Shown: positions 1-64,000, counted from the first letter of the stretch. The stretch is 64,000 nucleotides of DNA from Eledone cirrhosa (GCA_964016885.1 OZ024753.1:6014001-6078000); one strand, 5' to 3'. The notes: generated by a model not told the origin, from the letters alone. Program-made: numbers and translations.

Positions 1-28
1 TCCACTTTAGCCGGTCGCCCTCAAGGGC

Positions 29-74
<46 letters not shown>

Positions 75-76
75 GC

Positions 77-132
<56 letters not shown>

Positions 133-236
133 GTCCGAAACGTTGAGACCCTCTTCTTGCTATATCAAGCGTTAACCTAATATATACCTTCCATATACTG
201 TACCGATTGTGTTGTCATTTCTGTTTACCTTTTATA
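133..236 (+). mobile_element. PLE-like terminal fragment (family G), 3' half of a minimal hammerhead
   Basis: Near-identical to 1552-1655 (ccgaaacgttgagaccctctt...ctgtaccgattgtgttg); flanked by (TA)n; retains GAAACGTT. Confidence 0.5.
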
Positions 237-246
237 CCCCCCCCCC

Positions 247-286
<40 letters not shown>

Positions 287-645
287 CACGCATATATATA
301 TATATGTGTGTGTCTGTGTGTGTGTGTATTTATGAATAATAATGATTCAATTATTATCAATAAAATAAGATAAGAGTTAAGATGCTTAAGTGTTTGTATT
401 TCAGCTTCTGAATAGCATGTCTCAATCTCGTTACAGATTTAGTTACATGGTAATAGAGAAAATAAACATGGAACAGTTTTAATAGATATTCTGAATATTG
501 TCTACACATGCATAATATAATTATCTTTAGCACTTTACATTAACAAGCATGAATAAACATCAACTTAAAACAATAAGGTAAACATCCTCATTTTATATCC
601 ATATAAATATCGATAGAGTTAATATCATATACATACATACATACA

Positions 646-718
<73 letters not shown>

Positions 719-816
719 GTGTGTGTGTGAGTATAAATATAAATATATATATATATATATGTATATAGATAGATAGAGCAAATATTTAATCTATATATAT
801 TCTATATATATATTTA

Positions 817-847
<31 letters not shown>

Positions 848-1088
848 GGATAACACATTATCGTTAGAGGTTCTGAATACTCCGTATCGTGGATACGTAT
901 ATATGTATATATATATAAATATATATATATATATGATGTATGAATATATATATATAAGTAGAAAGTTGGACAAATGAACACAATAGATATGTTTTTACAA
1001 CAATAAAACTTCAATGGAACCTCAACTACCGGCCTCCTGTTGTTCCAAACAAACATATATATATATATATATCACTTTAGATTAACAA

Positions 1089-1372
<284 letters not shown>

Positions 1373-1531
1373 ATATATATATATATATATATAAATATAT
1401 ATATATAAATGCGTGTCTGTGTGTGTATATATATGTAAGAAATGTCAACATGACCTGTTATCTTTATCTAAATACATTTTTTTCTAATACTAAGCCGCCC
1501 GTCCCTTCAATCTATCTTATTTCTCATTCTT

Positions 1532-1567
1532 TCTTCTGATGAAGTTCTAGCGTCCAAAACGTTAAGA
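1532..1567 (+). ncRNA. Degenerate minimal hammerhead motif (family G) in element 1490-1655
   Basis: tctt-CTGATGA-agttctagcgtcc-aAAA-cg-TT-aaga; helix I tctt/aaga; G12 is mutated here but intact in the 133-236 copy. Confidence 0.45.
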
Positions 1568-1662
1568 CCCTCTTCCTGCTATATCAAGCATTAACCTAAT
1601 ATATCCTTTCCATATACTGTACCGATTGTGTTGTTATTTCGGTTCACCTTTTACACATATAT

Positions 1663-1694
<32 letters not shown>

Positions 1695-2560
1695 GTCTGT
1701 GTATGTGTATGTATATCCATGAATTAATTATTTTATATAAAATGCATCAGTAGAAAATAACCATTAAATATAATACTCCTTCGTACAAACGTAAATATGG
1801 ATTGATGCATATGTAGATAGATTGGATGAAATCTAAAAAAATATAAGCTAAATAACAAAAGATAACATTCTTTGCTAGATGTATTAAATTATTTTACAAG
1901 AAAAACTAACGCCATTCTCTGTAAGGGAAGAATGAATAATCTTCCTTATCTCATTTGGAAATGTAAGAATATCATGGATTCATCAGTTTCGCGAAATAGA
2001 AATTAAAACTTTTTTCCTTAGTTAAATTGATGAAAGGTAAACTAATGTTCTACGTTTTATCTCCAATGCGAAAGATCGAAGTTAATATATAATTTCTCTT
2101 CCGAGCTAGAAATTGTTTCAGCTTTCATAGTATTTTCGTTTCTTTTTCTTTATCCTTTTTTTTTTTTGTTACTATTTCTCAGAAGTGGATCTGGGTTTAT
2201 ATCTTCGCAAAGGGTCAAAGTCTAAAGAAAGTATGTAAGAACCGATCAATGTGTTGCTCTCTAGATTCTATATTGCTCATTTATTATATATATATAGGTC
2301 TATCCTTGTTTGGCGCCACGATGTTACTGTAATTTCTCATTGAAGAGAGCTATTAGACTAGGTTATGATTCCCAGTTGGCGATTTTCACTTACTTCTCAG
2401 AGGCCTTTTGAGAAATGGCAGAACCATAATTGCTTCGAATTATCTTTTCTTTGGGAAAAAAGAAAAAAATTAAACAAGGATTTCATGATGAACGAGGGAG
2501 AAAAAGCAATACCATATATTTAATTCGATATATATTCATTATTTAATGATAATAATAATA

Positions 2561-2906
2561 ACTGTCTCTACACTTGGCACAAGGCCAGCAATTTGAATGG
2601 AAGCAGAAAGTCGATTAAATCGACCCAACTGCGTAACTGGTACTTTATTTTATCGACCCCGTAAGGATGAAAGACAAAGCTAACCTTAGCGGGATTTGAA
2701 CTCAGAACGTAAAAAGCCGTAAGTAAATACTGCACAGCATTTTGTCCGACGCTTTTCCGATACAGCCAATCACCTACCTTAGTTTCAGTTTAGGCACAAC
2801 GCCAACAATTTAGAGGTATGGGAAAGTTGATTAAATTAACCCCAGTGCGTTGCTGGTACTATAGTTTATCGACCCTTTAGGGATGAAATGCAAAGCTAAC
2901 TTCAGA
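2561..2906 (-). mobile_element. Two tandem copies of the tRNA-derived SINE family (second partial)
   Basis: Family motifs ggcacaaggccagcaa, ctggtactttattttatcgaccccgtaaggatgaaa and gggatttgaactcag (reverse-complement B box). Confidence 0.85.
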
Positions 2907-3135
2907 TCAAATCCCATAAACGTTTCTTTTTGGCAGACAAAATATTTGGTATTAAACAATAAAATAACTCTTTTATTGGAGAGTGGTCGCAGTACGGTCA
3001 CTCTTCAGTGGATGAAACTATAGAGAAAATACGTATGACGCATGCACGATATATGTGAGTACCAATATAAATTGTGAAATTTGTAAGAGAATTTGTGCAG
3101 AGAAAAACAATGAGAGTGTCGTATTATAAATAATA

Positions 3136-3331
3136 GTTGTTTCTACTTTTGGCACAAGGCCAGCAATTACCTCCAGTGTATTACTTGTACTTTATTTGAT
3201 CGACTCCGTAAGGATGAAAGGCAAAATCAACCTCGGTGGGACTTGAATTCATACCATAAAGGGCCGTAACTCTATGCTGCAAAGCATAGCGTCCTGCTGC
3301 CAATCCACTGATACTGCCAATCCACCGCCCA
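3136..3331 (-). mobile_element. tRNA-derived SINE with probable TSD
   Basis: Full family motifs; flanks tattataaataata / tattatacataata. Confidence 0.88.
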
Positions 3332-3798
3332 TATTATACATAATAATGGTATGGAAAGCATATTCCGTTTAGAAGTGATGAAAAAAATTAAATTCTAAGG
3401 TAACGAGAGAAGACATTCAGGAAATTGTCTATTTATATTACGACTCTCTCTAAACTCATTTCGTGTCTAAATATAAATACATATGTATTGAGAAATCCCA
3501 TTCAACATTTAGTGGGCTTTTGAATGACCACAACTTTCGTCATATAGACTTGTGTATCGAAGACAATCATTACAGGGAATCCGTTTTCCTAAGGACGACG
3601 AAATCGACCGGAAATTGCTGTCAGAAGGAGAAAATGAAGTGAGATATTTCCAAACGTTATTGAAACTGTATAGCATAAACGTAGTCGATTCTGCTTGTGC
3701 AAATATAATTGCAAGTAATTCACATGAATATGGATATATGCTTTCCTATATCTTTCCGTATCTGTCTCTTCATAACTTCTCCTACACAGTTGAAGATG

Positions 3799-6137
<2,339 letters not shown>

Positions 6138-6954
6138 TTCTTTATAGACATTGACGCCAATCTTTGAAAGATAAATGTACGATATACTACAACATATCGA
6201 ACAGTAGCAACGCTTTCCTTTATCCACAGTGACAAGCCTTACTGGTTTCTTGGCATTGGGCTTCTTAAATGACTATCATTTCCAATATATTTTTCGATGT
6301 GTTTATGCATACATGGAGCAATATTAGTTAACTCGGAGAACATGTCAAATGTTTTATATTTCAGACTAAGGTGACAGAAGCAATTTGCAGAGTGTAGTGC
6401 TATCCACCCGTTTCAGTTAAGTTATATGGTGAAAGCTTCATTTCATCGTCTATTCTAATCATAACGCTGTACCTGGATATTTACATAATAAGCTTTGAGT
6501 TAACACTGATATGTACGTAGGAATTATTGAATAGCCTATACTGTAGTTTGTCTGAAGATATATACTGTATCGAACATAAACATATACATGCAAAATCAAT
6601 GAGTATGAGTATAATATATTTTCACCTAAGTAACATTTGCTATGTTTAGTACTCTAGCATTTAAACCGGCCGTATCCGGCCAGAATTCTCTCACCTCCTT
6701 CTGTTCAAACCAGCCCTAAATGGCCACTCATACTTATGTCAAGGTATTATTCTCAAAATGAATAATAACAACATCTCATAGATACGATATTATCTGAGAT
6801 AATTATGTGAGGTAAATCACTTACCAAGAAACTACAATAATAAATATAGAGTAATGTAAACACTACATGGTTACGCTTGCTCAATGTTTGAATCTATTAG
6901 TGGAAAAAAAAAAAAAAAATAATAATAATAATAATTATAGTAATAATAATAATA

Positions 6955-7135
6955 TTTTATATGAACATCAGCCCAGCCACCTTTTTTGGAACACGTAAGA
7001 AGGCATGGTTGCTAGGAACAGCAAGAACCCGCCGATACGTCCTGCATATCTGAGACTGTAGGTAGCGGCTTCATATTCTTCTGAACAAAATTTCCAGTTA
7101 AATAATATCAATGACTGAGCCTCCTCGAAAAAAAA
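6955..7135 (+). mobile_element. R4/Dong-type LINE extreme 3' end
   Basis: Translates KKAWLLGTARTRRYVLHI*, matching the K..LLGTA.ILR.VL C-terminus of RLE-encoding non-LTR elements; (TAA)n on both sides. Confidence 0.65.
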
Positions 7136-7162
7136 ATAATAATAATGATGATAGTAATAATA

Positions 7163-7552
7163 ATTGTTTCTAGCCCATCAACTACCCCAGCGTATTACTG
7201 GTGCTTTATTTTATCGACCCCCGTAAGGATGAAAAGCAAAGTTAACCTCGGCCGGACTTGAACTCAGACCGTAAAACGGCCGTAACTCCACCGATACTGA
7301 ATAATAATAATAATAATAGTAATAATAACAATAACAACAACGACAACAATAAATAAATAAATAAATATATAATAATTGTTTCTACATTTGGCACAAGGCC
7401 AGCAATTACTCCAGTGTATTACTGGTACTTTATTTTATCGACCCCGTAAGAATGAAAGGCAAAGTTAACCTCGGCGGGATTTGAACTCAGTTCGTAAAGG
7501 GATGTAACTGTGCTGCAAAGCATGGCGTCCGACCTTCTACCGATACTGCCAA
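7163..7552 (-). mobile_element. Two SINE copies separated by (TAA/CAA)n
   Basis: Family motifs at 7163-7299 and 7375-7552. Confidence 0.88.
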
Positions 7553-8237
7553 ATAATAATAATGTGTTCAACCAATTTCTTTGTATTGTGAAATGGTATC
7601 ATTTTTAATCAATTATACAAAAGTGTCGCAAACATTTTTTTTTATCTTCGTTCACCTACATTATCTCTACTCATCCTGATTCTCCTGGAAATATATATTT
7701 ATAATCTATTTTAAAGGTGTGCCATCTATTATATTTGCCTTGAAATAGATGCCAATATGATTCAATGCAATTTTAGAATTCTAAACTAACAATAACAAAG
7801 AAAAACACACATATAAACATATATATAATTAATCGAATGCAATCGTTGAATTAGTTTTCAACCTGAAATGGTTTAACCAATTTCAAACCGATTTGCGAGA
7901 CAATCAATAATTTTCGTGACATTCAGCAATATCATGAATAATTTTCTCTTCATATTTTCTCATTATATAAATTGGTTTTGTTTTTGTGGATCTGTCCGCT
8001 ATATTACCTCATATTTATGAATCATTGTTATTATAATAATAATGGTGATATTTTAATTCAATAGTTAGAAGGATATGAAATTGGTGTAGGTGGTAAGCAC
8101 ATTAGTTTTACCATACGTTTTCATTATATTTTCATTTGCTTAAAGGAAAATAAAGCAAAATATATCAAAACAAAATAATAACTTGGTAGAGCAATTGTGT
8201 GTGTGTATAGATATATAGACTTAAATATATATACCGC

Positions 8238-8287
<50 letters not shown>

Positions 8288-10392
8288 AGTGAATAATATA
8301 TATATATATAGATAGATATACATATATTATAGACAGACACAAAAATACAGCTAACCACCGCCCATTCATATATGTCTGTATACGTGTACCAGTGTTATTG
8401 TGTGTTTATTTTGTATCTGAGTATTAGATTGCAAAATCGCTTTGGCACAAATATAATATATATATATACATATGTATGTATGTATATGAAAACACGTATA
8501 TAATCGTAAAGAATCTATTATCTTAGAGGTATTTATTTAAATAGCGTTTGTGAAATTTTGGAATTCTTTTATGTTGGGGGTGAAACAACCATACATTCAT
8601 TTGGTTAAATGATGTTAGCTCAATTGTAATATGTGCTGTCTTGTATTGTACGTGGGTGAGCCTTTGTTGATTGTTATATAAATTAGATCCCATCCTGATT
8701 TGAGTAATGTTGTCTGAATATTTCCAAAATGCCCGACTAACGCTTTGAATACAATACAATTTGAGCTTATGGAACAGTTCCAGAAATTAGCGCCATTTGT
8801 GTATTCAAATTGTGTAACACATTCCTAAAACATGATACATGGAATGCATTCTTTGGTGGGGTCATATAGCAGCAATTTTGAAATGTTGTCAAAATATTGA
8901 TCTAAATACTTGAATGGGTATGGTGTATAAATATATTCAAAATGTTCATCTTACTAATCGTGTCAGCCTGATGTAAACGAAGGGATTTAGAAACCACCCT
9001 AGATTCTGTAAATGTGATATGCTTCCAGTCACACAGGACGTTGTTTCGAGAGACAGTATTGAAGCTGAAACCGGGGAAAACGATTAGGTTTCTGGATGAT
9101 TAAACCGGAAAGTTTTAGGTTATCATGAATCAATCTACCAGGCTATTTCAACTTTGTTTCATGTGGAAATCCATTTTAAGTTGTTATCGAGAATTTCACC
9201 TAAGGCTCAACTTATTTTTGATACATGCGATGTTCTAATGGACTCCAATGTATCTTTTTAAGTTACACATTTTTAAACTGGATCATCTCAGATTTTCTTC
9301 GTTTAGCTGCATATTGATTGCATATATAGACCTGACATTCGTACGACCACCGACTGAATAGGTAATGATGAGAAAATGAATGCCAATGTAACAGTATTGC
9401 TCATTCTACATATGGTTATTTATTTAACATCCTCTCTGGCACTTGGACAACATTTTCCTATTTACTATAGCCTATATCTCCTTTCTTCGCGTTGAATTAA
9501 AACACGCACATATAAACACGCAAACTTACACCCCGAAACACAAACACAAAATAGGGTCTACTTAGATAGTCGTTTAAGCCTCTTGCATGATGAGAGAGTC
9601 TACTGTATTAAAAGGCCCATACCTTGCCGCATATATCAACGAAATTCTAATAAATCCTTAGTCGTTATCTGATGATGAATCTAAATTTCTCTATATATTT
9701 CAGCATGTGAATTAAATAAACAAAATATAAACTGAATAATTTCTATAGAACTTCGAAAACCTGACAGCAACACAATGCCTTAAATCTACTTGCTGCCACC
9801 CAACACTAAACAAAACATTAGAAGAAATAAAACGAGACTTCTAGACTTCTTTGTCGCCAAATAACATCGCATGAGGTTACTGGAGATTAGATATGTAGAA
9901 AGAAATAGCGTCTACTTAATTGAACCTGTAATGAATTCAGTAAGAGCTGGTATTTTTTTAAATACAAAGGTGACTCGAATTACACTAGAGTCTTACAGCT
10001 GCCGACTATCAAAAGTAAATAATCACCATTATGCAAATAAGCTTACGTTTAGACAATATATTTCCTAAAAGTAGTGACCAAAAATACTGAACTATATACA
10101 CAGACGAAAAATACATATGTATTACAAACATTGCATTGATGTTATTTTTTTATTGCTGTTTTCAATTGAGAGCTAGACGGGTCGTAGTATGATCTAGCAA
10201 ACTATTAGACGACAAAATTAGTTTGTGTCCATAATCAAACTTCTACGCATGCGCAAACGACGCCATACACATATATTTACACTCACAACATACATTCTCA
10301 CACATATGCATAAAAATGAAGCATGATTAAACCCCCCACACACTCACATTATATATATATATATATATACATACATCTGTGTACACACACAC

Positions 10393-10423
<31 letters not shown>

Positions 10424-10540
10424 CATATACATACATATATATATATAATAATACATTTGAAGACTAACATCCAAAGAGGGCTCGATAAGGATAAATATAT
10501 ATCAAATATATAAGAACCGTAGAGCAAATATTTATTAAAA

Positions 10541-13583
<3,043 letters not shown>

Positions 13584-14164
13584 ACATTGAATGTGTATGT
13601 GTTTTCGAACATAATGAACAAACATCAAAAGGAAACATTATGTTTGTATATTCTGGTGCATAAGTGGTTCTTTATGTTCCACGAACTAAATATATGCAAC
13701 TCACCACTTGATGTAAGTGTTATACCTGTAAGCACTCCACTTGAAACGCTGGCATTGTAATTACTTCTCAATTGTTTCATATTTACAGCAATAACAATAC
13801 TAAACATGGTAAAACTATTTATAACAACAATGACGATAATTTTAATACTGAAAGATAGCCAACAGGAATTCAAGCTAGAAATGATTAGGGTGAACCTTTG
13901 ATTCTTAAAAGTGAAATAGCTCAAGTATTATGATACAAGTGTTGCTAATACTAACGTTCAGAGTATTTGATCAAAATGATTAATCATTCCTCTAATTCCC
14001 CCCTTAGACTCCTTCAATCTCTCAGATATATATTTTTTTAATTACATCATTGGAGTTTTTCTTATATGCCTTCATACAGTTTTTTGTGTGCCCTCTTGCA
14101 TCCTCAACGAGCAAACACATACAGACATGTTAATTCATGCACTTATGTATGTATGTATGTGTGT

Positions 14165-14755
14165 ATGTGCTACTGGTGCTACTGGTAACATGTATCCGAG
14201 TACAACCTGTCTCATGGTCGGGTCGTTGGCGACTAAACTGGCAACCCCCACCAAGGTTTCTTGGTGAGGAGGGTGACTTTGGACATCCTGCAGGACTAAA
14301 AACAAAACCTGTCAAAGGGCAAAGGACCTCTTAAGAGTCACCGGGAGAGATGACCCCTTAGCCTTTGTCAAGTCAGAATTCTAAGAGGAGGAAAACTGAT
14401 ATAACACCTGCAACCCTGATGGTATCCAATGATGTTGACTTGTTCTTCTTTTTGGTAAATATCATATCTTATTAAGAGAGTGGGACTGGCTTTGTGCAGT
14501 GCCTTTGCTCACTATAAAAGTCTCATGGCACAGGCATTGCTTTATTTCTGGAGATCTCTCTGCACTTGTCATCACATGGTACCATAGGACCAGCACTATG
14601 TGTCAATAATTGTCACAGGTGTAGTGTTTGTACCAGAGTTTTCAAGTCGCTGGCAGGACTAAAAAGTCACACTCGTTCAGCGCATTGGTAGGGGTTCTCC
14701 TACATGGATATAAAGTAGTGGCCGTACTCGTAAACGAGTTGGCAGCCACCATGTA
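14165..14755 (+). mobile_element. GC-richer insertion between (TATG)n tracts, possibly the 5' UTR region of an RTE-type element
   Basis: Composition shift, (TATG)n on both sides, recalled RTE-5'UTR-like motifs (gtcgttggcgactaa; gaggaggaaaactgat); no protein motif seen. Confidence 0.3.
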
Positions 14756-15214
14756 ATGTATGTATGTATGTATGTATGTATGTATGTATGTATGTATGTA
14801 TGTATGTATGTATGTGTGTATGTAAGTAAATGGAAGGAATTTGTAGCTTACTTGATGCATTACATATTGTATAAAGAATTCAGAGTTTGAAAGTCCCGCA
14901 ATGCGGATTGCAAGGAAAAGTCGTAAGAAACAAAGGGTATTTTTTTTAATTTTAATGTATTCATATATCCTGATATCTCGAGATTAACATAGTTCTTTTA
15001 TTTCCTCGGAAGAATATATTCTAGTGTCAGATTTGGATTGCTATACCATGCTAATCGGAAGTCGTTTTATCCTTTTGTTCCAAACCTCTTTTGTTTTAAA
15101 ATTACGGTCTGGACAGTTCAAGGGGGCACATAATTATTTCCCTTTAAATCTGTTTAGATACATACGTATTAATACGCGCTGAAACACACGTGCATGGATA
15201 CATGTACCAGCAAA

Positions 15215-15428
15215 GCCCTGGGGTAATTGCTGGCCTTATGGCAAAAGTAGAAACATTGGGAGTATCGGTAGAGGGTCGGACGCTATTTTATACTTTGCAG
15301 CAAAGAGTTACGGCCCATTATGGTCTGAGTTCAAATCCCGCCGAGGGTAACTTTGCCTTTCATCGATAAAATAAAGTACCAGTAATACACTGGATAATTT
15401 CTGGCCTTGTGCCAAAAGTAGAAACACT
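15215..15428 (+). mobile_element. SINE tail fragment followed by a SINE copy
   Basis: agtatcggtagagggtcgga, B box gagttcaaatccc, tail ggccttgtgccaaaagtagaaac. Confidence 0.85.
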
Positions 15429-15786
15429 TATTAATATTATTTCATTCATCTTGCTTTATGTTCATAAGCGTTATCACCAAGTCACAAGAGACAGCAAGGT
15501 CCGCCATGTTCAAGAAAAAACACATACACACATCTTTAGGTGTTTAGACCTGTGATGTATTTATATTGATAGAATCTTCCTGAGTACTATCTTATTATTT
15601 TTATTATTATTGGTCTGTTCGGACGTATTTTTTCCTCGCTCCCAGTAAGTCGCTTTATTTGCCTGTTAAAATTATTTGTTGTTAAATATTTCTTGTTGTG
15701 TAAGGGATATAAGCCCTTAGACTTTGCCCCGTGAAGGGGAAAGTAAAATATTTGGGCGTTTTGGCCCAACTATTTAAACATTTTAC

Positions 15787-17740
15787 ATGGCTGAGCCACG
15801 CCCCCCAGCAATATGTCTGCTGTCGTCTGACAACGGCGTAAAAGTTGAGAGGAGGGTTACAAACATTGTTACAACAGACACCATCACAAACAACGTGAAC
15901 AAAGACAACACCGAGAAGACTAATATCGAAAAAAGTACCACACCAACTACAACAATAACAGCGTCAACCAAAATACAGACAACAGAAAAAATGACAACAA
16001 ATGCAACGACGATATTAACACCACTAACAAGAAAATAAATAACGACAACACCAACAGCAACAATACAAATTGCACCGAAAACAACAACAACGGTGGCACC
16101 AAAAACACAACCAACTACAACAGTGATAACAGCACCAACACCAACAACAAGACCAGTAGCGGCAGCAATAATGGTGCCGCTGAAAAAGGGGCCACTTCTT
16201 TCGCCGGTGTGGCCCGGTGTGGCCCGAAATATAGAAACAGTGCTAGTCACGAGGGAGGAGATGGCAGTCCCAAGAGCCATGGTGTTTCGACAACAGAGTT
16301 TCCCTGAAACCTCCACCCGATTTCTTCAAAGACCAGCAACTGCGCACGGTGACTTACCGCACCGTAAACAAATTGTCACATCGGATGGAGAGAGCCAGAG
16401 AGGCTCAAATCCAAAAGGCCTTGGGGTGCGTCAAGCACGCAAAAACCCACATCACCCGAGGCAAACAGTACGGCACAATAGACGTACTTTTTGCCACCCA
16501 CCAAGAGGCGAAGTCTCACTCTGTGGAAACCCTAAAGTGTGAGGAGATAGTCTTGGCGCCCTCGTACTGCGGGCAGAAAATTGTGAGAGTCAAAGTGATC
16601 CAGGTCCCACCCGACGTGCCCATACCTTGGCTGGCCGCGTCTGTATTGGCTGGAATCGAGGAGAAAACCAGCATACTGCAAATACAGAGAATGGGAAGAG
16701 AGAACTGGCCAGGAATAGGAATGCAAATGCTAATACAGACTGACCAGGAGTGTAACGAGGCCATCCCAGACCTCATAGACCTCGAAGAAGGGCTCCATCT
16801 CCCTATAAGCGTGGAAGGAAGGCGCCCAAAGTGCTATCTCTGTGGGCAGAAGGGTCACATCAGGGCCTTCTGCCCGCAGAAGACATCCAAGAAGAGGGCC
16901 CCACCCCTCCTTTCGATACCTGATCCGCTGCTACCAAGAGCAGGGCAAGCAACAGAGGTAGAAGACCCTTCCATGGTGAGTAGGATGGCAACGTCCGTGG
17001 GACCCATACCAAGGCCACGGACAACTAAAGTAGCGGCAGCAGTGGCGGCAACACCAACAGTCGCAGTAGCTGCGCCGGTGGTAACATCGCCGGAGCGGGC
17101 TCCACTACCAGCACCGACAGCAGTGGAGCTCATACTCCTCCCGGACACCGCGGGGTCCGACATGGAGTGTGAGGCGGGAGGGAAGTGGCAAACGGTCTGC
17201 CACAAAAAACAAAAAAACCCTTAGCTTCACCCTCCAAAAGCGAGGGCAGACAAAGAGGGGTAAAGGCAGCAAGGAAACTTGCAGCAACACCACCATCACC
17301 ATCACAAGATTCACCACCAACATCAACCACACCACCACCAGCATCACCAAAAACACCAACATCGCAAACACAATAAAACACACACACCCAACAGCAACAA
17401 CAAGAAAACAGCAACAAAATCGCCCCCCCCCCCAAAAAAAAAGTACACAGCCATAAACATGGCAAATAAAGAACTCCTACAACACATAAAGCAGCACACA
17501 GACATCACAGAAAAAACTACTACACCCCACCAACACCAAGAACTGTCCCGACAAACATAAGCATCATTGAAATCTCAATAGAACATTACAAACTTTTAAA
17601 GCAAAAATTTCCCAACGCAGTTGGAGATTTCAGAGGGTCGATTACCAAAAGGATATACAGCGACATCCTCTTGGAAACACCCATGAACAGCCAAAGAGAC
17701 GGTTCTACTGTCCCTTCACACGATCAAGGTAAGTGATCCT
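15787..17740 (+). pseudogene. LINE ORF1 (gag-like, CCHC zinc knuckle), disrupted
   Basis: MAEPRPP start; Thr-rich N-terminus with a stop at 16036; frameshift into 16349-17224 containing VEGRRPKCYLCGQKGHIRAFCP (CX2CX4HX4C); Pro/Thr-rich tail. Confidence 0.85.
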
Positions 17741-17768
17741 TTCTCACTTACCCCGATTTTCATCCAAC

Positions 17769-18600
17769 ATGGCCGTACTTAGAATAGGCAGTATAAATGT
17801 ACGTGGCCTGGGGCCATCTTGGAAGGAAGGGTCACCTGCTCAACAACCTCAGGTCACTAAACATAGATGTGGTGGCCATCAGCGAGACCAGAATCTCCGA
17901 AGCACGAGCCTTCGCACCGATTTTGGCCAAGGTGTTAGCAAAGAGATTGGCGCTTGTCGGTGATCTGGTGGGAGAGGCGCAGACATACACCATCCCGGAC
18001 ATATCCATCCACGACAACCTCCAATTCATGCGATACATTATAGAGAGGGTGGTTAAGGATCCTGGCACGAGTGGGGCCCTGATCAATCTAAAGCATTTGA
18101 TAGGGTCGACCATCGGTACCTTGCTGCGCCCCTCGAGGTGACCGGTTTCGAGCCCGTATTTTGGGGCTGGATCGCTCCGATGCACAGCGGCATCTGCTCG
18201 ATTCTGAGGGTAAATGGTCACCTGTCGCAGCCTTTCAGCATCATGCGCTCGGTCCGCCAGGGTTGCCCCCTCTCGTCCCTACTAGTCCTCAAGCCGTTAC
18301 TGCACAAATTGGAGACGATGAGGAGGGTCCCACCCGAACTGGGATACGGGAGATCCGTGTCAGCTTACGCCGACGACGTCACCGTGGTGGTGTCGAGCAC
18401 GTCCAGATGCCCGGCACCGCTCTCAAAGAATACGAGGCGGTTACAGGAGCAAAGATAAACCAGGAAAAGTTGGTGGGCTTGCAGCTCGGCACCTGGAGAG
18501 GCAAGTCCATGCCGTCCGACAGCGAATGGGGCGCTGGACGGAAGGACCGGTTAAATTTCTCGGGGTCTGGTTCGGTCCGGACCTCCAGATAGAGAAAAAC
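17769..18600 (+). pseudogene. LINE ORF2 remnant: APE endonuclease N-terminus fused to RT
   Basis: MAVLRIGSINVRGL, DVVAISETR, then ILAKVLAKRL, IHDNL, KAFDRVDH (alternate frame), SVRQGCPLS, AYADDVTV, YEAVTGAKINQEK. Confidence 0.92.
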
Positions 18601-18785
18601 AGTATCGGTAGAGGGTCGGGCGCCATGCTTTGACGCATAGAGTTACTGCCCTTGCCATTCTGAGTTCAAATCCCGCCGAGGTTAAGTTTGCCATTCATCC
18701 TTACGGGGTCGATAAAATAAAGTACCAGTAATGCACTGGATAATTTCTGACCTTGTGCCAAAAGTAGAAACAATTATTATTATTA
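18600..18785 (+). mobile_element. SINE, slightly 5'-truncated, abutting the LINE RT
   Basis: Family motifs and (ATT)n tail. Confidence 0.9.
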
Positions 18786-19350
18786 TCATGGGTCACTATA
18801 ATATATACTAGCTGTATACTAATATATACTGACACGACTATACATATCAAAACGTTCTTATTTTGACGTTTGTTCTAGTAAAAGAGAAACATTTTTATTA
18901 AGCATCTAACTTCTGAGCGAACCTTGCTATCCGTCCTCACTGAAACAAAGTTTTTCCGACACTCAATTCGGTGTTTATCACAATAAAATGATTCGATGAA
19001 ATGGGAGAGTTAATTCTGCTTTTGTGTTCCTTTGCAGCAATGAAGTAATCAATAAATCAGGCAATCAGCGAAGCAATAAATTAATCAACTTCATTTCACT
19101 AGAGAATATTAACTAATCGAACACTAATTTCACCTTATCAGGAAATTGCAAATAGTCCATGTGTGTGAGTGATTTCCATGTGCGTCTATGCTATTCTCTC
19201 TATATGTATGAATACATTTCAATGTATGCGTGTCTATTTATGTGTGTGTATGCATTGTATATGTTTGCGCGTATAATTATGTAGTTGAAGTCGATGTCTT
19301 TGTTGTCATCGTTATTCTTGCGTTCTTTTCAAAATTTTATACTGTTAAAG

Positions 19351-19502
19351 GTGTAGTAGAGCACTATGGTACTACTCCTTGTAAAACTGCCAACTTTAGG
19401 ATATCGTTAAGTATAATACACAGCAGTGATTCTGGTTCTCTTGACAAATGCCAAACATGTAACATAATATTGGACTACATGCAATTACCAAAACACTCGT
19501 GT
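19351..19502 (+). other. Candidate coding exon (Cys-containing)
   Basis: Pyrimidine-rich tract then ttaaag|; open frame GVVEHYGTTPCKTANF...DKCQTCNIILDYMQLPKHSC; |gtacgt donor; no recognised homology. Confidence 0.25.
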
Positions 19503-19744
19503 GTACGTATTCTGGTCCCATGCACATTGCATCGAAATATATGTAATACGCATCGTTAATGAGGGGCGCATTAATTGGAAGATGAAGGTTTGCTTGATAC
19601 TACATCCAAACATCTGTCATGAGTTTGAAGGTTTCTGTCCTTCCGCCAGAAATTAATTCTATCCAGGACCGACGTATCTTATCCTCAAGGGTCTTATCCC
19701 CATTCCTATAATTAGCCATAATATTTTGGTAAGACTGATATTTT

Positions 19745-20030
19745 GTAGTCTGATGCTTGTCCCGAGCGTGTGGGCTCGTCCGGCCGATGCTACTCCGGTT
19801 TTTATGGTGGGAATCGACTGAGAGTAAGCGATTCCCAACTCTCCTTGGACAGGACGCCATTCCATAGCTGGGTTGAACGTGTAGGTATGTATGATATTAA
19901 TGTTCACCTGTGTGTACTGAAGCAATATAAAATGAAATGTTTTGTCCAAGAACACAACACAGAAACATTCCAGGAATCGAATCCACGACATTATGATAGT
20001 AAGTCGAACACCTTTACCACTGGCTTACGA
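19745..20030 (-). mobile_element. Second, older tRNA-derived SINE family (CORE-like centre)
   Basis: Minus strand reads gtggtaaaggtg (A box-like), ggattcgattcc (B box-like), gtgttcttggacaaaacatttca (CORE-like). Confidence 0.55.
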
Positions 20031-20335
20031 GTCTCCACTGTTATGTTGTACCTATCTGCGACTTAACGAAACCACTACTGAGTTGGATTAAATATCTTAC
20101 GATATTTATTAGAAGTTCACACCGCCAAGGATAACGTTTACTATCTAATCCGGTTCTTTCTACATTCAAATTCGATAGAAATATGTCTCACATAATTAAA
20201 AATCTCAAAAGAATTTCTAAAAGAGGCAAACCCAAGAGTGAGCTATACCATCAACTATCTACAGGATACGTGTATATAAAGTTTGAAACGTATATAATAT
20301 TTCCTGGCTATTGGCTTATTGCATACAATCACTAG

Positions 20336-20450
20336 CGGGCGGTGAATTGGCAGTATCGGCAGTAGCGGCAGCATAGTTATGACCCTTTACGATCTGAGTT
20401 CAAATCCCTGGGTAATTTCTGGCCTTGTGCCAAAAGTAGAAACACTTATT
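20336..20450 (+). mobile_element. Internally deleted SINE
   Basis: Head (tggcagtatcgg, gagttcaaatccc) joined directly to the tail; central domain absent. Confidence 0.8.
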
Positions 20451-20549
20451 ATGACAGAAAATGCAATAACCCACTATTTATTTCCACTACAATCTCGTAG
20501 CCAATAAACTGTGTTAAACTGCAGTACTACTAAATGTTGCATTATGATA

Positions 20550-20715
20550 TTGGTCTCAGATTTAGGTACAAGGCGAAAAATGATTTAAGCGAGGGGGGGG
20601 GGGGGGGAGTCGATTAAAACGACCCCAGTGCGTTACTGGAACTTTATTTTATCGACCCCGTAAAGATGAACGGATGAAAGGCAAAATTAACCTCGGCGGG
20701 ATTGGAAATCAAGAA
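20550..20715 (-). mobile_element. SINE, 5'-truncated
   Basis: Family motifs. Confidence 0.82.
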
Positions 20716-21209
20716 TGCATCAATTTCAAATATTTTTTATTAATAACTGCGCTGTTTCTTTCCAGGGAATATTTAGAAGAATAAACCTCATTTAGTCATT
20801 CGTTGAGAGTATATCTGCACTTTTCAGACTGTGAACGTTTTAATCGACCCTTGTATGTGTTGCTAGCACTCGTGTAGGCTCCATAGATTTCTATAAATAC
20901 GCAGTATTCTAACGGTAAATTTCATTTTATTTCCGTGTAATTATGAAATTGATGATATAAATTAACTATTAGTGTTGTAATATATACTGTCAAGTGACCA
21001 ATCATTTTATGTATATTACTAATTAACTGACTGAATTCATGGTAATTAGGGGAATTAGTTACTATTTAATTAAGACGAAATGTAAAAAGAGAAATATAGT
21101 TGGGTTTTCTGATGAGTGTAGTCCCTCTGCGTGACAGGATGTGAAATATCATCTAGTATGGAGATTTGGTTTGAGGAATGCCAGTGAAACCCCTTGAAGG
21201 GAAGACTGA

Positions 21210-21537
21210 AGGCAGGGTCGATGCGAAAGTGTGGAGGGAACACAGATCGACCAAAGCAGGTACGGTCACGGCGGTAAATACAAAATGATATGAAACGAAA
21301 GGAGCTTTGTGGTTACTAAAAACAAGGTTTAGGATGGTGGTTAGGATGGAACAAGAGGTGAAATGAAGAAAGGAGTTTCCATCGTCAGTTGTAAATGTTT
21401 CCTGATCCGGCTCTGAATTACAGGACATCGGTGTAGTTCGCGAGCGCCCGAGGCCTTTTATTAATCAAAAGGCCAGGAGGAAAAGGAGAGAAAAGGAAAG
21501 GAGGAAGAACAGGTGGGGGGGAGAGAAAGGGGGAATA
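21210..21537 (-). mobile_element. Inverted partial copy of the 22330-23193 repeat unit
   Basis: Reverse complement matches ~22900-23193 and runs on into 22381-22450. Confidence 0.85.
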
Positions 21538-21696
21538 TATATAAATATATAAACCCATATATATATATATATATATATATATTAACAATAATAGTAATAA
21601 TAATAATAACGACAACAACAATAATAATATACATATACATATATATACACACACACACGCAGACACAAACATATCTATACACACACACGATAGCAA

Positions 21697-22272
21697 CTAA
21701 CAGCGCTGCGATCGAATGTGGCTTTTTAGCCCAGCCAATGATCTAAAACGTCTTGCACAGAGTCGCCAACCAAAACATTCACTGGGAATAGCCGTCTGTG
21801 GTTGGAGTTCATGTACTTTTGCATGTCGCTTGAGCCCTCCTGCTGATTTACATTCTCTACCACATGTTTGGCAAGCATGATGAGTAGCATCTCCAACAGC
21901 AGCCTGGTAGTCAACCACTGGTCTTACTTTATGACTGTATAGATGACTTTCGAGTCCAGCTTTACTTAGGCAGAGTCTCGCACAGACGCTGCATGTCAGC
22001 ACCATAGAAGGACCCTGTCCGTCTGGCAGTGCAACAGTAATGCCCTTCTTCACATCCCGCTTTACTTTCTCCATGTATTACGATCAGCAGCAATATTTTC
22101 CCATATATCAGCAGAGATGTGGCGGTCGTTTTCCTTTAACTAACTCTCCATGAAAGAGTTGTTTTGGTATTCTAGAATCCTTCATGCTGGCAAGGTGACC
22201 ACTCCAACGGAGTCGTTGCTTAAGCACAAGAGCTTCTATACTGTCACACATAGAGCTTTCCAAAATCTCGAT
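21697..22272 (-). mobile_element. RTE (BovB-like) LINE ORF 3' end with three tandem C2H2 zinc fingers
   Basis: Minus strand EILES...SIEALVLKQRLRWSGHLASMKDSRIPKQLFHGELVKGKR and IWENIAADRNTWR; then 21697-22074 with CSVC..HLYSH, CQTC..HAKVH and a degenerate WRLC..HIRSQ. Confidence 0.9.
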
Positions 22273-22329
22273 ACATATACATACATATATATATACAAGG
22301 TTTAGAGCATATATATATATATATATGCT

Positions 22330-23187
22330 CTAAACCTTGTTTTTAGTAACCACACAGCTCTTTTCGTTTCATATCATTTTGTATTTACCGCTGTGACCCT
22401 ACCTGCTTTGGTCGATCTGTGTTCCCCCCACACTTTCGCATCGACCTTCCCTTCTCTCTTCCCTTCTCCTCCTCACTATCTTTTTTATTCTCTCTCCCTC
22501 CCTCCCCCTCTCTCTCTCTATCTATCCGTTCGGTTTTGATTGTTGACATGTTTACACGTACCGTTTTGGCTTTTCTGTTCGCAATCTTTGCGGCACGTTT
22601 TTACCACCGTCGTAAAAAAAAAACCTTCTGGATTATCTCCCTTTCCCTTCTCCTCACTTTTGGTTGCTCGCGTCTCTCTCTCACTTCCTCCTGTCTATGT
22701 GAGAGGCAGCACCATTATACCCGCTCTGAGTCGTAGCAGACCACCAGACTAAAGTCTCCCAGGTTGGCCACAACTTACTTTCCCCATTTTTCCACGGTTA
22801 CTCTTTTGCATGTTTCTTTCACCTATGTCTCCCCACGATGGGACCTGTACACTTTGTTTCTCCTATTCTTTTTCTATTTTTTCCCCTTTCCTCCTTTCTT
22901 TCTCTATCCCCCCCCTCCCCCTGTTCTTCGTCCTTTCCCTCTCGTTCCTTTTCTCTCTCCTTTTTCTCCCCTTTTTCCTCTCCTTTTCCTCCTGGCCTTT
23001 TGATTAATAAAAGGCCTGGGGCGCACAGGACTACCCAGATGTCCTGTAATTCAGCGCCGAAACATCGTATCGGGAAACGTTTACAATTGACGATGGAAAC
23101 TCCTTTCTTCCTTTCTTCTCTTGTTCCGTCCTAACCACCACCCTAAACCTTCGTTTCAGTAACCACACAGCTCCTTTCGTTTCATAT

Positions 23188-23193
<6 letters not shown>
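22330..23193 (+). mobile_element. ~813 bp non-coding unit with ~50 bp direct terminal repeats, in (TA)n; PLE- or retrozyme-like
   Basis: 22330-22380 closely matches 23143-23193; short inverted copy of the start at 22295-22310. Confidence 0.6.
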
Positions 23194-23230
<37 letters not shown>

Positions 23231-24118
23231 ATATATATATAATATTTATCGAGGCCTCTTCGGTATTTAGTCTTCACTTTTATTATTATTATTATATGTA
23301 TATTAATACCTATATAATTCAATATATTCACACGATACACACAAACACAAAACCCCCCACCCCCATATATATATATACAGAAAGAGAGGGGGGGGGGGAG
23401 AACGTTGAATAGAATGTCTTGTGTCTTTGTTTAAGCTCTCAATCCTCAAATATCATATGTTCCGAAGTTGGTTTATATGGTACTGTGTTTGAGACCTTTC
23501 TCACAATATATTCTTCGTCAACTCTCTCTCTCTCTACCCTTTTACCTTCATCACGCTTCATTTTACCTATATCCCAAATATTCGATTTCCCTCATAATTT
23601 GTGACGTACATATCGCAAATGAATATTACCAGTGGAGGCGTATTGTGATTGAAAGTGTCTTTGATACATATGACTCCAGACTGTACAGTAATTAATTCTC
23701 TTGCGTTGAGATTGCTGGAGAATCATATCACGTTGCACATTTAGTTAAAACTAGTAATATTATGAAATACGTTGTGTATTACACCGCCATTCTGTCGCTG
23801 TGCTCACTCAGCAAGAATTAACAAATGTTTTTGCGAGTTTCGGTTTCTTTTAAATTCTCGTCAACTTTTATTAAACACATCGACATGATACCGACACAAA
23901 AATGCCTCCAGAAATATATAAATGTATCTAAAATTGCACAGCATGAAATCATTTACATATATGAGCTAGACGAATAATTAATACACTACTACAACAGTAA
24001 CATCCTCATACTCCCATAAAAAACACATTCCAAAATATTAAAATATTAATATTCTACAGTATAGTAAATATTTTAACATACGCAATTGCACCTGCACAAT
24101 ACATACATACATATACAG

Positions 24119-24158
<40 letters not shown>

Positions 24159-24211
24159 CGCACGCGCGCGCAAAGACACACGCGCGCATACACATATATA
24201 TATATATATAT

Positions 24212-24255
<44 letters not shown>

Positions 24256-24339
24256 TACTGTAGGTTCACACAGGTGAGCTCTCGATGTTTAGATTCACGT
24301 CAGTATCGAGGTGTAGAGCTAGACCGAGTGTAATATAAT

Positions 24340-24733
24340 TGTTTCTACTTTAGGCACAAGGCCAGCAATAACCCAGTGCATTACTGGTACTTTATTTTAT
24401 TGACCCCGTAAGGATGAAAGGCAAAGTTAACCTCGGCGGGATTTGAACTCAGAATGGCAAGGGCCGTAACTCTATGCGTCAAAGCATGGCGTCCGACCCT
24501 CTAATAATGGTTTCTTATATAGACACAAGGCCAGTAATATTTTTTTTTGGGGGGGGGGGAGGAAAGTCGATTAAATCGACCCCAGTGCGTGACTGGTACT
24601 TTATTTTATCGACCCCGTAAGGATGAAAGGCAAAGTTAACCTCGGCGGGATTTGAGCTCAGATCATAAAGGGCCGTAACTATGCTTCAAAGCATGCTGTC
24701 CGACCCTCTACCGATACTGCCAATCCACCGCCC
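24340..24733 (-). mobile_element. SINE dimer bounded by one 14 bp TSD
   Basis: gagtgtaatataat at 24326-24339 and 24737-24750. Confidence 0.9.
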
Positions 24734-24818
24734 TCTGAGTGTAATATAATAATACAAGGATGAACGGTTACTCCTTCATTACGTAATGAAGGAACCACCA
24801 TTCGTCCTCGTATTATTA

Positions 24819-24871
<53 letters not shown>

Positions 24872-24911
24872 CAAAATATTAATAAATGGATACATTCACA
24901 TAATCAAAATG

Positions 24912-24972
24912 TTTTATTATATATATTTCGGAGGTACTGTGCTGTTTTTCAGTACGTCCTCATCAGATAAAA
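24912..24972 (-). ncRNA. Type I minimal hammerhead ribozyme, canonical core (family F)
   Basis: ttttat-CTGATGA-ggacgtactg(aaaaacagca)cagtacctcc-GAAA-tatata-TA-ataaaa; helix I 6 bp, helix II 9 of 10 bp, palindromic helix III, AUA triplet. Confidence 0.8.
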
Positions 24973-25115
24973 TACATAAATTGATGTATGACATACCTCA
25001 ACTGTGCTGATGGTTCAATCCCAGTCTTGGCAGTGATTTATTACAACAAATTTCAATATTTATATACCACAGCTAAAAGTGTGCCAAACTAAATCTGACG
25101 GAGAGGGATAAGTAG

Positions 25116-25155
<40 letters not shown>

Positions 25156-25435
25156 TCAATGAACCTTGTTTAACATTTGGTTAGATAGATAGATAGATAA
25201 ACATACACGGGTGTGTATGATTGTGTATAGAAGATTATATTAATAAGAGGAATTCCAACTATGTCTGATTTACTCGTTTTATTTACAATCCTTTAAAATT
25301 AATAATGGTATTAGAATGAATTAGTATGGTAGAATATTAAATGTTAAATGTTAATTGAACAAGTACTTTCATGCTTTCGCAATCTTCAGGTTCATAATGT
25401 GTGGTGACAGTCAAGTTTGCAATTTTCAACTGTGT

Positions 25436-25467
<32 letters not shown>

Positions 25468-26545
25468 ATTGGTAGGAGCCATGAGTAAAGGTTGGCGTTC
25501 GAAGGAGAAGGAAGGAGACGAAACAGGACAAGAATATCAACAACAAATTTGACAATAACGGGGGGAAAAGAAGAAGAAGAAATATCGTTAACATAACCTG
25601 TCATACTCCGACACTAAAGACACAATGATCTAAATGGAATACTTACTCCTAACAAACAATTCTCATCTATAGCAAAGGTCCTAACATCACTATATGTTTG
25701 GGTTGCTGTAATGTCATTCAATATTTCGAAAAAAGTTTTTCCAATCATTTTGTTAGTGGCGTGTCTGAGTGAAGTTTTGATTTTTGCACTGACACATTAT
25801 TCAGACAAATCTTCTTTCGCAATGAAACATTATTCAGACAAATCTTCTATTTCTAGCAGAGAATTGTTTCTTTGGGGGTTTAATATGTATTCACAGTTCA
25901 ATGGAGCGGAAGTTAAAATCAAAACAATGTCTACACTTAAATTTATGTTTAAAAAAATGAGTTTTGTATCACAAATCATTACAAGTGTGACAGAATGCGA
26001 ACTATAGAGACTACAACAGCAAACATTTCAACATTTTATCCTAGAAATTATCTCAGTATGACTGTTATAATATTTTTAATGTTTTATTTTCCTGTAATTG
26101 TAATTTGTATTTTTCTTTTACGACTATGTGTGGTGAACTTGTAGTGACTGTATGGCTAAATGTCTTGGTTGTTTACCATAATGATGAATTAATTTTTCGT
26201 CCAATGTTATAAAACAGTAACTTTATCAAACCATTGAATATTAATGAGACATAGAAGTAGAAAGCTATAAAAAAAAAAAAACTATCCGAATAGATTCATC
26301 TCGCACTGGTTTTTATGGAGGAATTTTGGTTCACAGTTTCTACATTTTATTTGGGTTATTGCTTGTGTTTCTTAGTTTGTTTGAATTGTAATTAGAAGTT
26401 ATTTTAAGATGTATTTATTCATTTTATCTTTATATGCTTAAGTCATTCTTGAACTCCTGGTGTTCTAAGGCAACCTAAATAGTAAAAAAATAATACCAAG
26501 TGTACTACTGTAAAAAATATCAAGTTTATCTTAATGGTGGGTGTC

Positions 26546-26598
<53 letters not shown>

Positions 26599-28081
26599 TT
26601 TATGCATATGTGTGTGTGTTTGTGTGTTTGTGTGTGTGTGTCTATGCTAGGTGTATACATGTGAATGTGAGATATGGTTGTTATATGGACATGTATGCGT
26701 GTGGTTATAAATATCTGTCTGCTGTTTTTGTTTAGTACACAGCGCTCTGAATATTTTATGGTGAATTTTTATTTCGTCTGGGAGACGTGTTTATATCGGT
26801 CTAGTACCAGGTTCACAATGTTAGAGTTGAATGTCTATCATTTGGCGTCAACAAACTTCCATACACAACACATTTAATATGACTATAAGCCGCTAAATAT
26901 AGGAGTAAAAAAAAAAGGGCGGCGTAACACATCTGTTCAATCATATATTTTTATGCAATATTTCGAGTTTAAATATTCGTTTAAGGTATCTGTCCTCATG
27001 AGAAAAATAATTTGAGCGTAAGGTAATATTTTTCTTTTTCAAATGGAATAGCGACGTACTTTCTAAAGTCATTAAATTCTTTCAAGTATGTCGGAAACTT
27101 TGATGGTTCATACGACATCATCAGTGTATTTTGTTTTATATGAAGATAGCAGTTCCAGTAAAACTCTTAAGCTGAACTGAAGATAATTACCCAACATAAA
27201 TTAGATATATTTATTCTGTGTAGAATTACTAATATGTAACTAAATAACTGTAAAACTGATTGCCTTCGTACTTCGAACATTCTGGCAAGATGTGATATTG
27301 TAAAAATAAAATTGTAACATAAACTGGTTATCATACGAATTCCGTGTTTGTATTTTAGCCCATGTTTTGGCGGCGGCGGTGACACTGTTGACGTCTCACA
27401 CCTACCATGACTAGTACATTATTTTCTCAAACTCAAGAATACACGTTCGAAAGTAGAGGCTACATGAAGGAGTTCGAGCTAGATCCTGTCAACAAAATCC
27501 CCATATGGTTTAAATACACAAGTCTCGATATTCGAATGGTTAAATGACAACAGAAGAGTACCCATGAGTCATGACCTAGATACGCTCCATCCCCTTTAGA
27601 TTGTAAGAAGTTAAGGGTCGAAGACCATTGCTTGAAGGACGTTACTTATCTGAAGACCTTATGCTGTCCATTTTACCGGAGGGTTTCTTACCACTGTGTG
27701 GAATATCAATATCCGACCAAGATTTGAAGACTCTCATAAATACCCCCAGAATAATATATTACATGTTTAATATAATTTGGAATGGTAATTGTGGTAGAAA
27801 AATGAAAAAGAGGATGAAATAACTAACAATGAGTTTACTAAAAAAATAAAATATACCCCTAAAATAATTTAAGGACATTCTGTCGTTAACCATAACATTG
27901 TCATTAAGTAGTTATTAGCGGCATATTATGACATTATATCATTTTAAAATCTTGTTATTTAAACATATGTTTACATTATATGATAATTAAACCAACATGA
28001 AGCATCGAATATTGTGGACATAAATATATTGGCTCTGAAAATAGAGTGATATATTTTGAATCTGGAACTTTTGTATAATAG

Positions 28082-28143
28082 ATGAATTCCGATCTGACCA
28101 GAGAATAAACAACGCCTACGTAGATAGTTCTCCGGACGAGCAA
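28082..28143 (+). other. Candidate small coding exon
   Basis: ttttgtataatag| ... |gtgaga; open frame EFRSDQRINNAYVDSSPDEQ. Confidence 0.25.
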
Positions 28144-29171
28144 GTGAGAAAGCTTTTATATAATGGCTAAACAGTTTGAAATTATAAATTAATACTAATG
28201 GCTACATTGCAGCAACTTAACCCTTTAAGCATAGATCTGCTTAACTTGTGTTTTGACGATTTTGCTTAAATTATTAGAAATTGATGAGAAAATAAGAAAC
28301 GAGATTCTAATATATAATTTGTATGAGGTACCACGTATTCCTCTCCCTTAAATGTCGGCTACACACATGCTATTCTATTACAATCATACGATATAATACA
28401 TAACCTGGAGTATAGATTCTATGAAATCTGTTCCTACCGTAAATCCGACGTTTACTTTAGTGTACATTACACAGCTTAGCTTATTGGATAACTGTTATAA
28501 TATCATATAATCCATTTTGAAAGTTATGAACACGTGTAAAGGGATGTATTTAAAAGTATTCTCTTTATTAGAATTCACAAATTTGGAATATTAACAATCG
28601 ATTGATGACTATACAGGAATATACATCCTACTCAATAAATGGAAACAATTCTTTCTCCGCAACGCTTTAATCACACAGAAAAATAAATTTGGGATAAACA
28701 CATACAGTTAGGCAGTTTATTCTGAAGTATACATTCAATTGCTTTATCACCAAAGAAGGGTTTGACTTTAACTAGTTATAGAATGGAATATAACCAAACA
28801 AATACTGAAAAAGTATTATTTTCTAGCTTAAAATAACATATTCACTATATCCATTCCATATTGCTATCTTGATATATAGTACCTAAACCATGTGTGCTAT
28901 ATATCAGAAATGATCGTCAATTGCCCTACTGCATGCCTTCCGGTGCTAAGGGTCATTTTGAGCTAAAGCCCCAACAATAATTTGTTTCAATATACTTGTG
29001 CTTTGCTTTTTCCTACACCGAGTCTCTATTGACACTAAATATGTTAGTATGAGTCTTTAATTTATTTCTTAGTCATATATTGGTGATACATATGCGTGAG
29101 CTAATAATAATGATACACACATACAATATATATACTGTACAAGTGTATCATTATTACAGCCCCCCCCTCAT

Positions 29172-29295
29172 AACTTTGCAGCATAGAGTTATGTCCCTTT
29201 GCATTCTGAGTTCAAATCCCGCAGATGTTAGTTCAGCCTTTCATCCTTACGGGTTCGATAAATAAATCGTCAGTAATGTACTGGGGTCTATTTAA
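29172..29295 (+). mobile_element. SINE fragment
   Basis: gagttcaaatccc and gcctttcatccttacggg. Confidence 0.8.
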
Positions 29296-29316
29296 TTTAC
29301 AAATGGGGTCTATTTA

Positions 29317-29695
29317 TTTTATAAATTGTGACAATAATTTTACTAATGCTATATTATTTGTTATTAATCCTGGTTTTGTGTTTAAATTAGGACTGATTAT
29401 TGTTGATGATGGAGTGTGGGGAATTGTCAGAGTTGTTAGTGCTAGTCATTTTTCCGGCGCGCTATCTCTTCCGACATTTTAAGTCGTGATTATCACGCTG
29501 GAGTCAACTTTACTAACCATTCGTTCAAAACCGATAAAATATAGATCCACCGAAGATATGGTGTCGGGAGAACTGACTAATTAGAAAAGGTTATTATTGA
29601 TGCGATTTCACCTTGGGATATTAGAAGCCATGAGATTACATTTTACAAATTGTGACAATAATTTTACTAATCCTATATTATTTATTATTAATCCT
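29317..29695 (+). repeat. 55 bp direct repeat flanking a very degenerate SINE-like segment
   Basis: 29317-29371 vs 29641-29695, 3 mismatches. Confidence 0.85.
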
Positions 29696-29912
29696 ATATT
29701 TATAATTTTAACACGATGAAATATAGAATCTTACTTGAAGAATTAATCATTTGAATGTAGGACATATGCTGATTGTCATTACTTTTGACATCATGCATTA
29801 GGCTTCGTCAGACTATAGATGAAAGATAGAATGCTACTTAATTGACAATCATATCTAAAGATCACTATGCAATGTCACGTCAATTTTAAGATTACTTCAT
29901 ATGGAATTTCAG

Positions 29913-30165
29913 ACATTTGATTCCATTCCAGTAGAGATTTGTCACTGAGAATGACTCTGGTGGAAATGGATCACTGGATAATGCTGTCGAGATCGAGAGT
30001 GAGTGTTTGGTACATGTTGTGTTAATCAAATAAAATTGAACATTGGCCCATATTTTTAGAATTTATTTTACGAAACCCACAATAACAGAGTTGGTACATT
30101 TTCCAGATGATGCTGACAATGGAGAAGGGAATGAAAGGTCCTATGAAGAAGGAAAAGAATGATAC
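29913..30165 (+). other. Candidate exon pair with a 108 nt intron (29999-30106)
   Basis: tttcag| or ccagtag| acceptor, |gtgagt donor, ttttccag| acceptor. Confidence 0.25.
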
Positions 30166-31586
30166 TTCTACAGATCAATGGATATTTTGGAAACCTTGTG
30201 GAAAAAATCCAATGAAAGGAAAATATCTAAAACCAAAATATATCAGAATATATTTAGTATATATGTAGTATATATGTGAGAATTGCTTTCAAGAAATTTG
30301 CGCTGCAACATTTTGAAGTTTGTCTGAATAAAAAAGGAGAATTTGAGTTGGTTATATTGTCAGCTCAGCAAGGTAATGAAGATTGCATGCGTTTGGCTTT
30401 TCGGGGATGTAGATCTAAAATTGCAAAGAAAACTATATCTATAGATTTATTTTTGTTACATTCCTGGTTGATAATTCCTAGCCAAAACACACGCTAAATA
30501 CAGTAAAACGACACAGATTTCCAACACCTTTGTTAACGCAGGCTATTAATAGGATATTGTAAATTAGAAAAAGAAACAGTTTTAACGAAAATACATATTT
30601 AAAATAAAGATATATCAAAAGAAAGAAACTCGAAGATACCAAGTTTACTGTTGTTTATATTAAAGTATCCATGCGTAAATACATATGCAACATTGTTATC
30701 GCTAAAAGAAGAGTTTAGATCTGTTTACAATATTACGTCTATTTTCTTTTTCCATCTTTAATTATCCCAATTAGATACAATATTTATCAAAGTATAAACT
30801 GAAAGAATTATTAGATGAGACGACATAGAAATCAATATCATATAATGTCGTTCTAAGTATCTTTCTTCAAAAAATAAGAAAACAAAAAACAAAACGTTTG
30901 TATATTGCGTTAATAATTATTGTTGACAGGACCTGTCACGTTTGAATTTAGTGTCTTTTAATTGAAGTGCATTTGTCTGGCTCGTAAAACAATTAACGTC
31001 ATCGTTATCACCATTAATATTTCATCATCATAATTACTCCGTATCCTCCCCACCTATTTATCGTTTTCCTCGTCGTGGATTTCATCAAAATCATAATCGT
31101 GTTTTGAGGACACATTTTTTTTATTACCTAACAACCATAATATTATTCTTATCCAGCTAACTATCGTCATCATCGTCAACTGTCCTCTCACCCTCGGCAT
31201 CATTATGATAAAAAACATCTTTAAAATCACGGTCAACTGCATCGATTTTATGTCAAGCTACTCACGGAAGATTAACCGCTTCGAATGACACCACCAGCTC
31301 ATAGTTGTGACACTGTATAACAGTTCAACGCAGGTAAGGATATTTCACATATATTTGAATACCTTATCGTGGATTGATACGAGTTTTATAAAACACAGAG
31401 TGGCAATAATCTGAGGATCACGGAGATCTGGAATCTGGTCTGGAAAAATAACCCGGATCATGCGCCGATTGTTTGTGAAACAATTGTAACCATGACTTTG
31501 TTCTTATTACATACACTCTGCTCTTATTGACTGCCAACTCTGGTACACTCATCAGTTTTCTACGGATTTACTGTTATTTCTGCTAC

Positions 31587-31619
<33 letters not shown>

Positions 31620-31622
<3 letters not shown>

Positions 31623-31823
31623 GGAACGAGTAGGACCCCGACGGCTGAGCTCAAACCGTTTCGACGGCTAATTCTGGACAGAATTAGTCCAGAATTAGCC
31701 GTCGAAACGGCTTGAGCTCAGCCGTCGGGGTCCTACTCGTTCCTATTACCCACTCTACTACCCTAAGTATTGAGTACTTTGGTGCGTTATGGTCCACCTG
31801 GTTCCTTACCACATTTCCTTCGT
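31620..31823 (+). mobile_element. Fold-back mini-element (family A): 60 bp arms, 7 nt loop, 77 nt tail, in (TA)n
   Basis: Inverted repeat 31620-31746 with 1 mismatch; long arm and tail identical to the 53209-53403 copy. Confidence 0.9.
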
Positions 31824-32310
31824 TATATATATATATATACATACAGAGAGAGGGAGAGAGAGAGCGGGAGGTAGAGAGAGCTTGGAGTGCTGAGTGGTCG
31901 GACACACTAATCATAGGAGTGCTCCATACATGTGGAGAGGCAGAGTTGGTAGAGAGATAAGTAAAATCTCTTTCTATCCCTCCCCCTCTTTATATATATA
32001 TATATATATATCAAATAAATATATATATATATAATACTGAGGTGTTGGTATACAACCAACATAAACTCAAAATCTATATATATAATAGATACATTTGCCC
32101 TAAACTTCTATTTTTATAATTACGCACACTTTCTAACCATACATTTACACGTACACATATACATATATGCACATCTATGAGCGTATATACATACACACAC
32201 CTAACTATTTTTCTTGATAGATTTTTATATATTTCAATTTCTATTTCATTTATCTATATATTTTTTTGATTTTCTTGATGTGCTTTTCTAAGTATTTGCC
32301 CATGTTTTAT

Positions 32311-32388
32311 ATTGCCTCGTCTGACGAACGAATGAAGTCGTTTATTTCGTATTCGCCTCGTTCGGGAAACCTCTGGTAATGAGGTAAT
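32311..32388 (+). ncRNA. Type I hammerhead motif (family D)
   Basis: attgcctcgt-CTGACGA-...-GAAA-cc(tct)gg-TA-atgaggtaat; helix I 10 bp (2 G-U), GUA triplet; helix II closure imperfect. Confidence 0.65.
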
Positions 32389-33268
32389 AATATTGTATTG
32401 ATTTTATACACTATATATATATATATATATAAAATATACAAATATATATACAGTATATATATATATATATATATATATATTGCTTCAGCCATAGTTTCAT
32501 TGTTGCATTGTTTAATTGTGTTATAGTTATTATTTTTCTTTTACTTTCCTATTACTTTGTGCAAAAAGTATTGAAGAAAGAATATTTCTAATAAAAATCA
32601 TTTTTTATTTTCCTCTGATCCGTGTATATCCTAATTTGCCTTCGTTACAACAATCTTTCCTTGTTGAAATTTTGTTACTGCTTTTCATAAAATTATCACT
32701 TTCGATAGTAATATCAATTCCTGTAGATATGTAGATATTTGGGAAGAACAAAATATAAAACCAATAAGAAAACCCCGCCGGTTAGATGGTTGGATACGAT
32801 TCGGAATAAAACAATATGTGTATTATACGAAGGATACATTTTGCTTTGATCTCACGCTCCGATATACGTCTCATTTCTAGTTTCGGATAAATTATCAACT
32901 GATAATACAAAATAACAAGATTCCTATATATCTAAAAAAAAAATAAAGAGATCGGAAGCCAAAATATATATATTGTAAAGATAACAGTTTACAAATACAC
33001 ACATACATAGCCGCGGGCAGAACCATACACATAGAAACATGCACAAACATATATATATATATATATATGTGTGTGTGAATGTGGTATAAATATATATATA
33101 TATACGTGTGTTATATATATATATATATATATGTATGTGTTATATATATATATATATATATGTATGTGTTATACATATATATATATGTGTGTGTGTGTGT
33201 GTGTATATATTTATATACATCTCTCTCTCTCTCTCTCTCTCTATTTATTAAAATATATATATAAAGTA

Positions 33269-33447
33269 ATTGTTTCTACTTTAGGCACAAGGCCAGCAAT
33301 TACTCAGTGCATTACTGGTACTTTTATTTTATCGACTCCGTAAGGATGAAAGGCAAAGTCAACCTCGGCGGGATTTGAACTCAGATCGTAAAGGGACGTA
33401 AATATGCTGGAAAGCATGGCGTCCGACCCTCTACTGATACTGCCAAA
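33269..33447 (-). mobile_element. SINE
   Basis: Family motifs. Confidence 0.9.
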
Positions 33448-33804
33448 AGTAATAATATATATATAGTAATAATATATATAAAATATATATATTATTACTA
33501 TATATATATTTATATAGTAATATATATATATATATATATAAAGTAATAATATATATAAAATATATATATTATTACTATATATATATTTATATAGTAATAT
33601 ATATATATATATATATAAAGTAATAATATATATAAAATATATATATTATTACTATATATATATTTATATAGTAATATATATATATATATAAAGTAATAAT
33701 ATATATAAAATATATATATTATTACTATATATATATTTATATAGTAATATATATATATATAAAGTAATAATATATATAAAATATATATATTATTACTATA
33801 TATA

Positions 33805-33851
<47 letters not shown>

Positions 33852-34184
33852 ATATATATATATATATAGTAATAATATATATAAAATATATATATTATTA
33901 CTATATATATATTTATATATATATATATATATATAGTAATAATATATATAAAATATATATATTATTACTATATATATATATTTATATATATATAGTAATG
34001 TATATATATATAAAGTAATAATATATATAAAATATATATATTATTACTATATATATATATTTATATATATATATAGTAATATATATATATATATATATAT
34101 ATATAGTAATAATATATATAAAATATATATATTATTACTATATATATATTATTTCTATATATATCTTTATATATATATATATAT
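33447..34184. repeat. Tandem minisatellite of AT-rich palindromic units (~60-90 bp)
   Basis: Repeated agtaataatatatata-aaa-tatatatattattact. Confidence 0.93.
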
Positions 34185-34884
34185 GCGTGCTCGTGTGTGA
34201 GTATAACTTCAAAGATGTTTCTTGATAATCATCGCTATCCTTACTTTGATACATTTGATAATCGATAACTATAGTGAGATTAGAAATGTAAATGTGTATT
34301 TGCCTTCTTATCTTCCGTTAGTATCAAAATCCTAATTGATACAATTGTGATTATCGTTCAAAGATATTTTGCTTTCATTTCTCTTTTGCTGTTGTTGTTT
34401 ATGTTGGATATTTTATGTAGTATATTTTCAATTTTTGTCTGTAATATGTTTTAGGGTGGAGGGATGGTGGATATTTTATGTTCAACTTACGGAAAAATTT
34501 GTGGTGTATATTTTATTCTTTATTTTATTGATAACATCATCAATAGTTGCATCATGATAATTGTGTATAATTGTAATCACCATTATTCTCACCCGAGACA
34601 TTCTCCTTTCTACAACTGTTTTATCTTCATCAATATCACTTTCATTGACAATTATTCTATCAATATTATCACCATCAGTTGCAGCAATAGCTCCTTAATT
34701 ACCCGCCTGATGAGGCCATGTCATTTCTACCGCTTCTGTTGCATCCTCAGTCATGACATCAGACAGGTTTTCACCATCTAGCTTTAAGTAGCTAATCTAC
34801 CGCAGAAAATAATGGTGTGTGGTGATCACCACCCAATCCTATTGCTATTATTCCACTGATATCAAAGTGATGATGTTGATACTA

Positions 34885-35742
34885 ATGGTTTCTTATATAG
34901 GCACAAGACCATCGATGATGTTGATAATAATTGTTTCTACTTTAGGCACAAGGCCAGCAATTACTGGCACATTACATTACTGGTACTTTATTTTATCGAC
35001 CCCGTAAGGATGAAAGGGAAAGTTAACCTCGGCGTGATTTGAACTCAGACTGTAAAGGGACGTAATTATGCTAGAAAGCATGGCGTCCAACCCTCTACCG
35101 ATACTGCCAATTGACCGCCCTTGATGTTGATAATAATAATAATTGTTTCTACTTTTGGCACAAGGGCAGCAATTACCCAGTACATTACTGGTACTTTATT
35201 TTATCGACCCCGTAAGGATGAAAGGCAAAGTTAACCTCAGCGGGATTTGAACTCAATGTCGCAAAGCATATTGTCCGAAGCTCTACCGATACGGACAATC
35301 CATCGCCCTTAAATAATGGTTCTGAGTTTGGCACAAGGCCAGCAATTTTGGGGTAGAGGAAAAATATGTTAGTGGTACTTTATTTTATCGACCCCGTAAG
35401 GATGAAAGGCAAAGTTAACCTCAGCGGGATTTGAACTTAGACCATAAAGGGTCGTAACTATTTTCTGTAAAGCATGGCGTCCGACCTCTACCGATACTGC
35501 CAATTCTCAATGATTTCTACTATAGGCACAAGGCCAGCAATTTGAAGGGAAGGGGAAGGTCGATTAAATAGAGACTACTGCATTACTGGTGCTTTACTTT
35601 ATCAACCCCGTAAGGATGAAAAGCAAAGCTAAACTCGGGGTGTGTGTGTGGGGGGGGGGGGGAGGTCGAACTCAGAACGTAAAGGGCAGTGACTCCATTC
35701 TACAAAGTATGTTGTTCAACGCTCTACCGACACTGCCAATTC
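34885..35742 (-). mobile_element. Head-to-tail cluster of four SINEs plus a tail fragment
   Basis: Family motifs repeated; TSD-like tgatgttgataataat around 34931-35121. Confidence 0.9.
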
Positions 35743-35764
35743 CTTGTATAATAATATTGATAAT

Positions 35765-36995
35765 GATATGGAATGAATCAAATCCAGAAATGAGACGAAA
35801 TCTGGACGATAACAAACTAGCAAATGTAAGAAAAGATATTGTTAGAAACACGAGACTAATGCAAACAGAGGTAAATGAAATTAAGAAGAAAGTTGAAAGG
35901 GATAGAAATGAATGTGACAGAAGAGACACCACAAGACGTATTGATATGCTGTCACCAGGAGATATTCCACAGAAGATTGAATGTATCAGAAACACAACAG
36001 AGCAGGGCCAACCTGAAACACAGATTTACAATATGGATGAGGATATTTCTACTCATGAACAGAAAAATTAGATAGAACAAATACAAGAAATTATCAAAGA
36101 ACTTTGAAAAGTGAAAACAAAAAAACTATTGTATGGGTGTAAAGGAGTCCTTGCAAAATTTGACAAGCAACAATCTGAACAAAAGACACACAAGAACTGG
36201 AAATCAGGCTGTTAAAACTATAATTGAAGAGATATAATCTGATGTATCAGAATTGAATGAGGTTATTTATGCAAGAGCAACGGTGTTAGAAATGAATCAT
36301 ATGTTAAACAAAAAGATTAAAGATCAGAAAACTCACAAGAACCTATCCTGGAAGATAAAAATTGAAAAAGTAATTGAAATGACGAGGGAAGAAATATCGA
36401 TCCTGGCTTAAATATGTACTAGGACATTTGTTAAGTCAAGAACAGGAAGGAAAGAGATTAAGAAATACACAGTAATTTCAAAATCTCATATTCCATCAAT
36501 CAAATAAACCCTCAAACAGTACAGCTGAAAGCTCAAGGAATTAGAGGATTTGAAAAGCAAAATAAATTGTACATGAAAGATAAACTGTTTATGTCAGATG
36601 ACAATTGAAATAAAAGGAACCCACTTCAGTTCAGAAGTTGTAAAAGAGTATGGAGTACAGACAAATTTCATAATGCGATTGCCGAATGGATAAAGAACAT
36701 GGAAAAAACACAATAATTTATAAAGGCACACACGGCTAGACGTAACAGTGGAAGTACTGGTGTTAGCAATAAAGAAAATTAACAAATTGAAATTTCTTGG
36801 AATTGATAATGTAACACGCCTCTGGTTATCTTTTCTAACTGCTACTCAGGATACGTTAGTAAGATACTATAACGAAATTATGCACAGCTCTGAGAATATT
36901 CTTCATTGGTTTGCTGAATAATAATAACTTACCTCTTGCGAAAATCAACAGAAACAAATATTTTTAAAAAAATACCAAAGACCAACTTTTACTTT
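35765..36995 (+). mobile_element. R4/Dong-type LINE relic, N-terminal region to RT start (copy 1)
   Basis: WNESNPEMRRNLDDNKLANVRKDI, KLFMSD, AIKKINKLKFLGIDNV (about K.PG.D), ITYLL.K; many stops. Confidence 0.7.
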
Positions 36996-36999
36996 TCAT

Positions 37000-38285
37000 T
37001 AAACATATGATTCTGGATAACTGTCATGACCAGCGCAGAAATTTGGGCGCTGCTTGGAATGAGTATAACATGCACCACCCGAGTCAACAAAAGAGCAGGG
37101 ACGAGCTGTAAAACAAATTGACAATTTGGCTGAGGATAACTTTCCTCAAGCACACAAAGATTTGATGGAGGAAACAAAACAAGGATTCTCAACGAAATTA
37201 GAAAGCAAAAACACTAATATAGTTGAAAGAGACTCTTTGCAAAACTTGACAAAGAACAACGAGAATAACAACACATAAGGATTGAATATTGGGCTGTTAA
37301 ACCAAATATTGAAGAGATGGAGCTTGATGTATCAGAATTGAATGGGGTATTTTATGAGGCGACAACGGTAATAGAATGGAAGTGTGTGTTAAGGAAAAAA
37401 GTGAAAATGATGCATTACTCCCGAAGATCAGCACTAGAAGACGAAACTTTATAAAGGAATTGAATTGATGATGGGAGAAATATCGATCGAAGAGGAAATA
37501 TATGCTGGTGTATCTGTCAAGTCAAGAAAAGGAAAGAAAGTGATTAAGAAATACAAAGCAATTTCAAAACCTGATATCCCATCAATCAAAGAAACCTTGA
37601 AACATAGCGTACAGCTGAAAGCTCAAACAATCAGGAGATTTGAAAAGGGAAATAGGTTTTACAGGCAACATAATCTGTTTATGTCAGATGCGAAAAGGTC
37701 TTTCAGGAGAATTGGGATATTTCAACTAAAGAAAACTGCTAAAATTCATTAGATTGAAGAATTTCGTAAAACAGTATGGAATAGAGTAAGATCTCATAAT
37801 GAGAATAAGGATTCGATGAAGAACATGCAAGAAATATAAAATAATTGAGAAGGGCTGATATACTACTAGAGAACATGATGAATTAGCACGAAGGAAATCC
37901 AGCAAATGGAAATCTCCAGATATTAATAAAGTGCCAATCGTCTGCTTAAAGTTTCTGAAAGACATGTAGGTAAAATGTTAACGCGACATGATGCACAAGC
38001 AGGAGAAAACACATGATTGGTTTGATACACTCAAGAGAAAAAATATCGCAAAGCATTACCGTCTCATCACTTGCCTTTCCACATCATATATTGTTGTGGA
38101 TGTTCAGAAAAATTCCCCAATAATATAGAACTATCTCAAATATATGACTATGGAATGTAAATCTATTACTGTCACAGACTGAATGTACTATAAATTCCAG
38201 CAGGAAAATCATTAACTGTGGTATTTTGCAAGGTGATTCGTTTTCTCGTCTAATATTTTACATTGCACTTTTGTCTTTGTTGCGT
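37000..38285 (+). mobile_element. R4/Dong-type LINE relic (copy 2) extending into RT
   Basis: QHNLFMSDAKRSF, HYRLITCLST, GILQGDSFSRLIF; colinear with copy 1 at ~1.08 kb offset. Confidence 0.75.
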
Positions 38286-38786
38286 TGTTGGTGCCTGTGT
38301 TGACAGTGGTGACGGTGGTGGTGCTTGTGGTGGGGGTAGTAGTGATGGGGAAAAATTGTGTTGGCATTAGTGTTGTGTGCATTTTGGCTATAATCTTTCT
38401 CTGTCCAATTTATTCTGGGCGAAGCGAGAGAGATTTTGCTTTTTGTCCTTTTATTTCGTATCAATTTCGACTCATCCCTCTCACCGAAATTCATACTTGA
38501 CTGCCAAGACGGGTAGAAGCCTATCTGCCACGTCTGTTGATGTGCTGTCGTTGTTGTTGCTAATATCACCGTTGATGGGCTTAGTTCTGGCCTTTGTACT
38601 GCAGCATTTTCAAACATATGAACTATCGCATTCTAAGCAAAATATTTATTGCTACAACTATAGTCTAGGTTGCATTAAGTGAATAATCTTCAAAATCAAA
38701 GAGATTAATATGTCATGTTTACATTTTAATGAGGAAATATGTATCAGGCCATAAGATAGATCATTTTTCAGTGTTAGTGTGTACAG

Positions 38787-41808
<3,022 letters not shown>

Positions 41809-41967
41809 TTTCCGTAAATGAGTGTAGATTCAATATATATTATTTAGTATAAGTTTATATATCTGAAGGAAAACCTAATGTTTATAACAGCTATATATTT
41901 AGCATCACATTAATATTAGATGAAACGTTCCAACAGTTAAGAAGCAAGGTCATTGTCTGAGCAGAAT

Positions 41968-42433
41968 TAGTTCAAATCCCGCCGAGGTTAACTTTGCCTT
42001 TCATCCTTACGGGGTCGATAAAATAAAGTACCAGTAATGTACTGGGTACTTGCTGGCCTTGTGCCTGAAGTAGAAACAATTATCTGAACAGAATTAATAA
42101 ACATTTAACTGCAAACTGCCAAAAGCCAATATGCTGTGCTCCGATGAAGATATATTCATATGATATATTATGGAATAATATATATATAAACATTCCATAA
42201 TATATCATATAAACATACCTTCCTCTCAGCACACCACATTATATATATATTGCGGTGGATTGGCAGTATCGGTAGAGGGTCGGACGCCATGCTTTCAAGC
42301 ATAGTTACGTCCCTTTACGACCTGAGTTCAAATCGCGCCGAGGTTGACTTTGCCTTTCATCCTTACGGGGGTCGATAAAATAAAGTACCAGTAATGCAGT
42401 GGTAATTGCTGGCCTTGTGCCTAAAGTAGAAAC

Positions 42434-42479
<46 letters not shown>

Positions 42480-42531
42480 GTTTCTACTTTAGGCACAAGG
42501 CCAGCACATAGCCAGTGCATTGCTGGTACTT
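41968..42531 (+). mobile_element. SINEs at 41968-42082 and 42253-42438 (+), and an inverted tail fragment at 42478-42531 (-)
   Basis: Family motifs. Confidence 0.88.
42128..42240. repeat. Imperfect inverted repeat with a 19 bp perfect core
   Basis: atatgatatattatggaat / attccataatatatcatat; outer aatatgctgtgct / agcacaccacatt. Confidence 0.8.
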
Positions 42532-43037
42532 TATATATATATATATACCACACTCGATATACACTTGGTCAATAAGAATAATTGGTGTGGAAAAAATTAA
42601 AATAATTAAGATAAGTAAATGGTCTTCAGATTTGGAGCGAGTGACCTTGACGACTCACAGAATTGTGAAGAACTTGCCTGATTACCATTGATCATGAAAA
42701 TGGCTCTTAATCCATCATAATTAAGATTAGAACTAAAATGTATACTCCACCTTCTTATGTCCTATTGTTTAACTATTGAGTATTGAATGTTCGACTTTGT
42801 AATATTAGCCAGCCTTTACATGTGTGTATATACGTGTATATACCCTGATATGTATATATACATTTATACAATATACTGGTGGGGTTCTATTTGGTACGAA
42901 TTCAACAGTTGGAATTCAACCACCATATAACGAGTCTGTCTTTTACACCCATGAACCCGAGGAAGTTGACGTCAATAACGATTATGGGAAGAAGGGGAAG
43001 TTATCCAGGTAGCATATTTTCCGATATTCATGAAGAT

Positions 43038-43192
43038 AGGCAGTATCGGTAGAGGGTCGGAAGCCATGCTTTCCAGCATAGTTACGTCCCTTTACGATTT
43101 GAGTTCAAATCCCACCGAGGTTGACTTTGCCTTTCATCTTTACGGGGTCGATAAAATAAAGTACCAGTAATGCACTGGGTAGAAACAATTAT
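43038..43192 (+). mobile_element. SINE with a deletion in the tail
   Basis: Family motifs. Confidence 0.88.
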
Positions 43193-43215
43193 AACATATG
43201 TTATATATATATATG

Positions 43216-43327
43216 AGTATTCCGATGATATGATCAGAGACGCACACTGTGCTTAAGATGCGTGACCCAACTTCCAGTGATCAGCGGCCTTTAAACTCAC
43301 CTGATCATTGAAACAATTGTTAATACT
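43216..43327 (+). ncRNA. Type I hammerhead motif with a long helix II insert (family E), U4C core variant
   Basis: agtatt-CCGATGA-t-atgatcag...ctgatcat-t-GAAA-caattg-TT-aatact; palindromic helix III ACAATTGT; aataaa just downstream, then (TA)n. Confidence 0.65.
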
Positions 43328-43375
43328 GTAAATAAAACCCTTTTTGTACAGCCGACCATGTTATCCTTCACTCTT

Positions 43376-43419
<44 letters not shown>

Positions 43420-43420
<1 letters not shown>

Positions 43421-43614
43421 CGTTTCTGAATTTGTTTAGCAAGATTCTTTATCTGAAATCGTGTGTTGAAACCGATATTGTTATACTTTGGGAGGGTCAT
43501 GTTGCCAATAATTTATAAGTTTGTAAATTTGTAAATTTATAAATATATAATAAATTGAAGTGAAAGCAGCTGGTGCGTGTGTTTCTTATTGGCAACATGA
43601 CCCTCCCAAAGTAT

Positions 43615-43622
<8 letters not shown>
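43420..43622 (-). mobile_element. Fold-back mini-element: 37 bp perfect arms plus ~55 nt tail, in (TA)n
   Basis: 43475-43511 is the reverse complement of 43586-43622. Confidence 0.85.
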
Positions 43623-43661
<39 letters not shown>

Positions 43662-43663
<2 letters not shown>

Positions 43664-43844
43664 ATTCCGGGTTGAATCGGAGGTAACCACAGTAAGTAAT
43701 GTACTCAATACATTGCAGAGTATAAAAGTTTTAATATAGATGAGATATAAATATAAATACCATACTTATTTTTTGATACCCAGATTCCTGATGATTTCTA
43801 AAGAATGAAACAGTTCTAGTCCTGTAGAATTTCATCTATATTAA

Positions 43845-43848
<4 letters not shown>
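43662..43848. mobile_element. Fold-back PLE-like mini-element (family B) in (TA)n
   Basis: Inverted ttttaatatagatga / tcatctatattaaaa; shares ends with the 1211 and 53421 copies. Confidence 0.75.
43782..43832 (+). ncRNA. Type I hammerhead motif (family B)
   Basis: agattc-CTGATGA-t-ttc(taaa)gaa-t-GAAA-cag(ttctagtc)ctg-TA-gaattt; GUA triplet. Confidence 0.7.
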
Positions 43849-43893
<45 letters not shown>

Positions 43894-44035
43894 TGGTAAC
43901 ACAACAGTTAGTTCACTATACCGAGAACAATTGTTTCACCTTAGCGGTTACGAGCTTCTACCTAACTCGTCCCATGGACTGAGTGCTCTACCGCTACGGA
44001 TATTACCTTCCAGTGTTCTACTTCTCTCTCTCTCG

Positions 44036-44067
<32 letters not shown>

Positions 44068-45344
44068 GTGTATATCTATGTGTATATATATATGTATATA
44101 TATATATATATATAATGGTTTAACTATTTATCTCTCTCAATCTACCTCTTTTTCTTAATTTCTCTATTCTGTGTTTCTGGAAAATTTTACATTCAATGAA
44201 CTATGAGTTTGATCGTCAATAAAAATACATCTCTATGGTCGTCAATTTATTCATTACTTCTATATTTATTTGTTAGAAAATGCGATAATATCTAACAATT
44301 ATTACAGTCATTTGTACATATATGCCGATTGTTTTCTATGGGATAACCGAGAAAGAAATGCAAATACGAATATGAATATACATTAAAGCTTCATTTTCTA
44401 TTTTAAAAGAATTATTTCGTCTTTTATATTTTGGTTGATACCTATTTATAAAGGCCAAAAATAGTCTTGATTAACATATTTAAGTTAATATCATCTTTAC
44501 TGGGTCATTCCTATTATAAACGTTGTACAAGTGAGATTATGTATATATGTGTATTTATGTGTGTGTATATGTAAATGTGCATGAGTTCACTATTGTGTTT
44601 CGCTGACTATGTGTATACGCGCATATGAATGTGTAGATCTTTGTGCATATGCATATAATATGCCTAGGTATATAGTTGTGAAGATTATATTAGATTATGT
44701 GTGTATTTTATATGTATTGGAGTATATTATGACGGGGGAACGAGGGAAAGTATTTTCCATTCAGCCATTAAAGAAGGCTTTCTTATATCACAATGATTCA
44801 TGAATAAATATCTTATGATGTTCATCCTTAATCTGTCTATTCTATGTGGTGGTACATCGATCAATATCCTTTTGGATCACCGCCTTATAGTTATCATAAG
44901 AGGTTACTCTTTTGAACGCGAACTTTAATATATCTGAATTAGCGAAATTTCAGACAAAGAAAATTCATAGAACAAAATAAATTTCATATTATCAATCTAG
45001 AATGGTGTACCTATCGCTACGATAATATGCATATCAACTTAGTTATTAAAACCGTATTAAGCTAAAGTAGACTAAAATCACTTCCATACACATTTCCTAC
45101 AATAAAGACCAATCCATATTGTGCTTTTATTGTGGCCCTCATTGTAAACTAGATACCTTTAATCATAACTTAAAAGCCATTGGTAAACACTATGGAATGT
45201 AAATGATGCATTATCAAATATGTGTCAGTTATGAATATCTAGGTAATATTCCCGAGGCTCTTAAATAACATATCCTTTTCTACCCATACTTTTAACTACT
45301 AACCCTTATCCATTTCGTCTCATTAATATCATACTACGTATTCA

Positions 45345-45410
45345 TTCTGCATGCATGGTCCTGTAACTCCTGAGGGAGTCGTAGGGGCGCCATATTGATA
45401 TAGGGCATTG
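45345..45410 (-). mobile_element. Tail-only fragment shared with the long SINE subfamily (LINE-like 3' end)
   Basis: gtaactcctgagggagtcgtaggggcgcc resembles 54947-54977. Confidence 0.6.
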
Positions 45411-46140
45411 ACGTGAGTGAATGAACGAACGGATATGAGATGGGTGAAGGAATGGATGGGTATGTGTCGGGTGAAAGAATGGACAATTATTAGGGAGGGA
45501 AATGTTATATCGACGATAGAAAATGTTAACACGAAATGGAAAAAAAAACAAGACATATGCGTTCATGCCAGTTATCGAAATGAACGTCTTAGTTTCAATC
45601 ACTAACTACAGTACCGTTGATACATTTGGGATAACAACATCAAATTAGAGATTTAAACAATGTTCTGGCATATATTAAAGGATGGGAAATGAGAACAAAA
45701 CAAACTAAAGAATGATGTGAAAAATAAATGAAACAAAATTTACATGAAATTACATGGCAATGACAAAATATAATAATATCTTTTCATGTAATTTCAGGTG
45801 AGTCTGAACATTTTGTAAAGCTTCCCATAGCGAATCCGATTAAGGCAAACATAATTAGATAACTATTACTATTTACACAAAAACCCACGTATATTTGAAA
45901 GAAAACTTTATATATATATATTATATATATATATGTGTGTGTGTATGTGTGTGTGTGTTAGAGAGGTTTACTTAAAGCATTGTGGAATATGAAAAATAGT
46001 CGTTTTGGAAACCTCAACAATGCAGATGGATAAATCTCCGGGTAACAAAATAAGGTGGTATTGAGAGAGGGAGAAGTAAGAAGAAGTGTAGAGAGCGTAA
46101 AAGAACGTAAGAAAAGTGTAAAAAATAACACGAGATAGAG

Positions 46141-46660
46141 TCACCTTGGAAGCGATTTAACAGTCCCTATATTTCGGATTTCACATCCATCAACGGTGGT
46201 TTTCTGAGGATAAAGACTTGTGTCGGAGAAGGACAACACGTGGCCTTCGTTATTTACCGTGTGCGGACAACTGAATAACTCTATCGGCGCGTGTACGCGC
46301 GGTATTGGTGCGGTCAGATAAAGTTCTTCTATACTTGAGTAGTGTTTGTGTGTACTTAACATTCCTGTCAAGTCCTTGCGTTCCGAATTTGATTATCTGT
46401 TTTTGGAAAGACGAGACCCTAGTGTTGATATGTTCCTTGATCCGGACGCGTAGAGGCCGGATGGTACTATCGATGTAAAATTTGTTACACTTGTCTCATT
46501 CAATATTATATACGACGTATGATCTTTCATACCCGGAAGAATAAAAGGAAGTACATGTTCAAACCTGCAGATCCGTGTCACAGGTTTGATCTTCGTCATT
46601 GTGTTCAAGTGGTGACAGTCCAACATTCAAGGTAGTGCAAATAGTACAGTTGTACAGAGA
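46141..46660 (-). pseudogene. Degenerate LTR- or DIRS-type reverse transcriptase relic
   Basis: One frame with two stops: LFALP*MLDCHHLN...FTSIVPSGLY...SIEELYLTA (about YIDD.L)...GHVLSFSDTSLYPQ..DGCEI; motif order fits RT but the catalytic DD is not intact. Confidence 0.4.
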
Positions 46661-47574
46661 GCCACTATTTTAGTGGTTCTCCAACGTGTAGGGCGTGTGA
46701 TGTATTTATTATTTCATTTTGGCGAAGAATAAAATAAGATTCGTTGACTAAAAACATAGAAAACGTCGCCATTTCCTCTCATGTGTCAATTCCTTATTTT
46801 AAAATGAAATCAGTACGGTAATGCTTTATGGGAAATAGAAGAATGTTTACTTTCTTTGCTTATCTCTCTCATATATACGAGAATAGGTTACTAAGTCCAT
46901 AGTCTTACAAAAATACTCTGATGGAATGACCAAATGAGGTTCATCTCTGAACACAGTCCTCTGAAAGGAACACTGCAGTTTTAATAAGTGTTGAAAATGA
47001 TGCACACAAGATTTCATAACTCCAAAATCATTCCTTCATAGTCAGCCTACAAATGCTTCAGCCCACCCTCGTATAAATGAAGACTTAACGATAGAGCCAG
47101 TAAATTAAAATGGAAAGTCCTAATATAATAATTCAGGTGATGATTTAGTTCAAGAATTCATTTTCGTGATTGTAGGATTTAAAAAAAAAAAAGTTAGTAA
47201 ATTTGTAGTTGGGCATTTTATGTATGAATTAAATATAGATAAATCTGCAGAGACAGTGTTAAGAAAGCCAACATCTACCAAAATTTACTCAATGCTTAAG
47301 GTAAGCAAATCTTTACTAAAACTTAAGTTTCTTCATAAGTAATGTAAGACCATTACTTCTGTCAAATAACCAGCATAATAGGGTTAAATATTCTTAATTT
47401 GGATAAACGTTCATTTGGCAATTCTCTAATCAATCATCGGTTAACAATTGCATGTGATTATCAATAATTATATTCTCTCATTTAAAATAATACTTAATAA
47501 ATATTTAGACAAAGACTCCCAAGAACTGAAAGAAATTATTCGAATATCTGTGTATTTCAAGTAATATGAATGCT

Positions 47575-47937
<363 letters not shown>

Positions 47938-48279
47938 AGGAAAAGAAGTCAAAATGCAAAAGGAGTCTTTTTAAGAATATATATAATATATACGTATACA
48001 CAGAGAGAAAGAGGGAGCGAGAGACAGAACGATAATGCGGCGAAAGCAAGAAAGAAATGACATTCATCACTTCTTTCATATCTCATGTATATAATTAGTG
48101 ACTTCAAATGAATATTATATTCGATATTATAGTATTTAATAAGGAATATTATTAATTATGCAACTCCGAATTAAGGAAATTACAAAGTTAGACATGAAAC
48201 AAAATTCAATGAATTTTTGTCATTTGTAAAATCATAATTTTATATTTAATAAATAGCATGAATATTTCGATGGAAAGAA

Positions 48280-48282
<3 letters not shown>

Positions 48283-48321
<39 letters not shown>

Positions 48322-48733
48322 TTATTTATATAATCATATATATAATCATATATATATATATATGTATATTTATTTATATATTATATAATCATATATATAT
48401 ATATATGTATGTATATTTATTTATATATTATATAATCATATATATATATATATATATATGTATGTATATTTATTTATATATTATATAATCATATATATAT
48501 ATATATGTATGTATATTTATTTATATATTATATAATCATATATATATATATATATATGTATGTATATTTATTTATATATTATATATTATAATCATATATA
48601 TATATATCTATTTATATATTATAATCATATATATATATATATATATGTATGTATATTTATTTATATATTATATATTATAATCATATATATATATATATTT
48701 ATTTATATATTATAATCATATATATATATATAT
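48283..48733. repeat. AT-rich minisatellite (~45-55 bp; tatttatttatatattatataatca core)
   Basis: Directly visible. Confidence 0.93.
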
Positions 48734-48802
48734 TCACGTGGTTGAAAGTATAAGGAAAAGAAACTGAAAATGCAACTGGAGCTTTTTTAAATATTTATTT
48801 AT

Positions 48803-48844
48803 TTACTTTACCGGTTTCCCAGTTCTTATGATTTTCAAAAGTAA
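48803..48844 (-). ncRNA. Minimal hammerhead with U3-A8 core (family C, copy 1)
   Basis: ttactt-TTGAAAA-tca(taagaac)tgg-GAAA-ccgg-TA-aagtaa. Confidence 0.6.
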
Positions 48845-49095
48845 CATTGAGAAGTAGGGTTTGTGCTTCTGGTTTGTCTCAGATATATGTTTATTCGAAT
48901 AATTTTGAACAGAATACTACAATTTCACTGCGATGTATATGGGAGTAGGACGCGAAGGAAGATAAATAATTCAAGAGAAAACCAGCTCTGAGATATTAAT
49001 TTTACCGGGTTACAAATACCATTCTTATAACTATTAGGCTTACAAGAAAAATTACATTTAACCATATATACACATAGGTCGGTATGTACGAATAT

Positions 49096-49142
<47 letters not shown>

Positions 49143-49191
49143 CATATATACACATGAATATAAAAATCATGTTATTTCTATTTACATTTTC

Positions 49192-49225
<34 letters not shown>

Positions 49226-49663
49226 GCATATATATGAATATTTCTACTCAAAGACTACTTACAGAGCTGGTGTATGTAATTTACAAAATGTTAATTGATT
49301 TTCCAACTTAGAATCAATCATACAGAGTAAAGATGAAGCCATTTCGTATGTTTATAATAATAATTGGAATATGACGTATTAACTAAACATTATCAAAAGA
49401 CGTAATTATACTTCTTATGGCGATAGAGTTACATTGTTTCAGTAGTTTCAATTAAAACTATATGAATGAAAGTGTAGTAAATAAACAACAATAACCAAAC
49501 CAACAAAGAAGAGGAGGTGGAAGGAACGTGCAGGGATTGTTAAGCAAAGAATGAAAGTAAGGAAGATGAGGAGAGGGTAACAGACTCTATTACTTCTATC
49601 AACATTAAAACAATATCTCGCGGACCTTTGAAATTTTAGTAACATTTTTATTTACATTAATAA

Positions 49664-49866
49664 CGGTTTCTTATATAGGCAAAGGCCAGCAATTTGAAGG
49701 AGGGGAAATTCAATTAAATCGACCCCAGTACGTTATGGTGCTTTTTTAATCGACCCTGTAAGGATGAAGGGCAATATTAACCTCGGCGGGATTTAAACAC
49801 AGAACGTAAAGAGCCATAACTCTATGTTACAAAGCATGGTGTCTGACCCTCTACCGATACTGCCAA
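49664..49866 (-). mobile_element. SINE
   Basis: Family motifs. Confidence 0.88.
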
Positions 49867-49918
49867 ACCAGAAACGTTCTGCTCGTTCATCAGATGAAAT
49901 AGTTATGAAGACATAGCT

Positions 49919-49990
49919 ATTTTATCTGATGAATGGACTGGAAGTTTCTGTAATGATCGTCTTGCTTCTTGAAACCTTTGGTAATGGAAT
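49919..49990 (+). ncRNA. Hammerhead motif (family D) preceded by an inverted copy of its 5' half (49869-49908)
   Basis: attttat-CTGATGA-...-GAAA-cc(ttt)gg-TA-atggaat; hairpin ttcatcagatgaaatagttatg / catagctattttatctgatgaa. Confidence 0.55.
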
Positions 49991-50062
49991 AATTATATTA
50001 TTTTGTTTATGTTGTATATATACATATATAATATAATATAATATAATATAATATATATAACT

Positions 50063-50200
50063 AGCATAGTTACGTCCCTTTACGGTCTGAGTTCAAATCC
50101 CGCCGAGGTTGACTTTGACTTTCATCCTTACGGGGTCGATAAATAAAGTACCAGTAATATACTGGAAATTGCTAGCCTTGTGCCAAAAGTAGAAACAATT
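50063..50200 (+). mobile_element. SINE, 5'-truncated
   Basis: Family motifs. Confidence 0.88.
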
Positions 50201-50524
50201 ATATTATATATAAATATATGTGTGTGTGTGTGTGTGTATGTGCGGGGTAAAGTATTTTTTTTTGTCACAACTTTCTTTTTAAAATCTCGGTTATTCTACC
50301 GAACAAATATATTGCAATCAGTTATTGAGAGATTTAAATATTTCTTAAGAAACAAGTGTACCATTCCATATGTTCTTATTTACCATTTCGAAAGATTTCA
50401 TGGTGAATACTTTTCTTCCAGAACCAGTCATTGTGTCTTATAAGTTGGAATTGTAAATGAGAGACGCAAGAAAAGGAATATATATACACATATATATATT
50501 ACACGCACATCCACAAACACGCAT

Positions 50525-50565
50525 TTATATATATATATATAATATATATATAATATATACATAAT

Positions 50566-50598
<33 letters not shown>

Positions 50599-51425
50599 AT
50601 ACATATATATATACATATATACATACATATAGTATATATATATACATATATACATACATATAGTATATATATATACATATATACATATTATATTTAATAT
50701 ATACATACATATAGTATATATAATATATACATATTATATATAATACATACATACATAGTATATATAATACATACATACATAGTATATATAATACATACAT
50801 ACATAGTATATATAATACATACATATTATATATAATACATACATATTATATATAATACATACATATATATAATATATACATATTATATATAATATATACA
50901 TACATATAGTATATACATACATATAGTATATATATACATATACAGTATATATATATATATACAGTATATATATATATATACAGTATATATATATATATAC
51001 AGTATATATATATATATACAGTATATATATATATATACAGTATATATATATATATACAGTATATATATATATATACAGTATATATATACATACATACATA
51101 TTATATATAATATATACATATATGTATATATATATAATATATACATATATGTATATATATATAATATATACATATATGTATATATATATAATATATACAT
51201 ATATGTATATATATATAATATATACATATATGTATATATATATAATATATACATATATGTATATATATATAATATATACATATATGTATATATATATAAT
51301 ATATACATATATGTATATATATATAATATATACATATATGTATATATATATATAATATATACATATATGTATATATATATAATATATACATATATGTATA
51401 TATATATATATATGTATGTGTGTGA
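50525..51425. repeat. Compound AT-rich mini/microsatellite with successive 24, 20 and 24 bp units
   Basis: Directly visible. Confidence 0.95.
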
Positions 51426-52012
51426 ATGTGTATATACATGTGTCTGTGTTTACGGTTGCCAGTGAGCATGCAAGGAAGGGAGCGTGCGTCGGCACCTATA
51501 TGTGAATATGTGTATAAACATGAAGATGAACAACATAAAAAAAAAACAACAAAAAAAAAAAACGGATGACAAATTTAATAAAGATGTCCATTTTGTGAGA
51601 ACACAAGAGAAAGAAATATTTGCCCAAATCATGCGTCGCTGGTTTATCATATTAATATATGTTTTTAATAGCTTGTCTTTATTTATATACCTATTTTTTT
51701 TGCGTCTTACAATGTATATGTTAAGAAGAGTGTCTGCACGCGCTGCATATACTAATATCTATATTCAATTCCACAATAATTTGCAAATTCGTGAAGTTAT
51801 CTTCATTACTGCGTATGCGCATTGACAATATACTGAACCAAACTAGAAAAAAGTATATCGTTTCCCCACAGATGATCAATATTTTCTTTATACTGGTGAC
51901 GTATTGTTTGCATATCTTTGTCTAAAAAGAATACGCTGTCTTATATATATATATGTCTGTGTGTGTGTGTGTGTGTGTGCATACGTTTGTTTGCGCGTTG
52001 GTATCTCCATGC

Positions 52013-52307
52013 ATATATATATATATATAAGTATTTATAAATATATACACGTATATGTATGTATATATATGTATATGTATGTATATATATATATATATTT
52101 ATGTATATATATATGTATGTATATATATATATATATGTATGTATATATATATGTATGTATATATATATATATATATATATTTATGTATATGTATGTATGT
52201 ATGTATATATATATATATTTATGTATATGTATGTATGTATGTATATATATATATATATATTTATGTATATGTATGTATGTATGTATATATATATATATAT
52301 ATTTATG

Positions 52308-52339
<32 letters not shown>

Positions 52340-52723
52340 TGTATGTATGTATGTATGTATGTATGTGTATATATATATAAATATATATATGTATGTATAT
52401 ATATATGTATGTATATGTATGTATGTATATATGTATGTATATGTATAAATGTATATATATATATGTATGTATATATGTATGTATATATATATATGTATGT
52501 ATATATATATATGTATATATATATATGTATGTATATATATATATGTATGTATATATGTATGTATATATGTATGTATATATATATATGTATGTATGTATAT
52601 ATGTATGCATGTATATATATATGTATGTATATATATATGCATGTATATATATATGCATGCATGTATATATATATGTATGCATGTATGTATGTATGTATAT
52701 GTATGTATGTATATATATGTATA

Positions 52724-52765
<42 letters not shown>
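52013..52765. repeat. (TATG)n/(TA)n array, opposite polarity to the other large arrays
   Basis: Directly visible. Confidence 0.96.
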
Positions 52766-52766
<1 letters not shown>

Positions 52767-53208
52767 GTGTGTTTATTTAACGTTGTAGTCACATATGTGT
52801 ATTCTACAAGAATGTTTGCAAAGTAACCAACCGGTTTTAATAGGGAAGCTAGTTCTGGAGTGCGCATTAAGAAGAATACAAATGAGCCTACAGCACATAT
52901 GTAAACTCATTGCACAATGTTTGCCAAAATTTCCTGTGAATAGAGTAGTGAAATTGAGAGGGATTATTACTGAAGTATAGAGATATCGTAAAAAAATGTC
53001 GTTTGTTTTATGTTTTTGCTATGTTCGTATTTTCCAGAATCCACAAATTTCTTTAAGATAACACTGTTTTGATATTATAATGAAAACACCTAAATATCTC
53101 ATTAAATAGCTCATATTATAAGAGTGTTGTTTCGTAACACACACACATAATTATACATACATACATACAAACATACAATCATGCAAATGTGTATATATAT
53201 ATATATAT

Positions 53209-53403
53209 ATAGGAACGAGTAGGACCCCGACGGCTGAGCTCAAGCCGTTTCGACGGCTAATTCTGAGTCCAGAATTAGCCGTCGAAACGGCTTGAGCTCA
53301 GCCGTCGGGGTCCTACTCGTTCCTATTACCCACTCTACTACCCTAAGTATTGAGTACTTTGGTGCGTTATGGTCCACCTGGTTCCTTACCACATTTCCTT
53401 CGT
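53209..53403 (+). mobile_element. Fold-back mini-element (family A): 57 bp perfect arms, 4 nt loop, 77 nt tail
   Basis: Perfect inverted repeat 53209-53326; (TA)n on both sides. Confidence 0.92.
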
Positions 53404-53420
53404 TATATATATATATATAT

Positions 53421-53615
53421 ATTTAATATAGAAAAGACTTCTACAGGACTAGAACTGTTTCATTCGGGAGAAATAATCAGGAAGCGCTCATGATTTCTCC
53501 CGAATGAAACAGTTCTAGTCCTGTGGAAGGCTTTTCTATATTAAATATTTATACTCTGCTTCGTATTTAGTACCTTACTTACTGAAGTCACCTCCGATTG
53601 AACCCGGGATAAACT
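53421..53615 (+). mobile_element. Fold-back mini-element (family B); hammerhead fold on the minus-strand arm 53437-53485
   Basis: Arms ~53421-53480 and ~53489-53547; minus strand gcttc-CTGATTA-tttctcccgaat-GAAA-cag..ctg-TA-gaagt (G8U variant). Confidence 0.8.
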
Positions 53616-53656
53616 TATAAATATATATTATTATTATTATTATTATTATTATTATG

Positions 53657-53858
53657 GGTGGTGGTTTGGCAGTATCGGTAGAGGGTCGGACAACATGCTT
53701 TGTAGCACAGAGTTACGCCCCTTTCTGATCTGAGTTCAAATCCTGCCGAGGTTAACTCTGCCTTTCATCCTTACAGGGTCGATAAAATAAAGTACCAGTA
53801 ATGCACTGGGCAATTGCTGGCCTTGTGCCAAAAGTAGAAACAATTATTATTATTATTA
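53657..53858 (+). mobile_element. Full-length SINE in (ATT)n
   Basis: A box-like tggcagtatcgg, B box gagttcaaatcc, central domain, (ATT)n tail. Confidence 0.92.
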
Positions 53859-54929
53859 TGGTTGAATTTCTGATGTTTGTCAGGAAGACTTCACAGTTAA
53901 AGAAAGTGCTCAATACGTGGGAAGAGTATAGGCATCTGCATTATATACAGAGATGAGGTTCAGACTACAACGCGTTAAACTGGTCTTGTCTTGCAGAAGT
54001 CATTTCTATATACAATCAACTCATACTTATATGTAACAATATCTCCCTCCCCAAATATAACAATATATATCACGAATATATATGTATATATATATATATA
54101 TATATTTACAAATATACATATATAATACATATACAATTATATATATTCATATATATATGCATATATATTATTACATATACATACATATATGAATATATTT
54201 ACGTGTACTATATATATATGTATAGAAGTATTTATCTGCATTTTATATATGGCTTTATTTTCGTATGCGATATATATATTCTGTGTTTCTTTATGAGGTT
54301 CTCAGCTTATATACATAAACTAAACATAGCTATCAATTTGAAAACCGGTGTAATATGTGTATATAGATATCTGTAGGCACACGTATACAAAGATACTTCT
54401 GTGACATGTAAATATATGTAAGTAAGAATACATTTATATCTTCTACTTGCATATTTGATATTTTTCTTCATTTTCCTATACTATTTCTTACAGAAATATT
54501 ATTCATATTGTCTCCAATATATTGGGTATTTAGTTGTTAGTTATTGTAATAAAATGACACTATGCCGACTGCTATCTTGAATGCCTCACTTGCTGTCAAG
54601 CAGTTTGTTATTTATTATAAAGCTACAAGGACGGCGACTATATTCTTCAGCGCAATATTACTTTACACTACTTCGTCAATTTTGATGCATTTATTGACTT
54701 TAAGTAGAGTCGTAAATTTATTAACCTCATGACTGAAGAGTTCCCAGTTCGTATCAGGTTACTGGTACAATAAAATTATGATGATGCTGCAATCACCATA
54801 CCTGGAATATTGCAGAAATAAAATCAGTAAATGGAATATGTGCCTGTGTATTGGTTGACTACACTGGGAATATATACAATATTAAAGTGACTAAACAAGT
54901 AGCTTTACAGTGTTAACGTTTGAGCCTAT

Positions 54930-55272
54930 AAGGTATGGTATGGTTCCGTAATACCTGATGGAGTCGTAGGGGCGCCGTATTTCAATGCGGCGTCTCTTGG
55001 GCACCAAGCGCCTGTCGGATCCCATCTCTCTCCAGGCCTGAGTACAGTAGATTTTTTTCCAGAGAAGGATAGAAAGTGAGAAAGAGGAAATGAGAAAGAG
55101 ATATAGACGAAGAATCGACCCAGTACTAGACTGGTACTTTTTTTTATCGACCTCGAATAGATGGAAGGCAAAGTTGACCTCGGCGGGATTTGAACTCAGA
55201 GGGAATAGAGCCGAAACGAATAATATGAAGCATTCTATCCGACGTTCTAACTACACTGCCAATTCGCCGCCT
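54930..55272 (-). mobile_element. Long SINE subfamily: same head and centre, different LINE-like tail ending in (CATAC)2
   Basis: Head 55272-55190; tail shared with 58620-58790 and 45345-45410. Confidence 0.75.
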
Positions 55273-55574
55273 ATATAAATGCAACTAAAGACTATGTAAA
55301 ATCCGAACTGATTGGGTATAATTTAAGTTAAACTTTGTAATATTCTACCATATTACAAGAGCTGAATCTACCGAGGACTGGGCATAGCTTCAATACAGAA
55401 TGTGGTGTATTTTAAGTTACATAGGTAATCCCAAAACTGCATAACCACAACAGCTATAACGATTAATATCTACATTATCTTCTGATGCGGCCATTAAAAA
55501 TCAGAGTATGTTAAAATAGACACGTAAGCAAGAATTTATGGCGAATTACGTAGAGAGCAAAAATTACAACATTA

Positions 55575-55740
55575 ACAACAACTACTACTACTACTACTGC
55601 AGTTGCTGCCACATCTACGACTACTAGCACGAAAACCACTACTAAAGCAATAGTGCTGCTGCTGCTGCCACATCTACGACTACTACCACGAAAACCACTA
55701 CTACTAGTAGTAGTGCTGCTACTGCTACTACTACTTATAT
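55575..55740. repeat. (CTA/CTG)n low-complexity region with a ~60 bp tandem duplication
   Basis: gctgccacatctacgactacta.cacgaaaaccactact occurs twice. Confidence 0.85.
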
Positions 55741-55924
55741 TATGGAATCTAATTTAGCCACAAGATCAGCAATTATTCATAAGAAAAAGTTGAATGAATC
55801 GATATCAGTACTTAACTGTGGCATTAGCTAATCGATTCCGTAATCATGAAAGGCAATTTGACCTTGGTATCATTCGATCCCAGGAATTAATGAGCCATAA
55901 CATATACTGCAAAACATTTATCCA

Positions 55925-56090
55925 GATATATTGATGTTGAAGTGAATAATATGGTGGTTACAACAAATACCAATCACATTGATAGTAGGTGCATTGGGGT
56001 CCATTAGAAAAATCCAGACAAATAGATAACGCCCATTGCATGATGCATTATCACACACTATATAGAGGAACACTCGCCTACAGGCACTTT
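55925..56090 (+). mobile_element. R4/Dong-type LINE C-terminal fragment
   Basis: LIVGALGSIRK motif. Confidence 0.5.
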
Positions 56091-57065
56091 ATTTAGATTA
56101 TATTTAATGCAATTGAAACACAAAAAAGAATCATGACTATGTTTATATTTCAACCTATTCCGGAAAATAAATACATAAGCCCTCCATTTTTTGTAGATTA
56201 TAAAATGGAGTAAAATACAATTTGCTTACGAATTAATTGGATGTCACGTATTTTGGGTTGGTTTTGCTTTCTTTCCTGTTTTTTTACATTAAGTTTCAAT
56301 TTTGTGTTTCATTATATTTTTCTGCATTGACTGGTATAAAAAAAATATTTGAAACTTATAGCGGTAATAAAGCTATCCATTCGTATATTATAAATCCGTA
56401 TTTTAGGTTTTTGTCTATATATATATTTTCCATTGTTCTGTTCAGTCATCCGGCACAGTTACAATGTATTAAGTTATTTGTCTCTATATCCTAACCAGAT
56501 ATAATTATAACAAAGAAACTTTAAAGTTTGTTTTTCTCATTGTAATTCAATTTTTCTTATATAATGTACAACAATATCACCTTGCGATAAATCTCACTAA
56601 TTTCTATAGTATATGATTATTTTTCCAGTTATATATTCTGTAAATAATACTTTGTTTAATTGGAAGGAGATTAATATTTTAGGTGCTGAAGGTTCGTGTC
56701 TGATTCTCAGCACTGCTTGCTAACCATGGCATGTGCATACTATATTCTTTTTATTAGACTATTCATACACCACAGGCTGATACAGCCACTCATATATAGG
56801 CGTTGTGAGAATCGTATAACTAACGAGGATTTGGTTAGGCTTCAGTTGAGATGGGAATATTAACGTATTATTAGAACCCAGAGATTCCCTTTAGGTTATA
56901 AATATTAAAATATATAAATTTTTTATGTCATATATATTGACATTTTAAACTTTTACGGAAGGCACCGCCATGCACCCTTGTTGTTACTGTATATCGGGAT
57001 TCAATAACTGGGAAAATGTCTCAGCAAGAAGAACCATAACTGAAACACAAACCCTCCATTTCAAT

Positions 57066-57109
57066 TTTACTTTTGAAAATCATAAGAACTGTGAAACCGG
57101 TAAAGTAAA
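57066..57109 (+). ncRNA. Minimal hammerhead with U3-A8 core (family C, copy 2)
   Basis: tttactt-TTGAAAA-tca(taagaac)tgt-GAAA-ccgg-TA-aagtaaa; element ~57030-57160 ends in (TA)n. Confidence 0.6.
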
Positions 57110-58619
57110 TAAATGAATATTCTTAAAAGACTTTTGTTGTATTTTCAATTTCCTTTCCATATATATATATATACACACGTGTGTGTGTAGGTGTGTGTAG
57201 TTGTAGTAGTAGTAGTAGTAAAATATAGGTGAATGTGAAAAAGGAAGACAGTGCTCAATCATGTGTGAGCCTTGATGTAATATATTAATTACTTATGTTC
57301 ATACACGGGAGAAAAGGCGCAACTTACGGTTTCAAGAGAGCGAGAGGGACTCCTCGTTGAAAGAATTAGAGGCAAGCGTGATCTTAGTGAAGTTTGGACT
57401 CAGAATGCAAAGAGCTGGAACAAATATGGCCCGACTTTGTAATAACTCTGGCAATTCCCCGGCTTTTGATTAAATGATCTTGAACAATATAACTTAATAC
57501 CAGAGATTTTAATTTGTTTTACTTTCAATATATGTTTTGAAATCTCTATATCTTTAGCATAAGAAATTTCGAGAAATAAATTGTCAAACCCATAATCATA
57601 TTTGTCTATATTTTGCAATTCTCTTATTTGTGTTTCTAATTTATATAATTTCCATTTCGTACTGATGAAGATGTATTTAATTATGGTGTGCCATAATGTT
57701 ATGCTAATTAGCTATCTTAGTTATTACGCTCAGTTCAATGGGTCAAATACAATGTAATAATAATTATGACTGAAGCCACCTAAAACGGTAGCAAATTAAT
57801 TCAAATCTGATTGACTATTAGATTTATATCAAGCGATGTTTCATATATTCACGATAATACTACTGTACACAATATTTTTCTCTATTTTGAATGTCCTTCC
57901 ATTTCGAGAGCTAATACCTCGATATTAACTGCACAGCAGCCAATAATGGAAAACGATGTGGCAGAAATGGATTACGACCTTTACCTATGCTATATATATT
58001 AATATAGATTTGTCTCTTCAGATTCCTAAGGAGTTGATAGCAGTAGTTTAGTGTATGGCGTTAATGCATGGTATGTTTCAAACGTATTTCTCTGCTTACC
58101 GCACTTAGTGTATCGGTTAGACTTAATACGAAATAATATTTTACACTGTATTGTCACAGCTGATCGACGTGAAAATAGATTCCCAGTTTGTTATTTCTAA
58201 TGCCAATAGTACAAGAACTTGACCCATGAATATGACTGTGAATTATACAGGACAGATAAGTATACCATCTCTTCCAATTATGTTATAATTACAGATGTTA
58301 TTGAAATCTGCTTTGAAGGACTAACCGTGGTGCAGTTATCCATGTGATTTGTTTAATACTTTTAAGTATAGAATTAAGGATGAATTACTATAGATTTAAA
58401 TGAATTATCAGCAGTTTCACCAAAAGCGGAGTAGGAATCGTGTCTTAGAAAGGGTTAGATGAATTTAATGTATTTGAAAATAGATTCATTCTATAAAAAT
58501 ATAAACTTTACTAATAGGAAACACAATTTGAGATATTACATTTCGTTTGTTATAAATACTGGAAGTCTCTTATATATATATTTACTATATATATATTTAC
58601 TATATCTATATGTGTATAG

Positions 58620-58941
58620 AGGCTTAACTCCTGATGGACATGTATTGGCGCTGTAGTGACATGCATTCTGTCTTAGGAATATTCAAACCTAACGGAGCCC
58701 ATCACGTCTCCAGGTCCCAAAACAGCCGATTTCCACAAGGGAAGGAGAATGAGTTGAAGGTAGAACATGCGAAAGAGATATAGAGGAAGAATCAGCTCCT
58801 GTACTTCACTGGTTTATTTGAATTATCGTATTCGATGAGATGAAATGCAAACTTACCTTCCGTTGGTTCGAGTTCACAGTGACTGAAAGAATACAGAAAA
58901 TCGTTGTCTGAGGTTATAACGATTTTGCCAATCCACCGTCT
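58620..58941 (-). mobile_element. Degenerate copy of the long SINE subfamily
   Basis: Colinear with 54930-55272 (cccatc..tctccagg, gaaagagatataga.gaagaatc, tgccaat). Confidence 0.6.
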
Positions 58942-60039
58942 CATTATTTACATATAATGCTTTTTATCTCTTTGGATTTTATTCTGTCGTATGTGGCTTA
59001 TACGTGATTATATTAATTTTAATTGGGTTCTTATTTAATATGGTGTTATTTTGCCCGATTTATACTGATTGTGTCATGTTACACCAGAGTTTTCAATATG
59101 AGACACCAACACCCCCTGTGAATATTTGTCTAACAAATGTCAATGAAAACCATTATTGCTAGGTTTTCGCCAGCCTAGGGAATAATGAATATATTTCAGT
59201 ATGATAAATCGAAACAGTTTTGGGAATTTAAACAATGAAAGAAAATCCTCCGTGATATAATCTAATCATGATTCATGAGTTCACAATTTGAAGAAAAACA
59301 TCGTCATTGGGTTTACGTTATCTTAACCTCAAATTAAATTAATCAGTCTATGGTATCCATAGTAATGAAATTATATCACTGATTATTGAAAGAAAATTTG
59401 TTTGGAAGAATTAGTTTGATAAAGTAGAAATATTTCCTCACAAGAAATATGTGATTGCTAATTCGCAATTATAATTCGAGATGATAGACCCCCCCCCCCC
59501 CAAACAAAAGAGAAAATGTAATTATTATTTTAGTTATGATTTTTGATGGAAAAAATAAAGTAAAGTGGATTTTCCATGTCGATATCAATCCAAACATTCA
59601 CTAGAAGTTCGACCTTTGTTCAGAAATAATTCAATGAATTCGAAGTATTATATGACAAATATAATTAACTGTAATGTTTCCTACAAATAGAGAGATCCAA
59701 GCGGAATAAGATTGTAAACATATGTTCCCGTTCATTTGTGATATCTTATCTTAGTTCACACACACACACACACACAGTTATAAAATGCAACTATATATCT
59801 ATAATTTCATCTATCTATCTATCAATCTATCGATAGAAATTAACCGCTAATATTTCGGCCAACTGACCTTCCTCATTTGCGAAAGGTCACGTGACGACAC
59901 AGCTACAATTACTAATATAGGTAAAATGCTTCTGTCAACAGACCGAGCTTTGTATACAAGAGAACAATGCATGAGCCTTATACAACTTGTGGAGTAGCTT
60001 CCAGGAGTCCAATAAACCTATCGTATATTTTTTATTGAT

Positions 60040-60330
60040 TTCTATGAAGACTTGAGAATAGATATGAAGAGAAACTGGTACATGATAATAAATTGAAATT
60101 ACCGCACTTGGAACGGTCACAGAAAACCTCTGGAAAAAAAAAGCTTGATAGAATTGGAATCAGTCCCAGCATAACATCATTACAAAACACCTTTGGGAAC
60201 AGAAAATATCTTGCGAAAAGCACTGCCTATCTGAGGTTACATAACTTGATAAGGTGCCTAATAAATAATCTATTGTTAATAAGATCATCACTGTAAAAAG
60301 GATAATAATAATAGTAATAATAATAATAAT
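60040..60330 (+). mobile_element. R4/Dong-type LINE 3' end with (TAA)n tail
   Basis: YEDLRIDMKR, ALGTVTENL, LDRIGISPSITSLQ, LGTENILRKAL across frameshifts. Confidence 0.7.
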
Positions 60331-60340
60331 TATTATATAT

Positions 60341-60543
60341 ATAGGAAAAGAGTGAGGAGCCCGACCTCTGATCTCCGGCTGTTTCGATATCTAGATCCAA
60401 ACTGTTCGGATCTAGCTGTCGAAACGACCAGAGTTCCGCGGTCGGGCTCCTGACTCTTTTCCTCTTACCCACTCTACTACCCTAAGTATCGAGTACTCTG
60501 GTACCTTATGGTTCACCTGGTTCCTTACCACACTGTCTTTGTT
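60341..60543 (+). mobile_element. Fold-back mini-element (family A, diverged subfamily)
   Basis: Imperfect hairpin plus the same tail ttacccactctactaccctaagtat..cacctggttccttaccaca. Confidence 0.85.
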
Positions 60544-60576
<33 letters not shown>

Positions 60577-61499
60577 TGAACTGTAAATTATAATCAATAT
60601 GGTGTATTAACCGGCTTACCAATATATACTGTGAGCTTATTTGCCTATGTGTCAGCAAGACACTCGCCATATAACTGAAACAATACTGAAGGAAAAGAAA
60701 TAAACAATAATGATGATAATAATAATAATAATAGTAGTAATATATTTGTAATTACTTGTTTTATTCTAATAAGAGATATAATTATAACGATTAATAATGA
60801 TGTCGAAGGATGGCTATAATTAGGGGTGGTAGTTTATAAAGACGGTTGCATGAACACATTTTTACATTGTTTACAGGAATATCGATAATTTGCATATAAA
60901 CATTAGCAATATGTGATCTTTAACGATCAGTTATTTACAATTCATTATTACTTTCTTTTTTCTCCTCCCGAAACTAATTTCTTTCTTGGTTCAATATTTA
61001 TTTTCTCCACCATCGGCAAAGAAGACAGAATAAAAAGTGAAATCAAAATATGATTTATAGTTTTCCTTGGAGTTTTATTCTTTTCGTATTTAATTCGTTT
61101 ATCACTTAGGGTAAATATATATAAATTTGGTTACAGAGTGCAGATGTTATTTATTTAAATTTGTTTAAATTTCTTCGATTTGGGGGCGCATCAGAACATT
61201 CTAGTACGCAGAAAAGCATACGTAGAAACGCAGCAGGTTACGCGATTTATCAGAAATACCGGAATAATTCATAAAATTGGCATATAGCACCACCTCCGTC
61301 TCTTCCTCTTTAACATCTACGCTCTGTTTCTCTACCTATCTCCTCTCCCACGTAAATATATATTAAAATTACGTGTAGTATAGGTTGAAAACAAAATGAG
61401 TCAGAGCAACCATTTCAAGTAAATATATTCTATTTTCAATAACATTTTAGGAAAGCGATTTACACTTGTACTATGAATGTTTATTGCTTCACTACATCA

Positions 61500-62460
61500 T
61501 ACTCCAGCAGATCTGATATTTTTACATGTGGTTGGCACGAGAACATCAGCATCGTGCTTTCTTCAGCATTTTTTGTAATAGTGATATTTAAGTCTCTTGC
61601 TATATGTGACTCTTAAATTACAGCTTCGTGTCCACAAAACCATCGGATAGACCAAGTTCAGAAGTTGAGAAATGGGAACTGAGCAAACACGAGATTCGAG
61701 CTACTTATACAGTACCATTCTTGTTAGTAACGTTCGCGTCAGCAGTAGTTATGTCAATTATATATACCTTTGACTTGTGTCTAATAAACTGTGCCTGGTC
61801 TTCTAGTCTCTATACCGGGATCTGTCTGAATGTTGAGACCATATTATTCTTTGAGCCTGTCAATTTCAACTATTCTTTCTCCTTGGTGTTGATTCTATTT
61901 TCTGTTCACTTCAAACCCTCATTCACACAATATTTCCCATTGAAGACTTTTAGCTACACATTCATAGTGAAGCTTAAATGTTTGTACCATGCAGTTGCAA
62001 CTACTTACAATGTGTGTTACTGACCCACCGTTTTTATTGTATATTGGGCATTTGATTTTCTCATTAGGTTTGTCCATTTCCCAGCCATCATACTCAGTTT
62101 CATCTAATAACAGGATATCACATTAAAAGATACTTATACCTTGGTTTGTCTTAAATACTCTCTATGGAGGTTTTTTTTCCCCAAAATATTTCTTCCCCTT
62201 GCATTTCATTGGACTACCTAGCTGCAGTTATAAAACTTTCTGAAATGTTCATCATATATCTCTCCAGTTTACGTTCTGCCATATCAACACAGCTATGTAA
62301 GGACATTAATCCTCTCCATTGGTAGATATAATCCGTACTAACTATTGTTTTTATTGTTTTTTTAACCAGTTTGAATTGTCCCTTGAACAATTCGAGAAAG
62401 CAGCTGAGTTCTTCGTTTGAGATACTGTCCAGGTATTAATAGCTGTAATACCTTTTCCTC
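61500..62460 (-). mobile_element. R4/Dong-type LINE relic: RT thumb, zinc knuckle, restriction-like endonuclease
   Basis: Minus strand AINTW, LYLP..RGLMSL, KCPIY..SVTHIVSSC, IQTDPGIETRRP, IIDI. Confidence 0.8.
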
Positions 62461-63654
62461 ATCAAAAATATATTATTGTTTTTATCATCACTCTTGGTGA
62501 TATTCTTATTAATGTTATCGACATTATCATCATTGTAATCAGCATCATTTTCCTTTGTTATTCCAAAGTAGTGTCCTTTTAATTTTCAATTTCCTTTTTT
62601 TTTTTTTTTTTTTTTTTTTTTCCTCAGCCATTTATATTTGTCTTTATATATTTTGAATATAAAAGACATTACATTGTAAATTTCAAATTTCCCCTTTCCC
62701 AACACACCTACATACTATTTAATGAACAGACAATTCAATGTAATGTAGCCAATTCGTACACAAGTAACATAGTGGCGCCTCAGTCATTTTGAGACTAAAT
62801 AATTGCTCATATAACTTGAAGCTATGTTTCATTTGTAAAAATGAAACTAATATTTTATTGTTTTTATTTGCATCTCCTCTACTTTTAATTTATTATCATT
62901 ATTTTTATTGTTGTTTTGCTGCTGTTATTTGTGTTATTAGAATTCAATTTAAATGTTAGAAATCATTTTGATTTTATAATTGCAATTACTAATTGTAATC
63001 GATGTGGGTATTATTGTTATCAGAATTATATGTAGAATTATATTTACCACCACCACTACTACTACTACTGATGCTGCTACTACTACCACCAATATTAATT
63101 CTACTGTCCCTGCTACTACTATTCTAGTTTATCTCTTTTTACCACCAAAAGTATACGTCAATAATTATAAAATGACATGCAAAATGCGATGTTTTTCGCA
63201 ATCATTTCATAATTGGAATTAGTGTTATATTCAGTTTATCATGATTTTGTAAACATCGTTCATTTATATAGTCAAAATCGTAAGTAATTTGCAATGACAA
63301 AATATATACGATTCATATGTAACTTAGTGTGTTATCAATATACACGCGGGCAGTTGCTTTTTTCTATGCTGAAGATTTAAATTGTTTACGTTACTTTCAA
63401 ACGAACATCGTTAGAGTTTGCCTCACTTTATGAGTTTCTTAACTTATTTTAATTGTCGTTCTTTAATGTCTTGAGAAATATATTGCATACGGGTCTATAT
63501 GTTTATATATAAATATTGTATCTCAGAATATGCAAATTTTATTCTATGACAATGATCTTTAAGAGGAATGTATATGTTAACTTGTATCGCACAGTTTCAT
63601 TCAGTCTAATATATAATGCATTCAGTCAATATATACATACACACACACACACAC

Positions 63655-63785
63655 AACAAAGAAGGTGTGGTAAGATACCAGGTGAATCATAAAACACCAG
63701 AATACTTTGGGTAGTAGAGTGGGTAATATGAAAACAGTCAGGACTCCGGCGGTTGAGCAACCGGCCGCTAGATCCGAGCAGTTCC
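63655..63785 (-). mobile_element. Family A element without an inverted arm
   Basis: Reverse-complement tail gtggtaag..ccaggtgaa..gggtagtagagtgggtaa; starts at aactgctcggatctagc like the 60341 copy. Confidence 0.75.
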
Positions 63786-63843
63786 TTTACCGTTTTCGCA
63801 GTTCTTGTGCCTTTCAAATGTAGAATTGAGATGGAGGGTTTGT

Positions 63844-63848
<5 letters not shown>
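63784..63848 (-). ncRNA. Family C hammerhead, diverged copy 3, truncated by the family A element
   Basis: cacaaaccctccatctcaat leader as at 57046; TTGAAAG-gca(caagaac)tgc-GAAA-acgg-TA-aagg. Confidence 0.5.
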
Positions 63849-63880
<32 letters not shown>

Positions 63881-64000
63881 TTATAAGAACCGTATAAAAG
63901 CGAAGAATAATCTAAAGCTCAAATGTGATCCGCCATAAAGGGAAGATGCTTTAATCGTTTATTTTATTTCCCCGTTTCATCCTTCCTGAATTTTATATAT

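Follow-up and report, generated by a model that had tools for sequence, protein, structure and literature searches.

A predicted dimeric minimal hammerhead with a U3-A8 core in the pseudo-LTRs of an abundant Penelope-like element of Eledone cirrhosa

In Schistosoma mansoni, the pseudo-LTR (pLTR) hammerheads of the Cercyon Penelope-like elements (PLEs) carry a U3-A8 core, for which the text of Cervera and de la Pena (2014, PMC4209133) gives approximately 1,300 matches. The supplement to that paper lists the core UUGAAAA for a PLE hammerhead, S. mansoni(4), and CUGAAGA in the neighboring row for S. japonicum, and the minimal hammerheads of PLEs are described there as cutting weakly as dimers. 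Perreault et al. (2011, PMC3088659) state that several natural hammerheads have U3-A8 as a covariant of C3-G8, that earlier work found such cores to be active in vitro, and that a defect at 10.1-11.1 was a ground for rejecting candidates. For PAc, a Poseidon PLE of Anolis carolinensis, the results of Frangieh et al. (2024, PMC11167929) that bear on the ribozyme identify uncut RNA as the main template and describe hammerhead mutants that still insert in vitro. The U3-A8 swap in hammerheads, PLEs included, is already known, and the novelty that a preliminary description of the present DNA had implied for it is therefore not upheld.

We analyzed a stretch of 64,000 nucleotides from Eledone cirrhosa (GCA_964016885.1 OZ024753.1:6014001-6078000; hereafter, the window), in which three homologous segments had been described as a hammerhead family. 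The three segments are not a free family but 5'-truncated ends of a Neptune-type PLE, and the motif lies within its pLTR (Table 1). Copy 1 matched copy 2 at 85% over 122 nt (E 2e-34), and copy 3 matched copy 2 at 85% over 66 nt (E 7e-16). The three copies were solo and 8-15 kb apart, with copy 2 on the opposite strand, and no ORF of the element was found in the window.

Table 1. Fragments of the Penelope-like element and hammerhead motifs in the window.
Feature	Position	Strand	Description
Fourth fragment, same PLE family	47935..47984	-	3' end only, without hammerhead; absent from the preliminary description
Copy 1, PLE pLTR fragment	48735..48885	-	5'-truncated, subfamily C, part of 3' tail, ends in (TA)n; outer limits approximate
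Copy 1, hammerhead motif	48803..48844	-	6-bp helix I, U3 48838, A8 48833, U10.1.G11.1, palindromic helix III, predicted cut after A17 48809
Copy 2, PLE pLTR fragment	57024..57163	+	5'-truncated, subfamily C, ends in (TA)n; 5' limit approximate
Copy 2, hammerhead motif	57066..57109	+	7-bp helix I, U3 57073, A8 57078, palindromic helix III, predicted cut after A17 57102
Copy 3, PLE pLTR fragment	63781..63848	-	subfamily D type; (TA)n at its 5' end, different repeat after it; motif decayed

Upon comparison with Cercyon of S. mansoni, as represented in the text and rows of PMC4209133, we found the Eledone family to be similar in several respects: both are type I motifs in a PLE pLTR, occur mostly in solo truncated copies, and share the U3-A8 core, the letters UUGAAAA and a predicted dimer. 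In contrast, helix II was short in the Eledone family (3-4 bp, compared with 6-8), helix III contained a 6-nt palindrome, and position 17 was occupied by A, compared with U and G in the two published rows by our reading. Additionally, the Eledone family had no extra base between A9 and 10.1, unlike Cercyon; this base is common but not universal in PLE pLTR hammerheads, and at least one published row likewise lacks it. The copy numbers also differed, with more than 14,000 in Eledone against the Cercyon matches given above.

The element itself was identified from its proteins, and the assignment of the motif to PLEs in the preliminary description was borne out by a reverse transcriptase (RT) and GIY-YIG nuclease upstream of it and by pLTR-ORF-pLTR units. 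Pfam RVT_1 matched with an E value of 1.3e-6 (28.7 bits, just below the 29.6 cut-off; 29.9 in the copy L099), and a GIY-YIG domain lay C-terminal to the RT (E 2.1e-6). ORF2 contained the CX2-5CxxC linker, the nuclease CCHH and the GxKF and DKG motifs at residues 645, 686, 49 and 155, respectively, the two His residues being placed by eye. The same set of RT, linker, C-terminal GIY-YIG with CCHH, GxKF and DKG, together with (TA)n targets and tandem and inverted copies, is given for EN+ PLEs of the Neptune clade in the descriptions of Craig et al. (2021, PMC8557442), and judged by these sequence motifs the host element fits the Neptune (or Nematis) type. A protein search returned 39,997 candidates, of which 84 were scored, and in many of them a frame of 775 residues was open; the PLE family is therefore young as well as abundant.

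Three loci (L138, L141 and L144) represented pLTR-ORF-pLTR units with sense-strand motifs approximately 4.7 kb apart. In the tandem copies, the first ATG followed the upstream predicted cut site by approximately 170 nt, and the downstream motif with its predicted cut was on the sense strand approximately 1,080 nt past the RT-GIY-YIG stop. Given this distance to the stop, the conserved stretch was ruled out as the end of an ORF. Copies ended at two points approximately 62 nt apart and were joined to (TA)n, inverted pairs were frequent, and pLTRs, inverted truncated copies, a tail and (TA)n targets were all present. The two end points, the junctions with (TA)n and the inverted pairs are traits already described for PLEs. 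Like PAc, as far as the published account of that element covers these features, the Eledone element combines a pLTR hammerhead with two 3' ends that have a tail between them and, probably, copying mainly from uncut RNA. In PAc, the hammerhead has a C3-G8 core that overlaps the start codon of a single ORF, which differs from the distance to the ATG, the tail of approximately 62 nt and the two ORFs found here. All six copies long enough for both contained two overlapping ORFs, whereas canonical EN+ PLEs are single-ORF elements in the description of PMC8557442. This two-ORF layout is worth following in its own right.

The genome that contains the window (3.0 Gb) was searched with a pattern that left positions 3 and 7-10.1 free. 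We found 14,111 exact family matches, compared with 0 for the reversed-pattern control, so the motif is not due to chance. Approximately 13,965 of them (~99%) were U3-A8, which is therefore the family consensus and not decay, in agreement with the preliminary description. C3 with a purine at position 8 accounted for 65 of 14,111 (64 C3-A8 and one C3-G8), and U3 without A8 accounted for 81 (by hand, 36 G, 25 U and 20 C at position 8). These exceptions look like private changes. An older C3-G8 subfamily was not found among 36 loci inspected: three candidates (L177, L178 and L163) appear to have arisen at junctions or by deletion, and the fourth (L179) was rejected as a single double change, of which approximately 0.2 are expected by chance from the 64 and 36 single changes. 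A search for CUGANGA cores that share this helix III gave 110 (control 15), and among the 100 of these 110 that were listed, most belonged to a different repeat. U3-A8 cases are rare in the material presented by Perreault et al. (PMC3088659), whereas in Eledone one U3-A8 variant dominates a whole repeat family. No relatives were found in metagenome contigs. Separately, among the changes listed for contigs from three runs, none affected position 3 or 8; such contigs do not reveal the ends of RNAs, and we do not count them as independent support.

Among 157 copies, 153 fell into five subfamilies and four were left unassigned. Divergence outside the core was 11.3% in subfamily E (n=9), 9.0% in C (n=19), 8.5% in D (n=12), 4.2% in B (n=42) and 2.6% in A (n=71), in a sample from which loci selected as best hits or as variants had been excluded; most E and D copies were nevertheless drawn from variant lists, and the ages of these two are therefore likely inflated. 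The majority sequences of the five subfamilies did not differ in the core, loop II or the ACCGGU palindrome. On a rough estimate, approximately two changes would be expected in the fixed core and none was seen across five close subfamilies, which is not significant alone. The helices were less constant. Helix II was closed by G10.1-C11.1 in subfamilies A, B and D, by G.U in E and by U.U in the majority of C, and helix I was 4 bp long in A and 3 bp in B, D and E. From E to D, G10.1.U11.1 becomes G-C; from D to B, a fourth helix II pair is gained; and from B to A, A.G at 2.4-1.4 becomes C-G and 2.5-1.5 is lost. In subfamily C, two helix I mismatches are repaired and the 10.1-11.1 pair is lost. 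Counted by eye, these changes amount to five gains and three losses, the events being few and their direction taken from divergence without a rooted tree.

The predicted folds followed the same series. As calculated on one copy each, the hammerhead-compatible dimer had an energy of -4.5 kcal/mol in E, -8.9 in D, -15.5 in B, -21.1 in A and -8.9 in C, whereas the monomers ranged from -0.4 (subfamily A) to +7.9 kcal/mol. Only in subfamily A was the hammerhead dimer near the best dimer fold (-22.5), and the free dimer fold of a young A copy kept helix II and formed helices I and III intermolecularly. A17 can also pair with U3 in the predicted folds, which favor U3.A17 by approximately 0.7 kcal/mol per motif. 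The corresponding C3-G17 pair is presumed to be inhibitory in minimal hammerheads in the relevant part of PMC3884650, and by analogy the U3.A17 pairing would slow cutting. The preliminary description had looked to covariation in the helices, which proved weak: in an alignment of 33 copies, 26 of them distinct, no measure exceeded shuffles (148/500, 163/500 and 99/500), and position 3/8 never flips within the family. At 2.4-1.4, the subfamilies showed A-U, A.G and C-G. The helices were nevertheless in register, with 73% of cells paired compared with 21-47% when slid, in a structure derived from the same sequences.

To assess cutting, an anchor downstream of the motif was matched to the genome (16,942 matches), and the 5' ends of the first 100 copies were mapped; inverted pairs among them are not independent. 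Twenty-six ends lay upstream of -75, 54 between -75 and -57, six between -56 and -1, and four between 0 and +3; the remaining 10 fell in an AT-rich stretch, from +7 to +23. The hotspot near -70 may be a transcription start. The predicted cut site was spanned by 86 of the 100 copies, so most templates were likely uncut, which is consistent with the template use reported for PAc in PMC11167929. As a possible genomic footprint of cleavage, ends at -2 to 0 outnumbered those at the control positions -9 to -7 (99 and 55 matches, from patterns that differ in length and acceptance), and after indels and duplications were removed by eye the numbers were approximately 90 and 20. When 40 junctions were tallied by hand among the 100 rows listed out of 772, with a bias to the right, seven fell at 0 and six formed a second peak at +5.

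We consider it probable that the segments are truncated ends of a high-copy Neptune-type PLE whose pLTR carries a minimal type I hammerhead with a U3-A8 core, for which slow, dimer-only cutting is predicted, and that the three old copies in the window are inactive. Helix III would arise between two motifs that pair at their ACCGGU palindromes, U3-A8 would take the place of C3-G8 in the core, and the cut would fall after GUA. Cutting may then trim or release a minority of transcripts, and most insertions would be copied from uncut RNA. The family is predicted to work as a minimal dimeric PLE hammerhead and has those defining features that can be tested.

Two other accounts of the ribozyme's history appear unlikely, and to a similar degree. 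Under one, the motif is derived from a hammerhead that has lost cutting in all subfamilies, and it either persists as a passenger or is retained because the pLTR uses its structure for protein binding or as a promoter. The prevalence of copies made across the intact site, the predicted U3.A17 pairing, the junctions without a sharp peak at the cut and the unaffected insertion in vitro of hammerhead mutants of the anole PLE (as reported in PMC11167929) all favor it, as does the amplification of subfamily C without the 10.1-11.1 pair (183 exact 30-mer matches, spread despite U.U). It is opposed by the apparent excess of 5' ends at -2 to 0 and by the series E, D, B and A, along which the core-adjacent helices gain pairs and the predicted dimer becomes steadily more stable. 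Under the other, selection would have tuned the ribozyme: U3-A8 and A17 would be fixed, with U3.A17 as a brake, successive masters would have rebuilt helices II and I, and the hammerhead of the youngest and most numerous subfamily would be active as a dimer, cutting a minority of transcripts in vivo and giving rise to copies that begin at the cut site; we regard this as a doubtful extension of the reading preferred above.

We also compared the window copies with the rest of the family. Their places and homology were as previously described, but copies 1 and 2 were found to have a poor helix II, and copy 3 does not fold as a hammerhead. In copy 2, helix I was formed by 57066-57072 and 57103-57109 (7 bp), helix II had two pairs only and a U10.1.U11.1 mismatch (57080/57092), and the predicted cut fell after A17 (57102), in agreement with the preliminary description. 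In copy 1, the closing pair of helix II at 10.1-11.1 was U.G; the G10.1-C11.1 closure was thus absent from both of these subfamily C copies. Copies 1 and 2 had the conserved core (a Watson-Crick 3-8 pair, GAAA and UH), and they were the only matches when the window was scanned for C/U-UGA-N-G/A cores flanked by five pairs. Copy 3 (U3 63817, A17 63788) retained a good helix II but failed in the core, with G9; because it carries A9G (63811), C15.2A (63793) and a helix I that is broken at 63819 and reduced to one contiguous pair, it does not fold as a hammerhead, and its palindrome is also broken. The forced hammerhead dimer of copy 3 had an energy of +12.5 kcal/mol, and in copies 1 and 2 the hammerhead dimer lay approximately 11 kcal/mol above the best dimer fold. 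The window copies are among the worst representatives of the family, each lacking at least one defining feature, and on these modeled energies the three old, damaged copies probably no longer cut. That they are working ribozymes acting on host transcripts is very improbable: copies 1 and 2 retain the core, the palindrome and a helix I of 6-7 bp, but helix II or the core is damaged, the folding energies are unfavorable, and the copies are solo, widely spaced and on different strands.

A chance match to a hammerhead in an ordinary repeat deserves practically no weight: the sequence is AT-rich, covariation was no better than shuffles, and Rfam gave no hammerhead among the best 150 of 338 window matches or the three matches of a young family copy, but all core letters are present, the three helices are in register, the palindrome is present, the motif lies in the pLTR of a PLE, an expected place for a hammerhead, and the 7-nt core is identical to that of the published PLE row in PMC4209133.

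As the preliminary description anticipated from the consensus, searches restricted to CUGANGA can miss the main hammerhead family of this genome, with 110 CUGANGA cores compared with approximately 14,000 U3-A8 cores for this helix III type alone. The subfamily series is worth following, as the five dated subfamilies provide a natural series with which to ask if the hammerheads of PLEs are active in vivo and if cleavage aids mobility.

The high-copy Neptune-type Penelope-like element (PLE) that carries the predicted U3-A8 hammerhead motif in its pseudo-LTR (pLTR) was found to contain two overlapping ORFs, of which ORF1 (409 residues) gave no Pfam match and ORF2, encoding RT-EN (775 residues), lies in the -1 frame relative to ORF1. 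A U UUU UUA heptamer is present in the slippery register, and the exact heptamer was found in at least 18 of 30 loci (L105-L134). A -1 frameshift likely joins the two ORFs. Alternatively, ORF2, whose first Met occurs no earlier than residue 163, may begin at a GUG start, or splicing may account for its expression. Among the best 120 relatives, none exceeded 803 residues or matched ORF1. In Craig 2021 (PMC8557442), canonical EN+ PLEs are described as having a single ORF, in contrast to the two overlapping ORFs of the Eledone cirrhosa element, though the Fig. 1 legend mentions a frameshifted ORF1.

Coordinates of features in the window and in the genome containing it (G000; C1, contig; L-numbers, individual loci)
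Feature	Position	Strand	Remarks
Two overlapping PLE ORFs	L138:3353-6819	+	Layout common to L137, L140, L141, L142, L144
5'-end hotspot	L138, about 3135-3155		57-75 nt upstream of predicted cut
Seven copies of one insertion	G000:C1:348863669-348949714		L084-L090; ~9.6-kb spacing
CUGAUGA repeat, example	G000:C1:14076717-14076750
Dispersed repeat following copy 3	window 63655-63760	-	Differs from the PLE; at least three further occurrences in window
Its further occurrences	window 60448-60568, 31716-31824, 53296-53404
Broken ORFs, gag-like and RT-like segments	window 16247-18590	+	By eye only; read like a non-LTR retrotransposon

The seven-copy array is a local tandem duplication, and its copies inflate the count of 65 family matches with C3. 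A second (TA)n-associated repeat family (L147-L176) combines a CUGAUGA core with the same ACCGGU palindrome as the PLE; it has an apparent 2-base insert preceding C3 and an irregular helix II, and is likely another PLE hammerhead variant. Further small groups (L171, L180, L181 and L182) also had CUGANGA cores and the palindrome, with no sequence kinship to the PLE family.

Within the pLTR, 54 of 100 PLE copies (the first 100 of 16,942 anchor matches) shared a sharp 5'-end hotspot, which is possibly a transcription start. If so, this start would explain the abundance of uniform 150-210 nt solo fragments.
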